64,000 bases of DNA from the NCBI GenBank assembly GCA_031414595.1, contig JANNVX010000032.1, forward strand, positions 6,947-70,946, given 5' to 3'. Of this stretch, positions 1 through 64,000 are shown piece by piece. The notes below the pieces were generated by a model that saw only the letters and a list, made by a program, of their open reading frames with translations, did not search any database and had not been told where the DNA came from. The position numbers and the translations under genes are program-made. The stretch is from Deinococcales bacterium. Its GTDB lineage: Bacteria; Deinococcota; Deinococci; Deinococcales; JAAFIG01. Each line of letters opens with the position of its first letter. The first letter of the stretch is position 1.

Positions 1-282
1 TTCCTTCGATTCTTTAAGCCTTCCGACCCGCTTGGATGGAATGGATCAAATTGTGGATATTCAGGGGTTTCGATCTCATTTGATGCTGTTGAAGTCCAAT
101 CGTTCTTTGCATGGCTGGGGCTTTAATAGTTATCAACAAGTTGCTTGTAGTTCTGATACAACTATTCCTTTTCCTAGCCTCATTCTTGGGATAACTTGGT
201 GAGATCATGATTTCAGTTCTGATTCCAGCCGCAGGAAGCGGCGAACGCCTCGGCTTAGGCGCTAAAGCATTAGGCAGTATTT

Positions 283-633
283 ATGATTAAGTCTGAGCAT
301 CCAGCAGGTGAACCAATCGCCTTTAAGCTCTTGCAAGGCTTTTTGTGGCATCCTAAAACCCTCGAGACAGTCACACTACCCACCGAATTACCTTCAGGGG
401 CGCTGATTGTCATGGACACGATAGAAGCACCGTTTGCGTTCTTTGAAGATGGCACTTGGACAGGGACTCAGGTCTTTTATCAACTGACGATTCTCGAGAT
501 TTTTGATGATTGGCTCGAGAATTCGGTGATTGCGGCTAGGGCAGTGCTTGCTTCAAACGAACTTACACCAATTCTTAATGCCACGCCAGTTGGTGTGGGT
601 TGGAGTTTATCCGAAGATTTACGTCCAGCTTAG
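283..633 (+). CDS. hypothetical acidic protein (116 aa)
   Basis: Uninterrupted ORF with a plausible composition. No motif recognised. Confidence 0.3.
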   Translation: MIKSEHPAGEPIAFKLLQGFLWHPKTLETVTLPTELPSGALIVMDTIEAPFAFFEDGTWTGTQVFYQLTILEIFDDWLENSVIAARAVLASNELTPILNATPVGVGWSLSEDLRPA

Positions 634-653
634 GTTGAAGCTCTACCCTCAGC

Positions 654-1067
654 TTAGGTTGAAGCTCTACTTTCTTTTTGTCGGGCTTCAACAATTTCTC
701 TGGTCGGGACTCGAGTCCAAACGTACCAAATGCCAATGCAGCCAAGCACAACCGTACCGATTTTTGCGACCAGTGGTGGGGCGATGATTGCGCTGATGGT
801 ACAAGAAGTGGCAATCATACAAAGCACCAAAATTTTGGTGCGGCGTTTCATGCCCAGTCCAGTGCGGTAATCTTTGACCATTTGCCCGATGACAGGTAGG
901 TTCAAAACCCATGTTTCAAAGCGTGGACTCGAGCGGGCAAAACAAGCCGCCGCCGCCACAAAAAACACTGTTCCAGGCATAACGGGTAAGTAATAGCCAA
1001 TAAAACCCAAAACCACGCAAACCCATCCAGCCGCGAACCATAACCAACGAGTGGGTGAGTTAGTCAT
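654..1067 (-). CDS. DUF454/YbaN-family inner membrane protein
   Basis: 137 aa, 3-4 TM helices. The YLPVMPGT...FF motif region is typical of YbaN/DUF454. Confidence 0.5.
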   Translation of the reverse strand: MTNSPTRWLWFAAGWVCVVLGFIGYYLPVMPGTVFFVAAAACFARSSPRFETWVLNLPVIGQMVKDYRTGLGMKRRTKILVLCMIATSCTISAIIAPPLVAKIGTVVLGCIGIWYVWTRVPTREIVEARQKESRAST

Positions 1068-1106
1068 TGGCTTAGCTTTTCCCTTTCCGGTTGGATAAAC
1101 GTCCCA

Positions 1107-1730
1107 TTATGGGTTTTGTGGGTCTGGTCGTTGTGGCATAAAAAACCACCGCTGCATACCTTCGGTGTAACCATTGCGAATTTCTGCGTAACGATTGCCG
1201 TTGCGTTTGGTAAAATAGGCAGTCAAGACATTCCAACCCTTTTGAAATTTCACATCTGAAACTTGTCGTCCTTCGCCAAAAATACAATCTTCTTTGATAA
1301 AACCTGTTCGATTGGCATAAAACCAAGCGGTTAATTTCAGGTCGCCTTGGTCAATTGCAGCTTCAAAATCGTTATTTGGAATTCGCCGACTGGTGTGCAT
1401 CATTTGTCCAATTACTCCAGAGTCATCCTTTACAATCACCGAGGCAATCGTTCCTAGTCGTAAACCAGCCGTTGCATCGCCACACGAATCATCAACTATT
1501 GGAGGCGATAGGGCATCTTCGGATAGCGTTTGAGGCAATTCAAAACTAAATTTTTTGTTTGCACCTATAGAACCTGCTTTTAGGGCAGTCTCGAGGTCAT
1601 TAAAACCATCTAAGCCAACGTATAAATCTGCCGCGCCTCCTCGGTAATCTAGGGCTTTACCTTTCCAAACCAAATTATCTGCCAGTACCGAGATTGCAAA
1701 AATCAAGATTAAGAATATCGCTCGAATCAT
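1107..1730 (-). CDS. secreted hypothetical protein
   Basis: N-terminal signal peptide MIRAIFLILIFAISVLA, 207 aa. Divergent from the amidohydrolase gene. Confidence 0.45.
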   Translation of the reverse strand: MIRAIFLILIFAISVLADNLVWKGKALDYRGGAADLYVGLDGFNDLETALKAGSIGANKKFSFELPQTLSEDALSPPIVDDSCGDATAGLRLGTIASVIVKDDSGVIGQMMHTSRRIPNNDFEAAIDQGDLKLTAWFYANRTGFIKEDCIFGEGRQVSDVKFQKGWNVLTAYFTKRNGNRYAEIRNGYTEGMQRWFFMPQRPDPQNP

Positions 1731-1753
1731 ACAAACAGATTACAATAGTTTTT

Positions 1754-3052
1754 ATGTTTGATTTGATTATTCGGGCTAAAAACATCCAGATTGGAATTGA
1801 GTCTGGTAAAATCGTCGGTCTCGAGGCTGAAATAACCAGCCCTAGCAAGTCTGAACTTAATTTTCTCGAGCTTGATGCAGTTCCAGCCGTAATTGATACC
1901 CATGTCCATTTTAACGAACCCGGAAACGAAGATTGGGAGGGCATTCAAACTGGCTCGAGTGCCTTAGCGGTCGGTGGCGGAACGGTTTTTATTGACATGC
2001 CACTCAATTCGATTCCAGTCACCACAACCAAAGCAGCCCTAACTACCAAACTCGAGTGCTTAGCCCAAAAATCCATCACTGATTATGCAGTCTGGGGTGG
2101 TTTAACCCCCGATAGTTTGCCACATCTCGAGGCAATGGCAATGGCTGGTGTGATTGGCTTTAAGGCATTTATGAGCGGCAGTGGATTGCCAGAATTTGAA
2201 CGTTCTGACGAAGAAACGTTACTCGAGGGTATGCAAATTGCGGCAGCCTTGGGCTTACCTGTAGCGGTTCATGCCGAATCTGAGCGCATCACCAGTGCCT
2301 TGAGTAAAGCTGCCAAAGTGATGGGTAAAACAGGCATCCGAGATTACTTGGATTCACGTCCGATAGAAGCCGAACTCGAGGCGATCAAAAGTGCAATTGC
2401 AATTGCTGAACAGACCAATTGTGCGCTTCACATCGTCCATATCTCAAGTGCGGCGGGTGTAGAGCTTATAACCGAAGCCAAAGCCAGAGGTGTGAATGTC
2501 ACCGCCGAAACATGCCCGCATTATTTGTGGTTTTCTGAATCCGACCTAGAACGCCTTGGGGCGGTGCTAAAATGTGCGCCTCCTGTTCGCAGGGCTGAAG
2601 AACTCGAGCAGCTTTGGGGCGTGTTTGAACAAATTGATATTCTTGGTTCTGACCACTCGCCTGCCCCGCCGAGCATGAAAACTGATTTGGATTTTTTTAA
2701 GATTTGGGGCGGTATTTCCGGGGTGCAAAGTACCTTAGAGGTGATGATGACTGCTTCTCAGGCTCGAGGCATCCCACTGGCAGCCTTGCATCAAAAACTC
2801 AGTGCTAACCCTGCCAAGCGCTTTGGTTTACAAAACAAAGGGCAACTTGCAATCGGATTTGATGCCGACATTGCCTTGGTTCAGACAATACCGTACACCC
2901 TCGAGAAAACCGATTTGCACTACCGCCATGCACAAAGCCCGTACCTTGGAGCAAGTCTTTCGGCTCGAGTCAAGCGGACTTTTTTGCGTGGCAATACAAT
3001 TTGGGACGGTCAGCAACTTCATAGAGTCCAAGTAAGTTTTTTGCGACCCTGA
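1754..3052 (+). CDS. allB: cyclic amidohydrolase, allantoinase/dihydropyrimidinase family
   Basis: Start trimmed to MFDLII. Metal-binding motif DTHVHFNEPG...WEG, and overall similarity to AllB over ~430 aa. Confidence 0.65.
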   Translation: MFDLIIRAKNIQIGIESGKIVGLEAEITSPSKSELNFLELDAVPAVIDTHVHFNEPGNEDWEGIQTGSSALAVGGGTVFIDMPLNSIPVTTTKAALTTKLECLAQKSITDYAVWGGLTPDSLPHLEAMAMAGVIGFKAFMSGSGLPEFERSDEETLLEGMQIAAALGLPVAVHAESERITSALSKAAKVMGKTGIRDYLDSRPIEAELEAIKSAIAIAEQTNCALHIVHISSAAGVELITEAKARGVNVTAETCPHYLWFSESDLERLGAVLKCAPPVRRAEELEQLWGVFEQIDILGSDHSPAPPSMKTDLDFFKIWGGISGVQSTLEVMMTASQARGIPLAALHQKLSANPAKRFGLQNKGQLAIGFDADIALVQTIPYTLEKTDLHYRHAQSPYLGASLSARVKRTFLRGNTIWDGQQLHRVQVSFLRP

Positions 3053-3090
3053 ACAATGTTTTTGTGGTCAAAACCGATTACAATTGACTT

Positions 3091-3633
3091 ATGCGATTTC
3101 TTTTTTTAATCCTAATGCTTTTCGGCTTCTCGAGTTTCACGCTGGCGCAGGATTTCTCGAGCAGCGCGGCATTGAACAGTCTAGCGGCTGTTTCGCAAAC
3201 AATCTCAAGGCTTGACCCACCTGTTTTAATGGCTCGAGATTGGGTCTTTGGCGGTTTAGAAGCTGGTTTTGCTGGTCGCACCGTCTCAACGCGCTTACTG
3301 CTTTGGTCGTTGCCGTGGATGGGCGCAAGTATCCTTGGTTTAACCCTAACCACCGATGACAAAGCCAAGGGGTTTTGGAGCATGAGCGGCGCTTGGGGAT
3401 TTATCAATAGTGCGATTGCAATGATTGGTTTTCTGACCCCAGAATCAGACCTCGAGAGCTTACGGAATTTACTGCTGATTAACGCTGGTGTAGATGTGCT
3501 GTACATCGCGGCGGGTGCGTACATGTTGTCTCGAGCCGAAGCCTATTGGCAGGGAGCAGGTTGGGGCGTGATTTTACAAGGTACTTTTTTATTGGTTTTT
3601 GATTTATGGCAGGGTTTGGCAATTCGGTTTTGA
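3091..3633 (+). CDS. hypothetical membrane protein
   Basis: Signal-like N-terminus and several hydrophobic helices. 180 aa. Confidence 0.4.
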   Translation: MRFLFLILMLFGFSSFTLAQDFSSSAALNSLAAVSQTISRLDPPVLMARDWVFGGLEAGFAGRTVSTRLLLWSLPWMGASILGLTLTTDDKAKGFWSMSGAWGFINSAIAMIGFLTPESDLESLRNLLLINAGVDVLYIAAGAYMLSRAEAYWQGAGWGVILQGTFLLVFDLWQGLAIRF

Positions 3634-3667
3634 CTCAAAGCCCATAGCCCAAAGCTCATAGCCCAAC
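3634..3667. repeat. left copy of a ~34-bp inverted repeat pair (CTCAAAGCCCATAGCNCAAAGCNCATAGC)
   Basis: About 90% identical to the reverse complement of 13617-13651. Abuts the stop codons of two convergent genes. Confidence 0.5.
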
Positions 3668-4098
3668 TATGGAATCACATATATCCCATCGCTGCGAGCC
3701 TCGAGCTTAAAGGCTGGTAATGGCTTGGCGGCTGGACCTTGAATCACTGCACCTGTTTCTAAGTTAAACAAACTGCCGTGGCAAGGGCAACCAAGTTGAT
3801 TATTGACGGGTGCGCTGACTCCACAGCCAACATGGGTGCAAACCGTAGAACGAGCAATTAAATGGATTTCGCCTTGGCTGATGCCAGCCGCTTGTGGTTT
3901 GGCAACCCTTGCAATAATGGCTGGATTGGTCTCGAGATTGAGGTTCTTAAAACTACCAACACTGGGAAATTCGCTTAAAGTCGCTACTTTTATGCCCGCT
4001 TGGGCTAGACTCGCTCCGGGGTTTTCTCGGATTGGCATACAGCCAGTCGCACCAATTGCTCCAATTGTAACTAGGGCTTCTCGTCTGGTGATTTTCAT
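3667..4098 (-). CDS. Rieske [2Fe-2S] protein with Tat signal
   Basis: Twin-arginine N-terminus MKITRREAL. Rieske boxes CTHVGC and CPCHGS. Confidence 0.75.
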   Translation of the reverse strand: MKITRREALVTIGAIGATGCMPIRENPGASLAQAGIKVATLSEFPSVGSFKNLNLETNPAIIARVAKPQAAGISQGEIHLIARSTVCTHVGCGVSAPVNNQLGCPCHGSLFNLETGAVIQGPAAKPLPAFKLEARSDGIYVIP

Positions 4099-4315
4099 AA
4101 TTCATTGTCGCACAGGCTTTCGTGAGTATTTTTTGCAACCAAGAGTCAATTGTCTCCTACCATTCAATTTTCTGTTGTCATCAAAGGCGTATGGGACAAT
4201 TCTCTGGTTGTTGCACAGTGTTGTAATTCGTATGCTGTTGCGTAATCTGCTGAACATAAGGCTGAGGTCGTCTACCTGACATAAGGTTGTTGGGGTTTCT
4301 CGAGGAGGAAGGCTG

Positions 4316-5767
4316 GTGGGTATGAGTATGCTCGAATCTGTGCGTGATCGTTTGTTTCCTGATACTCCAGACGGGTCGGCAAAGCTGTGGCTTACGTCGT
4401 CTGTGGTCTGGGGGGTTATTGGCATGACCTTTGGTGTGTTCATGGCAATTTTGTTTGTCTTTCCAGAATTCACCAAAGGTGTGCCGTGGTTGTCGTTTAG
4501 TCGGATTCGTCCGTCACACGTCAACACCGTGGTGATGTCTTGGGTTTCGATGGCAAGCATTGGCTCGATGTTTTATATGTTGCCGCGCTTATTAAAGACT
4601 CCACTGGTTTCTGAGCGTCTGGGTACGGCGGTCGGTTGGTCTTGGAACGCCTTTGCCATCTGTATTCCGCTAACACTCTTAAATGGACTATCGGAAGGGC
4701 GCGAGTGGGCGGAGCTTGTTTGGTGGATGGATTGGTGGATGTTGATTAACCTTGGCTTGGTCGGTTATTTAACCTTTGCGACTGTGGCAAGACGCACCGA
4801 ACCACAATTGTACGTCTCGGTTTGGTATTGGATGGGTTCGATGGTTGGCATGACCTTGGTCTGGATTGTTGGCAACCGAACTTTTGTACCACTAGACGGA
4901 CTTAACGATGCGATTGCCAATTGGTTCTATGCCCACGATGTATTAGGATTATGGATTACCACCATGGGCATTGGAATTATTTACTACCTGTTGCCAAAAC
5001 TAACGGCTGGCAAGAATGGCGAACCGGGCAACCCTGTCTTTAGCCATAAAATGTCCTTGATTGGGTTCTGGGGAAATTTTGCCTTCTACACGGGTATTGG
5101 GGCGCATCACATTATTCAGTCGCCAGTTCCAGAATGGCTTAAAGCCTTTGCGATTGCCTCGAGTGTTTTAATGAGCATTCCAGTCTACTCGGCAAGTGCC
5201 AATTTTTTCTTAAGCACCCAAGGGCGTTGGGAGAACTTGGCTTGGAATTTACCGCTTCGATTTGTAACCTTTGGCTGGATTATGTACGCGCTCTCGAGTT
5301 TTCAGGGCAGTTTACAAGCAGTGCGTTCAATCAACTGGTATCAGCACTTCACGGGAATTGTCAGCGCTCACGCCCATTTAGCCATGCTTGGTGGCTTTAG
5401 CGTGGTGTTGTTTGCTAGTATTTATTACTGTATTCCGCGTCTTTACAAAGTCGAGTGGTACTCTAAAAAACTCGTGGTGGTGCATTTTTGGACGTTTACG
5501 GTTTCGTTTGTAATGTTCTTTTTGGTCTGGACAACCATGGGCTTTGTACAAGCCACCAGTTGGGTCATGGGGATTAACGTCCAACAAACCGTGCCATTTT
5601 TACAACCGTTTACCTTCACCCGCATGATTGCCGCGTTAGCGATGATTTTTTCGGTTTATATTTTTGCCTATAACGTGCTGCAAACTGTGCGGAGCGCTAA
5701 ACGTCAAGAGGCTTTTTCCGGAGCCAGAATTCCTTCAGCAGTTGCGCCTGCTGCGGCGGATGATTAG
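4316..5767 (+). CDS. ccoN: cbb3-type haem-copper oxidase subunit I (CcoN-like)
   Basis: 483 aa polytopic protein. His-ligand motifs GAHH and HAH are present. Followed by CcoO. SD GGAGGAAGG lies upstream. Confidence 0.75.
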   Translation: MGMSMLESVRDRLFPDTPDGSAKLWLTSSVVWGVIGMTFGVFMAILFVFPEFTKGVPWLSFSRIRPSHVNTVVMSWVSMASIGSMFYMLPRLLKTPLVSERLGTAVGWSWNAFAICIPLTLLNGLSEGREWAELVWWMDWWMLINLGLVGYLTFATVARRTEPQLYVSVWYWMGSMVGMTLVWIVGNRTFVPLDGLNDAIANWFYAHDVLGLWITTMGIGIIYYLLPKLTAGKNGEPGNPVFSHKMSLIGFWGNFAFYTGIGAHHIIQSPVPEWLKAFAIASSVLMSIPVYSASANFFLSTQGRWENLAWNLPLRFVTFGWIMYALSSFQGSLQAVRSINWYQHFTGIVSAHAHLAMLGGFSVVLFASIYYCIPRLYKVEWYSKKLVVVHFWTFTVSFVMFFLVWTTMGFVQATSWVMGINVQQTVPFLQPFTFTRMIAALAMIFSVYIFAYNVLQTVRSAKRQEAFSGARIPSAVAPAAADD

Positions 5768-5775
5768 GAGTTTTT

Positions 5776-6699
5776 ATGCTGAATCCTAAGAATGCAATTA
5801 TCGGGCTGATGTTTATGCTCCTTGTGACTGGTGTGACCAGTTTGGTGGTCGTCGTACCCGCCGCAACTTTTAATCCTGAGCCATCAGTTGGTTTACGCAA
5901 TTACACCGAAGCCGAGTTGCGTGGGCGCGAAGTTTTTAAGCGCGAGAACTGCTATGTTTGCCATAGTCAATTTGTGCGTTTTCAAGACGAAGGTGTTGGT
6001 CCAACTTCGCAAGCTGGCGACTTTGCCTACGACAATTCAAACTTGCTCGGCACGCTGCGAAATGGTCCGGATTTGACCTATGAAGGCGGCTTATACCCGG
6101 ACGAATGGCACATTGGGCATCTAAAAGCGCCGCGTTCGTACTTACCGGGCAGCTATATGCCAAGTTACAGTTACTTAGACTCTAAAGACATCAAAGACCT
6201 TGTGGCATTTATCCAAAGCCTTGGGACACGCAATACACGAGCTTGGGACACCAAAGATGTCAATGTCCCAGAAAAGTACCGCAATCTCGAGTCTCCACTT
6301 GGTCAGACGGCAGCAAATATCGGGGCTGGGCGTGGTATTTACAACCAGAATTGCTCGGCTTGTCACGGCTTTGAGGGTCGGGCAGATGTGCCTTTGGCAA
6401 AAATGTTCTATCCAAAACCAGCCGCCAATTTCCATTTGCCTCGTTATAAAGATTTTACCGACGGACACTGGTTTAATAAAGTCGCAAGGGGCGTACCGGG
6501 AACTCGGATGCCGCGCTGGGACCAAATTCTCAATTCTGAGCAAATGTGGTATGTCGTCACCTACCTAAAGTCTTTAGCAGCAGACCAAGACCTTGTGCCG
6601 AAAGCGGGACGGGAAAAGTATTACGACAAGTCAGTTTTGCAACCCGGAACAATCAAGAAAAAGTACGAAGGCGCACCTAAAGCGGGCGGTGGTCACTAA
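5776..6699 (+). CDS. ccoO: CcoO-like monohaem subunit fused to a second c-type cytochrome domain
   Basis: N-terminal TM helix. First CYVCHSQ...GPDL...MPSY region matches the FixO/CcoO pattern. A second CSACH haem motif sits in the C-terminal half. Confidence 0.7.
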   Translation: MLNPKNAIIGLMFMLLVTGVTSLVVVVPAATFNPEPSVGLRNYTEAELRGREVFKRENCYVCHSQFVRFQDEGVGPTSQAGDFAYDNSNLLGTLRNGPDLTYEGGLYPDEWHIGHLKAPRSYLPGSYMPSYSYLDSKDIKDLVAFIQSLGTRNTRAWDTKDVNVPEKYRNLESPLGQTAANIGAGRGIYNQNCSACHGFEGRADVPLAKMFYPKPAANFHLPRYKDFTDGHWFNKVARGVPGTRMPRWDQILNSEQMWYVVTYLKSLAADQDLVPKAGREKYYDKSVLQPGTIKKKYEGAPKAGGGH

Positions 6700-6992
6700 T
6701 GAAACATTTGGCTCGAGCCTTGGTTCTTGCTTGTTTCTCGAGTTTGGCATTTGCCGACCATGTGCCGGGCGTTGGCTTAAATTACAGTGGAACTTGGGTG
6801 GTGTTGATTGCTGTTGGTGTGATTTTTTCGCTTTTGATTTTGTCTTTGTTGTGGGCAGTTTTAGATGGGCAATTTCAGAATTCTGAACGGGTTAAATTTG
6901 CAGTGGCAGAGGTTAATGAAACCGATTTTATTCCGAGTATTGAGCGTCCGCAAGGCAATCTGGGTATTCAACGTCCGCAAGGCAAGAGGTGA
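6699..6992 (+). CDS. small membrane protein with C-terminal ERPQGN repeat
   Basis: TAATG-coupled to ccoO. One TM helix. The DNA carries a tandem copy of CGTCCGCAAGGCAA. Confidence 0.4.
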   Translation: MKHLARALVLACFSSLAFADHVPGVGLNYSGTWVVLIAVGVIFSLLILSLLWAVLDGQFQNSERVKFAVAEVNETDFIPSIERPQGNLGIQRPQGKR

Positions 6993-6995
6993 GTT

Positions 6996-7154
6996 ATGGC
7001 AGAGCAGAATAAAGACAACCACGACGACAACCATACCCACGAAATTGCTGGTATTCAAGTTGGCGAGAAAAACGTGCCAACCTCAGTGATTGCTGTGATT
7101 ATTTTCATTGTCTTTTTCGCCTTAATTTCTTGGATTGCACCACAGGGGTTTTGA
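6996..7154 (+). CDS. 52-aa single-TM protein, FixP_N/CcoQ-like
   Basis: Not in the ORF track (<60 aa). HTHEIAGIQ...TM helix resembles the CcoP N-terminal segment. Its stop overlaps the start of the next gene (TGATG). Confidence 0.35.
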   Translation: MAEQNKDNHDDNHTHEIAGIQVGEKNVPTSVIAVIIFIVFFALISWIAPQGF

Positions 7155-8158
7155 TGAAAAAAATCATAACACTCTTTCTAATCTCGAGTTTAGCCGCTTG
7201 TAGCGTACCGAGTAACGCCAATAATCCAGCCAAAGAAGCCGCCAAAAAAGGGGTTTTGTACATTCGTGAAGGCGAAAAACCACTTGAATTAAAAGTCGAA
7301 GAAGGCGCATATGACTGGAAGTACCCGAAGTACCCCGAAGATTACAAAGTTGATTTGAGTAACCGCGACCAAAACAACCAAACTTATATGTCTGGGCGGG
7401 AAATCACTTACCGAGCCAAACCCGATGGTCAACATAAAATGGACACTGCCTTGGCAGAATTTGGTTCATATGCAGGTCCTTGGCTCGAGGGCGAAGAAGC
7501 CTTGCTCTTACCAGTAGCCAACCCCAATGTGGTACTGGGTGACGCTTTAATCAAGAGTTTGGGGGCAGAAATCAAGCCCGAAATGCTGCCGACACTCGAA
7601 GAAACCCCTTTTCAGGCATACTTAAAATTGCGTGAACTTGGTAAGGACACGGAAGGTCGTCACCGCACTGTAACCATCGAATTAACTGGTGTGACTAACC
7701 CTTCGAGTGGCAAGCCCGAAAATGCCGAGTACGATGTTCAACTTGATAAAGAGGCTTTATGGAGCATTGCTTACGCTTTGTACCGCAAAATTCAACCTGA
7801 CTTTAAGACCAGAATTCCAACTCGAGAAGACCCGAAAAAACTACTCGATGGCGCATTGATTTACGGCAATTGCAACATGTGTCACGGCTCGGATGGTTGG
7901 GGCTTGGGCAAGAGTGGTCATAAGTTGCAACCACACCCAGCCAATTTTCATGAGCCAAGGCGTTTGTTTAATCGTTCTGATGCCAAACTGCGTGAAGTCT
8001 TGAAGCACGGAATTTACGGAAGTGCCATGCCACCGTGGGGTGACATACTCTCTGAAAATGAAATTAACCATGTGGTGGCATATATTCGTTCTTTTTCGTA
8101 CAGTCTCGAGCCACCAGTCTTGAATGTCAAACCACGTTTTAAGGGAGGTCAGCCATGA
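7154..8158 (+). CDS. lipoprotein with C-terminal monohaem cytochrome c domain (CcoP c-domain-like)
   Basis: Lipobox LAAC. CNMCH haem motif and a C-terminal cyt-c-like tail. Start trimmed to MKKIITL. Confidence 0.6.
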   Translation: MKKIITLFLISSLAACSVPSNANNPAKEAAKKGVLYIREGEKPLELKVEEGAYDWKYPKYPEDYKVDLSNRDQNNQTYMSGREITYRAKPDGQHKMDTALAEFGSYAGPWLEGEEALLLPVANPNVVLGDALIKSLGAEIKPEMLPTLEETPFQAYLKLRELGKDTEGRHRTVTIELTGVTNPSSGKPENAEYDVQLDKEALWSIAYALYRKIQPDFKTRIPTREDPKKLLDGALIYGNCNMCHGSDGWGLGKSGHKLQPHPANFHEPRRLFNRSDAKLREVLKHGIYGSAMPPWGDILSENEINHVVAYIRSFSYSLEPPVLNVKPRFKGGQP

Positions 8159-8183
8159 ACCTGACACTCAAGGGAGGTCAACC

Positions 8184-8837
8184 ATGATTGACCGCAGAAG
8201 TATCGTGAAAGGCATCACTATTTTGCCGCTTTTAGCTGTGGCTGGTGGGATTGGAACTGCCCTTTTATCGTTTCTTAAACCGACTTGGAAACCACTGGCT
8301 TTGCCTGTCACCGAAAAACCCTTAAATGAGGACAAAGTTGTTGGCACACTCGAGGAATTTGCTAAGGATTACGACTTTAAGGCGTTTGTATTCACGCAAA
8401 TTACCGTCGAATACACGGCTCGAGGGCGGGCGGCTACCGATGTGCTTGGTTATGCGGTTCGCATCCCCAATAACAGTTTAGCCGCCGCCGATGTGGGTGT
8501 TGGACCCAGTGGCTTACGCCGAGGCTACGGCGAAACTGATTACAATGGTCAAAAGTACAGCATTGTGGTGGTCTCAAGAATTTGCGCTCATTTGGGTTGT
8601 ATTTTTGAGTACCATCAACCTGCCGAAGTTTGTTCTGGCTTTAATTACTGTGGCGGCTCTACTCCAATGTTTTCTTGTCCGTGCCATTTATCGGTCTATG
8701 ACCCAGCCCAACAGCAAGATGTGGCTGGGGTTGGTAAATTACCCGGCAAGGTTGTCTCTGGTCCTGCGCCCCGCACTCCATTTCCTTTTGATTTTGAAAT
8801 TAAAGGCAATGAAATCATCGTCAAAAGCTACGGTTAA
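8184..8837 (+). CDS. Rieske iron-sulfur protein of a bc/b6f-type complex
   Basis: SD AGGGAGG then ATG. N-terminal TM helix. Rieske boxes CAHLGC and CPCHLS. Confidence 0.75.
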   Translation: MIDRRSIVKGITILPLLAVAGGIGTALLSFLKPTWKPLALPVTEKPLNEDKVVGTLEEFAKDYDFKAFVFTQITVEYTARGRAATDVLGYAVRIPNNSLAAADVGVGPSGLRRGYGETDYNGQKYSIVVVSRICAHLGCIFEYHQPAEVCSGFNYCGGSTPMFSCPCHLSVYDPAQQQDVAGVGKLPGKVVSGPAPRTPFPFDFEIKGNEIIVKSYG

Positions 8838-8849
8838 GGAGGAATACTT

Positions 8850-10157
8850 ATGGCAGCCCCCGCAGTTCCCGCAAAAAAAGCTGTTCCAAATGTTGGGCAA
8901 AAAATCGCCCAATGGTGGACTAAAAGTGCGCGTAATTTAGATTTATTTGACGAAAACCAAACCGATAAAGTTTTAACCGACCCGTGGTACATGCTTGGTG
9001 GGATGGCGTTGTTGTTTTGGTACATCACCATTGTGACAGGCACAGTTCTGATGTTTTTTTATGTGCCGGACACCTATCAGGCATGGCGCAGTGTGCGTGG
9101 AATGTTTGAAGGTGAACAGGGTTTTATTGTTGCCCTGATTCGCAATATGCACAAATACGGCGCAGATGCACTGATTATTGCCCTAACAATGCGAATTTAC
9201 CGCATGTACTTTAGGGGTGAATTTAAGAATTACAATCAGCTTTCCTATATGCTGACAATCATTGGCTTACTTTTAGCCATGTTTAGTGGTTTAACGGGTT
9301 ACTTGCTGATTTGGAATCAACGCGCACTGTGGGCAACCAAGGTTTTTGCGACCTTCCCAACTTTTGTGGATGATTTTCACAATATCCCGACGATCAAAGT
9401 CTTCCTAGCTCCGCTTGCTTATGTTCTCGAGCATACCCTCTCGAGTCTTAAAATTGGGGCTTTGACGGCTAATTTTATGCTGGCTGGTCAAAGTATCGGT
9501 CCAGCTACTTTGACCCGTTTTTACAGCGCCCATTTTATGCTTTCGATGCTGGCAATTTTGGCAATTGAAGCCTACTTTGCCCGTAAGGGACGCGGTGGTA
9601 AAATTGGTGAAGCGGCAGCCGGTGGTGGGGCTGGGCGCTTTAAGCGGATTAATTTACCGTGGTTTGCAGTGGTTTTTTGTTTTGTAATTCTGGTGGTAGT
9701 TTCGATTTGGGTTCCAGTGGATACGGGCAGCCCCGCGAACTACAGCGTTACGCCAAATCCGATTTTGTCCGACTGGTACTTTTTGGGGTTGTACCAAATG
9801 ATGAAGTGGTGGCAACCCGCCGTGGCAACCTTACAGACCGTTTTGCTTCCCTTGGTGGCTTTTATTGTCGTCTTTTTAGATTATAGCCCCGAACGCAATC
9901 CTTGGAAACGCCCGTTCTGGACAATGGTTGGAATTTACGGATTGGTCTCATGGTTGGCGTTTAGCATCCTGATTATTCTAAACATTGCCGACATTAAACG
10001 CGACCCACCTTATGTTTACTTGGTCAGCATGATTATGCTTGGGGCTGGCGCAATTTGGCACTGGGTCTTTATGGCAGGCGAACGCAAAAAACGCTTAAAA
10101 CTCGAGGCAGAAAAAGCCGCTAAAGCTGCTCTAGCCGCCCCACAAGCGGCTGATTAA
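8850..10157 (+). CDS. cytochrome b (long form) lacking both haem bH ligands
   Basis: Cyt b/b6 helix B and D motifs are present. First His is retained (NMHKYG, SAHFML). Residues at the +14 His positions are Arg and Tyr. Confidence 0.7.
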   Translation: MAAPAVPAKKAVPNVGQKIAQWWTKSARNLDLFDENQTDKVLTDPWYMLGGMALLFWYITIVTGTVLMFFYVPDTYQAWRSVRGMFEGEQGFIVALIRNMHKYGADALIIALTMRIYRMYFRGEFKNYNQLSYMLTIIGLLLAMFSGLTGYLLIWNQRALWATKVFATFPTFVDDFHNIPTIKVFLAPLAYVLEHTLSSLKIGALTANFMLAGQSIGPATLTRFYSAHFMLSMLAILAIEAYFARKGRGGKIGEAAAGGGAGRFKRINLPWFAVVFCFVILVVVSIWVPVDTGSPANYSVTPNPILSDWYFLGLYQMMKWWQPAVATLQTVLLPLVAFIVVFLDYSPERNPWKRPFWTMVGIYGLVSWLAFSILIILNIADIKRDPPYVYLVSMIMLGAGAIWHWVFMAGERKKRLKLEAEKAAKAALAAPQAAD

Positions 10158-10174
10158 GCGAAAGGAAAGCAATC

Positions 10175-10477
10175 ATGAAAGGAAGCACTTGGCTATTTAC
10201 CCTCGCCTCATTTGTTGGTGGCATCCTTGTCTTTTCAAGTGGCTACAACCAAGTGTTGCGCTACCTCGAGCAGCCGACTTGGACGGGCTTAGCGATGATT
10301 GCTTTTTGGTTGACTTTGCTGCTGTTTTTTGTGGTTACACTGGGGTTTATTATGTATGCCGTAGACCGCAAAGCTGGCAATGTACGGGTCAAAATCGCGT
10401 TATTTGAACGTTTACTGGGTTATTCTAAAGAGGCTGTTTTGCCAGAATCTCGAGAAAAAAATAAGGAGAATTCATGA
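10175..10477 (+). CDS. small membrane protein (2 TM)
   Basis: Hydrophobic 100-aa ORF with an SD. Lies within the coupled operon. Confidence 0.4.
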   Translation: MKGSTWLFTLASFVGGILVFSSGYNQVLRYLEQPTWTGLAMIAFWLTLLLFFVVTLGFIMYAVDRKAGNVRVKIALFERLLGYSKEAVLPESREKNKENS

Positions 10478-10845
10478 AGACAATCATCGCCATACTGCTG
10501 GTTTTAGGGGCGCTCGGACTTGCGCCTTTGACCATTGGGGCGTTCGCTCACGCCAATCCAGATTTTGGAACAGTTGATAAAACCTTATCTTCCGAAAATC
10601 CATACATTGTTCGTGAGGATGGAGCGCCAAAAATTCCAGAGCTTGCGGTGAGCTTGGTTAAAATTATTCGAGATACCGAAGGGGCGATTTCTGGGGCGTT
10701 GCTGCCAAACCTAAAATCCTTCCCATTTGAACGTGGCTTTGCGTATATGGGCTTAACTGTACTGCTGACTGCGATTGCTTCGGCACTGCTTGCCGATACG
10801 CGCAGTCAAACCCTCGTTAAACCTGGCAAGAGGAGGCTGGCATAA
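10474..10845 (+). CDS. exported protein (signal peptide)
   Basis: ATGA overlap with the upstream gene. Cleavable-looking N-terminus. Confidence 0.4.
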   Translation: MKTIIAILLVLGALGLAPLTIGAFAHANPDFGTVDKTLSSENPYIVREDGAPKIPELAVSLVKIIRDTEGAISGALLPNLKSFPFERGFAYMGLTVLLTAIASALLADTRSQTLVKPGKRRLA

Positions 10846-12032
10846 TGGCAGGTTACAGCGCCGACCAAGCCCCAACTTCTCGGGACAAAGGTTTTGATGC
10901 AGGTTTAGATGGTATCCATAAAGGTGTTGTTGCCGTAGACAAAGCCATCAATAAAGTCATCCCCGAAGAGTTCAATCCGTTTTATTACTTGGGCGGCATC
11001 ACCAATGTACTTTGGGTGCTGCTTGTGCCAACCGGCATTTTCTTGTGGTTTTACTATAAACCCACCACCTCAGAAGCCTTCTCGAGTGTTGATTATTTAA
11101 CCGTACAGGTCTTTTTTGGTGGTGTGATTCGCGGTATTCATCGTTATGCTGGCAATGGCATGATTTTATTGGCGGTGCTGCACATGTTGCGTAATTTCTT
11201 CACCGACCGTTACCGAGGCTTTAGAGATATCCCTTGGGTTTCTGGAGTTATCCTCTTGTTTCTAACTGGTTTCATTGGCTTGACTGGTTATTTGTTGGTT
11301 TGGGATCAACGCGCCTTGGTCATTACCGAAGCCTTGGTACAGATTTTACGCAGTTTTGACTTGGTGGTTGCTGGATTTGGCACTTGGTTAGCCAGAGGAC
11401 TCATCGGTGGTGACGAACCGAATAATTTAACCTTGGCTCGGATGCTGTTTTTGCATGTTGGACCTGCAGTGATGGTGTTCTTTTTCTTGTGGGTGCATTA
11501 TTTGCGTTTGCACCGCCCCAAAATCTGGCCTCCGGCTTTTGTAACGCTACTGACGATTGGCGCAGTTTTATTGGTGGCTGGTTTAGCACCACTCGAGAAA
11601 ACCTTGCCCGCCACACAACCGATTGTTGAAGGACAAGCTGCCATTGTCTATGACATTTTCTATTTGCTGCCTGTATTAGCGCTCTCGAGCATCAGCGCCC
11701 CTTGGATTTTGGCGATTCTACTGCTGCTTTTTGCGGTGATGTTTATTCTGCCTTGGATTCCAGCCAAAAAACACCGTTATGTCAATGTCGCAACCGTCAC
11801 CCCAGAAAACTGTACCGGTTGTCAACTCTGTGCTATTGACTGCCCGTTTGACGCAATCGTGATGGTTCCTGGAGCAAATCCAAATCCGCGTTATACCGAG
11901 TTAGCCGTGGTCAATGATGACAAATGTGCTGAATGTGGTATTTGCGTTGGTGCTTGCCCATTCCATGCAATCAATCTCCCGCTCATGGATGAATACACTG
12001 TGCGCGATAAGGTGGTGGCGTTACTTAAATGA
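10845..12032 (+). CDS. dihaem cytochrome b domain fused to 2x[4Fe-4S] ferredoxin domain
   Basis: Helix B has H..(13)..H (GIHRY...VLHML). Helix D has H..(13)..H (FLHVG...WVHYL). C-terminal CTGCQLCAIDCP and CAECGICVGACP motifs. Confidence 0.75.
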   Translation: MAGYSADQAPTSRDKGFDAGLDGIHKGVVAVDKAINKVIPEEFNPFYYLGGITNVLWVLLVPTGIFLWFYYKPTTSEAFSSVDYLTVQVFFGGVIRGIHRYAGNGMILLAVLHMLRNFFTDRYRGFRDIPWVSGVILLFLTGFIGLTGYLLVWDQRALVITEALVQILRSFDLVVAGFGTWLARGLIGGDEPNNLTLARMLFLHVGPAVMVFFFLWVHYLRLHRPKIWPPAFVTLLTIGAVLLVAGLAPLEKTLPATQPIVEGQAAIVYDIFYLLPVLALSSISAPWILAILLLLFAVMFILPWIPAKKHRYVNVATVTPENCTGCQLCAIDCPFDAIVMVPGANPNPRYTELAVVNDDKCAECGICVGACPFHAINLPLMDEYTVRDKVVALLK

Positions 12033-12517
12033 CACAAGCAACTGAACATATCCAACCCCAAGTTTTAGCCTTGAGTGGCAAACCCAAAATTTTTGGCTTT
12101 GTCTGCGAATGGAGCTTAGGACGCACCGATTACATCCATGAAGATGGCACGGTCAAAGGCATGGAGCATATCAAAACCCTTAAAATTCCTTGCTCGGGCT
12201 TTGTGAAAACCGAATGGGTCACGGTGGCATTTGAAAATGGCGCTCAAGGTGTGTTTGTGCTGGGTTGCCCACTCGGAGATTGCCATTTTAACGAAGGTAA
12301 CTTCATTATTAACGGCAGACTCGAGCAGCACACAGGCAGAATGGTCAACCGTAAAATCATTGACGAAGCTGGGCGCGTTGCCGAGCTTTACCTTGGTGTG
12401 ACTGGCAACAACGATTTCTTTACTCAACTCGAAGACTTCACCAAGTACATCAGCGACATGCCAGCCTTGGTAGTCGCTGCCAAAAAACCTCGGGCTGCGG
12501 CAGCCAAAAAGGAGTAA
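12029..12517 (+). CDS. MvhD/FlpD-like hydrogenase iron-sulfur subunit family protein
   Basis: Cys pattern CEWS...PCSGF...GCPLGDCHF, typical of the methyl-viologen-reducing hydrogenase delta subunit family. ATGA-coupled to the upstream gene. Confidence 0.6.
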   Translation: MTQATEHIQPQVLALSGKPKIFGFVCEWSLGRTDYIHEDGTVKGMEHIKTLKIPCSGFVKTEWVTVAFENGAQGVFVLGCPLGDCHFNEGNFIINGRLEQHTGRMVNRKIIDEAGRVAELYLGVTGNNDFFTQLEDFTKYISDMPALVVAAKKPRAAAAKKE

Positions 12518-12521
12518 TCAG

Positions 12522-12725
12522 ATGGAAGAAACTGCTGTAAATTCTAAAATTCTCGAGATAAGCGGCGAATCTACCTTGGCTGTGCGACCTGAACTCGAGC
12601 AAGTTGGAACTACCGAAAAGGACTCTCGGGGGGTGGGCTATCTGATGAATTGGGTCAGTTTAATTTTACTTTTTGTGCTTTCAATGATTGCCATTGCTTG
12701 GTTTGGACCTTTTAGCGAAGTATAG
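12522..12725 (+). CDS. small C-terminally anchored membrane protein
   Basis: SD AAGGAG. One TM helix at the C-terminus. Confidence 0.35.
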   Translation: MEETAVNSKILEISGESTLAVRPELEQVGTTEKDSRGVGYLMNWVSLILLFVLSMIAIAWFGPFSEV

Positions 12726-12773
12726 CCGAGCCTCATCTTAAGTCTGGTTCTTAATCATCCAAAAAGCGTTAAA

Positions 12774-12806
12774 CTAGAGGCAACCATCAGTGGTTGCCTC
12801 TAGTTT
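12774..12806 (+). terminator. perfect 12-bp stem hairpin abutting the kinase start codon
   Basis: CTAGAGGCAACC-ATCAGT-GGTTGCCTCTAG followed by TTT, then ATG. Confidence 0.4.
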
Positions 12807-13616
12807 ATGGCAAGAATCCCTTTAACAACACCTGAGCCAGCCGAACCTTCCAATGCGATGGATAAGTTGCGTATGAGCCAAATAGAAATTATCTCGATCA
12901 CCCCATTTATTCGGCTCGAGAAGGGCAATTGGCAAGGCAAGCGTGTGCTGGTCAAACGCTTAAAAACATCCATGATGAACAACCCTGATGTGCTTGAACG
13001 CTTCGAGCGCGAAGCCGATATTCTCGAGCGGCTTGACCACCCGAATATCCCAGCCTTGATTCACCGCGAATCTGGGGTACTGATGCGCCAATACGTTGAA
13101 GGCAACACGCTTTATCATTACCTCAACACCGCCACCATAGACACCGCCTCAACTTTGCATATTGCAAGGGGTTTATTGTCGGCATTGGTGCATTCGCACG
13201 TCCGAGAAATCCTACATTTGGATGTCAAACCCGCCAATGTGCTACTCAGCGCTGACCGCCGCGTCCATCTGATTGATTTTGGATGTGCCAAAGACCTGAC
13301 TTTGGGCAGTATTACCCACCATGAAGCCCGTCTTGGCACACCGCATTACATGGCACCCGAGCAATTCAAAGGCATCCGCGATGAACAACGCTCCGACATT
13401 TACAGCGTCGGGGCAGTGATGTACGAATGCCTGATGGGACAACCACCACAACGTGACCCATTTGCATGGTTATCTGGACGTGGTGCATTACCCAAGCAAA
13501 TGCCTAAGAATAATCAGTTGGCTGATATCATCTGGAAAGCCATTCAACGCAACCCAGACCACCGATACGACGAAGCCCTTGATATGCTCGAGGCGTTAGA
13601 AGCGATTGAAGTTTAG
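12807..13616 (+). CDS. Ser/Thr protein kinase (Hanks-type)
   Basis: HLDVKPANVLL catalytic loop, DFG, and GTPHYMAPE activation segment. Confidence 0.75.
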   Translation: MARIPLTTPEPAEPSNAMDKLRMSQIEIISITPFIRLEKGNWQGKRVLVKRLKTSMMNNPDVLERFEREADILERLDHPNIPALIHRESGVLMRQYVEGNTLYHYLNTATIDTASTLHIARGLLSALVHSHVREILHLDVKPANVLLSADRRVHLIDFGCAKDLTLGSITHHEARLGTPHYMAPEQFKGIRDEQRSDIYSVGAVMYECLMGQPPQRDPFAWLSGRGALPKQMPKNNQLADIIWKAIQRNPDHRYDEALDMLEALEAIEV

Positions 13617-13651
13617 GAGAGCTATGGGCTTTGAGCTATGGGCTTTGAGGG
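13617..13651. repeat. right (inverted) copy of the ~34-bp repeat
   Basis: Its reverse complement CCCTCAAAGCCCATAGCTCAAAGCCCATAGCTCTC matches 3634-3667. Confidence 0.5.
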
Positions 13652-13695
13652 TTTACTAGCCGATTGTCTCGAGAAACCGATTCTTAGAGGAAAAA

Positions 13696-14610
13696 ATGAA
13701 ACGATTATTGACTTTCTTGGGTGTGTTTCTATTTGGCTTGGCAATTTCTCAAAGTGGCTCTCCTCTGCCCGCCAGTGCAACCCTCATCTCGAGCAAAATC
13801 ATCAACGGAATTACCGAACAAGACCTGTGGTATAAAAGCGACAATTTACGAATTCGCGGGCGGTTGTTTTTGCCAAGTGGCACGGCTCGAGTGGCTGGGG
13901 TTGTCTACAATCACGGCGGGGTTACTGGTTTATCTAACCTTGCGGCAACACGCTGCCGCGAACTGGCACAGGCTGGCTTGGCGGTCTTTGCCTCGAGCTA
14001 CCGAGGTGAGGATGGCTCGGATGGCAAAGTAGAAGTCGCCAAAGGCGAAATAGACGATGTTCTGGCTGGCTATAACTGGTTTAAGACCCACCCTCGAGTG
14101 GATGCAAAGCGCATTGCCCAATTTGGCACAAGCCACGGGGCATTGATCGGGCTTTTTAGCAGCGCAAGGGACTCGAGTTTTCGCAGTTTGGTCTTTGCTT
14201 ACGGCGTAGCCGATATTGTCGCATGGTACGAGCATTTGGTACGCACCAAGCAACTGACAAACGACCAATTGACCAAGGACACTTACGGTAACGGTCCCGC
14301 AGACCGCCCCGAAAGTTTTGCGGTTCGGATGGGTTTGAGCGCCGTCCCAAAAATCCCTGATGCCATGCCTGTGCTGATTATTCAGGGTGGAAAAGATGTG
14401 ATTGTGCCGCTTGAACAAGCCAAAGTCTTACACAGCAGCCTCAAGAAAAACGGCAAACAAAGCCAATTGAACGTTTATCCAAATAGCGAACATGGTTTTG
14501 TGATTACCCAAGAAGCGGCTGCCAAAAAAAGTAAGGTGTCTGGTCTCGAGGCTAGTCTTGCATGGTCAGACATAAAAAAATTCTTACTCGAGACAACCAA
14601 AATCAGGTAA
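13696..14610 (+). CDS. secreted alpha/beta hydrolase (dienelactone hydrolase/S9-like)
   Basis: Signal peptide. Nucleophile elbow GTSHG. C-terminal His region. Confidence 0.6.
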   Translation: MKRLLTFLGVFLFGLAISQSGSPLPASATLISSKIINGITEQDLWYKSDNLRIRGRLFLPSGTARVAGVVYNHGGVTGLSNLAATRCRELAQAGLAVFASSYRGEDGSDGKVEVAKGEIDDVLAGYNWFKTHPRVDAKRIAQFGTSHGALIGLFSSARDSSFRSLVFAYGVADIVAWYEHLVRTKQLTNDQLTKDTYGNGPADRPESFAVRMGLSAVPKIPDAMPVLIIQGGKDVIVPLEQAKVLHSSLKKNGKQSQLNVYPNSEHGFVITQEAAAKKSKVSGLEASLAWSDIKKFLLETTKIR

Positions 14611-14619
14611 ACTCGAGCC

Positions 14620-15126
14620 ATGTTATTTGCTTTGGTTGCCCTCATTATTGTGCAGCGCTTACTTGAACTGGGTCATGCTAAGCGCAACTTGGCTTGGGTA
14701 ATGGCAAATGGTGGCAAAGAATACGCAGCCGAACATTACCCTTTTATGGTTGCCTTGCACTCGAGTTGGATTGTGGCACTGCTGCTTGAGGGATGGCTAC
14801 GCGGCGCGGCTCTTTCGAGTTTATGGTGGTTGTGGCTTGGGCTTTTTTTAGTCGCTCAGGTCTTACGCTACATCGTCATCTCGAGCCTAGGTAAACTCTG
14901 GAATACCCGAATTATTATTGTGCCAAATGCAAAATTGGTACGCTCTGGGTTATACAGCTTTGTTAAACACCCCAATTATATGATTGTTGCCCTCGAGTTA
15001 TTGGTCACACCACTGATTTTTGATGCTTGGATTACAGCGATTGTTTTTAGTGTCCTGAATGCTGTTTTATTGCTAGGTTTTCGGATTCCTGCCGAAGAAC
15101 GCGCCCTCGAGACATTAAAGGGTTAA
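14620..15126 (+). CDS. isoprenylcysteine carboxyl methyltransferase-family membrane protein
   Basis: Polytopic 168-aa protein with the C-terminal ICMT/PEMT-like motif region. Confidence 0.45.
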   Translation: MLFALVALIIVQRLLELGHAKRNLAWVMANGGKEYAAEHYPFMVALHSSWIVALLLEGWLRGAALSSLWWLWLGLFLVAQVLRYIVISSLGKLWNTRIIIVPNAKLVRSGLYSFVKHPNYMIVALELLVTPLIFDAWITAIVFSVLNAVLLLGFRIPAEERALETLKG

Positions 15127-15145
15127 TGTAGCTTATAATGCCAGT

Positions 15146-16690
15146 ATGACGATTCAATTGACCAACCCTGTACCCGAAGTAGCAATGCCACTTTTTTCGC
15201 AAGCTGCCTTAGAATTTGTGACTCAACTCGAGCAGAAATTTGCAGCGCGGCGCTTGGAGTTACTGACCGCTCGAGCCGAACGCGCCAAGCGCCTAAAAAA
15301 CGGCGAATTACCGCATTTTTTGCCTGAAACAAGCAATATCAGGGAATCTGAATGGACGGTTGCACCATTGCCACAAGACCTACAAGACCGCCGTACCGAA
15401 ATAACCGGACCCGTAGACCGAAAAATGGTGATTAACGCCCTCAATTCTGGGGCAAAGGTTTTTATGGCAGATTTTGAAGATGCCAATAGTCCAACATGGT
15501 CAAACACCACGCTAGGACAAGTGAATTTGCTTGATGCCAATAAACGCATTATTTCACTCGAGCAGGGCGAAAAAACCTATGTGTTAAACCAAACCGTTGC
15601 GACTCTCAAAGTTCGTCCGCGTGGTTGGCATCTCGAGGAACGCCATGCGGTCTTGGATGGCAAGGCTGTGTCGGCTTCGCTGTTTGATTTTGGGATTTAC
15701 TTTTTTAACAATGTTGATGTGCTGCTTGGACGTGGTTCAGCCCCTTATTTTTACCTGCCTAAACTTGAATCACATCTCGAGGCAAGATTATGGAACGATG
15801 TTTTTGTCTTTGCCCAAGAATACCTTGGTGTCCCACAAGGCACGATTCGCGCCACAGTTTTAATCGAAACAATCCTCGCCTCGTTTGAAATGCACGAGAT
15901 TTTGTATGAACTGCGCCACCACTCGAGTGGCTTAAATTGCGGACGTTGGGATTATATTTTTAGTTTTATTAAAAAACTCGGTCACGACCCTAGATTTGTT
16001 CTGCCAGACCGTGCCAAAGTGACGATGGCAACCCAGATGATGCGCTCCTACTCAAAACTGGCGATACAAACCTGCCACAAGCGCAACGCCCCAGCCATCG
16101 GCGGGATGAGTGCTTTTATTCCCGTTAAAAACGATGAGGCTGCCAATGCAAAGGCATTTGAACAAGTTCGGCTTGATAAAGAACGTGAAGCTGGCGATGG
16201 TCATGACGGCACTTGGGTGGCGCACCCCGGGCTTGTCCCTGTGGCACTCGAGGTCTTTAACCGACTGATGCCGACCCCCAATCAAATCGGCAAAATTCCA
16301 GAAGGGGCTGTTTTTGAATCAGACCTTTTAATTGTTCCGACCGATGGTGTGACCCGAACTGGACTCGAGCTAAATGTTTCTGTGGCACTCCAATACTTAG
16401 AAGCATGGTTACGCGGCAGTGGGGCAGTGCCAATCAATAATTTAATGGAAGATGCGGCTACCGCCGAAATCTCGAGGGCGCAACTCTGGCAATGGGTGCA
16501 TCACAAAGTTGAACTCGAGGACAGCACAATTGTCACCCGCGACTTGGTACTACAAACCATTCAAAAGTACCTTGGACAGCTAAAAGCAGAAGGCAAACGC
16601 TTTGAAGAAGCCGCTAAACTCTTAATCAACACCACCAAAGAACCATTTGCCGAATTCTTAACCACCTCGGCGTACCAAATTCTTGAGTAA
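15146..16690 (+). CDS. aceB: malate synthase A
   Basis: Colinear with E. coli AceB, including DFEDANSPTW, GLNCGRWDYIFS and MEDAATAEISR. Confidence 0.85.
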   Translation: MTIQLTNPVPEVAMPLFSQAALEFVTQLEQKFAARRLELLTARAERAKRLKNGELPHFLPETSNIRESEWTVAPLPQDLQDRRTEITGPVDRKMVINALNSGAKVFMADFEDANSPTWSNTTLGQVNLLDANKRIISLEQGEKTYVLNQTVATLKVRPRGWHLEERHAVLDGKAVSASLFDFGIYFFNNVDVLLGRGSAPYFYLPKLESHLEARLWNDVFVFAQEYLGVPQGTIRATVLIETILASFEMHEILYELRHHSSGLNCGRWDYIFSFIKKLGHDPRFVLPDRAKVTMATQMMRSYSKLAIQTCHKRNAPAIGGMSAFIPVKNDEAANAKAFEQVRLDKEREAGDGHDGTWVAHPGLVPVALEVFNRLMPTPNQIGKIPEGAVFESDLLIVPTDGVTRTGLELNVSVALQYLEAWLRGSGAVPINNLMEDAATAEISRAQLWQWVHHKVELEDSTIVTRDLVLQTIQKYLGQLKAEGKRFEEAAKLLINTTKEPFAEFLTTSAYQILE

Positions 16691-16692
16691 AT

Positions 16693-17634
16693 TTATAACC
16701 ACGTTTGCATTTGCTTAGGTGTTAAGTTCCCACCACAAATAATCGTGGCAACTCGAGAACCAATAAATTGCGCCCGATGCTCGAGCAGTGCTGCAATACC
16801 CACCGCCCCAGACGGTTCTACCACCAAACCAAGGTGTTGATGCAGTAATTTCATTGCCTCGAGAATACTGGAATCCGAGACCAGCAAGCCATCATCCACA
16901 ATGCCGTTCATGTCTTGTACTGCCTCGAGAATCGGTTCGCGTACCCCAATCCCGTCAGCAATTGTGTTTACGCTGTCAAACCGCACAACCTTCCCAGCCC
17001 GCCAAGACTCGAGCATACTTGGCGCACCAGCCGCACAGATTGCCACCACTTTTGCCCTCGAGTTGGCTTTGATGTACCGTGCAACACCGTTTAAGAGCGC
17101 TCCGTTACCCAATGGAATCAACACCGCATCAAAATCTAAGCCACGCAGCATCTCGAGTCCGATTGTTCCCGCCCCTTCGGAAATCAGTGGCTCGAGACCA
17201 TCTTCAACCATATAGGCATTGTTTTTGATTGCCCAGCGTTTTGCCTCGAGTTTAGCGGCATCAAAATCCTCACCATACAAAATGACAGTTGCACCCAATG
17301 CCCGCATTCGCTCGAGTTTTAGCGGATTGGCATTAACACTGGCAAAAACCGTTAAATCAATACCCTTAGCACGGCAAGCATATGCCATTGCCTGACCAAA
17401 ATTCCCAGCACTGCCGCAGACCAGTTTTGCACTTTTCTCGAGACTCGAGATAAAATGACTTGCACCACGACCCTTAAAGCTGCGAACCGGATTGAGCGTC
17501 TCGATTTTGACCGTAACTCGAGTACCCAGTGCAGCATTTAGGGCTTCGGATTCGTATTGCGGGCTGTTTAGAAATTCGGCTGGAATGGTGAGCATGGCAT
17601 TTTCTATCGACTCGAGACTTAAACGATGTTTCAT
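16693..17634 (-). CDS. PLP-dependent threonine/serine dehydratase-family enzyme
   Basis: Start trimmed to MKHRL. PLP-lysine motif SFKGRGA. Confidence 0.7.
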   Translation of the reverse strand: MKHRLSLESIENAMLTIPAEFLNSPQYESEALNAALGTRVTVKIETLNPVRSFKGRGASHFISSLEKSAKLVCGSAGNFGQAMAYACRAKGIDLTVFASVNANPLKLERMRALGATVILYGEDFDAAKLEAKRWAIKNNAYMVEDGLEPLISEGAGTIGLEMLRGLDFDAVLIPLGNGALLNGVARYIKANSRAKVVAICAAGAPSMLESWRAGKVVRFDSVNTIADGIGVREPILEAVQDMNGIVDDGLLVSDSSILEAMKLLHQHLGLVVEPSGAVGIAALLEHRAQFIGSRVATIICGGNLTPKQMQTWL

Positions 17635-17658
17635 TGATAACTCCTTTATACTGAACCT

Positions 17659-17940
17659 ATGAACCTCGAGCAAATACAGCAGATTGCTGCCCGAAATCGT
17701 GTCCAACGACTCGAAATTTTTGGTTCGGCATCTCGAGGTGAAACTGCCAACGACTTTGATTTTTTGGTGCAATTTCAACCGATGCCTGTCCTTGAGCATG
17801 GTCGGGCATATTTTGCGTTGCTTGAGGAATTACGTCTGGCTTTGAATAAACCGATTGATTTACTTGAGGAAAACGCGATTGAAAATCTATTTTTTCTAAA
17901 AAGTATCGCCGCCGATAGAAAAGAGATTTATGTCGCTTGA
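17659..17940 (+). CDS. mntA: MNT-type nucleotidyltransferase antitoxin
   Basis: GSxxRGE...DxD minimal nucleotidyltransferase motif (FGSASRGETANDFDFLV). Confidence 0.7.
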   Translation: MNLEQIQQIAARNRVQRLEIFGSASRGETANDFDFLVQFQPMPVLEHGRAYFALLEELRLALNKPIDLLEENAIENLFFLKSIAADRKEIYVA

Positions 17941-18265
17941 AGCCCAAATATACGCGGCTGATATTCTCAAAGCCATTGGTTTGATTGAACGATTTACCAA
18001 GAACTTTGAGTATGAGGCGTATTGCTTGGATGTCTTGCGAATTTCGGCGGTTGAGCGTCAACTGGGTATTATTGGTGAAGCTGTGACACAAATGGTTAAA
18101 CTCAATTCGAGTTTTTCGGTTCGCAATGCAAAACAAATTATTGGGTTTCGTAATATTTTGATTCATAATTATGCTCGAGTTAGCCAAGCTGTGATTTGGA
18201 CAATTGTCATAGATGAATTACCCGTCCTAAAAATTGAATGCGAAGCAATAGTTGAATTAACCTAA
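17930..18265 (+). CDS. hepT: HepT/DUF86 toxin
   Basis: Overlaps the MNT gene. HepT R-x4-HxY-like motif (RNILIHNY). Confidence 0.7.
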   Translation: MSLEAQIYAADILKAIGLIERFTKNFEYEAYCLDVLRISAVERQLGIIGEAVTQMVKLNSSFSVRNAKQIIGFRNILIHNYARVSQAVIWTIVIDELPVLKIECEAIVELT

Positions 18266-19380
18266 GTACAGAACTCCTTGATGGTTTCAAACAAATTGTT
18301 GGTTAATGTTTCCAAACTGGTTAAGTCCACCCATTCGGTTTTGGCATGAGCGCCGTCGCCTATCACACCGTACATGACTGTATCTATACCAGCCGCTTGC
18401 ATCAGCGCGGCATCTGCCCAGTAGCTTGCACCAGAAATTTTTGCACCAGTTTTGCATTGCAGAATCTCGAGGATAACAGCGTCTGGCGGAGTCGCGAGCG
18501 GGTGGCGCTCGAGACCAATTTGATAACTGGCTTTGAAGGTCGGGTCAGCCGCACGGCAGGTCTCGAGGATTGCCTGAATTTCGTTTTGTAGGGTTGCCGC
18601 GTTTTCATTTGGAATGGTGCGCCGTTCAAGCTCGAGGACACACTGCGCGGGGTAACTCGAGCGCTCCTCTCCTCCACTGATATGGCTGGCATGAAGGCTT
18701 CCAGTGCCTAGAAGTGGATGCGGTGAATCTAAACGCAATTGTGTATCTAACTTCTCGAGTTCGATTAAAACCCGTCCCATTTTGGCAATCGCATCCACCC
18801 CCAAATGTGGTCTCGAGCCGTGCGCCGCTACACCGTGGGTGGTGATGGTTGCCCAAACAAAACCTTTGTGGGCGGTGACAATCTCAAGTTCGGTAGGTTC
18901 GATCACGATTCCAGCATCGGCAGTAAAGTGCCGCAACACTTCTTCTGTGCCAATACTCGAGTCTTCTTCATCGCTTACACAGGCAACAATAATATCGCCA
19001 CGCAGTCCAAGTTTTTTGGCTCGAGAAGCCGCAATCAGCATGGCAGCAACGCCGCTTTTCATGTCGTAACTACCACGCCCGAACATTTTGCCGTTTTCAA
19101 CTCGAGGCTCGAGCGCGTTGCCTTCGTAACCCGCAATCGTCACAGTATCCAAATGCCCATTGAGCATCAGGCTACGCCCACCACCCGTGCCTTTGGCAAC
19201 ACCAACCACACTTGGGCGACCTGCCGTGTCCTCGAGCCAATGGGTGGTAAAGCCGTTTTGCTCGAGCCAGTGCTGCACGAATTTAGCAATGTTCGTTTCG
19301 CCAGCCCCGCCAGTCACTAAACTAGGATTGACGCTGTTAATAACAATCAGTTGCTCGAGAAGTTTTTGGGAGTCGGTCAT
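18262..19380 (-). CDS. M20 family metallopeptidase (ArgE/DapE-like)
   Basis: GHLDTV and GRGSYDMKSG motifs. Start trimmed to MTDSQKL. Confidence 0.75.
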   Translation of the reverse strand: MTDSQKLLEQLIVINSVNPSLVTGGAGETNIAKFVQHWLEQNGFTTHWLEDTAGRPSVVGVAKGTGGGRSLMLNGHLDTVTIAGYEGNALEPRVENGKMFGRGSYDMKSGVAAMLIAASRAKKLGLRGDIIVACVSDEEDSSIGTEEVLRHFTADAGIVIEPTELEIVTAHKGFVWATITTHGVAAHGSRPHLGVDAIAKMGRVLIELEKLDTQLRLDSPHPLLGTGSLHASHISGGEERSSYPAQCVLELERRTIPNENAATLQNEIQAILETCRAADPTFKASYQIGLERHPLATPPDAVILEILQCKTGAKISGASYWADAALMQAAGIDTVMYGVIGDGAHAKTEWVDLTSLETLTNNLFETIKEFCT

Positions 19381-19595
19381 ATTGGTATGTAATATACTAC
19401 TTGAAGAAACTTGGGTTTGCAAGTCGTATCTATGCTTATTTTTAATTACTGATCGTAAAAAATTTGTGCTAGGCTCGAGTTATAGCGGGAGTCGCAATTT
19501 CTTTCAGTCGTAAAAATCTGGAGGCGGTGCTGTTATTCTCGCCAATTATTTATAGCCATGAATCATCAGTAAATTGCGATTCATACCGCTTTAGA

Positions 19596-19631
19596 CGCAT
19601 ATTTAAGCCAAGGTTGTGACTCGAGTATAAT
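19596..19631 (+). promoter_or_regulatory. candidate sigma70 promoter (TTTAAG-18 nt-TATAAT)
   Basis: Perfect -10 hexamer at 19626-19631, about 60 nt upstream of the small ORF. The -35 element is weak. Confidence 0.3.
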
Positions 19632-19689
19632 TTTTAACCGCGATGTTTTCTTGAAAATACATCTGCTCACACTCAGCCAAAGGAGTCGC

Positions 19690-19830
19690 ATGAAAGACAG
19701 TCATAAAGACCAGAAAATTCCGTATCAAACTCCAAAACTCGAGGGGTTAGGCGTATTTGTGGCGCTCATCGGTGGTTCACCGATTCGTGTGCCAATTCAA
19801 CTCGAAGTGCCAGTAAAAGGAGAAAAATAA
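19690..19830 (+). CDS. 46-aa small protein, translationally coupled to the downstream lipoprotein
   Basis: SD AAAGGAG. ORF MKDSHKDQKIPYQTPKLEGLGVFVALIGGSPIRVPIQLEVPVKGEK. Its stop overlaps the next start (TAATG). Confidence 0.35.
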   Translation: MKDSHKDQKIPYQTPKLEGLGVFVALIGGSPIRVPIQLEVPVKGEK

Positions 19831-21725
19831 TGAAAAACCCCATAAATTACCTAGCAACTGCCTTTGTTGCCGCCATTGCCTTAGCCGCCTGTACGCAAAC
19901 CAGTCCTCAACCACAACAAGTTCTCGGGCTGATGCGAATTGGTTTTCAAGTTGACTCAAGCGGTGTAAGTTCAAACGCCAAATTGCAACCACAAACCCTG
20001 ACAGGCACAGCCAGTGGAATCCAAATGAAGTTAATTAACACCAGTACCTTCACGACTGGCACAAGGGGTTCTGGCGGTGAGCGCTGGGTCAGTGCAACCT
20101 ATGACATTCGCAACGCCACCACTGGCGGCACAGCCTATACAAGCGCCAACAGCAACATCAGTTTTCTGGCGGTTAGCACGGCAACCAGTCTTGGTGAAAG
20201 TGCGATTGCCGATATGAAAAGTTACGGCGGCACACTTTTGACCACGCCAGCCTTGGCGCAGTCGTTTAAGCCCACCCACGGAATGCGCTACAACGCCCTA
20301 GGCAACACAGTCGAAACCAGTTCTGGGGCAGAGGATTTTCAGGTCTTTGATGAATCTGAAGTCTCGAGCTTTGCCACGGCGGGTGTTGTCCCCATCAATT
20401 ATGGTTTTGTGGTCAGGCGCACCAGTGCTAACCCGACAAGCCGCACCTTAGCTGCCAACCCAAGCACCAATTTATTCGAGGGGCGGGTCACATTGGCGGT
20501 GCGTTTTCCATTGCAAGCCACCATCTCGGATGACCCATTTACCTTTTCAATGGACTTTTTGGTGGTCACAGACGACCAGACCAGAGTCACCCAAAGTCTC
20601 GAGCAACAAGCCCTCAACAGCCTTCCAAGTCAGACAGCCCAATTGACGGGGGCAGTGGTCAATACCCTACCCGGCTCGACCGACACTACCGCGACCAACC
20701 GTTTTGTTCCAAGTGTGCGTTTGGCACGGGCGGTGGGTGCGCCAACTGCGATTTATTTAGTTCAAGCACCAACAACCATTAACGTCTCGAGTAACGCCGA
20801 CAGTGGCGCTGGAACACTACGCAGTGCGATTCAAAACATTGCTTCTGGAGGCACAATCAACCTAAATAGCATTAACGGTCAGAACATCACGCTTTTAAGT
20901 ACCTTGGTGATTGGTAAAAGCCTGACAATCACCAATACCAACGCCACACCAACGGCGGCTGTACTGGGTGGGGCAACTGCTTTTAACAGCAGCAATGTGC
21001 GTGTTTTTAACATTCAAAGCGGCAATACTGTAACCCTAAGCAACTTCACCATCGGTAATGGTTATGTTTCTGGCAGTTCTGCACAAGGGGCGGCAATTCT
21101 AAACGCTGCTACACTGACATTAAGCAACATCAGGGTACAAAATAATCAAGCCCAAGGTGGTGTGGGTAGCAATGGCACGCCTGGTTTTAATGGGGGTCAA
21201 GATGGTGGGGTCGGAGGCGCGGCGCAAGGCGGCGCAATCTATAATTCTGGCGCATTAACAATTAACTCGATCAGCCTGTTTAGTGGTAATAGGGCGATTG
21301 GTGGTATCGGTGGTTCAGGCGCGGCTGGGTCTCAGGTGAATAGTTTTCCCAATGGTCTGGGCGGACTGGGCGGAACTGCCCAAGGCGGAGCGATTTTTAA
21401 TGCCAGCACTGCTACACTGAGCATCAATACTGTCACCTTTAACACCAATAATGCCACGGGTGGACAAGGCGGAGCGCCGGGTAATGCACTGGGTGGTTCA
21501 GGTCAACAAACTTATGGCAAAGGTGGTTCTGGTGGAAACGCCAACGGCGGCGCAGCTTTCAATGCCAACGCTACGGCTGGTTCTGCCACAGCCGTGACTG
21601 TGACTTACGGAACAGTCGCCAATGCCAATACGGTTATTGGTGGGCTTGCTGTGCAAGGTGGAACACCACTTGGGACAAATAATGGAACAAATGGAACAAC
21701 CAGCAGTCCGAATGCAAATTTCTAA
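19830..21725 (+). CDS. lipoprotein with PMP-like parallel beta-helix repeats (GGAI/FxxN) and Gly-rich tail
   Basis: Lipobox LAAC. Repeated GGAI(Y/F)N and FNxN motifs. GGxGG tracts. Confidence 0.6.
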   Translation: MKNPINYLATAFVAAIALAACTQTSPQPQQVLGLMRIGFQVDSSGVSSNAKLQPQTLTGTASGIQMKLINTSTFTTGTRGSGGERWVSATYDIRNATTGGTAYTSANSNISFLAVSTATSLGESAIADMKSYGGTLLTTPALAQSFKPTHGMRYNALGNTVETSSGAEDFQVFDESEVSSFATAGVVPINYGFVVRRTSANPTSRTLAANPSTNLFEGRVTLAVRFPLQATISDDPFTFSMDFLVVTDDQTRVTQSLEQQALNSLPSQTAQLTGAVVNTLPGSTDTTATNRFVPSVRLARAVGAPTAIYLVQAPTTINVSSNADSGAGTLRSAIQNIASGGTINLNSINGQNITLLSTLVIGKSLTITNTNATPTAAVLGGATAFNSSNVRVFNIQSGNTVTLSNFTIGNGYVSGSSAQGAAILNAATLTLSNIRVQNNQAQGGVGSNGTPGFNGGQDGGVGGAAQGGAIYNSGALTINSISLFSGNRAIGGIGGSGAAGSQVNSFPNGLGGLGGTAQGGAIFNASTATLSINTVTFNTNNATGGQGGAPGNALGGSGQQTYGKGGSGGNANGGAAFNANATAGSATAVTVTYGTVANANTVIGGLAVQGGTPLGTNNGTNGTTSSPNANF

Positions 21726-21734
21726 GTAACCAAA

Positions 21735-21770
21735 AAAAGCACCGCCTCATACTCGAGGGTGGTGCTTTTG
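21735..21770 (+). terminator. rho-independent terminator
   Basis: AGCACCGCC...GGTGGTGCT stem followed by TTTTG. Confidence 0.5.
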
Positions 21771-21816
21771 GCTGCTCGAGCGCACCATTTAGAAAAACTT
21801 TGGCTATACTCTATTT

Positions 21817-24549
21817 ATGACCCCAGAAGAACGCGCCAGATTCCGCATAGACCAACAACTGCTGGCATCTGGTTGGGTTCTACAAAACAAAGATGAGTTT
21901 AATCGCACGGCTGCTTTTGGGGTGGCGGTGCGTGAATTTGCCTTGTTAAACGGCGAAGCTGATTATTTGCTGTTTGTGGATGGTAAAGCCATTGGGGTTC
22001 TCGAGGCAAAACCAGTTGGCACGACCCTTTCTGGGGTGGCAGAACAAACCAAGAAATACCTCGAAGGAGTACCGCCGCACCTCGCCAAACACAGTGCCAA
22101 TTTGCCTTTTGGCTTTGAAAGTACAGGACAAGAAACGTTTTTAATAGATACCCGAGACCCGAATGCCCGTTCAAGGCGAATTTTTCAAATCCACCGCCCA
22201 GAAACCCTGCTCGAGTGGGTGCGGCAGCCAACGACCTTACGAACCCGTTTAAGCCAGTTACCAAGCGTAGACAAAAACGGTTTGCGCTTATGCCAAATAG
22301 AGGCAGTTGGCGGACTCGAGCAGAGTTTAAGCCAGAATAAACCCCGCGCTTTAATTCAGATGGCAACCGGCAGCGGCAAAACCTTTACTGCCGTGACCAG
22401 CAGTTACCGCTTGATAAAACAGGCTGGCGCAAAACGAATTTTGTTCTTGGTAGACCGCAACAATTTAGCCAAACAAACCCTCGCCGAATTCCAGCAATAC
22501 ACCACCCCAGACGATGGGCGCAAATTTAGTGAACTCTACAATGTCCAGATGCTACAAGGTAAACGCCTAGACCCTGTAGCCAAAGTAGTGATTGGCACAA
22601 TCCAGCGCCTTTTTAGTATGCTTAAAGGCGAAGAGATAGACGATGAACTCGATAACAAAAGCCTGCATGAACTGGGGATTAAAGACCAAAAACCCAAAGA
22701 AGTGATGTATAACCCCGAGATTCCGATAGATTCTTTTGATTTTATTATTATTGACGAATGCCACCGCAGCATTTATAACCTCTGGCGTGGGGTTCTCGAG
22801 TATTTTGATGGGTTTTTGATTGGTTTAACCGCCACCCCAAGTAAACAAACGATTGGCTTTTTTAACCAGAACCTTGTGACCGAATACGCCTACAGCCAAG
22901 CCGTCAAAGATAATGTCAATGTGGATTACGATGTCTACCGCATTAAAACCCAAATTGGCGAATTTGGGGCAACCATCGAACAAGGCGAATACATTGATAA
23001 ACGCGACCGCCAAACCCGCCGTAAACGCTGGGAGGCACTGGACAATGACCTTGAATACACAGGCAAAGAACTTGACCGCAGCGTTGTAGCGGTCAGCCAA
23101 ATCCGCACCGTGATTCGCACCTACAAAGAAAAACTGCTCGAGATTTTCCCAGAGCGCAGCCATACCCCAAAAACCCTGATATTTGCTAAAACCGATAGCC
23201 ATGCCGAAGATATTGTTGAAATTGTGCGTGAAGAATTTGGCAAAGGCAATGATTTTTGTAAAAAAATAACCTACCGCACAACCGAAGACCCCGAAACGTT
23301 GATCAAAGAATTTCGCAACAATTATTATCCACGAATTGCCGTGACCGTAGACATGATTAGCACTGGCACAGACATTAAACCACTCGAGGTGCTGCTGTTT
23401 ATGCGCGATGTTGCCAGCGCTGTCTACTTTGAACAAATGAAGGGACGCGCCACCCGCACCATCCATCCAGACGAACTCAAAGCCGTCACCCCAGATGCCA
23501 AACACAAAACCCATTTTGTGCTGGTGGACGCAGTGGGCGTAACCGAAACAATCAAAACCGATTCTAAACCACTCGAGCGCTTACCGAGTATTCCCTTTGC
23601 CAAAATCCTGCAAAAAATTGCCATGGGCGACACCAGCTTAGAAACCATCTCGAGTTTAGCCAGCCGTTTAACCCGACTTGATAAAAAACTAAGCGAAACC
23701 AGCCGCGATGCACTGGAAGTCCACGCCAAAAAAGACCTCAAAACCGTTGTTGCAAACCTCATTCGCGCCACCGACCCAGACAGCATCGAAGCCCACGCCA
23801 TAACCCAAACGGGCAACCCCAACCCAAGCGATTTGCAATACGACCAAGCCCAATCTGACTTAGCCGAAAATGCCGCCCAGCCATTTAATAACCCAGAATT
23901 CAGGCGTTTACTCGAGGACATCCAACGCGATAGCGAACAAACCATAGACACCGTCACCCAAGACCAAGTGCTGTATGTCGGCTACGATTTTGACAAAGCC
24001 AGACGGATGGTACAAACATGGCAAGACTTTATCGAACAACACAAAAACGAACTGACGGCACTGCAAATTATTTACAACCAACCCAAGCAACAACAAAAAC
24101 TGACCTTTGCCGCAATCCAACAACTTGCCAGCGCCATCGAGCAGCCACCGTACTATTTAACCCCAGAAAATGTTTGGAAAGCCTACGAAAACCTCGAGCA
24201 AACCCGAGTGAAAAGCAGCCACAACCCGCAGCGCCTCCTAACCGACCTTGTAGCCTTGGTGCGCTTTACAACTGGGCAAGACACGATGCTAACACCATTT
24301 ATGGACACCGTACAACACCGTTTTCAGACATGGCTAAGTCTGCAACAATCGAGCGGCACAGCTTTTAGTACAGAACAACTCGAGTGGCTAGGCATGATCC
24401 GAGACCACATTGCCAGCAGTGCTGCGATTGAGATTCAAGACCTCGAACTCAGCCCGTTTCACCAACGCGGTGGGGCATACAAAGCCGTACAATTATTTAA
24501 GAACATCAGACCACTGCTCGAGGAACTCAACACGACCCTGAGTGCATAA
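21817..24549 (+). CDS. hsdR: type I restriction enzyme R subunit
   Basis: Walker A TGSGKTFT. DEAH-box DECHRS. Helicase C motifs. 910 aa. Confidence 0.85.
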   Translation: MTPEERARFRIDQQLLASGWVLQNKDEFNRTAAFGVAVREFALLNGEADYLLFVDGKAIGVLEAKPVGTTLSGVAEQTKKYLEGVPPHLAKHSANLPFGFESTGQETFLIDTRDPNARSRRIFQIHRPETLLEWVRQPTTLRTRLSQLPSVDKNGLRLCQIEAVGGLEQSLSQNKPRALIQMATGSGKTFTAVTSSYRLIKQAGAKRILFLVDRNNLAKQTLAEFQQYTTPDDGRKFSELYNVQMLQGKRLDPVAKVVIGTIQRLFSMLKGEEIDDELDNKSLHELGIKDQKPKEVMYNPEIPIDSFDFIIIDECHRSIYNLWRGVLEYFDGFLIGLTATPSKQTIGFFNQNLVTEYAYSQAVKDNVNVDYDVYRIKTQIGEFGATIEQGEYIDKRDRQTRRKRWEALDNDLEYTGKELDRSVVAVSQIRTVIRTYKEKLLEIFPERSHTPKTLIFAKTDSHAEDIVEIVREEFGKGNDFCKKITYRTTEDPETLIKEFRNNYYPRIAVTVDMISTGTDIKPLEVLLFMRDVASAVYFEQMKGRATRTIHPDELKAVTPDAKHKTHFVLVDAVGVTETIKTDSKPLERLPSIPFAKILQKIAMGDTSLETISSLASRLTRLDKKLSETSRDALEVHAKKDLKTVVANLIRATDPDSIEAHAITQTGNPNPSDLQYDQAQSDLAENAAQPFNNPEFRRLLEDIQRDSEQTIDTVTQDQVLYVGYDFDKARRMVQTWQDFIEQHKNELTALQIIYNQPKQQQKLTFAAIQQLASAIEQPPYYLTPENVWKAYENLEQTRVKSSHNPQRLLTDLVALVRFTTGQDTMLTPFMDTVQHRFQTWLSLQQSSGTAFSTEQLEWLGMIRDHIASSAAIEIQDLELSPFHQRGGAYKAVQLFKNIRPLLEELNTTLSA

Positions 24550-24564
24550 GGGTAGAATACCGTC

Positions 24565-24852
24565 ATGGATACCCAAGCCATACAGCAGATTCTAGGGCAA
24601 CACCAAGCCGAACTTCGGGCGTTTGGTGTGCGCGAACTGCTTTTGTTTGGCAGCACTGCCCGAGGCGAAGCCACGCCGCAAAGCGACCTAGATTTTTTGG
24701 TCGAACTCGAGCGATACACACTAACCGATTTTATGGGCTTAAAATTTGCACTCGAAGAATGGTTTGGTCAAAAAATAGATTTAGGGACTCGAGCCAGCCT
24801 AAAACCGATACTGAGCGCCGAAGTCGAAAAGGACTTACGCCGTGTCGCGTAA
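24565..24852 (+). CDS. mntA: MNT-type nucleotidyltransferase antitoxin (second copy)
   Basis: FGSTARGEATPQSDLDFLV motif. Confidence 0.7.
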   Translation: MDTQAIQQILGQHQAELRAFGVRELLLFGSTARGEATPQSDLDFLVELERYTLTDFMGLKFALEEWFGQKIDLGTRASLKPILSAEVEKDLRRVA

Positions 24853-25192
24853 ACTAGAATTGTATTTAATCGATATTCTCGAGGCAATAGCGCGATTAAA
24901 GTTATTTACCAAAGGCTTTGACCAAGAAGCCTACCTGAATTCGTTGCTGGTACGAGATGCGAGCTTTCGCAATTTTATGGTTATTGGCGAGGCAGTTAAG
25001 CAAATTTCCGATGAATCTCGAGCTAAACACCCAACAGTACCTTGGAAATCTATTGCGGGTTTACGAGATTTATTAGCCCATGAGTATTTTAGAACCGATG
25101 ATCGAATTTTATGGAATGTAATTGAAAAAGAACTAGACCCACTCAAAGAAGCAGTCTTGGCACTTCTAGCAGCAAGCAAGGCTGACCGATGA
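24842..25192 (+). CDS. hepT: HepT/DUF86 toxin (second copy)
   Basis: GTG start overlapping the MNT gene. RDLLAHEY motif. Confidence 0.7.
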   Translation: MSRKLELYLIDILEAIARLKLFTKGFDQEAYLNSLLVRDASFRNFMVIGEAVKQISDESRAKHPTVPWKSIAGLRDLLAHEYFRTDDRILWNVIEKELDPLKEAVLALLAASKADR

Positions 25193-26727
25193 CCCTAACC
25201 AAAACGCAACCCGATTTTTTTGCAGTTCTGACAGGCGCACAAGCCACAGCTGCCCCCGCGTTGCAGGAGTTACCAATGAACTGGGAATGGGCAAAACTCG
25301 AGGATGTTTATAAAATTGTTGGTGGTGGAACTCCTGCAACTGCAAATCAAGAGTTTTGGAATGGAGATATTCCGTGGATCACCAGTGCTGATATTACTGA
25401 TTCTGGCGAAATAAATCCCAGAAAGTTCATTACAGAGATTGGTGTAAAAAATTCACCAATTAACATTATTCCCGAGGGCGCAATTGTCATTGCTACTCGA
25501 GTGAGTTTGGGTAAGATTGCAATTGCACCAACAAAACTTACTTTCAGTCAAGATTGCCAAGGATTGTTGGCAGAAATTCAAGTTCTCGAGCCAGCTTTTG
25601 CATTGCATTTTTTAGCAACAGAAGCAAAAAAGTTTCAGTACATTAGTCGTGGTACTACGATTTCGGGAATTACAAAAAAACAGCTTTCAGAACTGAATGT
25701 GCGTGTCCCGCCGCTTCTCGAGCAGAAACGAATTGTGGCTAAACTCGAGGAATTACTATCCGAACTCGAGTTTGGGGTCAAAACCCTAAAAATTGCTTTG
25801 GCAAAAGTCAAAAAATACCGTCAGAGTGTGCTTAAAGCTGCCGTTCAAGGCGATTTATCCAAGGCGTGGCGTGAAGCCCAAGGCGGTTCGCTCGAGCCAG
25901 CCAGTGTGTTGTTAAAAAAAGTCTTACTCGAGCGCCAACAAAAATGGATTCTCGAGCAGCAAGCCAAGGGCAGGAAAAATGCGAAGTACACCGAGCCACA
26001 AGCCCCAGACTCGAGCGGTTTGGCGGAATTACCAGAAGGTTGGGTCTGGACAACAGCAGGATATATTTGTGACTGTATTGTTCCAAATCGTGATAAGCCT
26101 CAATCTTTTACAGGCGACATACCTTGGATTACGATTCCAGATTTTGATTCAAGTAACCTACATATTTCCAAGGCTAAATCTGGTTTAGGTTTAACTCGAG
26201 AAGAAGTTGAGAAATATCGAGCAAGATTGATTCCAGTAAACAGCGTCATTATGACTTGTGTGGGTCGTTTTGGAATAGCAGCAACCACTAAACAAGAATG
26301 CGTAATCAATCAGCAACTTCACGCTTTTCTATTTGTTCCTGAGTTGATTCCTGAGTATTTGACAATTGTTTTAATAACTCAAAAATCCTACATGGATAAG
26401 AAGGCAAACGCGACAACAATTGCTTACTTAAATAAGGAAAGTTGTAACAGCGTTCCTCTCCCTCTTCCCCCGCTCGAGGAACAAGCCTTTATTGTCTCCC
26501 AAGTCGAAGCGAAACTATCTGCCACCGACCATCTCGAGAACAGCATCAAAGCCAATTTGCTACGGGCGGAACGCTTGCGGGCAAGTACGCTCAATATGGC
26601 GTTTCGTGGTGAGCTTGTCGCCCAAGACGCAACGGATGAACCGGCGGCGGTACTGCTCGAGCGGATACGCGGTTTGCGGGCAGAGGCGGGACGTAAGAAG
26701 TTGCCTAAAAAATCATCTAGCCCTTAA
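25189..26727 (+). CDS. hsdS: type I R-M specificity subunit
   Basis: Two AT-rich target-recognition domains separated by conserved helical spacers (LPPLLEQKRI / LPLPPLEEQ). Confidence 0.8.
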   Translation: MTLTKTQPDFFAVLTGAQATAAPALQELPMNWEWAKLEDVYKIVGGGTPATANQEFWNGDIPWITSADITDSGEINPRKFITEIGVKNSPINIIPEGAIVIATRVSLGKIAIAPTKLTFSQDCQGLLAEIQVLEPAFALHFLATEAKKFQYISRGTTISGITKKQLSELNVRVPPLLEQKRIVAKLEELLSELEFGVKTLKIALAKVKKYRQSVLKAAVQGDLSKAWREAQGGSLEPASVLLKKVLLERQQKWILEQQAKGRKNAKYTEPQAPDSSGLAELPEGWVWTTAGYICDCIVPNRDKPQSFTGDIPWITIPDFDSSNLHISKAKSGLGLTREEVEKYRARLIPVNSVIMTCVGRFGIAATTKQECVINQQLHAFLFVPELIPEYLTIVLITQKSYMDKKANATTIAYLNKESCNSVPLPLPPLEEQAFIVSQVEAKLSATDHLENSIKANLLRAERLRASTLNMAFRGELVAQDATDEPAAVLLERIRGLRAEAGRKKLPKKSSSP

Positions 26728-26743
26728 TCAGCTATAATTTCGT

Positions 26744-26983
26744 ATGCTTCAGACTTTGTTTACAGTGGGTGACGGCACGGCGGTAATTATTCTAGCCGAT
26801 TTACTCAAGCGGTACGGCTTAAAAGCTGGGGATTTGGTCAATTTGCTCAGTACCGAAGCAGGAATTGCAATTGTACCAGAAACGGGTTTAGACCCAAGTT
26901 TTGAAAATGCCTTACGCACCATTTCGAGAGAACGCCATGAATTGTTTCAACGCCTTACTGACTTTGATACACAAAAACCATGA
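26744..26983 (+). CDS. small AbrB/SpoVT-like protein
   Basis: 79 aa. A swapped-hairpin-like VGDGTAVIIL...GLKAGDLV segment. Embedded between hsdS and hsdM. Confidence 0.35.
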   Translation: MLQTLFTVGDGTAVIILADLLKRYGLKAGDLVNLLSTEAGIAIVPETGLDPSFENALRTISRERHELFQRLTDFDTQKP

Positions 26984-27026
26984 GGTTCGTTGCATTTTGG
27001 CTCGAGTCTCGGGTTAGCATGGGCGC

Positions 27027-28496
27027 ATGAGTTCAGCTTCGGCATTGGTTTCTAAAGTTTGGAGTCTCGCCCATGTATTGCGGGACGATGGTGTCAGTTA
27101 CGGCGATTACCTCGAGCAGATTACGCTTTTGGTGTTTCTAAAAATGGCGCAAGAAGATTTTGAATTGACTTCTGGTTTTGTGGATTTGCCAGTGCGAACC
27201 ACCAATCCCGAAGTGCTTTCTTGGTCGGAGTTGCGCTCAAAAAGTGGTGTGGCACTCGAGAACTATTACCGTTATGTGCTGACCACTTTAAGTACCCATA
27301 CGGGTTTACTCGGGGTTATTTTTCGTAAAGCCCAAAACAAAATTCAAGACCCCGCCAAACTCGAGCGGGTGATTAAACTTATCGATGGTGAGGTTTGGCG
27401 GGCATTGGATGTTGATGTCAAAGGCGAAATCTATGAGGGTTTACTCGAGCGCAACGCCAAGGATATTAAAAGCGGAGCGGGGCAGTATTTTACGCCGCGC
27501 CCTTTAATAGATGCGATGGTACTGGTCTGCCGTCCGCAATTGGGGTACAAAATCGCTGACCCCGCCTGTGGTACGGCTGGTTTTTTGATTGCGGCGCATC
27601 AGTTTATTTTGAACAGCAAACAAAACCTCAATGCCGAACAGCGCCGAGTTTTGCGCGAAGAAATGTTTTTTGGGGTGGACATTGTGGATAGCGTGGTGCG
27701 TTTGGCGGCGATGAATATGTATTTGCATGGCATCGGTGGCGAAGCCGAATCGTTGGTGCGTGCCGATGATTCATTGCGTTCTAAACCGAGTACCTTGGTG
27801 GATTTGGTGTTGACCAATCCGCCTTTTGGTAAAAAAAGCAGCATCCGAATTATCAACGAAGAAGGCGACGAGGAACGCGAAGCCCTGACCTACTCGAGGG
27901 ATGATTTTTGGGCAACCACCAGCAATAAACAACTTAATTTTGTACAACACATTGTCAATATGCTTAAAATTGGTGGCTTGGCGGCGGTGGTGCTGCCAGA
28001 CAATGTGTTATTCGAGGGCGGCACGGGCGAAACAATTCGTAAGAATCTCTTAAAAACCTGCGATGTCCATACATTGCTGCGGCTTCCAACTGGGATTTTT
28101 TATGCCCAAGGGGTCAAAGCCAATGTTTTGTTCTTTGAGCGCAAGGCTGGCTCAGACACCGCCCAAACACAGCAACTTTGGGTCTACGATTTACGCACCA
28201 ATCAGCATTTCACCTTAAAAGAAAATCCGCTTTTACCCAAGCACCTGACCGACTTTATCGCTTGTTACAACCCAGAAAACCGCTTTGAACGTTTTGAAAC
28301 CGAGCGCTTTAAGGCATTTAGCTACACCGATTTAATGGCAAGGGACAAAGCCAACTTGGATATTTTTTGGCTGCGAGATGAATCGCTCGAGGAATCCGAT
28401 AACTTACCCGCCCCAAGTATTCTAGCCCAAGAAATCATGGATGATTTAGAAAGTGCCATGACCGCTTTTAGCAATGTGGCTGAATCGCTAAATTAA
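27027..28496 (+). CDS. hsdM: type I R-M N6-adenine DNA methyltransferase
   Basis: HsdM N-terminal domain. SAM motif DPACGTAGF. Catalytic NPPF. Confidence 0.85.
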   Translation: MSSASALVSKVWSLAHVLRDDGVSYGDYLEQITLLVFLKMAQEDFELTSGFVDLPVRTTNPEVLSWSELRSKSGVALENYYRYVLTTLSTHTGLLGVIFRKAQNKIQDPAKLERVIKLIDGEVWRALDVDVKGEIYEGLLERNAKDIKSGAGQYFTPRPLIDAMVLVCRPQLGYKIADPACGTAGFLIAAHQFILNSKQNLNAEQRRVLREEMFFGVDIVDSVVRLAAMNMYLHGIGGEAESLVRADDSLRSKPSTLVDLVLTNPPFGKKSSIRIINEEGDEEREALTYSRDDFWATTSNKQLNFVQHIVNMLKIGGLAAVVLPDNVLFEGGTGETIRKNLLKTCDVHTLLRLPTGIFYAQGVKANVLFFERKAGSDTAQTQQLWVYDLRTNQHFTLKENPLLPKHLTDFIACYNPENRFERFETERFKAFSYTDLMARDKANLDIFWLRDESLEESDNLPAPSILAQEIMDDLESAMTAFSNVAESLN

Positions 28497-28550
28497 CCAC
28501 TTCTCGAGCCACCACAAAACCGCGTATAATCGCAGAATGCAAACAGTTTT

Positions 28551-28934
28551 GTGGAGGAAGACGTGAAAGGCACAATCAACGTCACAGAAAATGCCCTCGC
28601 CAGTTTACTTGGTCTAGCGGCGCATGAAGTTCCGGGTGTGGTTGGTATGGCACCGGCAAACCTCAAAGAAGGGATTCAAAAAATTCTTGGACAACCACAG
28701 TCTCGAGATGGCGTGGTCGTGGCTGGCGAAGGCACAACCCGTACTTGCGAAATCTTTGTGGTGGTGGCGTTTGGTACAGCCATTCATGCTGTGGCAGAAA
28801 ATGTCAAAGACCGTATTGTGCATACCGCCAAAGCCCTTGCTGGGATTGAACTCTCGAGTGTGCGGGTGCATGTGGTCGGGGTGGCTAAACCGGGTGCAAA
28901 TAACGTGAAGAAAAAAGGGGCGCGAGGTGGATAA
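28551..28934 (+). CDS. Asp23/Gls24 family protein
   Basis: Typical alkaline-shock-protein N-terminus. Paired with a DAK2 gene. Confidence 0.7.
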   Translation: MEEDVKGTINVTENALASLLGLAAHEVPGVVGMAPANLKEGIQKILGQPQSRDGVVVAGEGTTRTCEIFVVVAFGTAIHAVAENVKDRIVHTAKALAGIELSSVRVHVVGVAKPGANNVKKKGARGG

Positions 28935-30522
28935 CATAACCAGTCAGCAATTAGCCGAGTGCTTTATTTACGCCACCGACTGGCTTGGCGTGTACAAAGA
29001 AGAAACCAATGCCCTAAATGTCTATCCTGTGCCAGACGGCGATACAGGCACAAACATGCACCTCACCATGCAGAGTGTGCGCCGTGAACTCGATGTCGCC
29101 AACCATGCCAATATGCCCGATGTGACAAGGGCTATTTCTTATGGTTCGTTGCTGGGCGCTCGGGGCAACAGTGGTGTAATTTTAAGTCAACTCTTAAAAG
29201 GCTTTGCCGAAGTGGTACGCGAACAAAGCAGCATTAGCGCCCAAACCCTGACCGAAGCCTTAGAACGCGCCACCAAAATTGGGTATGCCGCCGTGATGAA
29301 GCCCGTCGAAGGGACAATTCTGACCGTGGCTAGGGAGACCGCCGAAGCTGCTCGGGCAGCGCTCACTGCCAATCCGAATCTGAATGTCCTCGAGTTGCTG
29401 CAAATGGCATTAAAAGGCGGGTATATTAGTCTCGAGAACACCACCAATTTACTGCCAGTGCTAAAACAAGCCGGCGTGGTGGATTCTGGCGGGGCTGGTT
29501 TTTTACATGTACTCAAAGGCATTGAAGCCAAACTCACTAACTTGCCACTGCCCGAAGCACCGTTAATTGAATCTTACGCCCAAGACCAATTTGAAAACGA
29601 GGAATTTGGCTACTGCACAGAATTCCTGCTCGAGAATGCGGTTAAATCGGCAACCGAAATCCGTGAAATTGTTCAAGAATTTGGTGATAGTTTACTGGTT
29701 GTCGGCGCAGAAGGTTTTGTCAAAGGGCATATTCACACCGATAACCCCGATGCGCTGCTGGCAACCGTGGCACGCTACGGCAAAATGATTCGCTCAAAAA
29801 TTGAGGATATGTCTGAGCAGCACACCGAAATTCTTGCGATGGCAGGCGCAGCCAGCAAAGCCGAAACGCCAACAACAGGTGCGGTTGCGGTGGTTTCGGG
29901 GTACGGACTGGTCAAGGTTTTTCGCAGTCTCGGGGTGCGGATTATTTCGGGTGGGCAAACCCAAAACCCCAGTGTCCAAGATATTCTCGATGCTGCCAGA
30001 AGTGTTGAGTCTGATGATGTGATTGTCTTGCCAAACAACAAAAATGTGATTATGGCAGCCCAAAAAGCCGCCGAACTCGAGACCGAAAAACGGCTTCATG
30101 TGATACCAACCCGCACACTTGGGCAGGGCTTGGGGGCAGCCTACCGCTACCTCAAAGACAACACCAGTGCCGAACTCATCCCAGAAATGACCGAAGGTAG
30201 TTCTCGAGTCCTAACTTTTGAAGTCACAAAGGCAAGCCGCACCGCCACCATAGACGGACTAGAAATTAAAGAAGGCGAAGTGATTGGACTGCGTGACGAT
30301 GTACTGGTTTACAACGGCGGCACAGCCGAACAAGCGGTCCTCGAGATGCTCAAAGGTTCATACACGATGCAAGAAATTGTCACAGTCTTTACTGGACCAA
30401 ATGTAAGTGCCGAAACCGCCGAAGGGCTGGTCTCGAGTATTCACGAAACCCTACCGCAACTTGGGGTTGAAGTCATGACGGGCGGACCCGATTTATACGA
30501 TTACCTTGTGACCATGGAGTAA
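28927..30522 (+). CDS. DAK2 domain fusion protein (YloV family)
   Basis: DGDTGTNM Dak2 motif. 531 aa. GTG start overlapping the asp23 end. Confidence 0.75.
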   Translation: MDNITSQQLAECFIYATDWLGVYKEETNALNVYPVPDGDTGTNMHLTMQSVRRELDVANHANMPDVTRAISYGSLLGARGNSGVILSQLLKGFAEVVREQSSISAQTLTEALERATKIGYAAVMKPVEGTILTVARETAEAARAALTANPNLNVLELLQMALKGGYISLENTTNLLPVLKQAGVVDSGGAGFLHVLKGIEAKLTNLPLPEAPLIESYAQDQFENEEFGYCTEFLLENAVKSATEIREIVQEFGDSLLVVGAEGFVKGHIHTDNPDALLATVARYGKMIRSKIEDMSEQHTEILAMAGAASKAETPTTGAVAVVSGYGLVKVFRSLGVRIISGGQTQNPSVQDILDAARSVESDDVIVLPNNKNVIMAAQKAAELETEKRLHVIPTRTLGQGLGAAYRYLKDNTSAELIPEMTEGSSRVLTFEVTKASRTATIDGLEIKEGEVIGLRDDVLVYNGGTAEQAVLEMLKGSYTMQEIVTVFTGPNVSAETAEGLVSSIHETLPQLGVEVMTGGPDLYDYLVTME

Positions 30523-30524
30523 AT

Positions 30525-31343
30525 GTGAATTTTGCCCAGACCCTACACACCCGAATGCTCGAGAAAAACACCCGCCTTTGCTTGGGCTTAGACCCGCGGC
30601 TCGAGTTACATCAAAATAGTGTCGAAAAGGTTGAGCAGCACTGCTTAGACATTCTCGAGACTTGTGCCGACTTAGTGGCTTGCGTCAAACCAAACCTTGC
30701 TTATTACGAAGCCATGGGCATAGCGGGAATGGTGCTGCTCGAGAAAATCTGTGCTTTAGCACGGGTTATGGGCATCCCCGTTATTTTGGACGGCAAACGC
30801 GGTGATTTTCCAAGTACCGCCGAAGCCTACGCCAAGGCATGGCTAACTGGGCAACACGCAGGCAGTGCTTTAACTATGAATCCATTTTTAGGGTTTGAAA
30901 CCATCGAAACTTTTTTAAGTGCAGCAACAGAAAATTCTGGGGCAATTTTTGTGCTGGTCAAAACCAGTAACCCCGGTTCTCGAGACCTTCAAGACCTCGA
31001 GACCAAAAACGGCACGGTTGCAGAGGTGATTGCAACCTATCTCGAGACTCAGACCCAAGGTGTTTACGGCACAGTTGGGGCAGTGGTTGGGGCAACCCAT
31101 GCAAGGCAACTTGAGGCTTGGCGTAAGCTGATGCCGAATGTTTTGTTGTTATTGCCCGGGCTTGGCGCTCAGGGGGCAAAGGCTACGGATTTGGCGGCGG
31201 CATTTGACAAAAGTGGTTTGGGAGCGGTTGCCAGTGCCTCGAGAGCGATTGAGTATGCAAGTATGGGTTCGGATTTTGCTGTGGCTGCTCGAGATGCGGC
31301 GTTGGACTTACGGGATGAACTGAATCAAGCCCTTGGAAAATAA
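30525..31343 (+). CDS. pyrF: orotidine-5'-phosphate decarboxylase (type 2)
   Basis: 272 aa. Conserved KxN LAYYEA region and DGKRGD. Confidence 0.8.
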   Translation: MNFAQTLHTRMLEKNTRLCLGLDPRLELHQNSVEKVEQHCLDILETCADLVACVKPNLAYYEAMGIAGMVLLEKICALARVMGIPVILDGKRGDFPSTAEAYAKAWLTGQHAGSALTMNPFLGFETIETFLSAATENSGAIFVLVKTSNPGSRDLQDLETKNGTVAEVIATYLETQTQGVYGTVGAVVGATHARQLEAWRKLMPNVLLLLPGLGAQGAKATDLAAAFDKSGLGAVASASRAIEYASMGSDFAVAARDAALDLRDELNQALGK

Positions 31344-31404
31344 GTTTCGAGAAAACCAAAACAGGCAAATAAAAAGTCTCGAGACACGAGGTAAACTTAT
31401 CCAT

Positions 31405-31917
31405 ATGTACACGATTAACGACCCAGTATTTGGAAAACTTGAACGACACGGACAAACTTGGCGCGGAAGCTACTGGTTTGAAGCATTACAGCGTGATATT
31501 GAGGTCAATTTATCCTATCAGGACAAGGATTCTCCAAATGAAAAAGAACAAGCTAATTTCCTAAATTTCAAAACTCAAATCGGGCTGATTTTTCCTGCTT
31601 TTGAAAAGGCTTTATTTCATTTTCTCACAGAAAATACTGAATTTTATCGTCAACAGAACAACGGGTGGGAACAAGAAAGTGATATACCTACTCTGAAAAA
31701 CGCCGCAGAAGTTTGGGAAAATCTCGAAATCATGCACATCGAAATTGACTCCGAAAACTATCAAGACATCTGTATCACCCTGATTTGTGATTTCAAATGG
31801 GAAGTAGAACACGGAATTGATATTGACTTCTACAACAATCAAATTGGTATTGCTGAAGGCGGCGCTCACTGGGACGACAAAACACACTATGATTTTGAAG
31901 GTAATCCAATCGAGTGA
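31405..31917 (+). CDS. AT-rich orphan hypothetical protein
   Basis: GC is much lower than in neighbouring genes. SD GAGG then ATG. No recognisable motif. Confidence 0.4.
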   Translation: MYTINDPVFGKLERHGQTWRGSYWFEALQRDIEVNLSYQDKDSPNEKEQANFLNFKTQIGLIFPAFEKALFHFLTENTEFYRQQNNGWEQESDIPTLKNAAEVWENLEIMHIEIDSENYQDICITLICDFKWEVEHGIDIDFYNNQIGIAEGGAHWDDKTHYDFEGNPIE

Positions 31918-31963
31918 TGAAGCTACGGCTTCTCGGGAAGTCAAAGCTCGAACAATCGGGAAG

Positions 31964-32246
31964 CCCCTCTCCCGACTCGCTTAGGCTCGCTACCCTCCCC
32001 CAAACTGCGCTTCGCTGGGGGAGGGTCTGGATTTCGGGCTTTTAATTTTATTTCCGTAAGAAGTGTTTTTAGAACTATGTTTTTGGTTCTTTACCAAAAA
32101 CCAAAGCAAAAAATAACCCGAACAACCCTCTCCCGCGCTTTTTGGTGACTACAACAGACCGAGCGAAGCTCGTGGAAACGCAGGAGAAAAGTAACAAGCA
32201 GTCTAATAGGGTAACGAGCCTAGGCGAGTTGGGTGAGGGTTGGGGC
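31964..32246. repeat. MITE-like element: inverted copies of CCCNACTCGCNTAGGCTCGNTACCC flanking ~190 bp
   Basis: The terminal ~35-bp repeats are inverted with respect to each other. The same motif recurs at 39409-39492. Internal hairpin CCCTCCCCC...GGGGGAGGG. Confidence 0.45.
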
Positions 32247-32354
32247 GCGGTACAGACAATTCATTGTGTACAACAGGTTTTTGTTATTCTACACTATAAA
32301 TCCCCTTAAGTTGATGCCTATGGGTTGGTGAAAATTCTTTGAAATAACAGCGTA

Positions 32355-33869
32355 CTATTTACGGATTCTTACAAGGTCGTTCAGTACACCATCTAAGCCG
32401 TTGGTCACGGTTAGAGTTTGGACTTTTTCAATGATTCTTTCCAGTGCCTCGAGTTCTTTAAGACGCAATGCCACAGGGTTGTCTTCCATGACTTTAGCGG
32501 TGTTCAGCAAATTGCGGGTAGCGGCAGTTTCTTCGCGGCGACGAATCAAGTTGGCTTGGGCTTGTTTTTCGGCTTCAACCACTTTGGCAAGGATGGTTTT
32601 CATTTCGCCGGGCAAAATAATGTCTTTGACACCAACGCTCTCGAGTTGCATTCCTAGCCCCTCGAGTTTGGCGCGAACGATGCTGGCAATATCGCTGTCC
32701 AAGGCTGTTTTTTCCTCGAGTAGCGTATCTAAGCTCTTTGTGCCAATCACACTGCGGAGTGCAAATTGCAGTTCTTTGTACAAAAATGCCACAAAATCTG
32801 AGAGTTGGGCAAATGCCAGTAGTGGCTCGAGAACACGGTAGCCAGCCGTGAGATTCACACGTAGCGCAACTTTATCTTTGGTCAAGATTTCCTGTCCGCC
32901 AACCTCCAAGTTTTGCAAGCGCAAATCGGTGGCGGCGACTCGCACGCTGCGTCCGACTTTCCAGAAGGCATGAACCCCAACATTCAGTGGGCGCTCGAGT
33001 TTTCCATCTAGGAACAATGCGCCTTGGTGGTACTCTGGAACAAGGGCGTATTCGATAAAATTCTCGAGTGGTGTGCCTTTGGCATTCTTGGCGAGGGTTT
33101 GGGGGACATTCAAATCGCTGGTCTCGAGAATTTCAACTTTGGTGGCTTGGTCAAGCATTACCAAAGTATTGCTGCTTGGGGCAAAGGCACTGACAATGGC
33201 TGCACTGCGGCGGATAATCGCAACTTGCGTATCGGTCAGTTCTAGGCGGGTGAATTGCTCGAGCCACTCTGGGTTTTTAGCCAAAATAGCTTCGGCAACG
33301 TTTTTGGCAAGTGGAGCAGCCACAGTTTGCAAGGCAGTCGCAATATCTTCAAGTCCACGCCAGTAAACTCGGCGCTCACCGCTCGGCACAAGGTCTCGCA
33401 CTACGCCGCCTCGAGTCACAATTGCAAATTGCAAGGCAGCAGGGGCAACTTCGGTGAAGTATTTGGTGAGGACTGCTTTGTTACGAACTTGAGCCAGCAC
33501 CGCTCCAGTCTCGAGCAGAACGCCATCCGTAATGTTCAAAGTCAGAACTTTTAGGGCAGTAAATCCTTTCCAGAACAAGGCTTGAGTATTCGGAGCGACC
33601 ACATCGAGGATTTCATCACCTCGAGCAATCAAGGCGACTTCTAAAGCATTGGTTTGTACTGCTTCAAAGTGCTTGCCCACCACATCAGAACGGCGCTCGA
33701 GTAAAAAACTGGTCAGTCCATGCTCAAACCGAGTCCCTTGTGGAAAACGTTCAACGCTGTAACCAGAGCCATAAACCGTGTTTGCGCCAGCCTCGAGAAT
33801 ACGAATAAAACGACCGTGACGGGTGAGAATGCCTTTTTCAATGTCTTTCATTGGAAAATTTTGAATCAT
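32355..33869 (-). CDS. SPFH/Band-7 domain protein with ~300-aa N-terminal repeat extension
   Basis: The C-terminal half has SPFH core and coiled-coil motifs (EAEKQAQANLIRRRE...NPVALRLKELEAL). Start trimmed to MIQNF, preceded by AAAGAGG. Confidence 0.6.
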   Translation of the reverse strand: MIQNFPMKDIEKGILTRHGRFIRILEAGANTVYGSGYSVERFPQGTRFEHGLTSFLLERRSDVVGKHFEAVQTNALEVALIARGDEILDVVAPNTQALFWKGFTALKVLTLNITDGVLLETGAVLAQVRNKAVLTKYFTEVAPAALQFAIVTRGGVVRDLVPSGERRVYWRGLEDIATALQTVAAPLAKNVAEAILAKNPEWLEQFTRLELTDTQVAIIRRSAAIVSAFAPSSNTLVMLDQATKVEILETSDLNVPQTLAKNAKGTPLENFIEYALVPEYHQGALFLDGKLERPLNVGVHAFWKVGRSVRVAATDLRLQNLEVGGQEILTKDKVALRVNLTAGYRVLEPLLAFAQLSDFVAFLYKELQFALRSVIGTKSLDTLLEEKTALDSDIASIVRAKLEGLGMQLESVGVKDIILPGEMKTILAKVVEAEKQAQANLIRRREETAATRNLLNTAKVMEDNPVALRLKELEALERIIEKVQTLTVTNGLDGVLNDLVRIRK

Positions 33870-34165
33870 AATAAACCTCTTTAAGTACAAGGCTAGAAAC
33901 CTTGCCTTTCGCCTTTATCTTTGCCTGCTTTGTCTCGAGTATTTCGGGTCTCAAATGGGCTACTTGGCGCGTGTTCGCTGGGTGGAAAGCGTCTCGAGCA
34001 AATGTTCTGCTCGAGGTGGCATTTCTGGTGGGCGAATCGGTGCTTTGTGCCGATGCGAGACTCGAGGCTTTGGGCTTTACTTTGGGTTTCCCCTTAGTTT
34101 GGCTTCTTGCAACTCGAGACAAAACAGGTGCTGCTTGTGTTGCGTAATTTTTCCGTTTCAAGGAA

Positions 34166-34239
34166 AGTGATTTATGGGAGTCGAACCCATTACCGTCAGT
34201 TTACAAGACTGATGCTCTAACCAGTTGAGCTAAAACCTT
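34166..34239 (-). tRNA. tRNA-Thr(UGU)-like; acceptor stem does not pair as read
   Basis: D-arm GCTCAACTGGTTAGAGC. Anticodon loop CUUGUAA. T-arm ATGGGTTCGACTCCCAT. 5' AAGGTTT against 3' AAATCAC gives only 3 bp. Confidence 0.4.
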
Positions 34240-34241
34240 GG

Positions 34242-34327
34242 TAAAAGATGCAGGATTTGAACCTGCTTGCCCTTGCGGGCGCTCGTTTTTCAGACGAGTG
34301 CGTTTATCCAGTATCCGCCAATCTTTT
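34242..34327 (-). tRNA. type II (long variable arm, Leu-like body) tRNA with apparent GAA anticodon
   Basis: Acceptor AAAAGAT/ATCTTTT. D-arm TGGCGGA...CGC. Anticodon arm CTCGT-CUGAAAA-ACGAG. Variable hairpin GCCCGCAAGGGC. T-arm GCAGGTTCAAATCCTGC. Followed by ACCA. Confidence 0.5.
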
Positions 34328-34330
34328 TTT

Positions 34331-34405
34331 GGTGAAAGGAATCGAACCTCTGACCTCTCGAGTGGTTTACCCATCCCAAGCGCTCTGCCCATCTAAGCTA
34401 CACCG
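34331..34405 (-). tRNA. tRNA-like element; anticodon arm unresolved
   Basis: Canonical T-arm GGTTCGATTCC and D-arm GCTT-AGATGGGCA-GAGC. Only a 4-bp acceptor (GGTG/CACC). The 3' end abuts the next tRNA. Confidence 0.3.
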
Positions 34406-34601
34406 TTTATCTTTGTGCGATATGCAGATTAAGCATGGCTTAAAAGCATCGGCGGGGCATACAGAACCCCAAACCACAGCACGAGATGTAGGAAGTGTAC
34501 TCGAGCAGATGAAGTTGCACATGACTGTTTTAGCTTAGGTTTGGGGTACGCCATTTACTTAGAATTTATCCTGAAATTAAGTGCTGCGAGCAATAGTATT
34601 G

Positions 34602-35537
34602 TTACTTTAATACTTGAATTAACAAAGCAGGGTCGTAATTTCCTCCCGAGACGATACAAACTGTTTTACCGACTGGCTTAAAGGCTTGGCTGCGAATTGC
34701 GGCGGTGGTTAGTGCGCCCGTTGGTTCGACGGCTAATTTGGTCTCGAGAAAGAGGTGTTTCATGGCTTCATAAACAGCCTCTTCGGAAACAGTGATGATG
34801 TCGTCCACCAGCCTACTGATAATTCCAAAATTCAGCACCCCAATCCCTTGAGTTCGCACCCCGTCGCAAATGGTTCGGGTCACTAAACTGGCATCCCATG
34901 AACGGCGTTCTTTAGCGTAAAACGATTCTCTGGCATCGGCGGCGAGTTCGGGTTCTACCCCAATCACACGGGTTTTGGGCGATAAGGCTTTGATGCTGGT
35001 CGCAATTCCAGCCAATAAGCCGCCACCACCAACACAGACCAGCACGGTATCCACATCTTCTAAATCCGAAAGTATCTCGAGTCCGATTGTACCTTGCCCA
35101 GCAATCATTCGGGCATCATCGAATGGGGCAATATACTCGAGACCTTTTTGATCCCGAATGTCCATAGCAACTTTCATTCGTTTGTCCGAGGCATTGGGAC
35201 AGCGCACAATCTCTGCGCCCCAAGCCGCCGTTCGATCTACTTTAATTTGTGGGGCGTTGTGTGGAATCACAATTGTGGCTGGAATGTCGTGCATAAAGGC
35301 AGCCGCCGCCACCCCTTGGGCATGATTTCCGCTCGAGTCTGCCACCACACCACGCGCTCGAGTTTCGGGGTCTAGGCTCGAGATGGCATTGTATGCCCCA
35401 CGAAACTTAAAACTTCCAGTCACTTGCAGATTTTCGGGTTTTAACCAAATCCCGTTCTCGAGTGGTAAAAGCGGTGTGTGCCTTGCAAAACCTTTGATTC
35501 TCGAGGCTGCCATTTGCACATCTTCTAAGGTAATCAC
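34602..35537 (-). CDS. threonine dehydratase (catabolic-type, ~311 aa)
   Basis: PLP motif SFKFRGAYN. Gly-rich PLP phosphate loop. Start taken as GTG after GGAG (MITLEDVQ). Confidence 0.7.
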   Translation of the reverse strand: MITLEDVQMAASRIKGFARHTPLLPLENGIWLKPENLQVTGSFKFRGAYNAISSLDPETRARGVVADSSGNHAQGVAAAAFMHDIPATIVIPHNAPQIKVDRTAAWGAEIVRCPNASDKRMKVAMDIRDQKGLEYIAPFDDARMIAGQGTIGLEILSDLEDVDTVLVCVGGGGLLAGIATSIKALSPKTRVIGVEPELAADARESFYAKERRSWDASLVTRTICDGVRTQGIGVLNFGIISRLVDDIITVSEEAVYEAMKHLFLETKLAVEPTGALTTAAIRSQAFKPVGKTVCIVSGGNYDPALLIQVLK

Positions 35538-36658
35538 AGTTTGTACTCCGTGAATGGAGCAACGTCTGGTTGACCATTGGACACCCACATCGTTCGCGTC
35601 TCGAGATTCATAATCACACCACAAATTGTGGCAACGCGGTCTTCTACGGGTTCTTCGGTGTTTGGGTAACGACAAATTCCATCTGGGTCATCGTCGCGGT
35701 CAGCTAGGAATTCCTTAAAATCCTCGAGTTTTAATGGGCGGCGCTCTTGGAGCAGTTCGGTCATGCGTTTTTGGCGGTGATAACTGTGCGGGCGGCGTTC
35801 AGAGGGCGGCTCGATGATGTTTAGGCTTTGCGGGTCTAAGAAATGATTGGTGTGCGCCATGCTGCCCTGATGACACGAAACGGCGCGAATCCCATGTGGG
35901 GCAGTTTCAAAATCAATGGCTTGGTCTGGGGCAAGTGCGACCATAAAATTGGTGCTACAGGCTTTTGTACCATCGTCTATGACGCTTTTTGCTTGCTCGA
36001 GCGAGGTCGAGCGCAGAATTTCCCAGCAGCGTGCATGGGTCGGACGGGCTTCCCGAGACCAATCGTCGTCCATACTGGTTAGCCCCGAGATGCACAAACC
36101 TAATCCAGCACTGTTCAAACCCAGTTTTGGGGCAAAAATTCCTGCTTCGGTAAACCCAAGCGTCTCGAGTCCATCGTGGTGCTTGGTACGCAGTAATGCC
36201 CCTTTGACATTTTCAATCCAATCCCAATTCTGACCCATCGTTAATTGCCCGCTTGCGGTGGCTTCTGGCAATGCCGCAAATAATGTACAACCATCTGGAC
36301 GGCGATGCTCGGGCGAAGCAGTCACCCTTGTCAAACCGTTCTTCTCGAGTCCAACCGTACCGTACTGATAATACAGAATTTCGTAGCGAGCGTTTAAGGC
36401 GGCAATCTCAAAGAAATTACGCCCAGAACTCTGCGAAATCCCGCGCATCCCTTCAGAAAAGGCTGGCGAAAACTTCTCAAAATGCCGAGCGATCTTCGCC
36501 GCCATTGATAGGGTCTGTTCACGGGTCAGTTTGGCTTCTTTTTCAAAACGGTAAAAGTACAATTCAATATTATGCTCGATTAAATCTTTTAGTGCCTCAC
36601 CGTGGGCTAAGCCCTGCTCGAATGGCGTGCCGGATAATTCCACAAGTCTAAAAGTCAT
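35534..36658 (-). CDS. peptidase C45 / acyl-CoA:6-APA acyltransferase-like Ntn hydrolase
   Basis: Autoproteolytic DG|CT site (PDGCTLFAA). Start trimmed to MTFRLVEL. Confidence 0.6.
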   Translation of the reverse strand: MTFRLVELSGTPFEQGLAHGEALKDLIEHNIELYFYRFEKEAKLTREQTLSMAAKIARHFEKFSPAFSEGMRGISQSSGRNFFEIAALNARYEILYYQYGTVGLEKNGLTRVTASPEHRRPDGCTLFAALPEATASGQLTMGQNWDWIENVKGALLRTKHHDGLETLGFTEAGIFAPKLGLNSAGLGLCISGLTSMDDDWSREARPTHARCWEILRSTSLEQAKSVIDDGTKACSTNFMVALAPDQAIDFETAPHGIRAVSCHQGSMAHTNHFLDPQSLNIIEPPSERRPHSYHRQKRMTELLQERRPLKLEDFKEFLADRDDDPDGICRYPNTEEPVEDRVATICGVIMNLETRTMWVSNGQPDVAPFTEYKL

Positions 36659-36727
36659 GCGGTAAGCATACCTTGACTCGAGGGCAGACACATACGAGAA
36701 ATGGCGCAGTAAAACCGCTAAACCGTA

Positions 36728-36749
36728 GGGGCAAGGCATGCCTTGCCCC
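36728..36749 (-). terminator. perfect 22-bp palindrome GGGGCAAGGCATGCCTTGCCCC
   Basis: Located downstream of csaB on the minus strand. A T-rich stretch follows on that strand. Confidence 0.35.
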
Positions 36750-36771
36750 GCAAGAGAAGCGTTTTATGTCC

Positions 36772-36852
36772 TCTAGCGCCCATGCAAAGCTGGTTCTAGC
36801 GCCCATGCAAAACTGGTTCTAGCGCCCATGCAAAACTGGCTCTAGCGCGGGC
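36772..36852. repeat. tandem repeat, 23 bp x ~3.5 (TCTAGCGCCCATGCAAAACTGGT)
   Basis: Three full units plus a partial one. They span the csaB stop codon and its last ~19 codons. Confidence 0.65.
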
Positions 36853-37791
36853 TTTCATGGCTTCTACAGCTTCCCAATTCGGTTGGTCATTTCTTAGTAT
36901 CGCTGCCTCGAGAACGCCAATATCAAAGCTGGTAGGTAACTCGAGGGCGCTGACATCACGGCAAAAGCCTTGAACTTTGGGGTCATAAGAGATTCCATAA
37001 AAAGGAACTCGAGCCGCCGCCGCCAGAATCACTGCATGAAGGCGCACACCAATGACTGCACCACTGCTTGCAATCAGTTCTAATGCCCGAGCAGGATTAG
37101 CGGTGTTTTCGATGCGGGTATTGGGGATTCCTTCAAAGGCTTTCAGTTCATCGTCATCCCAACCGGGTTGGAAACCAAGCGCCACAATATTTTTACCTTG
37201 TTGTACCAATTTTTTAGCGAGTTCGACGAGGCAATCAGTGGCAGCCGCTTGTCCTTCACGTGGGGCAATCAGGATTTGATTTGGGTTTTGGGTCACACCA
37301 ACTGGTTTTTCCAAGAGTAGCGCAGGGTCGCCGCCAAGTTGCACCGCCACGCCCAATTTCTCGAGCAGTGCAAAACTGCCAGTGTCACGGACAATACTGG
37401 TTACGCCACGCAAGGACGCGGCTACTCGAGCCTGCCCCTGAGTGGACAATGGTCCGATGCTTTGGTTAAACACCGCCACCCGCTTGCCGAGCATTTTTGC
37501 CGAACCAATAATGCCAAGGTAATAAGTCAGGGTGCGGCTCGAGGTTTTGTCTTGCAGTAAGCCACCGCCACCAGACAAGACCACATCGGCGCTGAAGATA
37601 GCCAGTGGTGTTTGTATTGGACTCATGCGTTTGACTGACTTAACACCGTATAAAGCAGTTGTTTCGGCTGGGTTGGCACTCAGCACCGTGACTGTATGCC
37701 CAAGCCGAGTTAATTCTCTGGTGATGGCAAGGCAAATGGCTTCATCGCCAGTGTTCTTAAAACCGTAATAACCACAAAGTAAAATCTTCAT
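36796..37791 (-). CDS. csaB: polysaccharide pyruvyl transferase (CsaB-like)
   Basis: N-terminal ILLCGYYGxxNxGDEAI motif. 331 aa. Confidence 0.65.
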   Translation of the reverse strand: MKILLCGYYGFKNTGDEAICLAITRELTRLGHTVTVLSANPAETTALYGVKSVKRMSPIQTPLAIFSADVVLSGGGGLLQDKTSSRTLTYYLGIIGSAKMLGKRVAVFNQSIGPLSTQGQARVAASLRGVTSIVRDTGSFALLEKLGVAVQLGGDPALLLEKPVGVTQNPNQILIAPREGQAAATDCLVELAKKLVQQGKNIVALGFQPGWDDDELKAFEGIPNTRIENTANPARALELIASSGAVIGVRLHAVILAAAARVPFYGISYDPKVQGFCRDVSALELPTSFDIGVLEAAILRNDQPNWEAVEAMKARARASFAWALEPVLHGR

Positions 37792-39269
37792 TTTGTTTTT
37801 TTCTTACGACGGCGTTTATGCTTTTTGTCAAAGTTGGCTGGAACTGGGACAGCATTGGGTTTTTCTCGAGGTGGCGTGTTGTGATCAAAAACAGGCAAAA
37901 GCGCTAACCAAGGCTGGGCGGGTTTAGCCAGTACCTCAAGAATTTGTGTGCCGTAGCGCTCGAGTTTTTTGACCCCGATGCCTTTTATCTGGCTGCATTC
38001 TTCTAAGTTGCGCGGGGTTTCTTGGGCTAATTCAGCAAGAATAGCGTTACTTAAAACCAAAAAGCGGCTGATGCCCTCAGTGTTGGCGGTTGTGTCGCGC
38101 CATGTCCGAAGCTGAAGAAAGCGGTCTAAAGTGGGGTTGTCCATGCCAATGCTCACATCGTCTAGGGCTGGTAATGGTGGATGGGCTGCGCCTTCGGGTT
38201 CGTCTAACTCGAGTGGTTCGGGTTCGGGGGTGACTTCAAAAGCGGCATCTAATGCCGGCTCGAGAACCCGCCAAGTGTCAAGGACATCTTCTAAGCCAAG
38301 GCTTAAACGCACCAAGCAATCGGATAAACCTAAACCAAGTGGCTCGAGGGCGCGGTGACTGGTGCGGTTGGGAATACAAACGGTGTTTTCGGCGCTGGCA
38401 ATCCAGTCGAGCGTTTCAAAGTGCCGTAATTTATCTACAAAGGCTTTGGCGGCTTCGGGAACAGCAAATTCAAGAGCAATCAGCGAACCATTCATCTCGC
38501 GTCCGTCACGGGTTAAGTTGGTTTCAGAACTCGGATAGGTTATACCGATAATCGCGGCATGGCTTTCGATTTTGGGTAAAACCGTGAGTGCCGAAGCCGT
38601 TTGGCGCTCGAGACGTACCGAGAGGGTTTTTAAGCCGCGTAAGGCACTGCCACAAACTTGGGCGTTGGGTCTTGCGCCCACAGTGTCTCGGTGTCCGCGA
38701 AGGCGCTCTAGGAGGTCTTCGGAGCGCCCCATGATTGCCCCAAATGCCAAGGTGCTGTCACCTGTCAGTGACGAGGCACTGGTGTAAATCACGGCATCTA
38801 TGGCGAACTCGAGCGGGCGACAGGCAAACATCGTCAGAACCGAATTGTCCACCACCAATAACGCACCTGCCTGATGGACTTTTGAAGCCAGTTTACTCAA
38901 ATCGAACGCCGTTAAAGTTGCCGAAGTTGGATTTTCAACAAAGACCAGACTTGTGCCGTCAAATGAAACTTCGGGGCTGGTCAGGTCGTTGAATTCAATT
39001 TCAATATCAAATTCGGACAAAGCACTAAACGCCCGTACCGCAAATCCAGAGGACTCCGAGTGCAACATCACTTTGTCATTTGGGCGCAACAAGCGCCCCA
39101 AGGCATCCAAAGCGGCTCTTCCTGAAGAAAATGCCACACTCCACGCGCCGCGACCAGACAAACCACTGCCCTCGAGTACCCCAAGGCGAGCTTCTAACTG
39201 CGCCAATGGGTTCGGAAGGTGATTTTCGGCGCGGACAGCCAGACTATCAAAACGCAAACCGTCGTCCAT
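37788..39269 (-). CDS. Cys/Met-metabolism PLP-fold domain (catalytic Lys replaced by Ser) fused to an HRDC domain and polybasic tail
   Basis: LVVDNS and SSGRAAL motifs are present. YTSASSLTGDST aligns to HSATKYLGGHSD. C-terminal HRDC (RFLVLSNAILAELAQ...IKGIGVKKLERYG). Tail KKHKRRRKKKTK. Confidence 0.6.
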   Translation of the reverse strand: MDDGLRFDSLAVRAENHLPNPLAQLEARLGVLEGSGLSGRGAWSVAFSSGRAALDALGRLLRPNDKVMLHSESSGFAVRAFSALSEFDIEIEFNDLTSPEVSFDGTSLVFVENPTSATLTAFDLSKLASKVHQAGALLVVDNSVLTMFACRPLEFAIDAVIYTSASSLTGDSTLAFGAIMGRSEDLLERLRGHRDTVGARPNAQVCGSALRGLKTLSVRLERQTASALTVLPKIESHAAIIGITYPSSETNLTRDGREMNGSLIALEFAVPEAAKAFVDKLRHFETLDWIASAENTVCIPNRTSHRALEPLGLGLSDCLVRLSLGLEDVLDTWRVLEPALDAAFEVTPEPEPLELDEPEGAAHPPLPALDDVSIGMDNPTLDRFLQLRTWRDTTANTEGISRFLVLSNAILAELAQETPRNLEECSQIKGIGVKKLERYGTQILEVLAKPAQPWLALLPVFDHNTPPREKPNAVPVPANFDKKHKRRRKKKTK

Positions 39270-39408
39270 GCTTTTTCATCATAACCCGTTTTGGGGGGGC
39301 GTAAGTCAAGGGGGCAAAAACAGGGTGCATCTCAAGATTGGGGTTGCCTATAAATTAGCTCTCTGACAGCCTCCTAAAAGTAAATCGAATCATTATCCGC
39401 TCCTAAAG

Positions 39409-39492
39409 CCCTCTCCCAACTCGCTTAGGCTCGTTACCCTCTCCCGCGTGCGGGAGAGGGTCGTTGCGAGTTCACGAGCAACGGGGAGAGGG
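39409..39492. repeat. third copy of the CCCAACTCGCTTAGGCTCGTTACCC element with adjacent hairpins
   Basis: Same core as the MITE ends at 31964 and 32246. Followed by hairpin CCCTCTCCCGC-GTG-CGGGAGAGGG. Confidence 0.45.
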
Positions 39493-39565
39493 TTTTAGGT
39501 CTTCATTCTGTGACAAAAACCCCCAATTCTGAGATGCACCCCGAAAAACACGGCATAATAGGCGC

Positions 39566-41794
39566 ATGAAGTTAAGCGAATTTAATCCCCTCAACTGGAA
39601 TCCTAAACGTTGGGCAAGTTATGTACCTTTTGGGATTGGTCAACAGCGCCCCAATAATTATCTCGAGGTTTTTAGGGCAGCTTGGGAATCCAAGGATAAT
39701 TTGGGCTATGCTTGGAAAGTCCTGAATGAAGGTGTCTGTGACGGCTGCGCCCTTGGCACAAGCGGCTTAAAAGATTGGACACTGGACGGGATTCACCTCT
39801 GTAACATCCGTTTGCGTTTGTTGCGCCTAAATACCATGCCCGCTCTCGAGACCGCTTGGCTTGGTGATGTCTCGGCACTACGGGCGCTCTCGAGTAAAGA
39901 ACTGCGCGACCTTGGGCGTTTACCATTTCCAATGCGCCGTAAGAAAAACCAAACAGGATTCTCGAGAATTACATGGGATGAGGCACTGGATGCGATTGCA
40001 ACTCGAGTCAAAGATACATCAGCACGGCGGATGGGCTTTTTTTTAACCTCGAGAGGCATGACCAACGAAGGCTACTACACCGTACAGAAAGCAGTTCGAG
40101 CAATCGGGTCTAACTGCATAGACAACGCGGCACGGCTCTGTCACAGCCCTAGTACCGTCGCCCTCAAACAAACCCTTGGGATTGTTGCCACAACTTGTTC
40201 TTATACTGACTGGATTGGTTCGGATGTGGTGGTTTTTATTGGTAGCAACGTGGCGACCAATCAGCCAGTGGCGACCAAATACCTGCACCATGCCAAGGTT
40301 GCTGGCACAAAAGTGGTTTGTGTCAATGCTTACCGCGAACCCGGAATGGAGCGTTACTGGGTCCCCAGTGCGCCAGAGAGTGCCGTTTTTGGAACTAAAA
40401 TCACTGATTCGTTTTATTTGGTCAATACGGGCGGTGATGCGGCTTTTTTAAGTGGAGTCTTAAAGCACATCTTGCACCTTGGACTCGAGAACAAAGAATT
40501 TGTAGAAGCACGCACATCAGGTTTTGATGCCTTAAGAATTCATCTCGAGGCGTTGGACTGGGCGGAACTTGAAACCAGTAGCGGCTCGAGTGTTACCGAA
40601 ATGCAAGAATTAGCGCTACAACTCGGCTCTGCCAAGACTGGCGTTTTGGTTTGGAGTATGGGCGTGACCCAGCATTTTTGTGGTGAGGACACGGTACGAG
40701 CGATTGTCAATCTTGGTTTAGCGCTTGGTTGGGTCGGACGAGACAAATGCGGTTTAATGCCAATTCGCGGACATTCTGGGGTGCAAGCTGGCGCAGAAAT
40801 GGGTGCATACAGCACGATGCTGCCCGGTGGTCTCAATCCATCCGAAGAAAATTATGTGGCACTCGAGCAGCAATACGGTTTTAGCCTGTCTCGAGAGTCT
40901 GGACTGACCGTTCCAGAAATGATAGATGCAGCTTTTAACCAAGAACTCGATTTACTATTTGCAGTTGGCGGTAATTTTCTCGAGGTGCTGCCCGACCCGA
41001 ATTACGTGGCTGTGGCATTAGAGCAAGTGCCTTTGCGGGTGCATATGGACTTGGTGCTGTCGAGTCAAATGCTGCTTGATGGCGAAGACGTGATTGTCTT
41101 ACCCGCAATGACACGCTATGAAATTGCTGGCGGTGTGACCGAAACCAGTACCGAACGCCGCGTGATTTACAGCCCCGAAATTATTGGACACCGAATCCCA
41201 GAAGCTCGAGCCGAACTCGATGTCTTTATGGATTTAGCCCGTCGGGTTCGCCCAGAAATGGCAGCCCAACTGACTTTTAAGAATACCCAAGCCATCCGTG
41301 AAGAAATTGCTCGAGTCATCCCTAGTTACAACGGCATTGAACATTTAGCCAAACAAGGCGACCAATTTCAAATGTCTGGGCGACACTTATGCGAAGGTGG
41401 TATTTTTAAGACCCCAGACACAAAAGGGCGATTTAGCGTGGTTCATCCCTCGAGCAGTGCCGTTCCAGAAGGATTTTTTAGGTTATCCACACGACGCGGA
41501 AAACAATTTAATTCGATGATTCATGAACATAAAGACAGCATCAATGGGGCAATGCGTGACTCGGTGCTGATGAGTGTTGTGGATGCAGCTAACCTAGGAC
41601 TCAAAAATGGGGACGCGGTAGAACTGAAGTCAACCCACGGTAGCATGTTAGCTCGAGTCTGGATTGCCAATGTTAAACCCAGCAATCTTCAAGTTCACTT
41701 TCCGGAAGGCAATGTGCTGCTCGATAAATCCAAGCGCTCGGCACAAAGTCATATCCCAGATTACAATGCACTGGTGCAAATCACTCGAGTCTAG
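39566..41794 (+). CDS. FdhF/YdeP-family molybdopterin oxidoreductase
   Basis: Colinear with E. coli YdeP, including the CHSPS...GSN region and the C-terminal MoCo-binding domain. 742 aa. Confidence 0.75.
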   Translation: MKLSEFNPLNWNPKRWASYVPFGIGQQRPNNYLEVFRAAWESKDNLGYAWKVLNEGVCDGCALGTSGLKDWTLDGIHLCNIRLRLLRLNTMPALETAWLGDVSALRALSSKELRDLGRLPFPMRRKKNQTGFSRITWDEALDAIATRVKDTSARRMGFFLTSRGMTNEGYYTVQKAVRAIGSNCIDNAARLCHSPSTVALKQTLGIVATTCSYTDWIGSDVVVFIGSNVATNQPVATKYLHHAKVAGTKVVCVNAYREPGMERYWVPSAPESAVFGTKITDSFYLVNTGGDAAFLSGVLKHILHLGLENKEFVEARTSGFDALRIHLEALDWAELETSSGSSVTEMQELALQLGSAKTGVLVWSMGVTQHFCGEDTVRAIVNLGLALGWVGRDKCGLMPIRGHSGVQAGAEMGAYSTMLPGGLNPSEENYVALEQQYGFSLSRESGLTVPEMIDAAFNQELDLLFAVGGNFLEVLPDPNYVAVALEQVPLRVHMDLVLSSQMLLDGEDVIVLPAMTRYEIAGGVTETSTERRVIYSPEIIGHRIPEARAELDVFMDLARRVRPEMAAQLTFKNTQAIREEIARVIPSYNGIEHLAKQGDQFQMSGRHLCEGGIFKTPDTKGRFSVVHPSSSAVPEGFFRLSTRRGKQFNSMIHEHKDSINGAMRDSVLMSVVDAANLGLKNGDAVELKSTHGSMLARVWIANVKPSNLQVHFPEGNVLLDKSKRSAQSHIPDYNALVQITRV

Positions 41795-41812
41795 GCATGT
41801 TAGGCTATCGCC

Positions 41813-42979
41813 ATGAAAATCCATGTGATTGTGCTGGATAGTGTTGGGGTCGGCGCACTGCCTGACGCGCATTTGTTCTCGAGTAGCCCGAGCCACCCAC
41901 GCGGCGACGAGGGTTCGCACACAATCAATCATATCTTAGAGCAAACCCAAATTAAATTACCGAATCTCGAGGGGCTAGGTTTGGGCTGGATTCCAACCGT
42001 CAAGGCGGCTCGAGTACCAAATCCCACAGGCAGTTATGGGCGAATGCTTGAGGTCAGTAAAGGCAAAGACACCAGCACGGGGCATTGGGAATTTATGGGA
42101 ATCCAACTCGAGCATCCGTTTCAAGTTTTCCCAGACGGTTATCCAAAACCAGTCATGGATGCCTTCGGTAACGCCATCGGACGCGGTTGGTTGTGCAATA
42201 AGCCGTACAGTGGCACAGATGTGATTCGAGATTACGGGGCGCAACACCTCGAGACGGGTTTTCCAATCGTTTATACCAGTGCTGATAGTGTTTTTCAGAT
42301 TGCCACCCACGAAGACCGTGTGCCACTGGACACCTTGTATCGTTGGTGCAAAGAAGCCCGAGCGATTTTACAAAATGAGTTTGCCGTGGCTCGAGTGATT
42401 GCCCGTCCGTTTCGTGGGACTCATCCGTTTGAGCGGGCGAGTGAGCATCGCAAGGATTATTCGCTTGTGCCGCCACCAAATGCTCTGGATGCTTTATTTG
42501 AGGCAAAGTTTGATGTGATTGGGCTTGGTAAAATCCCAGATATTTATGCTGGGCGTGGCTTTACCCAGAGTATTCACACCGACAATAACGATGATGGTAT
42601 CCAGAAAATGCTAGGTGTGATGCGCTCTGATTTTCATGGTTTGGCGTTTCTAAACTTGGTGGACTTTGATGCCAAGTATGGTCATCGGCGTGATGTCCTT
42701 GGCTATGCCCATGCCTTAGAAACCTTTGATGCCCAACTCCCCGAAATTCTGGCGGCTGTCTCGAGTGGTGACAGGCTCTACATTGTTTCTGACCACGGCA
42801 ACGACCCAACATGGTTTGGTTCAGACCACACCCGAGAACACGCCATGCTGTTAGCCTACAGCCCCAATATGCCTTCTCGAGACCTAGGGGAACGCACTAC
42901 CTTTGCCGACCTAGCTGCTACGATTTGTGCTGGCTTAAATGTGCCGTGGTCTGGACATGGAACAAGTTTTGAAGGTTAA
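41813..42979 (+). CDS. deoB: phosphopentomutase
   Basis: N-terminal VIVLDSVG. Metalloenzyme-superfamily motifs. ~390 aa. Confidence 0.8.
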
Positions 42980-43010
42980 AAGGCGAAGGTCTTTTGCTTT
43001 TCGCCTTTTG
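42978..43010 (+). terminator. rho-independent terminator (AAAGGCGAA...TTCGCCTTT + TTTTG)
   Basis: 9-bp stem followed by a T-tract, immediately after the deoB stop. Confidence 0.5.
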
Positions 43011-43017
43011 CCCTTCT

Positions 43018-43785
43018 TCACATCACTGTTGCATTACTGGCATTTCGGATGGTGTCCCGTTCCCAAATTAAATCGCGCAGTAACCAACCTGAACCATTGA
43101 TTTCAATTTCACCAGTCCGTACCGCTTCAATTAAATAAGTTCTGAGTGTGTCAATCCGAAAACCAAGCTCGAGTAAATCGAGAATTCGGCGTTTGCCATC
43201 CAAGTAAGTTGGAATGGTTTGCAGGGTGTACCCTTCGCTGTTGCCTTTTCGGGCGGCTGGATGCTGGATTTTCATCCCCATCCAAGCAAATTTATCGAGC
43301 AGCATCAATACTTTACTAGGAATTAACGGCATCACTCGAGTGGTCACCTCAAAAGCACTGGCTTCTAAAGTACGGGCAACCGTTCGGATACTTTTACCAC
43401 CCTGAAAAGGATGTGGCGTGTCTTGGACTGTGCCGTTGTAATCGAGCATACGGCTGGGGCTGCCGATTATTGGTAGCATCCGCGCCCATTCATCGTTGAC
43501 CCTTGCCCAATCGGTCATCAGGGTCGGAAAAGCAAGGTTAAATTGGGCTACGACTGATTGACTCGATGGAGTAAAACGAAAATTGCCATCGCTGGCATGA
43601 AGTACAAAACTCTGCACCGCTTCTAAACCGCCCCAATCGAGGATGTTACCAGCAATCACTTCACCTTGGACAATGCTCAGTGCCAAAGGCAATTCGGCGG
43701 CGACTTGCAAACGCCCAGATTGCTTGGTCAGGTTTATCAGTTCTAGTACACTCGAGAGTGGTGTGTCACGCAGGTTGCCTTCCAT
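43018..43785 (-). CDS. DUF4388 (PatA-N-like) domain protein
   Basis: GNLRDTPLSSVLELINLTKQSGRLQV matches the DUF4388 N-terminal motif. Start at ATG after AAAGGTGG. Confidence 0.45.
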   Translation of the reverse strand: MEGNLRDTPLSSVLELINLTKQSGRLQVAAELPLALSIVQGEVIAGNILDWGGLEAVQSFVLHASDGNFRFTPSSQSVVAQFNLAFPTLMTDWARVNDEWARMLPIIGSPSRMLDYNGTVQDTPHPFQGGKSIRTVARTLEASAFEVTTRVMPLIPSKVLMLLDKFAWMGMKIQHPAARKGNSEGYTLQTIPTYLDGKRRILDLLELGFRIDTLRTYLIEAVRTGEIEINGSGWLLRDLIWERDTIRNASNATVM

Positions 43786-44671
43786 GATCCACCTTTCCCC
43801 CCAGTTCGTAACCACTTGCAATGGGCAACTCTAGTATACGTGAAGCAAATTTTAGAAGTGGGACTTTCACACTGTCAACTTGGTTTACTTCACAAATTGC
43901 AGCCACACTTGGACCTGCCCCAGATAAAAAAGCGGCTAACGCGCCAGCTTCTAGGGCGGCGGCTATCGTCTCGAGCAGATTTGGTACAAATTGGGCGCGG
44001 TACGGTTGGTGGATGGTGTCTTGACAGGCTTCACGCAGCAATTCATAGCGCCCAGCACTTAAGGCAGCTACCCATAGCGCAGTCCGGGAAGCATTAAAAA
44101 TTGTATCGGCTTGGCTATATTGATTTGGCAAGGCGGCTCTGGCTTCGGAGGTTTTCAACAAAAAGTCTGGAATCGCAAACACGGCTCGCCAAGACTCTGG
44201 GACAGCTAAACTGACCGACAAAGGTAAATCGCCTTTCATCGCACTGGCAGTAAAACCCCCTAATACGGCTGGCGCAACATTATCGGGGTGTCCCTCGAGG
44301 GCGGCGCAAACCCTGAGTACCCCTTCGCGTCCAAGACGACCACCCAGCACATCATCGGCTAAGGCTGCTCCCCCGACCAAGGCGGCACTTGAACTGCCCA
44401 GCCCTCGAGCCAAGGGAATCGGATTTTGGCAAGTTATTCTGGCGGCTGGTGGCTCGAGACCAAGGCTTCTAAAGGCGGCGTTCCAGCCAGCGTGCATCAG
44501 GTTATTTTCGGGGTCTACTGTGCCGTCGCCAGCGTAAATAAATTCTGGTTTCTGGCTAGGTTCTACCCTAGCACTTAAATAAAGTCCTACCGCTAAGCCA
44601 AGGCAATCAAACCCTGGTCCTAAGTTGGCAATGGTGGCGGGAACGCGAATCGAAACTGGAGCAAAATCCAT
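43766..44671 (-). CDS. thrB: homoserine kinase
   Basis: GHMP kinase motif PxGSGLGSSAA (ARGLGSSSAA). N-terminus VPATIANLGPGFDCLG. Confidence 0.8.
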   Translation of the reverse strand: MDFAPVSIRVPATIANLGPGFDCLGLAVGLYLSARVEPSQKPEFIYAGDGTVDPENNLMHAGWNAAFRSLGLEPPAARITCQNPIPLARGLGSSSAALVGGAALADDVLGGRLGREGVLRVCAALEGHPDNVAPAVLGGFTASAMKGDLPLSVSLAVPESWRAVFAIPDFLLKTSEARAALPNQYSQADTIFNASRTALWVAALSAGRYELLREACQDTIHQPYRAQFVPNLLETIAAALEAGALAAFLSGAGPSVAAICEVNQVDSVKVPLLKFASRILELPIASGYELGGKVDHGRQPA

Positions 44672-44807
44672 GACACTCGTATTTGTACCATCTCAAGGAC
44701 ACGACGTACAGCCTTGCAGCGAGAGTAGACTTATAACCATCACCTAAGATGAGGCTAAGTAAGGAAGCAAATTTAAGTTGAGGTATCAATACGAAGAAAA
44801 CATGTGT

Positions 44808-44832
44808 AGGGGCAGACCCCTGTGTCTGCCCT
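44808..44832. repeat. GC-rich hairpin repeat (GGGGCAGACCCCTGTGTCTGCCC)
   Basis: 8-bp stem. Related hairpins at 57693-57714 and 57746-57770. Confidence 0.4.
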
Positions 44833-44895
44833 GCTGAGAATTGGTTAAGAGTAATTTGGCTTTCCTACTTACCAAGCAGTCAGTGGATTTTTGGT

Positions 44896-45894
44896 TTAGT
44901 CTATAAAGACACCAGCCCGTTGTAACTCGAGCTTGGCTTCTTCGAGTACCTTGGCGTAGCTTTGGGCAAACGGTAGGTTAATTGTCGCCCCAGCCGCCGG
45001 AACATGCCCACCGCCACCGCAGGCAATGGCAATGTTCTGGGCGCTGACCCCGCTTTTAGAACGCAAACTGACTTTGACCGAATCGCCGTAATCCTTAAAT
45101 AAACAAGCCACGACCGTTCCTTCGGCGTTGCGAATGTAATTAACTAAACTTTCGACATCCTCCCAAGAAGCCCCTAAGCGCGTCAGCATTGCCGAATTCA
45201 CAAAAGCCGTGACCATCTTGCCGGACAGCGGAAATTCTATTGTTGAGTAGACCTCGGCTTGGAGTTTATAAAACGAATGCGGTTGAGAAGCCAGGGCTTC
45301 GTTAATTTTAACTAAACTGACCCCGGAAGAAAGTAAATCAGCCGCCGCATGAAGCACCGAAGTATCGGTGTTGCTATTACGAAAAAAACCAGTATCGGTC
45401 AGAATACCTGTCAGCAATGGCTCGCTGATTGTGGGGTTAAGTTCCACGCCAAGCGCCACTACCAAATCTTTAACCATTAAGGCACAAGCGGCTTTATCTG
45501 GACTGACCAAAGCAATTTCGCCAAAACGTGGATTAGAACCATGATGGTCAATGTTAATGATTGGAATACCAGCTTGGTTCATTGGCACACCATCTACCCT
45601 CGAGACCTCGGCGCTGTCCACCACCAAAAGCAGTGCGCCGTCTGGCAGTACCTCGAGTTTGGGGGTCAGTTCATCTGTCCCAGCCATCCATTCTAAGTAA
45701 CGCGGCGGCACACCAACCGGCAGTACCGTCTTGCCGATAGCGGCTAAGGCTCGAGAAGCCCCTAAAACACTGCCAATCGCATCTCCGTCAGGGTCTACAT
45801 GGGCGGCAATCACAATTGTGCCAGTGTGGGATTTAAGTCGCTCGGCAATTGCAACTAATTTTGTCTGATAATTGGGGTCAATCGAATTATTCAT
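44896..45894 (-). CDS. nrnA: DHH-family oligoribonuclease/pAp phosphatase
   Basis: DHH motifs HVDPDGDAIGS and DHHGSN. DHHA1 motif GGGGH. Confidence 0.75.
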   Translation of the reverse strand: MNNSIDPNYQTKLVAIAERLKSHTGTIVIAAHVDPDGDAIGSVLGASRALAAIGKTVLPVGVPPRYLEWMAGTDELTPKLEVLPDGALLLVVDSAEVSRVDGVPMNQAGIPIINIDHHGSNPRFGEIALVSPDKAACALMVKDLVVALGVELNPTISEPLLTGILTDTGFFRNSNTDTSVLHAAADLLSSGVSLVKINEALASQPHSFYKLQAEVYSTIEFPLSGKMVTAFVNSAMLTRLGASWEDVESLVNYIRNAEGTVVACLFKDYGDSVKVSLRSKSGVSAQNIAIACGGGGHVPAAGATINLPFAQSYAKVLEEAKLELQRAGVFID

Positions 45895-46002
45895 GAATTC
45901 CTTTCGTGCAGTAAAACCGCAAACACCACCAGTTTACCCTACAAGCCATCAAAGCGTGAAATTTTTACTAGGCGCAGCTTTCAAAAATGGTAGGCTTAGA
46001 CG

Positions 46003-47445
46003 ATGAAAAAAGTCTTTTTAAGCCTTGCCTTTTGCGTTTGTATTGCCACCCAAGGCTTTGCCAGTCCAGCCGTAGAACTCTTTAACCAAGCCGCCAATTT
46101 TATCGAAACCCAGTATTTTGGACCCAGCACCGTGGCTATTCCAGCCTTATTAGAAAAATACCGCAACGAAGTCGCCCTGGTTTGTTTACGCAGCGCCAAC
46201 CCAGAAGAATGCAGTTATGAAAAAATTGAACCGGTTATTGCCAAGTTATTTGCCGACCTCCAAGACGGACATGCCTATTACTTAAATGCCGAAGCGGTGC
46301 GCCAAGAAAACGCCAATCGCCAAGGACAAGCCATTACGCCACGCCCAGCCCTAGGACTTCGCTTCTCGAGTTTTTGCGATACCCCCAACGGCACATGTGA
46401 GTATGACAGCGAAAATAACTTAAGCAGCCAAATTCTACGCGACCAACTGGTCACTCGAGTCACGATTGGTAGCCCATCCGAAGCAGCCGGGGTTCGCTAC
46501 GGAGACCGTCTGGTGGGCTACAACAACACCCTTTTCTCGAGTTTTGCGACCCTCGCAGAATACCAAAAGTTTCGGGCTGACCTGACTCCAAAAGTCCAAG
46601 CCGGCGAAGACATCACCCTGAACTTGCTACGCGGCGAAAATCGTCAAGCCATTAACATCAAGTACAAAGGCGCACTTTTTAACACCAGCCAAATGCCCGT
46701 CCTCGAGATGCGCCCCGACGGAATTGCGGTTCTGACTGTCCGAGATTATCAGATTCGCGGTGTCGGACAACAGATTCATAATTTAATCCGCCAAGCCGAA
46801 GCTCAAAATGCCAAAGGGATTATTTTTGAACAACGTCAAAATGGCGGCGGCAGTGTCTTTGAAATGATGTTGGCAGTTGGTGCATTTATAGCAAACCCAG
46901 ACCCATTTCGGTTTGTACCACGTTACAACCCCGACAGCAACAGCATTGAATTTGGCTACCAAGCTGGAAATGCCACCGTCCGTTACGGCACTGGTATTTT
47001 ACAAATTGGCTCGAGCGTTAGTGACCCAATTACGACTCGCTTACCAATGGTGACTTTGGTAGATGGTAACTGTGCTTCTGGTTGTGAGTATTTTGCTAAC
47101 TATATCCAGCGCCACCAGCGCGGCGTGGTGATTGGTGCAAAAACAGCTGGGGTCGGCAACAGCAATACGGCTCGTTTTGCCTTAATTAACGGTGGCTCGG
47201 CGGGTATACCAACCCTGCGTGCTTTCTGGCTTGATGGCACTGGATTACCCGCTTTTGCCACTGCCGACCAAAAACTCCCAGAACTCGAGTGGAATTTATT
47301 TAACACCGGACGAGACCAAGCCATGTTACTGGCACTGAACAGCTTAAAACAAAATCCGAGTCTGCAAACTCGAGAAGCACCGATTCCAACAGCCCTACAA
47401 CAAGAAATTTGGCAACGCCAATACCCAAATCAAAGACTCGAATAA
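46003..47445 (+). CDS. S41-family C-terminal processing peptidase (secreted)
   Basis: Signal peptide. PDZ-like GSPSEAAGVRYGDRL. NGGG loop. GNCASGCE catalytic Ser region. Confidence 0.65.
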   Translation: MKKVFLSLAFCVCIATQGFASPAVELFNQAANFIETQYFGPSTVAIPALLEKYRNEVALVCLRSANPEECSYEKIEPVIAKLFADLQDGHAYYLNAEAVRQENANRQGQAITPRPALGLRFSSFCDTPNGTCEYDSENNLSSQILRDQLVTRVTIGSPSEAAGVRYGDRLVGYNNTLFSSFATLAEYQKFRADLTPKVQAGEDITLNLLRGENRQAINIKYKGALFNTSQMPVLEMRPDGIAVLTVRDYQIRGVGQQIHNLIRQAEAQNAKGIIFEQRQNGGGSVFEMMLAVGAFIANPDPFRFVPRYNPDSNSIEFGYQAGNATVRYGTGILQIGSSVSDPITTRLPMVTLVDGNCASGCEYFANYIQRHQRGVVIGAKTAGVGNSNTARFALINGGSAGIPTLRAFWLDGTGLPAFATADQKLPELEWNLFNTGRDQAMLLALNSLKQNPSLQTREAPIPTALQQEIWQRQYPNQRLE

Positions 47446-47480
47446 ATAAAAAAAGGGCGACTAAGAAGCTCGCCCTTAAA
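47446..47480 (-). terminator. hairpin AAGGGCGA...TCGCCCTT with T-tract on the minus strand
   Basis: Lies between the convergent S41 peptidase and substrate-binding-protein genes. Confidence 0.5.
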
Positions 47481-47489
47481 TCACAACAA

Positions 47490-48401
47490 TTACTTCTTGG
47501 CAGCCGCAGCTTGGGCTTCACGAACAATGTCGTAATCGCTGTCTTTAGCGGTCACAAGGTATTCTATACGGTAGAGGTCACGCAGTAATTTGCGGCTTTC
47601 TGGTTTGGAGCGCATGGCAAGCAAGGCATTGGTCACCAGTGTGACGGTATCTTTACAACTGCTTTGGAAGTTACGACGCACCGAAACAGTATCACCGGGG
47701 ATTGGCTTAGAGTATGCCAAAACACGAATTTTAGCTTGTTGGGCTGGGTCGCTTAGGTACTGTGTCCAAGAACCACTTGTGCCTTTGGTGTTGTTAGAAA
47801 AAGTTGCCCCAACATCAACTGTACCGTTCAAGACACTAAAGACCACGGCATCATGTCCACCGGCAAAAACTTGTTTGGCAAATAATTTATCGGCATCGAG
47901 TTTATTAGCAATTAAAGTGGCTTTAGGAAAAGTGTAACCAGCCGCGCTGTTTGGATCTACCCAAGCGATACTCGAGCCTTGAAGGTCTTGGAGGGTACGA
48001 AAACGGCTGTCTGAACGCACAATAAAGGCTGACCAGTAATAAGGACCGCCTTCTCGAGACGATTTTAGTAAGACATTGGCAATGCCTTCTTTGGCTGCGT
48101 CCACATAACCAACTGGGTTTAACCAAGCAAAGTCCAGTTGACCAGAACGCATGGCTTCGATTAAGCCACGGTAATCTTGGGCAACTGTGGCTTTGACTTC
48201 AACACCACGAATTGTTTCCTCGAGATAATTGGCAATCGGTTTAGCACTGGCAAGAACTTTAGTGGCATCTTGGGCGGGGTTAAAGCCCATGCGGATGACT
48301 TTGCAGTTTTCTGCACCTTGTGCCACAGTTGGCAAATTCGAGATAGCTAAGGTGCTAAGGGCGGCGATTGCGCTGGCGACACCAAAAACGATTTTTTTCA
48401 T
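47490..48401 (-). CDS. phosphonate/phosphate-type ABC transporter substrate-binding protein (PhnD-like)
   Basis: Start trimmed to MKKIVFG after GGAGGAAAAT. Signal peptide. PhnD/SsuA family features. Confidence 0.6.
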   Translation of the reverse strand: MKKIVFGVASAIAALSTLAISNLPTVAQGAENCKVIRMGFNPAQDATKVLASAKPIANYLEETIRGVEVKATVAQDYRGLIEAMRSGQLDFAWLNPVGYVDAAKEGIANVLLKSSREGGPYYWSAFIVRSDSRFRTLQDLQGSSIAWVDPNSAAGYTFPKATLIANKLDADKLFAKQVFAGGHDAVVFSVLNGTVDVGATFSNNTKGTSGSWTQYLSDPAQQAKIRVLAYSKPIPGDTVSVRRNFQSSCKDTVTLVTNALLAMRSKPESRKLLRDLYRIEYLVTAKDSDYDIVREAQAAAAKK

Positions 48402-48667
48402 ATTTTCCTCCAAAAAAGCTCGGCAACCAACAGACTTGGTTGCTACTAGGAGCAGACTATACAATTTTTACTCGAGCCATGCCGATAATTAGACTCGAGT
48501 CTATTTCATAATCCCTAACATCACCATTACTAAAACGGCAATTCCACCAAGCGTATTGACAACCGCCACGATTCGCATAAAGTTGCGCTGTATGGGCGGC
48601 ACCTTAGGTAGCACCGAAAAATAAAACATTCCAAAGCCTAAGAGTGCCACACCAAGAATCAGCGAAG

Positions 48668-49177
48668 TCATGTGCAGGGTCCACGCTCGGCGAGTTCATA
48701 GAAACCCTTGTTGTCGCCGTCGGTTATCAGTTCCTTGGCTTTACCGCCGGTCAAACCAGCCGCTTCATTGGCAGCCCAATTCATAAATTCACGGTTAAAG
48801 CCACTGTAACCACGGATAATTTTGCCATCCATACCAATTAAATAAATAGTTGGCAAAAACTTTGCGCCATACAACCCAGCCACAGCACAATTGTCGTGAG
48901 CCACTGGCATTTTTAAGTACAAGTTCTCGCCTTCGCCGACATACGTTTTGGTTTCCTCGAGCCGCCCTTCGGACAGCACCCAAACGGGGACACTTGGCGC
49001 AATTTCTGCCCAACGACGTAAGTACCCCACAACCAAGCGACTGGCGTTGATGACTGGATGGGCAAAAACCAACAAGACGGGAGCTTTGGATAGAGCTGCA
49101 CTTAAATCTAGGGTAACGCCGTTCAAATCGGTGGTGGTAAAATGCGGGGCAACTGTTCCCGCTTCAAGTATTTGCAT
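48668..49177 (-). CDS. redoxin (AhpC/TSA)-fold protein lacking active-site cysteines
   Basis: Start trimmed to MQILEAG after AAAGGAGA. Thioredoxin-fold pattern APHF...VLLVF, but HPVINAS replaces the CxxC position. Confidence 0.45.
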   Translation of the reverse strand: MQILEAGTVAPHFTTTDLNGVTLDLSAALSKAPVLLVFAHPVINASRLVVGYLRRWAEIAPSVPVWVLSEGRLEETKTYVGEGENLYLKMPVAHDNCAVAGLYGAKFLPTIYLIGMDGKIIRGYSGFNREFMNWAANEAAGLTGGKAKELITDGDNKGFYELAERGPCT

Positions 49178-49229
49178 AATCATTCTCCTTTTAGCAAGCG
49201 GTATTGTAACAGGCAAACGCAGGGCAATT

Positions 49230-50399
49230 TTACTTGGTTGGTGGGGCGCTCTGAATGGCTTTAACCACCGTTCCGGGGTACTGAGCGGTTTTGTACTGCA
49301 AGACATAATAATCGGCGGTTTGCCTGTCGCCATTGGCATTTAAGCGAATCCTTCCCGTCACTCCATCCCACTCGAGGGCGCGAACGGTACTGGCAACCTC
49401 GGCTCGAGATGGCAGTTTTTTGTTTTTCTCAAAAAGCTGGGCAACCGCTTCTAAAATCATATTGCTGGCATCAAAAGCATAGGGCGAATAGGTTTCTGGT
49501 GGACTTTGAAAAGCAGTTGTATAACGCTGCACAAAACCCTTGACATCACGTCCGCGTAAACCCAAAACAGGTCCCGCCGTAGAGGTAAAATAGACACCTT
49601 TAGCGGCTGCGCCCGCTAAACCAACAAAATTAGAATTGTCCAAACCATCTGGTCCAACAAATGCGGCTCGAGCTTGACTTAAAACTAGATTCTTGACCAA
49701 ATCTGCCCCTTGAACCTCTGTGCCGCCATAATAAATTACTTCGGGGTTATAGAGTTTAATCTGTTGGGTCACAGCCGCCAGTGCAGCTGTGCTGAGTTTA
49801 CCTTTGGGATTAGTGATAAACCCCACCACCGCTAAACCAATTGCCTTTGCTCGTTTTTGAAATGCCTGAGCGATTCCTAAACCGTAAGCATCGCCATCGT
49901 TAATCACCAAAACCCGACGGGCTTTTAAGGAACTGCGAATAAACTCGGCAGCCACAGGACCTTGCACATCATCACGCCCACAAACTCGGTTGACAAAACT
50001 TAAACCTTGGTCGGTGACTAAGGGATTGGTATTTGAAGGCGAAACCAGTACCAAATTAGCACTTTTATAAATCGGTAATGCCTCGAGGGTCACACCACTG
50101 TTCATATGACCGACCAGACCTAAAACACGGCTATCAATCACAATTTTACGCGCCACCAACACCCCTGTGGCTGGCAGGGCTTGGTCATCCAAAGCCAGTA
50201 ACTCGAGTTTAAGCCCGAGTTTTGTAAACCGAGACTGCGCCTCCAAGACCGCTAACTGCGCCCCATTGCGAACCGTAGTACCAGTGTTGGCTTGTTCACC
50301 AGAAAGCGGCGCAGCCACCGCCAAGCGCACCACTGGCACGGACTGCCCCAAAGCTGAGGTGATCAGCGCCAGCCCCACCAATCCAAAAAACCATTTCAT
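49230..50399 (-). CDS. ABC transporter substrate-binding protein (branched-chain amino acid, LivJ-like)
   Basis: Signal peptide. Periplasmic-binding type I fold signature. 389 aa. Confidence 0.7.
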   Translation of the reverse strand: MKWFFGLVGLALITSALGQSVPVVRLAVAAPLSGEQANTGTTVRNGAQLAVLEAQSRFTKLGLKLELLALDDQALPATGVLVARKIVIDSRVLGLVGHMNSGVTLEALPIYKSANLVLVSPSNTNPLVTDQGLSFVNRVCGRDDVQGPVAAEFIRSSLKARRVLVINDGDAYGLGIAQAFQKRAKAIGLAVVGFITNPKGKLSTAALAAVTQQIKLYNPEVIYYGGTEVQGADLVKNLVLSQARAAFVGPDGLDNSNFVGLAGAAAKGVYFTSTAGPVLGLRGRDVKGFVQRYTTAFQSPPETYSPYAFDASNMILEAVAQLFEKNKKLPSRAEVASTVRALEWDGVTGRIRLNANGDRQTADYYVLQYKTAQYPGTVVKAIQSAPPTK

Positions 50400-50431
50400 T
50401 CTAGGCAGTATAGCAAAGCGTAAGATAAAGC

Positions 50432-51322
50432 GTGGCTGTCTTTATTGTTAATAAACCCCTAGGCTGGACTTCATTTGATGTGGTCGCTAAAGCCAGAAAA
50501 TTACTCAGTACAAAACGCATCGGGCATACAGGAACACTCGACCCACTGGCGACGGGTGTGCTGGTGCTATTAACCGATGAAAGCACCAAACTTGTGCCGT
50601 ACTTAGAGATTGCCGACAAGGACTATTTGGCGTTTATCAGTTTAGGCGCAAGTACCCCAACGCTCGATGCCGAAGGACCAATTCTCGAGACTATGCCTGT
50701 CGAAAACATATCCCCTTGGAGAGTAGAAGAAGTTCTTGAAAAATTTACAGGTAAACAAATGCAGCTTCCTCCAAATTACAGTGCTATTCATATTAACGGA
50801 CAACGGGCTTATGACCTTGCAAGGGCTGGAAAAGAAGTCAAACTCGAGCTTAGAGAAGTGAATATTAAGCGCTTGATACTGCTTGGTTCAATGGATTCAA
50901 TGCAGGAAGCTCACCGTTATTCTGATTCACAATTTCCGACTCAACTAGGTGAACTTCTAACCCTTACGCTCGAGATTAGCGTTTCGAGCGGTACATACAT
51001 CCGCAGTTTAGCCCGTGACCTCGGTGTTGCCCTTGGTACAGCGGCGCATTTGGGCGGTTTGGTACGCACCCGAGTTGGCAAGTTTAACTTAAGCCAAGCC
51101 ATTGCCCTCGAGCAACTAGAACCCAGCCTAGGACTACCCGACTTAAGCGCCCTTGAGTACCCTGTCATCGAACTTAGCGCCAAAGAAGCCCGAGACCTCA
51201 AAGACGGCAAACGCATCCCAAACCCAAACCTAGGGCGCTATACCGTCACTTTTGACGATAAGCTGATTGCCATCGCCGAAGCCGACGGCTCGAGCCTAAA
51301 AGCCCTGCGCGTTTGGCAGTGA
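50432..51322 (+). CDS. truB: tRNA pseudouridine(55) synthase
   Basis: GHTGTLDPLATGVL catalytic motif. PUA-less 296-aa form. Confidence 0.85.
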   Translation: MAVFIVNKPLGWTSFDVVAKARKLLSTKRIGHTGTLDPLATGVLVLLTDESTKLVPYLEIADKDYLAFISLGASTPTLDAEGPILETMPVENISPWRVEEVLEKFTGKQMQLPPNYSAIHINGQRAYDLARAGKEVKLELREVNIKRLILLGSMDSMQEAHRYSDSQFPTQLGELLTLTLEISVSSGTYIRSLARDLGVALGTAAHLGGLVRTRVGKFNLSQAIALEQLEPSLGLPDLSALEYPVIELSAKEARDLKDGKRIPNPNLGRYTVTFDDKLIAIAEADGSSLKALRVWQ

Positions 51323-51368
51323 GAAGGCGAAGGGCAAAGGGCAAAGGGCGAAAGTAAAAACCTTTGCC
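51323..51368. terminator. hairpin/repeat GAAGGGCAAAGGGCAAAGGGCGAAAG...CCTTTGCC
   Basis: Lies between convergent truB and the HD-GYP gene. Related to the repeat at 42990-43015. Confidence 0.4.
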
Positions 51369-52612
51369 TATTTCGTATCATTGCGAGCAATTAACTCAGC
51401 GATGATATTGCGGTCAATCTCACCACTGAGATTGATTTGCAGCACCGCTTCAGAAACCTTTTGATCGGACATGGCTTCAATAAAAAGCGGCACAAGTTCG
51501 GGGTCAAAATGTGTGCCAATGTCTTTTTTGAGAATTTCAAAAGTGGCTTCCCAAGACTTGGGGGTGCTGTAGGGGCGGGCGGTGGTCATGGCATCAAAAG
51601 CATCGGAAATACCAACCATTCGGGCTAATAACGGAATATCCGTGCCAGATAAGCCATCAGGGTAGCCGCGTCCATCCCAGCGTTCATGGTGCGAACGGAT
51701 TGAAGAGAGAATCCCTTCAAAACCCTTGGTGTTATTGCGAAGTAGCTTTTCGCCAATGACGGTGTGCTGCTCGAGAATGGTGCGTTCTTCTTGGGTCAGT
51801 TGTCCAGTTTTATGGAGATACACATCTCGAATACCAATTTTACCGATGTCATGGACAAAACCAGCAAATAACGCCCGCTCGAGGTCAGCAGTATCCCAAT
51901 TTAATTTCTCGGCGAGTTTACGGGTGTACAAGCCCACCCTGTCCGAATGACCAGCCGTGTACTCATCCCGAGCTTCAAGGGTATTGAGCATCATTTTGAC
52001 CAAATTGACATAATTTTCGTGTTCTTGTTGGATACTTCGGGCTAAAGTAACAGCCACACCTGCTTGCGCCGCAAAGCCATTTAAGATGCTCGAGTCGGAT
52101 TCAGTAAAGGCGCGTTGGGTGAATTGCGTATCGACATACAAGACCCCAATCACATCATCCCGCGCTCGAAGCGGCACTGCCAAGACACTGCGAATATCCA
52201 GTGCCAGAATGCTTTCTGAGGCACTATGCCCCATGTCTTCTTGGACATTGGTGGTGATGATGCTCTGTTTGGTGGTCACAACCCGTTCCAAGAGCGTCCT
52301 CGAGACTTGCACCTCATCGTGTGAATCTTTAGAACAACTGTCCACCACTTGCACCGAACCATGCTCGACTAAGGCAAGCGCTCCTCGGTCTGCCTGCATT
52401 AAACGCACTGCTTCGGTCAGCATGTCCTGAAAAAGCGTAATCACATCGAAACTATCACGCACCCCAGATAATTTCATGCCTAAGCTCTGAAAAGCAGTCA
52501 GCGCACTGCGCTCCGCCTCGAGTTCACGCACAATGGTACGCACCCGCCCGCCAACTTGTGGCGGAAGCAAAGACGAAATTTGAGAAAGTTGCTCGAGAGG
52601 ACTGGCAGGCAC
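51368..52612 (-). CDS. GAF + HD-GYP domain c-di-GMP phosphodiesterase-type protein
   Basis: HDIGKI and HHERWDGRGYPDGL motifs. N-terminal GAF-like domain. Confidence 0.75.
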   Translation of the reverse strand: MPASPLEQLSQISSLLPPQVGGRVRTIVRELEAERSALTAFQSLGMKLSGVRDSFDVITLFQDMLTEAVRLMQADRGALALVEHGSVQVVDSCSKDSHDEVQVSRTLLERVVTTKQSIITTNVQEDMGHSASESILALDIRSVLAVPLRARDDVIGVLYVDTQFTQRAFTESDSSILNGFAAQAGVAVTLARSIQQEHENYVNLVKMMLNTLEARDEYTAGHSDRVGLYTRKLAEKLNWDTADLERALFAGFVHDIGKIGIRDVYLHKTGQLTQEERTILEQHTVIGEKLLRNNTKGFEGILSSIRSHHERWDGRGYPDGLSGTDIPLLARMVGISDAFDAMTTARPYSTPKSWEATFEILKKDIGTHFDPELVPLFIEAMSDQKVSEAVLQINLSGEIDRNIIAELIARNDTK

Positions 52613-52775
52613 AATCCTAGTTTACTCGAGAATTGGAATTAAATGGGCGAATTTGCACACAGTTGCTTGAACCACAATAAAAAAGCCCGAGCGCTTAGGC
52701 TCGAGCTTTTTAGATATTCACAAAATTTTTAATCAACTCGAGAAAAAATGGCTACCTCGAGACTCCTAGCCCTTA

Positions 52776-54797
52776 CTATCCGCCAACATGAATCATCGGG
52801 CGGCGTTTGGCATCTGGTTCGCTACGGCGCAGGATTTCTCGGGTAATCGGGGCAGTGTCGCCTTCACCAAATAGCACATAACGCATCAGGTGACGCAACG
52901 GATTACCGTCCGACCAAGTGAAATAACAATGCGGTTGCAAATGCGTTTCGTCGCGGATGTACAGCAAAAACGCAGCTATCGCGTTTGGTACGGCTGGGGC
53001 TTTGACCCGCATGATGCGGTACTTGCCGCAATCGCCGCTCAGTTCTACGCCCCGAATCCGCAGCACATCTTCAAAGTCGGAAGCATCGGAAATTTCGACC
53101 TCGAGAAAGACCACAGGTTCGCGTTCTTCGATGTGGTGGTCTTCGCGTTGGCGCAGTTCTTTGTCGTAGTATTCGGCTTCTGCCCCTGTTTGTTTACGGT
53201 TAGCAATAATCCGCAATTCGCCGTGGGCAAGGTCATCAATAAATTTTTGGGCGGTGGCATCAAGTTCAATTTTGGTGGCACGTAACTCGAGACTGCGAAA
53301 TGTCCTCGAGAGCAAGCTAACCAGCACAATCCCCGCGATAAAAATACCCGCGATTCGTAAGCCGTCGGGTCGGTCAATGATGTTGGTAATCGTCGCAAAG
53401 AGCATGATTGCGGTAATAATTGCAAACATGATGGTTGAACCAACCTGCCCTTTTTTACGCGCCGATAAGGTCACCGCAATGGCAGCACTCGAGAACAACG
53501 CCAGCACACCTGTGGCATACGCGCCAGCTTGAGCGGTCACATCGGCATTAAAGGCGATGGTCACAATCGCACTGATGACCGTAAATAAAATAACCAGTGG
53601 TCGGTTGGCTCGCGCCCAGTCTGGTGCCATACCGTAGCGTGGTAAGTAACGCGGCACAAGGTTTAAGAGGGCTGCCACAGCACTAGCGCCAGCGAACCAA
53701 AGAATCAGAATTGTACTGATGTCATAAAGTGTGCCAAAGCCGTCGCCTAGAAATTTATGGGCTAAGTAGGCAAGGGCGCGTCCGTATGCCTCTCCGCCTT
53801 TTTGAAATTCTTCGGCTGGAATAATTAAAGTCGTAATAATACTTGAAGCCATCAGATAAACACTCATGATTAACGCAGCAACAGTCAAGAGTTTTTTGGC
53901 ATTGCGGATTCGCCCAAGTGGTTTTTTGGGGTTATCATTGGCGTTTCCTTTGACCAATGGAATCACTGCTACACCTGTTTCAAATCCGGATAACCCAAGG
54001 GCTAATTGTGGAAACAGTAAAAATGATGCTGCAAACAATGCCACGGGATTATCCACCCGTAAACTAATCAGGTTTTGCCAATCTGGAAGGTAATTGGGAT
54101 GGGTAAAAATTTCATAAACTGATCGAAAAATAACCACCGCGTTTAAGCCCAAAAAGACAATCACCAAGACCACAGCAATGCCAATCGCTTCCGAAAAACC
54201 CTTTAAGAAGACTGCGCCGAGCAGAAAAATTAGCACCAGTGTGATAATCACGGCTTTACCTTCAACATACTGATGAACAAACGGGTTCTCGATGATGTGC
54301 GCCGCCGCATCCGAAGCCGACAAGGTAATCGTGATGATAAACCCAGTCATGGCAAATCCAAGCAACACCAAAACCGTTAATTTTCCTGCCCACCAAGCCA
54401 GCAACGACTCGAGCATAGACAAACTGCCCTGCCCATGCGGACTTTCAGCAGCCACTCGGCGGTACATTGGCAATGCCCCAAAGAGTGTCACCAAGACCAA
54501 AATCAGGGTTGCAAACGGTGACAATGCACCAGCCGCCAACGCCGCCAACGCTGGTTGATAACCGAGTGAGGAGAAGTAATCCACACCCGTCAAACACATG
54601 ACTTTCCACCAAGGCTGGGTATGGTGCTGTGCCGCCACCTCGGATTCGGATTCAAATGCCCCTTCGGGTTCTTTTGCACCCTCGAGCAACCACTCTTTTA
54701 AGCCGTGTGGATGTTCGCTGTGTGCCGCCGTAGAATCAATTTTTTGTTCGCTCATTTTGCTCCCGTCGCCAAAAGGCAACAGGCTATTGTACGCCAT
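52776..54797 (-). CDS. APC-superfamily amino-acid permease with ~200-aa C-terminal cytoplasmic domain
   Basis: ~12 TM helices. The hydrophilic C-terminal region has no recognised motif. Confidence 0.55.
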
Positions 54798-54841
54798 AAA
54801 GCCTAGGAAAGTTCCAGATTGTTAGACTAAGCTGTTGTCCC

Positions 54842-55405
54842 TCATACAGTATCGGGATTGGTACGAACTCCAGTATCGGAATTGGTACGAACTCCAGTAT
54901 CGGGATTGGGACGAACTCCAGTATCGGGATTAAACACCGATTCGGTTAAGCACTCAGCCATAAAAGTCTCGAGCAGAGTCAGCATGGCACGGGCGGGTTG
55001 TTCACCACCCAATTTTTCTAAGACTCGAGCCAAGGCAAGTCGGCGGTTCAAAACCAGACGTTCGACCAATTCTCTGCCTTTGCTGGTTAATCGCACCCGA
55101 ATGGTACGGGCATCTCCGTTGTCTCGGTGTCGTTCTGCCAGAAAACGCTCGGTCAGTCTATCCACAGCTTTGGTGGCGGCTGGGTAAGAAATATGTAAGC
55201 CAGTGGCAATTTGTCCAACTGGAAACCCAGCATCGTCTTTGTTTAATCCCGCCAAAAAACGCAGGGTACGCAATTGGGCGGTGCTGACTTCATCGCTTTC
55301 ACCTAAAATCTGCTCGAGTAAACGGCGTTCAAAAACCTCTTCGATAATTTCGGGCAATTGGGCTAAAGCGCGTTCAAGTTCGGCAAGGGTGTCAATTTCG
55401 GGCAT
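54842..55405 (-). CDS. MarR-family transcriptional regulator with C-terminal PDTGVRT(N) repeats
   Basis: wHTH region (LTSKGRELVERL). The C-terminus is encoded by 24-bp tandem repeats. Confidence 0.65.
   Translation of the reverse strand: MPEIDTLAELERALAQLPEIIEEVFERRLLEQILGESDEVSTAQLRTLRFLAGLNKDDAGFPVGQIATGLHISYPAATKAVDRLTERFLAERHRDNGDARTIRVRLTSKGRELVERLVLNRRLALARVLEKLGGEQPARAMLTLLETFMAECLTESVFNPDTGVRPNPDTGVRTNSDTGVRTNPDTV
54847..54933. repeat. tandem repeat 24 bp x ~3.6 (CAGTATCGGGATTGGTACGAACTC)
   Basis: Three near-identical units plus a partial one. They code for the MarR C-terminal octapeptide repeats. Confidence 0.65.
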
Positions 55406-55411
55406 AAGGAT

Positions 55412-56056
55412 TCATAAAGTCTCGAGCCAACGCGGTAAAAAATGCTCTGTCACCAGCGCAGCACGTTCAGCGGCTTTGGGTAGAAAATCGCTGTAAGTCA
55501 GCGCAGCTTCATCATTGGCACTGTCCGAAATGACCCGAATTAAAACCATTGGGACATTAAAATCATCCGCCACTTGCAATGCCGCCGCGCCTTCCATTTC
55601 CACCGCATCTGCCATAAAAGTTTGTTGTAACCACAGGCTTTTTTGGCTGTTGGCAAGAAAAGCATCTCCCGTTACAACCCGCCCAAGCCTCGAGTGATAC
55701 CCAAGTTCTCGAGCCGCCTCAAGTGCCAGGGCAGTACCTTGGGTATGCGTGGCAATTGCGCCGCGTCCATCGTTGAGTGTGCCAAGCTGACCGCCGTTAA
55801 TTGGGGTTAAATCTACATCCCATTGCAGCGCATCTTTAGCCACCAAAACACTGAGTTGGGCAAGGTCTGGTGATAATCCGCCAGCCACACCGACAAAAAC
55901 AATTCCAGACGGGCGATACTCGAGAATCGCCTTGGTGGTGGCACTGGCAGCCGCCACTTTGCCAACGCCTGTACCAATAATTGGTATATCTGGGAGAACT
56001 CGCGTTAGGGCAGCCGTTTCTGAACCCATTGCCGCCAGAATAATAATTTTAGACAT
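55412..56056 (-). CDS. MTA/SAH nucleosidase family (Pfs/MqnB-like)
   Basis: Colinear with E. coli Pfs, including GIGKVAAA, SGDAF and VEMEGAA. Start trimmed to MSKIIIL after AAGGAG. Confidence 0.6.
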   Translation of the reverse strand: MSKIIILAAMGSETAALTRVLPDIPIIGTGVGKVAAASATTKAILEYRPSGIVFVGVAGGLSPDLAQLSVLVAKDALQWDVDLTPINGGQLGTLNDGRGAIATHTQGTALALEAARELGYHSRLGRVVTGDAFLANSQKSLWLQQTFMADAVEMEGAAALQVADDFNVPMVLIRVISDSANDEAALTYSDFLPKAAERAALVTEHFLPRWLETL

Positions 56057-56202
56057 GGTACTCCTTAAACAGTATTCACAAAATTCGTAGAATTTTGGCG
56101 AGCTATGCGAGTAGAAGAAAAGTACAGTGTTGATGGGTGTGAAGACTCTTTGGAGCGAAGCGGAAAATAGTCGGAACATTTAATTAACACTGTACTTGGT
56201 AT

Positions 56203-56889
56203 TTACTGCGGGGTAAAAGCTGGTGGGGTGGCTTTACCACCCGGCGGTAAGGCTGCCAGAATATCCCATTTGTTATCCGAACGCAGCCGCACATCATAGC
56301 CATTGCTGGCAAGTTCACCCTCGAGCAGATTCCACCCTGATTGCATCGGCAAATTATAACGGTAATAGCCTTTTGCACCCGTGGCACTGTCTTGGGTTTC
56401 CACCAAACGGGCTTCGGAACTAACCAACAGCACTTTATAACGAAAAAATGCCCTTAAGTTTGGGTCTGTGTTTGGGGCAAATAAGGTCGCCTCGAGTTGT
56501 GGTTCACCACTGTCGAGCAAACTGTTTTTATTTTGGTCATCGTACATTAAAAATTTTGTCTCCGCCCCTAAAATACTTTCAGGCAAACGACCATCCCCAT
56601 GTACCAACTGTGCATCTTTTAATGAAACTGGTGGCACAGCAATTCCACTTGGTAACTCGAGACGGTACTGACCATTGGTGACAGCGCTTTCTGCCACACT
56701 TGTGCCAGCCACAATTAAAGCCACCCGAAGATTATCCACCGCTTGCGGCGCAATTGCCTTACCTTCAAGAACCCGAGCCTGTACCGAAAAACCCGAAGCG
56801 ACTGGGTTGCCGACAGGTTTAGGGCGACTAAACAAAAAAGCCGCAACAAGGGCTAAAACAATCACAACGGCTGGAATAAAACGATTCAT
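56203..56889 (-). CDS. membrane-anchored exported protein (paralogue 1)
   Basis: N-terminal TM helix. Pro-rich C-terminus. Shares GWNL and other blocks with the next gene. Confidence 0.4.
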   Translation of the reverse strand: MNRFIPAVVIVLALVAAFLFSRPKPVGNPVASGFSVQARVLEGKAIAPQAVDNLRVALIVAGTSVAESAVTNGQYRLELPSGIAVPPVSLKDAQLVHGDGRLPESILGAETKFLMYDDQNKNSLLDSGEPQLEATLFAPNTDPNLRAFFRYKVLLVSSEARLVETQDSATGAKGYYRYNLPMQSGWNLLEGELASNGYDVRLRSDNKWDILAALPPGGKATPPAFTPQ

Positions 56890-56964
56890 CACTTGATTAT
56901 TGACAGATTAGAGATGAGATAGAAAAGCCAAGGTGTCACAGATTTGTGACACCTTGGCTAAAAT

Positions 56965-57546
56965 TTAATAGCCTTGTGAGGCAAAAACCTCGAGTTGCAC
57001 ACCCTCAATTCGTTCGACCCGTTTGGTTTCGATTACTTTACCCAGTTCGATAGCCACCAAGTTCCAACCAGCCTCTAGGGTTAAATCAAAACCACGATCC
57101 CCTTGTACCCGAAAACGCGACTCGGCATAAATAATGATTAAGTTACCGCGTCCACGGGTCAGGGTCGTCTCGAGCAGTTTATCGCCAGCCCCAAACGAAC
57201 CATTTCTATCGGCATCGTTATAGCCACGCAGCATCGCCCTAACCGCCCGTGCTTGCCCAGTGATTTTGACATCTCCTAATAAGCCGGGCCAGTCCAGAGC
57301 ATCACTCGAGAGTGCGCCTAGGCTACTGGCAATTGGCGCAGCATCAGGAATAGAAAGTGCAAAACTGGTGTTCGGCACAACCGAAATCAATTCTTTGCTG
57401 GGATTGCCGTTTCTATCCACCAAAAACGCCGCAATTCGCAAGTTCTGGATGGCAGCCGAGGTTTTAACTGAGCCACTCACCCCAAGCGGGGCAGCCAAAG
57501 CAAAAGCGATTAAAAATACGGTGATAACAGCCAATAATTTTTTCAT
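56965..57546 (-). CDS. membrane-anchored exported protein (paralogue 2)
   Basis: Start trimmed to MKKLLAV. Same architecture as 56203-56889. Confidence 0.4.
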   Translation of the reverse strand: MKKLLAVITVFLIAFALAAPLGVSGSVKTSAAIQNLRIAAFLVDRNGNPSKELISVVPNTSFALSIPDAAPIASSLGALSSDALDWPGLLGDVKITGQARAVRAMLRGYNDADRNGSFGAGDKLLETTLTRGRGNLIIIYAESRFRVQGDRGFDLTLEAGWNLVAIELGKVIETKRVERIEGVQLEVFASQGY

Positions 57547-57692
57547 GGTGATACCCGTTTTCGCTGGCGGAATCCACGCTTGGCGATGTAGGGATGCTCC
57601 AACCATGACCTTAGCACGATTTTCGCGTTTGACATGAGAAACTAAGCACTGAATAAAGACTCCGATACAGTCTCTTTATCATCGTTGTCACA

Positions 57693-57770
57693 GGACAGAC
57701 ACAGGGGTCTGTCCCTACAGTCTTAGGGTAAAAAGTGCGTTAGGTAGGGGCGAACCCCCGTGTTCGCCCT
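57693..57770. repeat. two GC hairpins of the GGGNNGAC-CCCNGTG family
   Basis: GGACAGACACAGGGGTCTGTCC and GGGGCGAACCCCCGTGTTCGCCC(TG)TTTTT. The second is terminator-like. Confidence 0.4.
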
Positions 57771-57857
57771 GTTTTTCTATTCACATATTCAACAAAAATC
57801 CTAAAATCAAAACCTTTCGGAAACTCTAAATTCCCGATGGCACAAATGAGATAACGT

Positions 57858-58439
57858 TCAAGAAACTAAAGACTCCAAGGTCTCGAGAATCAACTTGACC
57901 GCTTTGGTTTGGTACTTTAAGGGCAAAAAAGGCTCAGATTTTGACAGTGCCAAGGTTTCATCGCTGGGCAAGTGTAAAAAACCACTGGGTAAATCTGGAT
58001 ATAACGCCCGAGCCAAGAAAAACACCTGATTGCACAAAAAAGCCCCTGCCGAAAAGGATAAATCTACGGGGACGCGATTTAATTTTAGGGCTGCTTGAAG
58101 GCTTGTCAGTGGCAAACTCGAGAACAGGGCATCAGGGGCATTTTCAAAGATTCGCTTGCCCTGCTGCACCAAGCCAGAATTATCTGGAATTCGGTACTCG
58201 AGCCAGTTAATTGCCACTTTCTCGAGTGCCAAACGGGTTTTACCTCGAGCCAAGCCGAGCATTAACAGTGCTTTAGGTTTGGTCTCCTCAATTGCCATTT
58301 TGAGCGCGGCTTGAATTTGTGCGCCATCCACTGGCAGAATTCGCACTGCCACATCTGCCGATTCTAATGCTTTAGCCACGGTTGCACTTGGATTATGGGT
58401 ATCACCACCAAAAGGCTCGAAGCCAGTAAGTAAAATCAT
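57858..58439 (-). CDS. pcp: pyroglutamyl-peptidase I
   Basis: N-terminal LLTGFEPFGG. The Cys/His catalytic region of peptidase C15 is conserved. Confidence 0.75.
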   Translation of the reverse strand: MILLTGFEPFGGDTHNPSATVAKALESADVAVRILPVDGAQIQAALKMAIEETKPKALLMLGLARGKTRLALEKVAINWLEYRIPDNSGLVQQGKRIFENAPDALFSSLPLTSLQAALKLNRVPVDLSFSAGAFLCNQVFFLARALYPDLPSGFLHLPSDETLALSKSEPFLPLKYQTKAVKLILETLESLVS

Positions 58440-58459
58440 GCTGTAGTATAAATTGAATT

Positions 58460-60175
58460 ATGCCGCTTTTACCTTCGGACATTATTCCGAGTATCTCAAC
58501 TCGTCAAGAACTTGTTAGGGTGGCTCAAGGACTCGAGCCAGCCGATTTGTGCATCCTCAACGCCCGAATTGTGGATGTCCACACCTTGACTATTTTTCGT
58601 GGGGCGGTCGCTATAAAAAGCGGTTTTATTGCCTCGGTCGGGACAGCCTTAACTGCCGCCCAGACATTTGACGCAAACGGTATGTACCTTACGCCCGGAC
58701 TGATAGATGCCCATATCCACATCGAAAGCTCACTTTTAACGCCGCGCCGATTTGCCGAAACGGTTGTGCCTCGCGGTACAGTTGGCGTGGTTTGCGAACC
58801 GCACGAAATCGCCAATGTGATTGGCATGGCTGGAATTCGGGCGATGCTTGAGGCTGGAATGCAAACCCCATTATCAATTTGGGCAAGTGTGCCATCTTGT
58901 GTTCCTGCCAGTGCTTTTGAAGCCAGTGGTGCAAAGATTGGCGCAAGCGAAGTTAAAATTGCCCTCGAGTTGGCTGGGGTGCTTGGGCTTGCCGAAATGA
59001 TGAATTACCCCGGAGTCTTAAATCTCGAGCCAAAGGTCTGGGAAATTTTAGAAGCTGCCCAAGGTCAGCGCCTTGATGGTCATGCGCCCGGGGTGAGCGG
59101 TGCAGCATGGCAGGCTTATGTGTCAGCAGGACTCGAGTCCGACCATGAAACAGTAAACCAAGCCGAAGCCTTTGAACGTCTGCGTTCTGGGACTTGGCTA
59201 ATGGTGCGCGACGGCAGTGCGGCTCGCAATCTCGAGGCGTTAGCGCCGTTAATAGCACGCTTAAGACCTTCTCGAGCAATGCTGATTACCGATGATGCCG
59301 ATGCGGCTGAATTGCTTGAGGATGGACACTGCGACCGCTTATTACGCAAAGCCATTGCTTGCGGTATCCCCGCGCCGTTAGCAGTGCGAATGCTGACTTT
59401 AGCCCCGTCCGAGTATTGGCGCATTCCCAACCGAGGCGCAATTGCCGCCGGTCAAATTGCCGATTTGGTTTTATTTGATACTTTAGAGACCGCCAACGCC
59501 CAAATTGTCTGGCGCTCTGGTAAAATCGTGGCTCGAGACGGCAAATTATTAGAAACACCAGAAGGTTTTAGCTTTCCAGAACAAGCCTTAAAAAGTGTGC
59601 GCTTACCAAAAAACATTTCACTCGAGACTGGCGTAAAATCCCAACCAATTATTGGGGTTCACCCAGACCAGATTCGCACCGATAAATTGCCCGAGATAAA
59701 AATTGGCGCTGCCGACCCAGACCAAGACCTTATAAAATTGGTGGTCATCGAACGACATTCGGGACAAGGCAAGACTGGCATCGGTTTTGCCAAAGGCATC
59801 GGGCTAAAACGCGGCGCAATTGCCCAAACCTTTGCCCATGATGCCCACAACATTATTTGCGCTGGTGTGACCAACTCGGATATGGAGCTTGCCATTCGCA
59901 CCCTAGAGACCATCCAAGGTGGCGTGGTGATTGTGGCAGACGGAACGGTTTTAGCGCGTCTCGAGTTACCCGTGGCTGGTCTGATGTCCGATGCACCCGC
60001 CCAAGATGTGGTGGCTGCCCAGCGCAAGCTCGAGGCTGTTGCCCATGAACTGGGGTGTACGTTGTCGCATCCGATTGTGACTTTGGCATTTTTGGCTTTA
60101 ACCGTCATTCCAAGCCTAAAAATAACTGAGCAGGGCTTATTTGATGTTGAGCAGTTTAAGTTACTCGAGCCGTAG
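58460..60175 (+). CDS. ade: adenine deaminase
   Basis: Amidohydrolase motif PGLIDAHIHIESS. ~570 aa, typical of Ade. Confidence 0.8.
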   Translation: MPLLPSDIIPSISTRQELVRVAQGLEPADLCILNARIVDVHTLTIFRGAVAIKSGFIASVGTALTAAQTFDANGMYLTPGLIDAHIHIESSLLTPRRFAETVVPRGTVGVVCEPHEIANVIGMAGIRAMLEAGMQTPLSIWASVPSCVPASAFEASGAKIGASEVKIALELAGVLGLAEMMNYPGVLNLEPKVWEILEAAQGQRLDGHAPGVSGAAWQAYVSAGLESDHETVNQAEAFERLRSGTWLMVRDGSAARNLEALAPLIARLRPSRAMLITDDADAAELLEDGHCDRLLRKAIACGIPAPLAVRMLTLAPSEYWRIPNRGAIAAGQIADLVLFDTLETANAQIVWRSGKIVARDGKLLETPEGFSFPEQALKSVRLPKNISLETGVKSQPIIGVHPDQIRTDKLPEIKIGAADPDQDLIKLVVIERHSGQGKTGIGFAKGIGLKRGAIAQTFAHDAHNIICAGVTNSDMELAIRTLETIQGGVVIVADGTVLARLELPVAGLMSDAPAQDVVAAQRKLEAVAHELGCTLSHPIVTLAFLALTVIPSLKITEQGLFDVEQFKLLEP

Positions 60176-60370
60176 TTTTATTTGTGCCAAGCAATCACAA
60201 ATAAAACAAATCGAATTTAGACTTGGGTTCAAAAAGTAAAATAGGTCTAGCAAACACTGTCAGGAACATGACAATTGCCTGACAAATTCAAATAGCCAAA
60301 AAACCTAGTTAAAAATAATTTGCCAGATGAAAACAAAATGTGTTTACATACGCCACGGAGGATTTACCCC

Positions 60371-61135
60371 ATGAACAAATTTTTGAAAGCACTAACTGTA
60401 CTAGCCGCCACCGTTGCCCTCTCGAGTCCAGCATCCGCCCAACTGAGCGGATTTTTGTCGTTAGATACCTTTTTCCCTGGACCAGCGTTTAGCGCCCGTC
60501 TTGGTTTAAACTATGGTTTAGACTTAAATGCCAACACTTCCGCAACTCTTGGCTTTCGCTATAACTTCAACTTTAATGTTGAATCTAGTGCAAGTGTTTT
60601 TGCTCGAGTAGATTCATCTGTCAGTGACAAGCTCACCATTGGTGGCACATTGATCCTAAGCCTTAGCAGCATTGGTACAGGAAATAACTTTGGTGTTACC
60701 CTACGTCCTTACGCAAGCCTAACCTTGGTTGAATCAGACACTTTCTTTGTGGCTGGCACATTGTACTTAAATGTTCCAATCATTCCAGCCTTTGCGCTGC
60801 AACCGTGGTTGGCGATTGATGCTTCTTACAGCATGGGTGCATTGGGCGTGGATTTTGGCGTGGAAGCCGATTTCCAAATCATCCCATCATTCCGCTTTGA
60901 CGGCATTTATGGCTATGTCCATGCTAACTACGACATCAACAGCCCATTACGTGTCTTTGGTGGACTTGGTTTTTACACCGATTTTAGCGGATTCTTCTTT
61001 GATGGTGTCTACAGCACGGATTTCCGTGGGTTATACGCTGGCTTACGCTACAACCTCTCAAATGCTTTTGCTGCTCGTTTGACCACTGGTTACAACGGCG
61101 GTTTCTACGTTACCTTAACTGGCATTTTGCGCTAA
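60371..61135 (+). CDS. secreted protein, possible outer-membrane beta-barrel
   Basis: GGAGG then ATG. Signal peptide ending ASA. Alternating hydrophobic pattern rich in aromatic residues. Confidence 0.35.
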   Translation: MNKFLKALTVLAATVALSSPASAQLSGFLSLDTFFPGPAFSARLGLNYGLDLNANTSATLGFRYNFNFNVESSASVFARVDSSVSDKLTIGGTLILSLSSIGTGNNFGVTLRPYASLTLVESDTFFVAGTLYLNVPIIPAFALQPWLAIDASYSMGALGVDFGVEADFQIIPSFRFDGIYGYVHANYDINSPLRVFGGLGFYTDFSGFFFDGVYSTDFRGLYAGLRYNLSNAFAARLTTGYNGGFYVTLTGILR

Positions 61136-61181
61136 TTTTCAAAACAAGAAAACCCCCCGCCAATTGGCGGGGGTTTTACAT

Positions 61182-62585
61182 TTACTTATTCAAAGTGTGA
61201 ATACTACGCTTATGGGTGGCTTCGGCAACCTCGAGCATCAGTTCCGATAAGGTTGGGTGTGGGTGAATCGTCAGGGCAATATCATCCACCACTGCGCCCA
61301 TCTCGAGGGCAAGACAGGCTTCGCCAATAATATCCGAAGCATTTGCCCCAATCGCATGAACCGCCAAAACCACATCGGTTTCTTCGTCGGCAATCATTTT
61401 GACCAAGCCTTCGCTCGAGCCTAGGGTTAATGCCCTGCCAAGCGCCGCTAATGGGAACTTACCGATTTTAAGGTTATAGCCTTTGGCACGAAGTTCTTCT
61501 TCGGTTGGTCCGACCCAAGCCACTTCTGGACTGGTGTAGACCACGCCTGGCACAGCCACTGCATCGTTAAGACTGGTTTTGCCAGCGCAACGCTCGGCGG
61601 CAACAATTCCGTCCTTCATGGCTTTATGGGCAAGCCAAACACCTTGCACCACATCGCCAATCGCGTAAATTCCCGGTACGTTGGTCTCTAAAGTTTGTGG
61701 ATTGATGTCAATTGCGCCTTTCTCGAGAAAACGCACGCCTAGCTCCTCGAGTCCAATGCCCTTGCCAACTGGGTGACGACCAACCGCACTGACAATTCGG
61801 TCAAAAATTTCGGTGCGTTTTTCTTTGTTCTCGAGATTTTCGATTTCGACATGCAGACCATCGGATTTTTTGGTAAATCCAACCACACCAGTCTTGCCAA
61901 AAATTTTGATCCCTTGTTTTTTATAGGATTTCTGGGCTTCTTTAGCAATTTCTTCATCTACGCCAGCCAGCACCTTAAAGGGTTCAACCACGGTCACTTG
62001 GCTGCCAAGGCGGTTATAAATCGTGGCAAACTCGAGTCCGATCACACCACCGCCAATACATAAAACACGGGCTGGAATGGTTTCTGGGATAATTAAAGCA
62101 CTGGTGCTATCAGTAATATCAGTGCCGTCCACTGGAAAAGTTTTTAAGTGATTTGGCGCTCCGCCCGTGGCAATAATCAGGTTATCAAATTCAATTTCTT
62201 CAGTGCCTTTTTTGCCAGTCACAACCGCCACATTGCGGCTTTTAAGTTTAGCTTCACCCTCGAGCATCGTCACGCCGTTACCTTTAAGCAGCCCAGCCAC
62301 ACCACCACTTAATTTTTTAACAATACCGTCTCGGTACTTATTAACTGCCTTTAGGTCGAGGTTCATCTCCAAGATATTTAAGCCAAAATCCTTGCCATGC
62401 TGCGCGTTATAAACTTCTTGCCCAACATGCAGCAGGGCTTTGGTTGGAATACACCCGACATTCAAGCAAACCCCACCCCAAAATTCTCGTTCGGCAATGG
62501 CTACTTTTAAGCCCATCTGTGCCGCCCGAATTGCTGCGTGATACCCGCCCGGTCCTGCTCCAATCACAAACACGTCGTAACGCAT
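61182..62585 (-). CDS. lpdA: dihydrolipoyl dehydrogenase
   Basis: GAGPGGY FAD motif. Redox-active disulfide GGVCLNVGCIPTK. Start trimmed to MRYDVFV. Confidence 0.85.
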   Translation of the reverse strand: MRYDVFVIGAGPGGYHAAIRAAQMGLKVAIAEREFWGGVCLNVGCIPTKALLHVGQEVYNAQHGKDFGLNILEMNLDLKAVNKYRDGIVKKLSGGVAGLLKGNGVTMLEGEAKLKSRNVAVVTGKKGTEEIEFDNLIIATGGAPNHLKTFPVDGTDITDSTSALIIPETIPARVLCIGGGVIGLEFATIYNRLGSQVTVVEPFKVLAGVDEEIAKEAQKSYKKQGIKIFGKTGVVGFTKKSDGLHVEIENLENKEKRTEIFDRIVSAVGRHPVGKGIGLEELGVRFLEKGAIDINPQTLETNVPGIYAIGDVVQGVWLAHKAMKDGIVAAERCAGKTSLNDAVAVPGVVYTSPEVAWVGPTEEELRAKGYNLKIGKFPLAALGRALTLGSSEGLVKMIADEETDVVLAVHAIGANASDIIGEACLALEMGAVVDDIALTIHPHPTLSELMLEVAEATHKRSIHTLNK

Positions 62586-62648
62586 GATTATCTCCTTGGC
62601 TCGAGAAGCCTCGAGCAACATCTTATTTTAACGCTTCTCGAGTAGACT

Positions 62649-63269
62649 TTGGGCATGACACAAACATTAGAGCGACCACAAAAACAACCCGAGCCAATGA
62701 ATGTTGTCCAAAACCAACCAAGACCTGTTGGGCAGTCTCGAGTTTTACCATTAACTGTTGTGCAGTACGAAGCCCTTATCGAACAAGGGTTAATGCCAGA
62801 GCGAGTCGAACTGATTAAAGGAGCAATAACGATTATGGCACCAATGGGAGATGCACACATTATTTCACTTGATGGTTTTGCCGACATTTTAAGGCAAAAA
62901 TTTCGGACTCGAGCCAGAATTACATCACAAACACCAGTCCGATTGACCGAGGCTTTTGGCGAACCCGAACCAGATTTTATGCTTTGTAAATTAGGCTCTA
63001 AAGGCGTGACCAACCCCGAAGATGTGCTTTTAGTGATTGAAATTTCAAAAAGCACATTGGATACTGACCGCGCTGACAAACTACCAATGTACGCCCAGCA
63101 CAGTATTTCAGAAGTCTGGATTCATAACCTGAACAACAATAATTTAGAGGTTTACCGCAACCCGCGTCTGGTCTCGAGTGGCTGGGCTTATGATGCGCCA
63201 ATTGTCTTTGAACATGGACAGCAGGTTGCTCCACTTGCCTTTCCCGAAGATTTGCTCGAGTGGTGGTGA
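62649..63269 (+). CDS. Uma2-family (DUF820) putative endonuclease
   Basis: PD-(D/E)xK-like core with PDFML...EVW motifs typical of Uma2. Confidence 0.6.
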   Translation: MGMTQTLERPQKQPEPMNVVQNQPRPVGQSRVLPLTVVQYEALIEQGLMPERVELIKGAITIMAPMGDAHIISLDGFADILRQKFRTRARITSQTPVRLTEAFGEPEPDFMLCKLGSKGVTNPEDVLLVIEISKSTLDTDRADKLPMYAQHSISEVWIHNLNNNNLEVYRNPRLVSSGWAYDAPIVFEHGQQVAPLAFPEDLLEWW

Positions 63270-63308
63270 TAATGTGGTACAAAATTGTTTTTGTGGTACA
63301 CTTAGCCC

Positions 63309-63542
63309 ATGAACACGGTACGCCTCGAGCCTGAACTCAAAGCCAAAATCCAGAAACTCGCCCAATTACAAAATATCACCCAATCAGAATTACAACGCCG
63401 AGCGCTTGAATTGTATGTTGAACAAACAGCAGTTGTACAAAGCCGATTCGAGGATATGTTCGGTGTAGCTAGTGGTTCAGCAGAATTATCTGAACACGTC
63501 AAAGAAGAATTTGCCTTACTGATGGCACAAAAACATGACTGA
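63309..63542 (+). CDS. ribbon-helix-helix type antitoxin (VapB/ParD-like)
   Basis: 77 aa with an N-terminal RHH-like segment. Overlaps the PIN gene. Confidence 0.45.
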   Translation: MNTVRLEPELKAKIQKLAQLQNITQSELQRRALELYVEQTAVVQSRFEDMFGVASGSAELSEHVKEEFALLMAQKHD

Positions 63543-63882
63543 AATTCTGATTGATACAGGACCAATTTTAGCGGCGCTGAATCGGCAAGACAAACACCAT
63601 CTTTTTGCCGTAGAAACCATGCGTCAATACAATCAGCCTTTTTTGACGACTGTCGCAGTAATGACTGAAGTCATGTACCTGACGCAACAACGACTCGGTT
63701 GGTACGCTGCCGAAAAATTACTAGAAATTGTCAACCGTGGTGATATTATTGTACAGCACATTGGTCTTGCCGATTTTCAAAGAATTTCTGTACTGATGAA
63801 AAAATACCTTGATTTACCAATGGATTTTGCTGATGCAACCCTTGTGGCACTGGCAGAACGCTTAGGATTTGTCCCAGAATAA
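63535..63882 (+). CDS. vapC: PIN-domain toxin (VapC-like)
   Basis: N-terminal ILIDTGPILA with a conserved Asp. Acidic residues downstream. 115 aa. Confidence 0.6.
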   Translation: MTEILIDTGPILAALNRQDKHHLFAVETMRQYNQPFLTTVAVMTEVMYLTQQRLGWYAAEKLLEIVNRGDIIVQHIGLADFQRISVLMKKYLDLPMDFADATLVALAERLGFVPE

Positions 63883-64000
63883 CTTCCCGATTTCAAGAAT
63901 AGTGTCATTCGGTTCTCGGTTTGGTAAAGTCATTTGAATGCAGACCTACTCACTAAAAGTCAAAAATATGATGTTACGGCTGTACCAGTCACTTAATGAA

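Follow-up and report, generated by a model that had tools for sequence, protein, structure and literature searches.

In type VII toxin-antitoxin (TA) modules, the RNase toxin HepT is controlled by MntA, which adenylylates the tyrosine of the HepT Rx4HxY motif, as established in Shewanella and Aphanizomenon. TA cargo within Type I restriction-modification (R-M) operons has already been published, in the form of DarTG2, PrrC and the guilt-by-embedding survey. Embedded cargo has several precedents (PMC12255303, bioRxiv 10.1101/2024.01.29.577857, PMC3710099, PMC12255300), and abortive back-up or addiction is a published idea for such cargo generally. Phage defence by the DarTG2 island of EPEC was demonstrated experimentally (PMC12255303), and PrrC is the textbook abortive back-up for restriction (PMC3632139; bioRxiv 10.1101/2024.01.29.577857). 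The PDC candidates of PADLOC come from genes found inside BREX, DISARM and Type I R-M systems (bioRxiv 10.1101/2024.01.29.577857), and RSM / R-SM is a published arrangement class of Type I R-M (PMC12255300).

We analysed a 64,000-nt stretch of DNA (the window) from a Deinococcales bacterium; the host is uncultured. The window carries, in one direction on the plus strand, hsdR, an MntA/HepT pair, hsdS, a 79-aa AbrB-fold ORF and hsdM (Table 1). All eight ORFs of the initial annotation were present on the plus strand with the coordinates given there, and its assignments of HsdR, HsdS, HsdM, MNT and HepT were borne out by profile matches. HsdR matched ResIII (2.9e-37), EcoEI_R_C (4.1e-35), Helicase_C and PADLOC REase_I (6.5e-54), as well as PRK11448 under the equivalog cut-off (3.8e-112). 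HsdS matched Methylase_S in two stretches (2.6e-46) and PADLOC Specificity_I (1e-86), and HsdM matched N6_Mtase (7.7e-65), HsdM_N and PADLOC MTase_I (2.4e-185). By sequence reading, MntA, HepT, HsdR and HsdM all retain intact catalytic motifs, including a D..EAK nuclease motif, GSGKT, DECH and QMKGRATR in HsdR and DPACGTAGF and NPPF in HsdM. The overlap of hepT and hsdS at 25189-25192 that had been described is real for the ORF (ATGA), but the conserved HsdS core begins near residue 28 and the ATG at 25276 has AGGAG before it, so hsdS may really begin at 25276 or with the TTG at 25261, and any translational coupling from hepT to hsdS is therefore insecure.

Table 1 Features of the Type I R-M locus and of the upstream MntA/HepT pair in the window.
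Feature	Coordinates	Strand	Description
mntA-like antitoxin gene, pair 1	17659..17940	+	Outside the R-M operon, in the PALP|M20 slot
hepT-like toxin gene, pair 1	17930..18265	+	HepT-like, PF01934 (1e-18); RNILIHNY motif
Hairpin + T-run	21739..21769	+	After the upstream 631-aa ORF: GCACCGCCTC...GAGGGTGGTGC then TTTT
TATACT -10 box	21805..21810	+	Starts 12 nt before hsdR ATG; candidate leaderless promoter
hsdR	21817..24549	+	Type I restriction subunit, EcoEI-type C-terminal domain
TAGAAT -10 box	24553..24558	+	Starts 12 nt before mntA2 ATG; candidate leaderless promoter of the cassette
mntA2	24565..24852	+	Nucleotidyltransferase antitoxin, embedded at R|S junction
hepT2	24842..25192	+	HEPN RNase toxin, embedded at R|S junction
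hsdS	25189..26727	+	Specificity subunit; start ambiguous (25189, 25261 or 25276)
TATAAT -10 box	26733..26738	+	Starts 11 nt before antitoxin ATG
Orphan Phd-like antitoxin gene	26744..26983	+	AbrB-fold, doc_partner; S|M junction
doc remnant	26980..27030	+	16 codons, in frame: MRFVAFWLESRVSMGA, then stop
TAGCAT -10-like box	27015..27020	+	Starts 12 nt before hsdM ATG, within the doc stub; candidate
hsdM	27027..28496	+	N6-adenine methyltransferase subunit

The embedded module was confirmed as a complete MntA/HepT pair, lying between hsdR and hsdS and co-oriented with them. MNT2 matched NTP_transf_2 (9.1e-13), PADLOC PDC-S09 (2.1e-25), the minimal nucleotidyltransferase PDB 1WOT (2.1e-09) and, below cut-off, MntA_antitoxin (5.6e-11); HepT2 matched PF01934 (8.2e-27) and, below cut-off, HepT_toxin (7.6e-11). 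Neither protein reached the NCBIfam equivalog cut-off of its family, MntA or HepT (42 bits vs 60). The motif check suggested in the initial annotation found GSx2RG...DxD and Rx4HxY intact: GSTARG..SDLD in MNT2 (GSTARGEATPQSDLD), GSASRG...NDFD in MNT1 (GSASRGETANDFD), both read from sequence, and R75-x4-H80-x-Y82 in HepT2, with R75, H80 and Y82 invariant in a 10-sequence alignment. The PADLOC run suggested alongside it returned REase_I, Specificity_I and MTase_I, with PDC-S09 for both MNT proteins. The second, upstream pair was likewise upheld by profile matches, MNT1 matching Polbeta (2e-07), NTP_transf_2 (1.7e-06) and PDC-S09 (8.9e-22). From the end of this pair it is 3.5 kb to the start of hsdR and 6.3 kb to the embedded pair. 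The pair has a TATACT box starting 12 nt before the MNT1 ATG, and the 3' end of its hepT runs 4 nt into a convergently oriented M20 peptidase gene. The two pairs are distantly related, with identities of 34% (MNT1 vs MNT2) and 36% (HepT of pair 1 vs HepT2).

The AbrB-like call for the 79-aa ORF did not stand on the protein's own matches, which were sub-threshold (PF04014, E 0.0088; TIGR02609 doc_partner, 5.5e-5, 23.5 bits vs a family cut-off of 55.9), but it did stand on its homologues, in which PF04014 and the AbrB domain are present. Its predicted fold, of low confidence, is beta-beta-alpha-beta-beta with a C-terminal helix. Two homologues (P0002 and P0003, 74% and 67% identical) each overlap an intact downstream doc gene; these neighbours match TIGR01550 DOC_P1 above cut-off, and their Doc proteins carry the HAF(L/V)DGNKR motif. 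The stub found in the window at this position overlaps the stop codon of the antitoxin gene at one end and the start codon of hsdM at the other, with ATGA each time. It joins the N- and C-termini of Doc, starts with MR as Doc does, and has in common with the 3' end of the doc gene of a related locus (L082) a 20-nt identity and the peptide WLESRV. Stub and orphan antitoxin also occur together in another locus (L081), whose HsdM is 93% identical to that of the window (dS 0.27). Against this locus, the dN/dS (omega) of the antitoxin, estimated from 17 substitutions, was 0.26, and that of HsdM 0.17. These results show that the 79-aa protein belongs, as antitoxin, to a Phd/Doc-type module that has lost its toxin by deletion; the antitoxin gene itself is intact and under purifying selection.

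We further searched for promoter-like signals by consensus matches. hsdR, mntA-hepT, antitoxin-stub and hsdM each have a candidate leaderless -10 box 5-6 nt before the start codon, and because each unit has its own box, the modules could be transcribed alone as well as by read-through. In the cassettes related to the embedded pair (L106-L108), TACAAT or TAGAAT stands at the position matching the mntA2 box, and the TATAAT box of the antitoxin is conserved in free-standing phd/doc cassettes. The window, L081 and L082 all carry TAATCAGYTATAAT; in L083 both TATAAT boxes remain, but CAG is replaced by TTT. L082 and L083 have a repeated TTATAAT element whose first half has degenerated in the window. 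TANNNT occurs at offset -12 in 11 of 61 window genes, vs about one at any other offset, which suggests that this promoter type is common in the genome. The hairpin and T-run upstream of hsdR, a minus-strand version of which was listed in the terminator scan, is probably a terminator isolating the R-M operon.

The initial annotation had also pointed to the R-first, S-before-M gene order. This order is present, but it is no peculiarity: in a comparison set of 80 loci from many phyla of bacteria and archaea (HsdM 55-62% identical), R-S-M was found in 54 of the 55 related loci holding all three genes and is standard in this HsdM/HsdR family. Inserts longer than 150 nt were present at the R|S junction in 17/55 loci and at the S|M junction in 45/64, and at S|M, 30/43 loci had a last cargo gene that overlapped the start of hsdM or stopped no more than 30 nt short of it. 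The R|S and S|M junctions are docking sites for co-directional accessory genes across the family. The cargo, judged from its family matches, consists of diverse defence and TA genes (AAA_21/AbiEii-like, OLD-like, RhuM, Fic/Doc, reverse transcriptase, Schlafen, PIN, HipA-like, YhcG and patatin). A TA insert between R and S, as had been claimed, is one case of a broader pattern in position, but in content it is peculiar to the window, the only locus to have MntA/HepT anywhere within the operon: among the other 55 family loci that have an R|S junction, not one had MNT/HepT there. No empty R|S junction was found among relatives of the window's lineage, and the insertion event is therefore inferred from distant family members.

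The nearest relatives of HepT2 (53-56% identical, L106-L108) are flanked by a PALP dehydratase gene on one side and an M20 peptidase gene on the other, the PALP|M20 slot that in the window holds pair 1 (34-36% identical). Because they sit in the slot of pair 1, the cassette appears to move between sites and not to be tied to R-M; none of 16 metagenomic relatives adjoined hsd genes. The initial annotation had named random placement of the same TA pair elsewhere as evidence against its reading, and this was found in part, with the nearest relatives at PALP|M20 and not at R-M. The density of CTCGAG, a signature common only to loci of the window's lineage, was 4.1-9.1 per kb in hsdR, hsdS, hsdM and the MNT/HepT genes vs 5.3 per kb in the whole window, which marks the Type I R-M operon as a long-resident, chromosomal one. 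Neither flanking repeats nor an integrase or IS turned up at the locus.

We consider it likely that this is a resident R-S-M operon in which autonomous, exchangeable TA cassettes have settled at permissive junctions, a complete type VII MntA/HepT cassette at R|S and a Phd/Doc-type cassette with decayed doc at S|M. Short gaps and ATGA overlaps would let ribosomes continue from the cargo into the hsd genes. Once MntA stops adenylylating its Tyr82, HepT would cut RNA. The cassettes would persist by co-inheritance with the R-M genes, would stabilise the locus and may add a second, abortive defence layer. Sequence analysis gave no indication of physical or regulatory coupling of the cassettes to the restriction enzyme.

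Such coupling is what a different reading demands, in which MntA/HepT is an integrated abortive-infection back-up or addiction device, as the initial annotation proposed, released on restriction failure in the manner of PrrC, and the 79-aa protein a dedicated hsdM controller. Same-strand, tightly packed genes with no terminator between them agree with it, as do the match of MNT to the embedded-gene candidate PDC-S09, the recurrent embedding of HEPN toxins in R-M operons with PrrC as a proven guarded case (PMC3710099, PMC3632139, bioRxiv 10.1101/2024.01.29.577857), and the position of the 79-aa gene directly 5' of hsdM. However, the closest HepT2 relatives are outside R-M loci, other family loci lack MNT/HepT at R|S, and the pair has its own antitoxin and promoter-like box, so that R-M proteins would not be needed for its control. 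The 79-aa protein, in which a profile search found no C-protein-type HTH, is a Doc antitoxin by homology and context with a doc remnant still visible, and we rejected it as a dedicated hsdM controller by origin. Taken as a whole, this reading is quite improbable. A controller could still have arisen from the TA module by exaptation, the orphan antitoxin and in-frame stub having been kept after doc loss for a present role in setting the level of hsdM. In that case the antitoxin would act as repressor at the TATAAT promoter that drives it, and ribosomes leaving the stub would go on to hsdM. The purifying selection after the deletion, the in-frame deletion that keeps both ATGA overlaps and the TAGCAT box, the promoter region conserved with free-standing cassettes and the common autoregulation by DNA-binding antitoxins (PMC12255303) all favour it. 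We nevertheless regard it as unlikely: the state occurs in two lineages only, the omega value comes from few substitutions, half of the TTATAAT repeat is degenerate, hsdM has a candidate -10 box of its own, and an orphan antitoxin could alternatively be kept as a guard against incoming Doc toxins.

The cassettes might instead be selfish passengers of no benefit to host or R-M, their position an accident of tolerated insertion. Movement of the cassette type between unrelated slots, loss of the toxin from one of the two embedded cassettes and the rarity of MNT/HepT at R|S are consistent with this possibility, which we hold to be somewhat unlikely: junction cargo is mostly from defence and abortive-infection families and not random genes, a pattern in agreement with guilt-by-embedding, where such cargo often defends (bioRxiv 10.1101/2024.01.29.577857), and the catalytic residues of HepT and MntA are intact.

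Compared with known systems, the arrangement is real but fairly ordinary. Like the EPEC island (RptR-RMS-DarTG-M48), the window has a complete TA pair between hsdS and hsdR on the same strand, and that island also includes a gene for a small DNA-binding protein. In contrast, the order there is M-S-[TA]-R, the DarTG2 toxin is a DNA ADP-ribosyltransferase and not a HEPN RNase, RptR is an alpha-helical repressor encoded first and not an AbrB-fold antitoxin, and the island is flanked by IS elements, whereas the window locus has no mobility genes and bears the host compositional signature (PMC12255303). PrrC of EcoprrI (hsdMSR) is also a HEPN-superfamily RNase encoded inside a Type I R-M operon, but it consists of one ABC-ATPase-HEPN fusion, which the R-M proteins themselves keep inactive, and has no antitoxin gene (PMC3632139; bioRxiv 10.1101/2024.01.29.577857); the window encodes a minimal HepT that comes with an MntA and a promoter-like box of its own. 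With the type VII pair of Shewanella oneidensis (SO_3165/SO_3166, PDB 5YEP; NF047752, NF047751), the embedded pair shares an MNT gene that comes first and overlaps the HepT gene, as well as both motifs, yet it scores below the equivalog cut-offs and lies in an R-M operon, where the characterised examples do not. The 79-aa protein resembles the AbrB-fold doc_partner of Phd/Doc modules (TIGR02609, TIGR01550 DOC_P1), but doc is here cut to a stub and the antitoxin orphaned. C proteins of Type II R-M are likewise small and encoded just upstream of an R-M gene, but they are Xre-type helix-turn-helix proteins acting on C-boxes, whereas the fold signature of the 79-aa protein is of the AbrB/MazE type and its ancestry lies in a TA module. 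Both MNT proteins match PDC-S09, a single-gene candidate of putative function (bioRxiv 10.1101/2024.01.29.577857); HepT has no PADLOC model. Finally, the RSM / R-SM classes share the hsdR, hsdS, hsdM order and may have a few genes inserted behind hsdR, but the inserts of that survey lie between hsdR and hsdSM (PMC12255300), whereas the window and most of the 64 related loci have an insert also, or instead, between hsdS and hsdM.

The Type I R-M genes, two MntA/HepT pairs and the 79-aa ORF upstream of hsdM were all recovered where the initial annotation had placed them, on the plus strand, in the ORF list and in Pfam, PADLOC and NCBIfam searches. As read from the ORF translations, HsdR carries D..EAK, GSGKT, DECH and QMKGRATR and has both the PD-(D/E)xK nuclease motif and the SF2 helicase/translocase core; HsdM carries DPACGTAGF and LTNPPFG, the AdoMet and NPPF motifs; and the two Methylase_S stretches of HsdS give it the two target-recognition domains of a Type I subunit. 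These motifs show a Type I R-M gene set that is intact as judged from sequence. HsdR scored below the NCBIfam equivalog cut-offs (PRK11448, 376 versus 729 bits; restrict_EcoAI, 194 versus 550 bits) and is, through its EcoEI_R_C domain, kin to the EcoAI/EcoEI (Type IB) families and a member of neither equivalog. The ATGA overlap proposed between hepT and hsdS held in part: the ORF has an ATG at 25189-25192 that overlaps the hepT stop, but where hsdS truly starts, and so whether the two genes overlap, is uncertain: the conserved HsdS core starts near residue 28, AGGAG stands upstream of an alternative ATG at 25276 at a 6-nt spacing, and 25261 (TTG) is a further candidate start. In insert-free family members, 3-14 residues lie ahead of the core motif. 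ATGA overlaps of cargo with hsdS in other loci were rejected as unreliable, since the longest-ORF rule overextends hsdS.

Features of the window and of the compared loci (L106, L107 and L108, fetched from other genomes), with candidate -10 boxes
Feature	Position	Strand	Evidence or description	Candidate -10 box
DUF3208 protein	283-633
Two overlapping ORFs, 100 and 123 aa	10175-10845		Toxin-antitoxin-like layout; no Pfam family
PALP-M20 slot	17634-18265		Filled by pair 1
Pair 1 MNT gene (mntA1)	17659-17940	+	NTP_transf_2/Polbeta family	TATACT
Pair 1 HepT gene	17930-18265	+	PF01934 1e-18
631-aa ORF just upstream of hsdR	19830-21725		No Pfam, NCBIfam or PADLOC family; rich in Gly/Ala/Thr/Asn repeats
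23-nt repeat family in the 631-aa ORF	21084-21565
Hairpin and T-run 3' of upstream ORF	21739-21769
hsdR	21817-24549	+	ResIII 2.9e-37, Helicase_C 1.9e-07, EcoEI_R_C 4.1e-35, PADLOC REase_I 6.5e-54	TATACT
mntA2 (pair 2), 95-aa ORF	24565-24852	+	NTP_transf_2/Polbeta family	TAGAAT
hepT2 (pair 2), 116-aa ORF	24842-25192	+	PF01934 8.2e-27
hsdS	25189-26727	+	Methylase_S 2.6e-46, 2 stretches; Specificity_I 1e-86, residues 26-509
Phd-like antitoxin gene, 79 aa	26744-26983	+	Sub-threshold PF04014, TIGR02609	TATAAT at -11
doc stub, 16 codons	26980-27030	+	MRFVAFWLESRVSMGA and stop; ATG overlaps antitoxin stop, stop overlaps hsdM start as ATGA
hsdM	27027-28496	+	N6_Mtase 7.7e-65, HsdM_N 4.6e-12, PADLOC MTase_I 2.4e-185	TAGCAT in doc stub
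Region 3' of hsdM stop	28524-28563		TATAAT; 6 nt on, an ATG opens a 9-codon mini-ORF
Asp23-family gene	28563 (GTG start)		GGAGGA upstream
tRNA cluster	34166-34404	-	Rfam, three tRNAs; ARAGORN, two (Thr-TGT, Phe-GAA)
115-aa PIN-domain ORF	63535-63882		E 1.4e-06; possibly another toxin-antitoxin toxin
PALP-M20 slot in L106	L106:7686-8351
PALP-M20 slot in L107	L107:6049-6714
PALP-M20 slot in L108	L108:369-1034
Different Type I R-M adjoining the slot in L106	L106:1-6476		Order M-S-cargo-R; HsdR of HSDR_N type

Pair 2 lies between hsdR and hsdS and pair 1 upstream of the operon; in both, the MNT gene comes first and is overlapped by the HepT gene on the same strand. The GSx2RG...(S/N)DxD motif and the third carboxylate were found in MNT2 (GSTARGEATPQSDLD and KIDL) and in MNT1 (GSASRGETANDFD and PIDL), and the nucleotidyltransferase motif was also placed by alignment to PDB 1WOT. 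Both HepT proteins contain Rx4HxY, comprising the catalytic Arg and His and the modified Tyr, and R75, H80 and Y82 of HepT2 were invariant in an alignment of 10 sequences. The Pfam family cut-offs were passed by both pairs, with scores below the 60-bit NCBIfam equivalog cut-off (NF047752/NF047751, 42.3/41.9 bits for pair 2 and 25.6/36 bits for pair 1), and both MNT proteins matched PADLOC PDC-S09. A PDB sequence search with HepT2 returned no match at E 0.01. Recent duplication was ruled out by the 34-36% identity between the pairs, and an iterated profile search ruled out any further MNT/HepT copy in the 64 kb. These data show one MntA/HepT cassette within the operon, to all appearances intact in its motifs.

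A scan of species-representative genomes for HsdM yielded 80 loci, 55-62% identical, from many bacterial phyla and archaea, whose ORFs were called and then searched with the window's proteins. The R-S-M order was present in 54 of the 55 loci that hold all three genes, with hsdR, hsdS and hsdM all abutting or overlapping in about one third of loci. Inserts longer than 150 nt occupied the hsdR-hsdS (R-S) junction in 17/55 loci and the hsdS-hsdM (S-M) junction in 45/64. Their ORFs overwhelmingly share the operon strand. In 30 of 43 filled S-M junctions, the last cargo gene overlaps the hsdM start or ends no more than 30 nt away from it. A Pfam census of 25 R-S-junction proteins (24 cargo ORFs and a 188-aa ORF at L002:2848-3414, in a locus from another genome) and 84 S-M cargo proteins found ATPases (AAA_21/AbiEii-like and AAA_15/OLD-TOPRIM), RhuM, Nmad3, Fic/Doc, PIN, HipA-like kinase, reverse transcriptases, Schlafen/AlbA_2, YhcG-type PD-(D/E)xK nucleases, patatin, PRTase-CE, DUF4411 and Xre-type HTH proteins. 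Going by these families, the cargo of both junctions is made up of predicted defence, abortive-infection and toxin-antitoxin genes. Among the family loci, MNT/HepT lies within the operon in the window locus only; two others have an MNT gene or an MNT/HepT pair just outside it. These results show the R-S-M order to be a family trait and the junctions to be, as gene content suggests, docking sites for co-directional defence cargo. A fixed order with junctions filled in about one third (R-S) and two thirds (S-M) of loci offers a checkable case of the published guilt-by-embedding principle, and the family-less junction cargo provides a pool of candidate defence genes.

The S-M junction of the window holds the 79-aa ORF, an AbrB-like protein that the initial annotation suggested could be a dedicated controller of hsdM. 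On its own, the protein reached MazE/AbrB PF04014 at a sub-threshold E of 0.0088 and TIGR02609 'doc_partner' at 5.5e-5 (23.5 bits, cut-off 55.9), while its homologues scored 34-43 bits to doc_partner and 20-27 bits to the AbrB domain. No HTH family was matched in Pfam, NCBIfam or PADLOC, so that the protein lacks the Xre-type helix-turn-helix that is the hallmark of Type II C proteins. Its AlphaFold2 model had a low pLDDT of 55 and too little confidence for a fold search, and we used the secondary-structure order alone: beta-beta-alpha-beta-beta and a C-terminal helix, as expected of an AbrB-fold antitoxin. The family profile reached AbrB-family PDB chains weakly (E 0.2). A large protein search gave three relatives, including P0002 (74% identical) and P0003 (67%), each followed by a Fic/Doc gene with a 4-nt overlap. 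These Doc genes, in loci L082 and L083, are intact, with HAFLDGNKR or HAFVDGNKR and TIGR01550 DOC_P1 above its cut-off. The window has no intact Doc gene beside the antitoxin to supply the HxFx(D/N)(A/G)NKR Fic motif; the doc stub, a 16-codon in-frame remnant, stands alone there. The stub opens with MR, like Doc, its end resembles that of the L082 Doc (AVWLESRVRLSP and stop), and a 20-nt identity ties it to the 3' end of the L082 doc gene. Because of this likeness to both ends of Doc and of the overlaps with the neighbouring genes, a Phd/Doc-type cassette probably once lay between hsdS and hsdM. By this comparison, an in-frame deletion appears to have taken about 110 codons of doc, and the 79-aa ORF is best read as a Doc antitoxin whose toxin was deleted; this orphan antitoxin with its visible doc remnant replaces the dedicated-controller suggestion.

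L081, a locus with a 93% identical HsdM (dS 0.27), carries this stub as well. Since the split from L081, dN/dS has been 0.26 for the antitoxin gene versus 0.17 for hsdM, which argues that the antitoxin gene is maintained. A domesticated unit, in which antitoxin and stub together set the expression of the hsdM methyltransferase rather than being debris, is an improbable reading in our judgement. Under domestication, the TATAAT promoter at 26733 would be subject to autorepression by the antitoxin, while translation would pass into hsdM through the stub; if so, the two would make a Type I R-M controller derived from a toxin-antitoxin module. The locus presents two stages of a putative cargo life cycle side by side: an intact cassette, and one whose toxin has been cleanly excised with antitoxin and hsdM coupling kept.

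A consensus promoter and terminator scan was discarded, as it gave no more matches than shuffled sequence does; a -10 analysis anchored on gene starts was informative instead. In 11 of 61 window genes, TANNNT starts at offset -12 from the first start codon, versus about one at any other offset, a signature that points to leaderless transcripts and to widespread leaderless transcription. The gene starts examined include 3091, 14620, 15146, 21817, 24565, 27027, 41813 and 46003. The -10 boxes 5' of the cassettes are kept in free-standing relatives. The hairpin and T-run 3' of the upstream ORF would, as a probable terminator, isolate the R-M operon, and we saw no convincing terminator inside the operon and none evident after hsdM. 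The TATAAT 3' of the hsdM stop gives the downstream Asp23-family operon its own predicted promoter. An Rfam search found no structured RNA in the R-M locus; its three tRNA matches all lie at 34.1-34.4 kb.

The closest relatives of HepT2, identical copies aside, are 53-59% identical. Those in L106, L107 and L108 sit between PALP dehydratase and M20 peptidase genes, a slot that is filled by pair 1 in the window, and their cassettes are nearer to the R-M-embedded pair 2 than to the slot-resident pair 1. The slot is a short gap that runs from the divergent PALP dehydratase start to the convergent M20 peptidase end; it is orthologous among the relatives and its cassettes differ. Between the window and L106, identity is 60-63% for the PALP and M20 proteins, and MNT2 and HepT2 match the L106 cassette to about that level. 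The Type I R-M next to the slot in L106 has embedded cargo of its own, an AAA_15/AAA_21 ATPase and a 212-aa protein without family. Among the more distant metagenomic relatives of HepT2, many on short contigs, 0/16 had adjacent hsd genes. Taken together, these comparisons indicate that the MntA/HepT cassette embedded in the operon moves within the lineage and is not specific to R-M. Searches around the locus and cassettes for flanking repeats, attachment sites, integrases, IS and mobility genes gave chance or CTCGAG-driven matches only.

The window contains 340 copies of CTCGAG, one in about 188 bp, versus 7.3 expected from dinucleotide shuffles, with 45 occurrences for the runner-up 6-bp palindrome. 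Among the loci compared, a density of 5-7.5 per kb recurs only in L081-L085 and L102-L108, and CTCGAG therefore marks a lineage, throughout which it is a hyper-abundant palindrome of the HIP1-like kind. The pairing of CTCGAG with 'highly iterated palindrome' was not found in the literature searched. The hsd and MNT/HepT genes carry 4.1-9.1 CTCGAG per kb versus 5.3 in the whole window; given this genome-level density, the R-M locus did not enter the lineage recently from elsewhere. The 631-aa ORF, with 1.6 versus 5.3 per kb, may be a more recent acquisition. Of the 60 sites in the plus-strand genes that were checked, 42 fall in codon phase 0 (Leu-Glu). The leaderless promoters and the DUF3208 protein are a hint of a Deinococcota-like organism, for which the G+C content of 48% is unusually low. 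Several 6-bp palindromes (AGGCCT, AGATCT, ACTAGT, ACGCGT and AAGCTT) do not occur in the 64 kb, which may reflect restriction-site avoidance.

In the type VII mechanism, the HepT RNase is held off by MntA-catalysed adenylylation. By analogy, HepT2 would be an RNase restrained by adenylylation of Tyr82. The modules would be transcribed both from their own leaderless promoters and by read-through. We propose that the cassettes are autonomous and persist through co-inheritance with the R-M genes, which they would stabilise, and that they may contribute an abortive layer of defence. If the embedded MntA/HepT protects against phages, a type VII module would count among the kinds of cargo that act as a back-up to Type I restriction.

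The initial suggestion that an R-M operon carries defence cargo is sound as a general idea and is not new. Type I R-M loci often hold embedded genes, from which the PADLOC PDC candidates were derived (bioRxiv 10.1101/2024.01.29.577857), RSM and R-SM are described arrangement classes (PMC12255300), and a HEPN survey lists numerous families that reside inside R-M operons (PMC3710099); current understanding is not overturned by any of our findings. The classical HEPN example is PrrC in EcoprrI (PMC3632139). PrrC and RloC have an ABC-ATPase fused to HEPN and no antitoxin gene, whereas HepT2 consists of PF01934 alone, with no ABC-ATPase fusion, and has its cognate MNT gene upstream; this analysis found no sign of direct PrrC-type coupling to the restriction enzyme. 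Toxin-antitoxin cargo of a Type I system has been characterised by experiment in EPEC, where DarTG2 occupies the hsdS-hsdR interval and is accompanied by the small repressor RptR (PMC12255303). A domesticated antitoxin-stub unit, if real, would be analogous to RptR or to C proteins, with a different origin.

Follow-up and report, generated by a model that had tools for sequence, protein, structure and literature searches.

A predicted PLP-fold pseudoenzyme fused to an HRDC domain and encoded upstream of csaB in uncultured Deinococcales

In the window (the whole stretch of DNA that was analysed, 64,000 nucleotides in length), a gene on the minus strand (37788..39269; 493 amino acids, ATG start) encodes a lysine-less domain of the Cys/Met-metabolism PLP fold, which is followed by an HRDC domain and a basic tail. 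The alignments indicate that the product is a PLP-fold pseudoenzyme in which the fold has been kept; because every member of the family has lost the Schiff-base lysine along with most of the PLP contacts, canonical PLP chemistry is impossible. Probably, the protein is a non-catalytic descendant of trans-sulfuration enzymes that belongs to the DR2444 family and forms an oligomeric core with nucleic-acid-binding arms, and its pairing with csaB is mainly an operon arrangement.

Loss of the Schiff-base lysine in the PLP-like domain

The N-terminal PLP-like domain (residues 1-345; 38235..39269, minus strand), which has a net charge of -14, was assigned to the trans-sulfuration enzymes of fold type I by Pfam and by an AF2 model compared with known structures in Foldseek. 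The Pfam profile Cys_Met_Meta_PP matches residues 40-340 over profile positions 66-380 of 381 (E 2.9e-44; 151.6 bits against a cut-off of 27), and the protein carries the motifs SSGRAAL, LVVDNS, YTSASSLTGDST, and KKHKRRRKKKTK; the likeness to the Cys/Met-metabolism family that an earlier, sequence-only reading of this DNA had noticed is thus borne out. Structure prediction agrees: the AF2 model has a pLDDT of 74, and its top Foldseek matches are human and bacterial cystathionine gamma-lyases, with E values of about 1e-25 (2e-25 to 2nmp). All 25 NCBIfam equivalog families listed score below their cut-offs, the best being NF005758 with 153.8 bits against 440.

The same reading had claimed that serine replaces the catalytic lysine. 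In an ungapped phmmer alignment against PDB sequences (E 1.8e-35), HSATKYLGGHSD of S. aureus cystathionine gamma-lyase lies opposite YTSASSLTGDST, and therefore Ser166 (codon 38772..38774, minus strand) is the equivalent of the Schiff-base lysine. The main alignment comprised 119 sequences, namely 96 enzymes and 23 fused proteins, to which distant members were added to give 28 family members. Lysine occupies the Schiff-base column, located in the HS(A/T)TK motif, in 96/96 enzymes, whereas the 23 fused proteins carry alanine (17), serine (5), or glycine (1); with the distant members included, the counts become Ala20/Ser5/Gly3, so that the claimed loss holds for 28/28 members of the family.

Other contacts with the cofactor have been lost as well. 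The PLP-stacking tyrosine of the YGGT motif, present in 96/96 enzymes, is replaced in the 28 family members by Ser (19), Pro (4), Thr (2), Gly (2), or Asn (1); the asparagine of the TNP motif, which belongs to the contacts with the phosphate and O3' of PLP and is also found in 96/96 enzymes, is replaced by Ser, Thr, Gly, or Ile; and the phosphate-binding threonine that precedes the lysine in 95/96 enzymes is mostly alanine. Moreover, the histidine of the GGH motif (96/96 enzymes) is aspartate in 23/23 fused proteins, and an N-terminal loop of approximately 30 residues, carrying the YxYxR motif whose Tyr and Arg bind the PLP of the neighbouring subunit, has been deleted, which may alter the oligomer. 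The aspartate that partners pyridine N1 is kept as Asp141 in 26/28 members (Glu in two), the substrate-carboxylate arginine is kept as Arg321 in 26/28, and the Ser-Gly phosphate loop and His305 are kept in most; the most distant members have lost Arg321 and have a shortened C-terminal subdomain. Compared with cystathionine gamma-lyase, cystathionine gamma-synthase, and methionine gamma-lyase (PF01053, gamma family), the window protein therefore shares the fold, the Ser-Gly loop, Asp141, His305, and Arg321 but lacks the Schiff-base Lys, the stacking Tyr, the Asn, the Thr, and the N-terminal Tyr/Arg loop, stays below every equivalog cut-off, and possesses an additional HRDC domain and tail.

Among the 23 members, 72 of the 345 columns of the PLP-like domain are invariant, and the alignments indicate that the family is under purifying selection. 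In the csaB-linked subfamily, the former pocket is remodelled, with R51 in place of Leu/Met, R200 in place of Val/Ile, Q204 in place of Phe/Met, W289 in place of Ser, and R306 in place of Ala; conserved together with D141 and R321, these residues would fit ligand binding better than a pure scaffold. The distant members P0245 and P0353 have lost R51, R321, and R306, so that the pocket is not shared by the whole family.

The HRDC domain, the basic tails, and the family

The PLP-like domain is joined to the HRDC domain by an acidic Pro/Glu-rich linker (TPEPEP..LDEPE; residues 346-375; 38145..38234, minus strand) with a net charge of -8. Its motif T347-P348-x-P350-x-P352..E354-x-D356-x-P358 is kept, its net charge lies between -5 and -10 in 23/23 members, and the AF2 model has low pLDDT at residues 354-368. 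The HRDC domain itself (residues 376-450; 37920..38144, minus strand) is matched by PF00570 at residues 381-447 over profile positions 2-68 of 68 (E 1.5e-19; 70.2 bits against 23.8). It is followed by a variable spacer with a REKPNAVP motif and no invariant columns (residues 451-479; 37833..37919, minus strand), whose C-terminal end (residues 461-477) is predicted to be disordered, and by a polybasic tail, FDKKHKRRRKKKTK (residues 480-493; 37791..37832, minus strand), with a net charge of +9. The order of a C-terminal HRDC domain and a polybasic tail had been read correctly from the sequence at the outset. The whole protein is acidic, with a net charge of about -13, and the HRDC domain is roughly neutral in the family (-3 to +4).

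The best PDB match of the HRDC domain is HRDC#3 of D. radiodurans RecQ (2rhf; E 1.7e-8). The window HRDC contains K434-K435, and position 435, the equivalent of EcRecQ K587 and DrRecQ R806, is basic throughout the 28 members (Lys in 22, Arg in 6). In both RecQ proteins, mutagenesis has shown that basic residues where helix 5 begins (EcRecQ K587, DrRecQ K805/R806) take part in DNA contact (PMC2396406). Relative to the C-terminal HRDC domains of RecQ, especially DrRecQ HRDC#3, the window HRDC thus keeps the basic residue of helix 5 but is attached to neither a helicase nor an RNase D core and is followed by the disordered spacer and basic tail. DNA binding by isolated HRDC domains can be weak (the Kd of DrRecQ HRDC#3 is above 10 uM), and such domains can also serve as protein-interaction modules.

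The tails are variable in sequence, and their net charge ranges from +7 to +9 across 23/23 close members. At the equivalent place, distant members carry KRRGRPRK or AKKP-repeat tails; AT-hook-like KRRGRPRK and H1/HU-like AKKP repeats are classic types of DNA-binding tail. The member from Deinobacterium chartae has no basic tail. The likeness to DrRecQ HRDC#3, the Lys or Arg in 28/28 members, the basic tails, and the coupling of the D. chartae gene to a SpoU-family gene (see below) were counted in favour of nucleic-acid binding, and the neutral HRDC domain, the acidity of the whole protein, the weak binding of isolated HRDC domains, and the tail-less D. chartae member were counted against it. 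A search with the C-terminal 149 amino acids alone returned only one unrelated HRDC+HTH_40 protein and missed the family, probably owing to the word index and low complexity.

The fused family comprises 24 protein clusters from several sources, ranging from 98% to 44% identity, together with the more distant members P0243, P0244, P0245, and P0353. It was found in 14 GTDB species, and all 14 genome loci belong to Deinococcales or to Deinococcota MAGs. Uncultured Deinococcales, with identities that fall to about 30%, and the cultured D. chartae all have the fusion in a single ORF; the joining to HRDC is ancestral and has been kept in this form. The D. chartae protein, annotated as an HRDC domain-containing protein (WP_183987532.1), is collinear with the window protein (30% identity, E 1e-31) and shares with it both the N-terminal deletion and the missing lysine. 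Compared with this homologue, the window subfamily has a longer PLP-like domain (~345 versus ~280 amino acids), the TPEPEP..EPDEPE linker, the polybasic tail, and an obligatory place upstream of csaB.

The sequence-only reading was not aware of any description of this architecture, but one exists: D. radiodurans DR2444 has been reported to combine an N-terminal PLP-enzyme fold with a C-terminal HRDC domain (PMC1978522, PMC6300522). The window protein probably belongs to this DR2444-type family of the Deinococcales, an assignment based on the published architecture and the D. chartae homologue. DR2444 and the HRDC domain-containing proteins of Deinococcaceae resemble it in having an N-terminal PLP-enzyme fold and a C-terminal HRDC domain, no helicase or nuclease, and an origin in the order Deinococcales. 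The mutant lacking DR2444 function is recorded as not sensitive to radiation and therefore offers no phenotypic guide to function. What is new here is the loss of the lysine, the tails, and the csaB coupling; the architecture was already known. Literature searches found nothing on HRDC, cystathionine, and Deinococcus in combination and nothing on DUF5693, and the papers found on PLP-dependent pseudoenzymes did not mention an HRDC domain. With the D. chartae member as query, tblastn against a plasmid collection gave no Deinococcus match. In a metagenome scan led by the D. chartae alignment, the match was confined to the PLP-like part at 79/80 loci, which presumably encode ordinary trans-sulfuration enzymes; L025 (the contig of P0019) was the one locus matched over both domains, and the scan yielded no new genomic context for the tail-less subfamily.

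Linkage to csaB and a leaderless-type promoter

Directly downstream lies csaB, the one neighbour that is conserved, which encodes a polysaccharide pyruvyl transferase (36796..37791, minus strand; TIGR03609, 275.1 bits against a cut-off of 213.1), and the TGA stop of the fused gene overlaps the csaB start codon as ATGA, as had been noted from the sequence. The gene is followed by csaB in 12/12 GTDB loci and in L017, L021, and L023 (15/15 csaB-lineage loci); the two genes overlap by 1-4 bp in 10/13 gene pairs and again in L021, and the flanks on both sides of the pair vary between sub-lineages. Further downstream on the same strand, a C45 proenzyme gene (NF040521, 240 bits) was found together with a PALP-fold gene that resembles Ser/Thr dehydratases, in agreement with the sequence-only reading, which had described the whole as an odd operon. 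This description stands for csaB but not for the C45 and dehydratase genes, which occur near the fused gene only in the window and in its 98%-identical relative L001; as they are absent from all other loci, they were rejected as parts of the system.

Other Deinococcales have a DUF5693-csaB arrangement; DUF5693 was not found by tblastn in the window or in the loci of the fused gene. In D. chartae, DUF5693-csaB lies on one contig and the PLP-like-HRDC gene on another, where it precedes, and is coupled by overlap to, a gene for a SpoU-family RNA methylase. The comparison of loci indicates that the csaB link is lineage-specific.

Exactly 8 nt upstream of the ATG of the fused gene, the -10-like hexamer TATGAT (39278..39283, minus strand) was identified; there is no Shine-Dalgarno sequence, and the promoter is of the leaderless type. 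TATGAT, or TAAGAT or TATAAT in distant members, occurs at equal distance in the window and in 18/18 loci compared, in which the other upstream DNA is not conserved. A generic sigma-70 scan missed this conserved box. The hexamer TTGACT, 20 nt upstream of TATGAT, is too far away for a canonical -35 element and is unconserved outside close relatives. The -10 box aside, the upstream DNA showed no conserved operator-like repeat. The only matches in a search of positions 33500-40500 against Rfam (E <= 1) were tRNAs located downstream of the dehydratase gene, and neither a riboswitch nor a leader RNA was seen ahead of the fused gene.

Proposed function and competing explanations

According to the favoured explanation, the acidic PLP-like domain would form a stable dimer or tetramer core, which is proposed because the enzyme relatives are obligate oligomers. 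In each subunit, the acidic Pro/Glu linker of ~30 residues would lead to the HRDC domain, then to the disordered spacer, and finally to the strongly basic tail, and the assembly would bind DNA (or RNA) multivalently as a nucleoid- or nucleic-acid-associated factor rather than as a metabolic enzyme. In the uncultured lineage, the gene would be transcribed from the leaderless-type promoter, and csaB would be expressed behind it by termination-reinitiation coupling; the pairing of the two genes would mainly reflect an operon order that became fixed when the lineage arose and is not proof of a shared biochemical pathway.

The notion that the fused gene is an artefact of assembly or of a frameshift, or a pseudogene in decay that joins two genes, found no support and is refuted: the same single ORF recurs in 14 independent species-level genomes and in 24 protein clusters, the linker motif is conserved, and many columns are invariant. 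It is very unlikely that the protein is still an enzyme, one that would carry out a new reaction with non-covalently held PLP or PMP or with another residue. Most members keep D141, the Ser-Gly loop, H305, and R321, and conservation of the domain is strong, but the Lys, the stacking Tyr, the Asn, the Thr, and the Tyr/Arg loop of the neighbouring subunit were lost together, and the most distant members dispense with R321 and part of the C-terminal subdomain as well. The suggestion of a novel enzyme using another residue, raised in the sequence-only reading, thus becomes improbable because at least five additional PLP contacts have been lost.

A ligand-sensing regulator resembling MocR/GabR, whose pocket would bind a small anionic metabolite non-covalently and so control DNA binding by the HRDC domain and tail as well as the csaB operon, appears rather unlikely. 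The invariant, family-specific polar residues R51, R200, Q204, W289, and R306, which replace hydrophobic ones at or near the former active site, the carboxylate-binding R321 kept along with D141, and the promoter-proximal position of the gene relative to csaB in all 15 csaB-lineage loci would suit such a role; however, no HTH or other sequence-specific DNA-binding domain was detected (Pfam, E <= 0.01), HRDC domains are not known to read operators, the pocket residues R51, R321, and R306 are missing from P0245 and P0353, the D. chartae homologue does not adjoin csaB, and no operator-like repeat lies upstream beyond the -10 box. In MocR proteins, PLP is held through a Schiff-base lysine. The common logic is a PLP-fold oligomerisation/effector domain linked to a nucleic-acid-binding module, whereas the window protein has the reversed order, a gamma-family domain, no HTH, and no lysine; MocR proteins are described as carrying a GntR winged-HTH at the N-terminus, together with a domain of the aminotransferase class, and as binding PLP (PMC5320631, PMC5734734). 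It is likewise rather unlikely that the protein is an accessory or scaffold of CsaB in the pyruvylation of secondary cell-wall polymers, with the tail anchored to the anionic inner membrane leaflet or a lipid-linked substrate and the dead pocket possibly binding PEP or pyruvate. Unbroken synteny with csaB and frequent overlaps of 1-4 bp, even though the flanks vary, speak for this role, as does the fact that the gene takes the slot held by the membrane protein DUF5693 upstream of csaB in other Deinococcales. Nevertheless, the family predates the csaB linkage, given the separate contigs in D. chartae, the leaderless promoter and overlap explain retention without physical interaction, and HRDC domains are not known to take part in building the envelope.

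Beyond the preferred reading of a non-catalytic, nucleic-acid-associated core, a bolder proposal may be entertained, though we regard it as speculative and hold it with low confidence: DR2444-like proteins might constitute a hitherto unrecognised class of nucleoid- or nucleic-acid-associated pseudoenzymes in which a dead trans-sulfuration oligomer serves as the hub, two to four arms, each an HRDC domain with its basic tail, bridge DNA, condense it, or act as RNA chaperones, and the remodelled, Arg/Trp-lined former PLP pocket senses a metabolite.

For more than 15 years, Deinococcus gene lists have carried the family as a "PLP-binding enzyme fused to HRDC" or as a RecQ-like protein, and metagenome pipelines label it cystathionine beta-lyase/gamma-synthase; the latter annotation is wrong because no member retains the Schiff-base lysine and most contacts with the cofactor are missing from all of them. 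The advance is modest, as the architecture itself is not new, but it raises the question of what role a dead PLP fold tethered to a nucleic-acid-binding module may play. The co-located basic tails of differing type and the conserved DNA-contact residue of the HRDC domain make multivalent DNA or RNA binding a testable hypothesis. The csaB coupling and the leaderless promoter provide an example of a lineage rewiring the expression of an envelope gene, and if the bridging and metabolite-sensing proposal were true, the expression or activity of CsaB would depend on nucleoid state or metabolic state in this uncultured lineage.

A trans-sulfuration fold without its lysine

The product (493 aa) of the ORF at 37788-39269 (-) contains a Cys_Met_Meta_PP domain (residues 40-340; Pfam E 2.9e-44) and an HRDC domain (residues 381-447; Pfam E 1.5e-19). 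In an AlphaFold2 model built from the family alignment (mean pLDDT 74), the PLP-like domain and the HRDC bundle are ordered and the linker (354-368) and the C-terminal 33 residues are disordered; Foldseek matches the model to human and bacterial cystathionine gamma-lyases (E about 1e-25). HSATKYLGGHSD of the protein aligns without gaps opposite YTSASSLTGDST of S. aureus cystathionine gamma-lyase, and therefore Ser166 (codon 38772-38774, -) occupies the Schiff-base lysine position. The sequence-only reading had claimed this lysine-to-serine change, and its other statements on the gene (ORF, Pfam domains, csaB overlap, neighbours) were likewise correct when checked.

The loss extends to the cofactor contacts. 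In an alignment of 23 fused proteins (single-ORF PF01053-HRDC relatives) with 96 ordinary PF01053 enzymes, the Schiff-base column is Lys in 96/96 enzymes and A17/S5/G1 in the fused proteins; the PLP-stacking Tyr (96/96) is replaced by S/G/P/T, the Asn of the TNP motif (96/96) by S/T/G/I, the Thr preceding the lysine (95/96) mostly by Ala, and the His of GGH (96/96) by Asp in 23/23. Inclusion of four further, more remote members gave A20/S5/G3 at the lysine position, in 28/28 family members. Moreover, an N-terminal segment of roughly 30 residues is deleted from the window protein; in the enzymes it bears a Tyr/Arg pair that extends into the phosphate site of the neighbouring subunit. NCBIfam equivalog scores all fall far under their cut-offs. 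The protein has kept the trans-sulfuration fold without being a working trans-sulfuration enzyme, and it is very probably a pseudoenzyme devoid of canonical PLP chemistry.

Distribution and relation to DR2444

Among 5.8 billion proteins, 24 clusters have the PF01053+PF00570 architecture (98% to 44% identity), and scores fall sharply from 404 to 151 bits between them and ordinary enzymes. The fused gene is found in 14 species-level genomes, all Deinococcales or Deinococcota MAGs. Searching 1.84 billion representatives with a profile added the more distant lysine-less fused members P0243 (592 aa), P0244 (535 aa), P0245 (521 aa) and P0353 (407 aa). The last, WP_183987532.1 of cultured Deinobacterium chartae, is annotated "HRDC domain-containing protein", aligns collinearly with the window protein (E 1e-31) and shares its N-terminal deletion and missing lysine, which indicates that the pseudoenzyme state is ancestral to the family. 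The HRDC fusion is itself ancestral and under selection. A frameshift artefact, envisaged by the sequence-only reading, is refuted by the same fusion in D. chartae and the distant members; one fused ORF recurs in the relatives checked.

Although that reading was right about the lysine-less pseudoenzyme and the reality of the fusion, it was not aware of any description of the architecture, and an identical one has been published for D. radiodurans DR2444 (PMC1978522, PMC6300522). DR2444 is not induced by irradiation (Makarova et al., PMC1978522), and the same paper, with reference to Huang et al. 2006 (PMID 16736577), lists its mutant as not radiation-sensitive; the protein is conserved in Deinococcus and its function is called unknown (PMC6300522). 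In later papers it is filed with the HRDC proteins, or even with RecQ. No mention of lysine loss, or of any biochemistry of DR2444-type proteins, was found in the literature searched. Since the published architecture is identical, the taxon agrees and a D. chartae homologue exists, the window protein is likely a DR2444-type family member, the likeness being drawn from the description of DR2444 and the D. chartae proxy.

The csaB operon and its surroundings

The TGA of the window gene overlaps the csaB ATG as ATGA (TIGR03609 score 275 bits, cut-off 213). csaB lies directly downstream of the fused gene in 12/12 GTDB loci that reach far enough, and also in L017, L021 and L023; in 10 of 13 gene pairs, window included, the two genes overlap by 1-4 bp. 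Beyond csaB lie a C45 proenzyme gene (35534-36739, -) and a PALP-fold Ser/Thr-dehydratase-like gene. Flanking genes on both sides of the pair vary between sub-lineages, and these two neighbours are confined to the window and one relative of 98% identity; of the "odd operon" proposed earlier, only csaB is conserved.

The dehydratase-like ORF, listed with a TTG start (34602-35675, -), shares 142 nt with the C45 gene; the true start therefore probably lies further inside the ORF. The best NCBIfam match is threo-3-hydroxy-L-aspartate ammonia-lyase at 315 bits, under the cut-off of 452, so the gene is no clear-cut IlvA or TdcB. Directly downstream is a tRNA cluster (34166-34404, -), in which ARAGORN finds tRNA-Thr(TGT) and tRNA-Phe(GAA) and Rfam a third, weaker tRNA match (34331-34404).

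A hexamer resembling a -10 element, TATGAT (39278-39283, -), precedes the window gene's ATG by exactly 8 nt. It holds this position in the window and in 18/18 loci compared (L001-L014, L017, L021, L023, L024), with TAAGAT or TATAAT in distant members, and thereby fixes the start codon; the remaining upstream DNA is unconserved in the 18 loci. No Shine-Dalgarno sequence precedes the fused gene in the window or these loci, which, with the 8-nt spacing, suggests a leaderless-type transcript. Such transcripts are common in Deinococcus. Window csaB also has no Shine-Dalgarno sequence, and its translation probably depends on termination-reinitiation. The window gene and csaB form a leaderless-type operon. 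The divergent intergenic region that separates the window gene from a molybdopterin oxidoreductase gene holds a near-perfect 24-nt palindrome, CCCTCTCCCGCACGCGGGAGAGGG (39437-39460), present as a single copy in the window and flanked by the similar words CCCTCTCC and GGGAGAGGG.

Five Deinococcales contigs, including those of D. peraridilitoris and D. chartae, have csaB in a conserved ELFV_dehydrog-PRK-DUF5693-csaB block. The DUF5693 gene lies upstream of csaB (L015 4073-5857, L016 4217-6004, L018 3152-4993, L019 3120-4976, L020 3169-5004), which it often overlaps, and encodes about 600 aa; to judge by its hydrophobic stretches, the L016 copy looks like a multi-pass membrane protein. Literature searches turned up nothing on DUF5693, and tblastn detected no copy in the window or the fused-gene loci. 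The D. chartae fused gene (407 aa, tail-less) lies on another contig than csaB and has a 4-bp overlap with a SpoU_methylase + SpoU_methylas_C gene (both at L024 5001-6880). SpoU proteins are a family of RNA 2'-O-methyltransferases, and the overlap may hint at a role connected with RNA. Given the DUF5693-csaB block and the SpoU pairing, the fused gene-csaB arrangement is derived and lineage-specific.

HRDC domain, basic tail and function

The top solved-structure match of the window HRDC is D. radiodurans RecQ HRDC#3 (2rhf; E 1.7e-8), in which K805/R806 affect DNA binding (Killoran and Keck, PMC2396406); the same effect is noted for the analogous EcRecQ K587 and for Sgs1 and BLM lysines (PMC2396406). 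In 28/28 members a K or R stands at the position equivalent to K805/R806 (window K434-K435). All 23 close members share one charge layout: a PLP-like core of net charge -10 to -14, a linker of -5 to -10, an approximately neutral HRDC and a tail of +7 to +9. What persists in the tail is its composition and not its sequence: the same place holds RRRRRRTPRKK in P0244, the AT-hook-like KRRGRPRK in P0243 and L017, and in P0245 a long (~50 aa), Ala/Lys/Pro-rich stretch of H1/HU-type look; the D. chartae member has none. Poly-basic, AT-hook-like and Ala/Lys/Pro tails are classic DNA-binding types.

Nucleic-acid binding is somewhat favoured as the working function of the window protein. The PLP-like domain would serve as an oligomeric core, its enzyme relatives being obligate dimers or tetramers, and would present flexible HRDC/basic-tail arms that may bind DNA or RNA multivalently. 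The PLP-like domain is the best-conserved region, with 72/345 columns invariant in 23 members; it keeps the Ser-Gly loop, Asp141, His305 and the carboxylate-binding Arg321, and has several new invariant polar residues in or close to the former active site (R51, R200, Q204, W289, R306). A metabolite-sensing regulator is an improbable reading, a CsaB accessory or membrane tether is just as improbable, and a residual enzyme is very improbable; reliance of csaB on termination-reinitiation could alone explain why the pair is kept intact.

Relative to the literature searched, three points are new: catalytic lysine and cofactor contacts are lost systematically, basic tails of differing build occupy one position, and csaB belongs to a leaderless operon. 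With lysine and contacts lost, annotations such as "PLP-binding enzyme" or "cystathionine lyase/synthase" are wrong; within a known, uncharacterised Deinococcales family, the window protein represents a divergent variant that bears a tail and is coupled to csaB.
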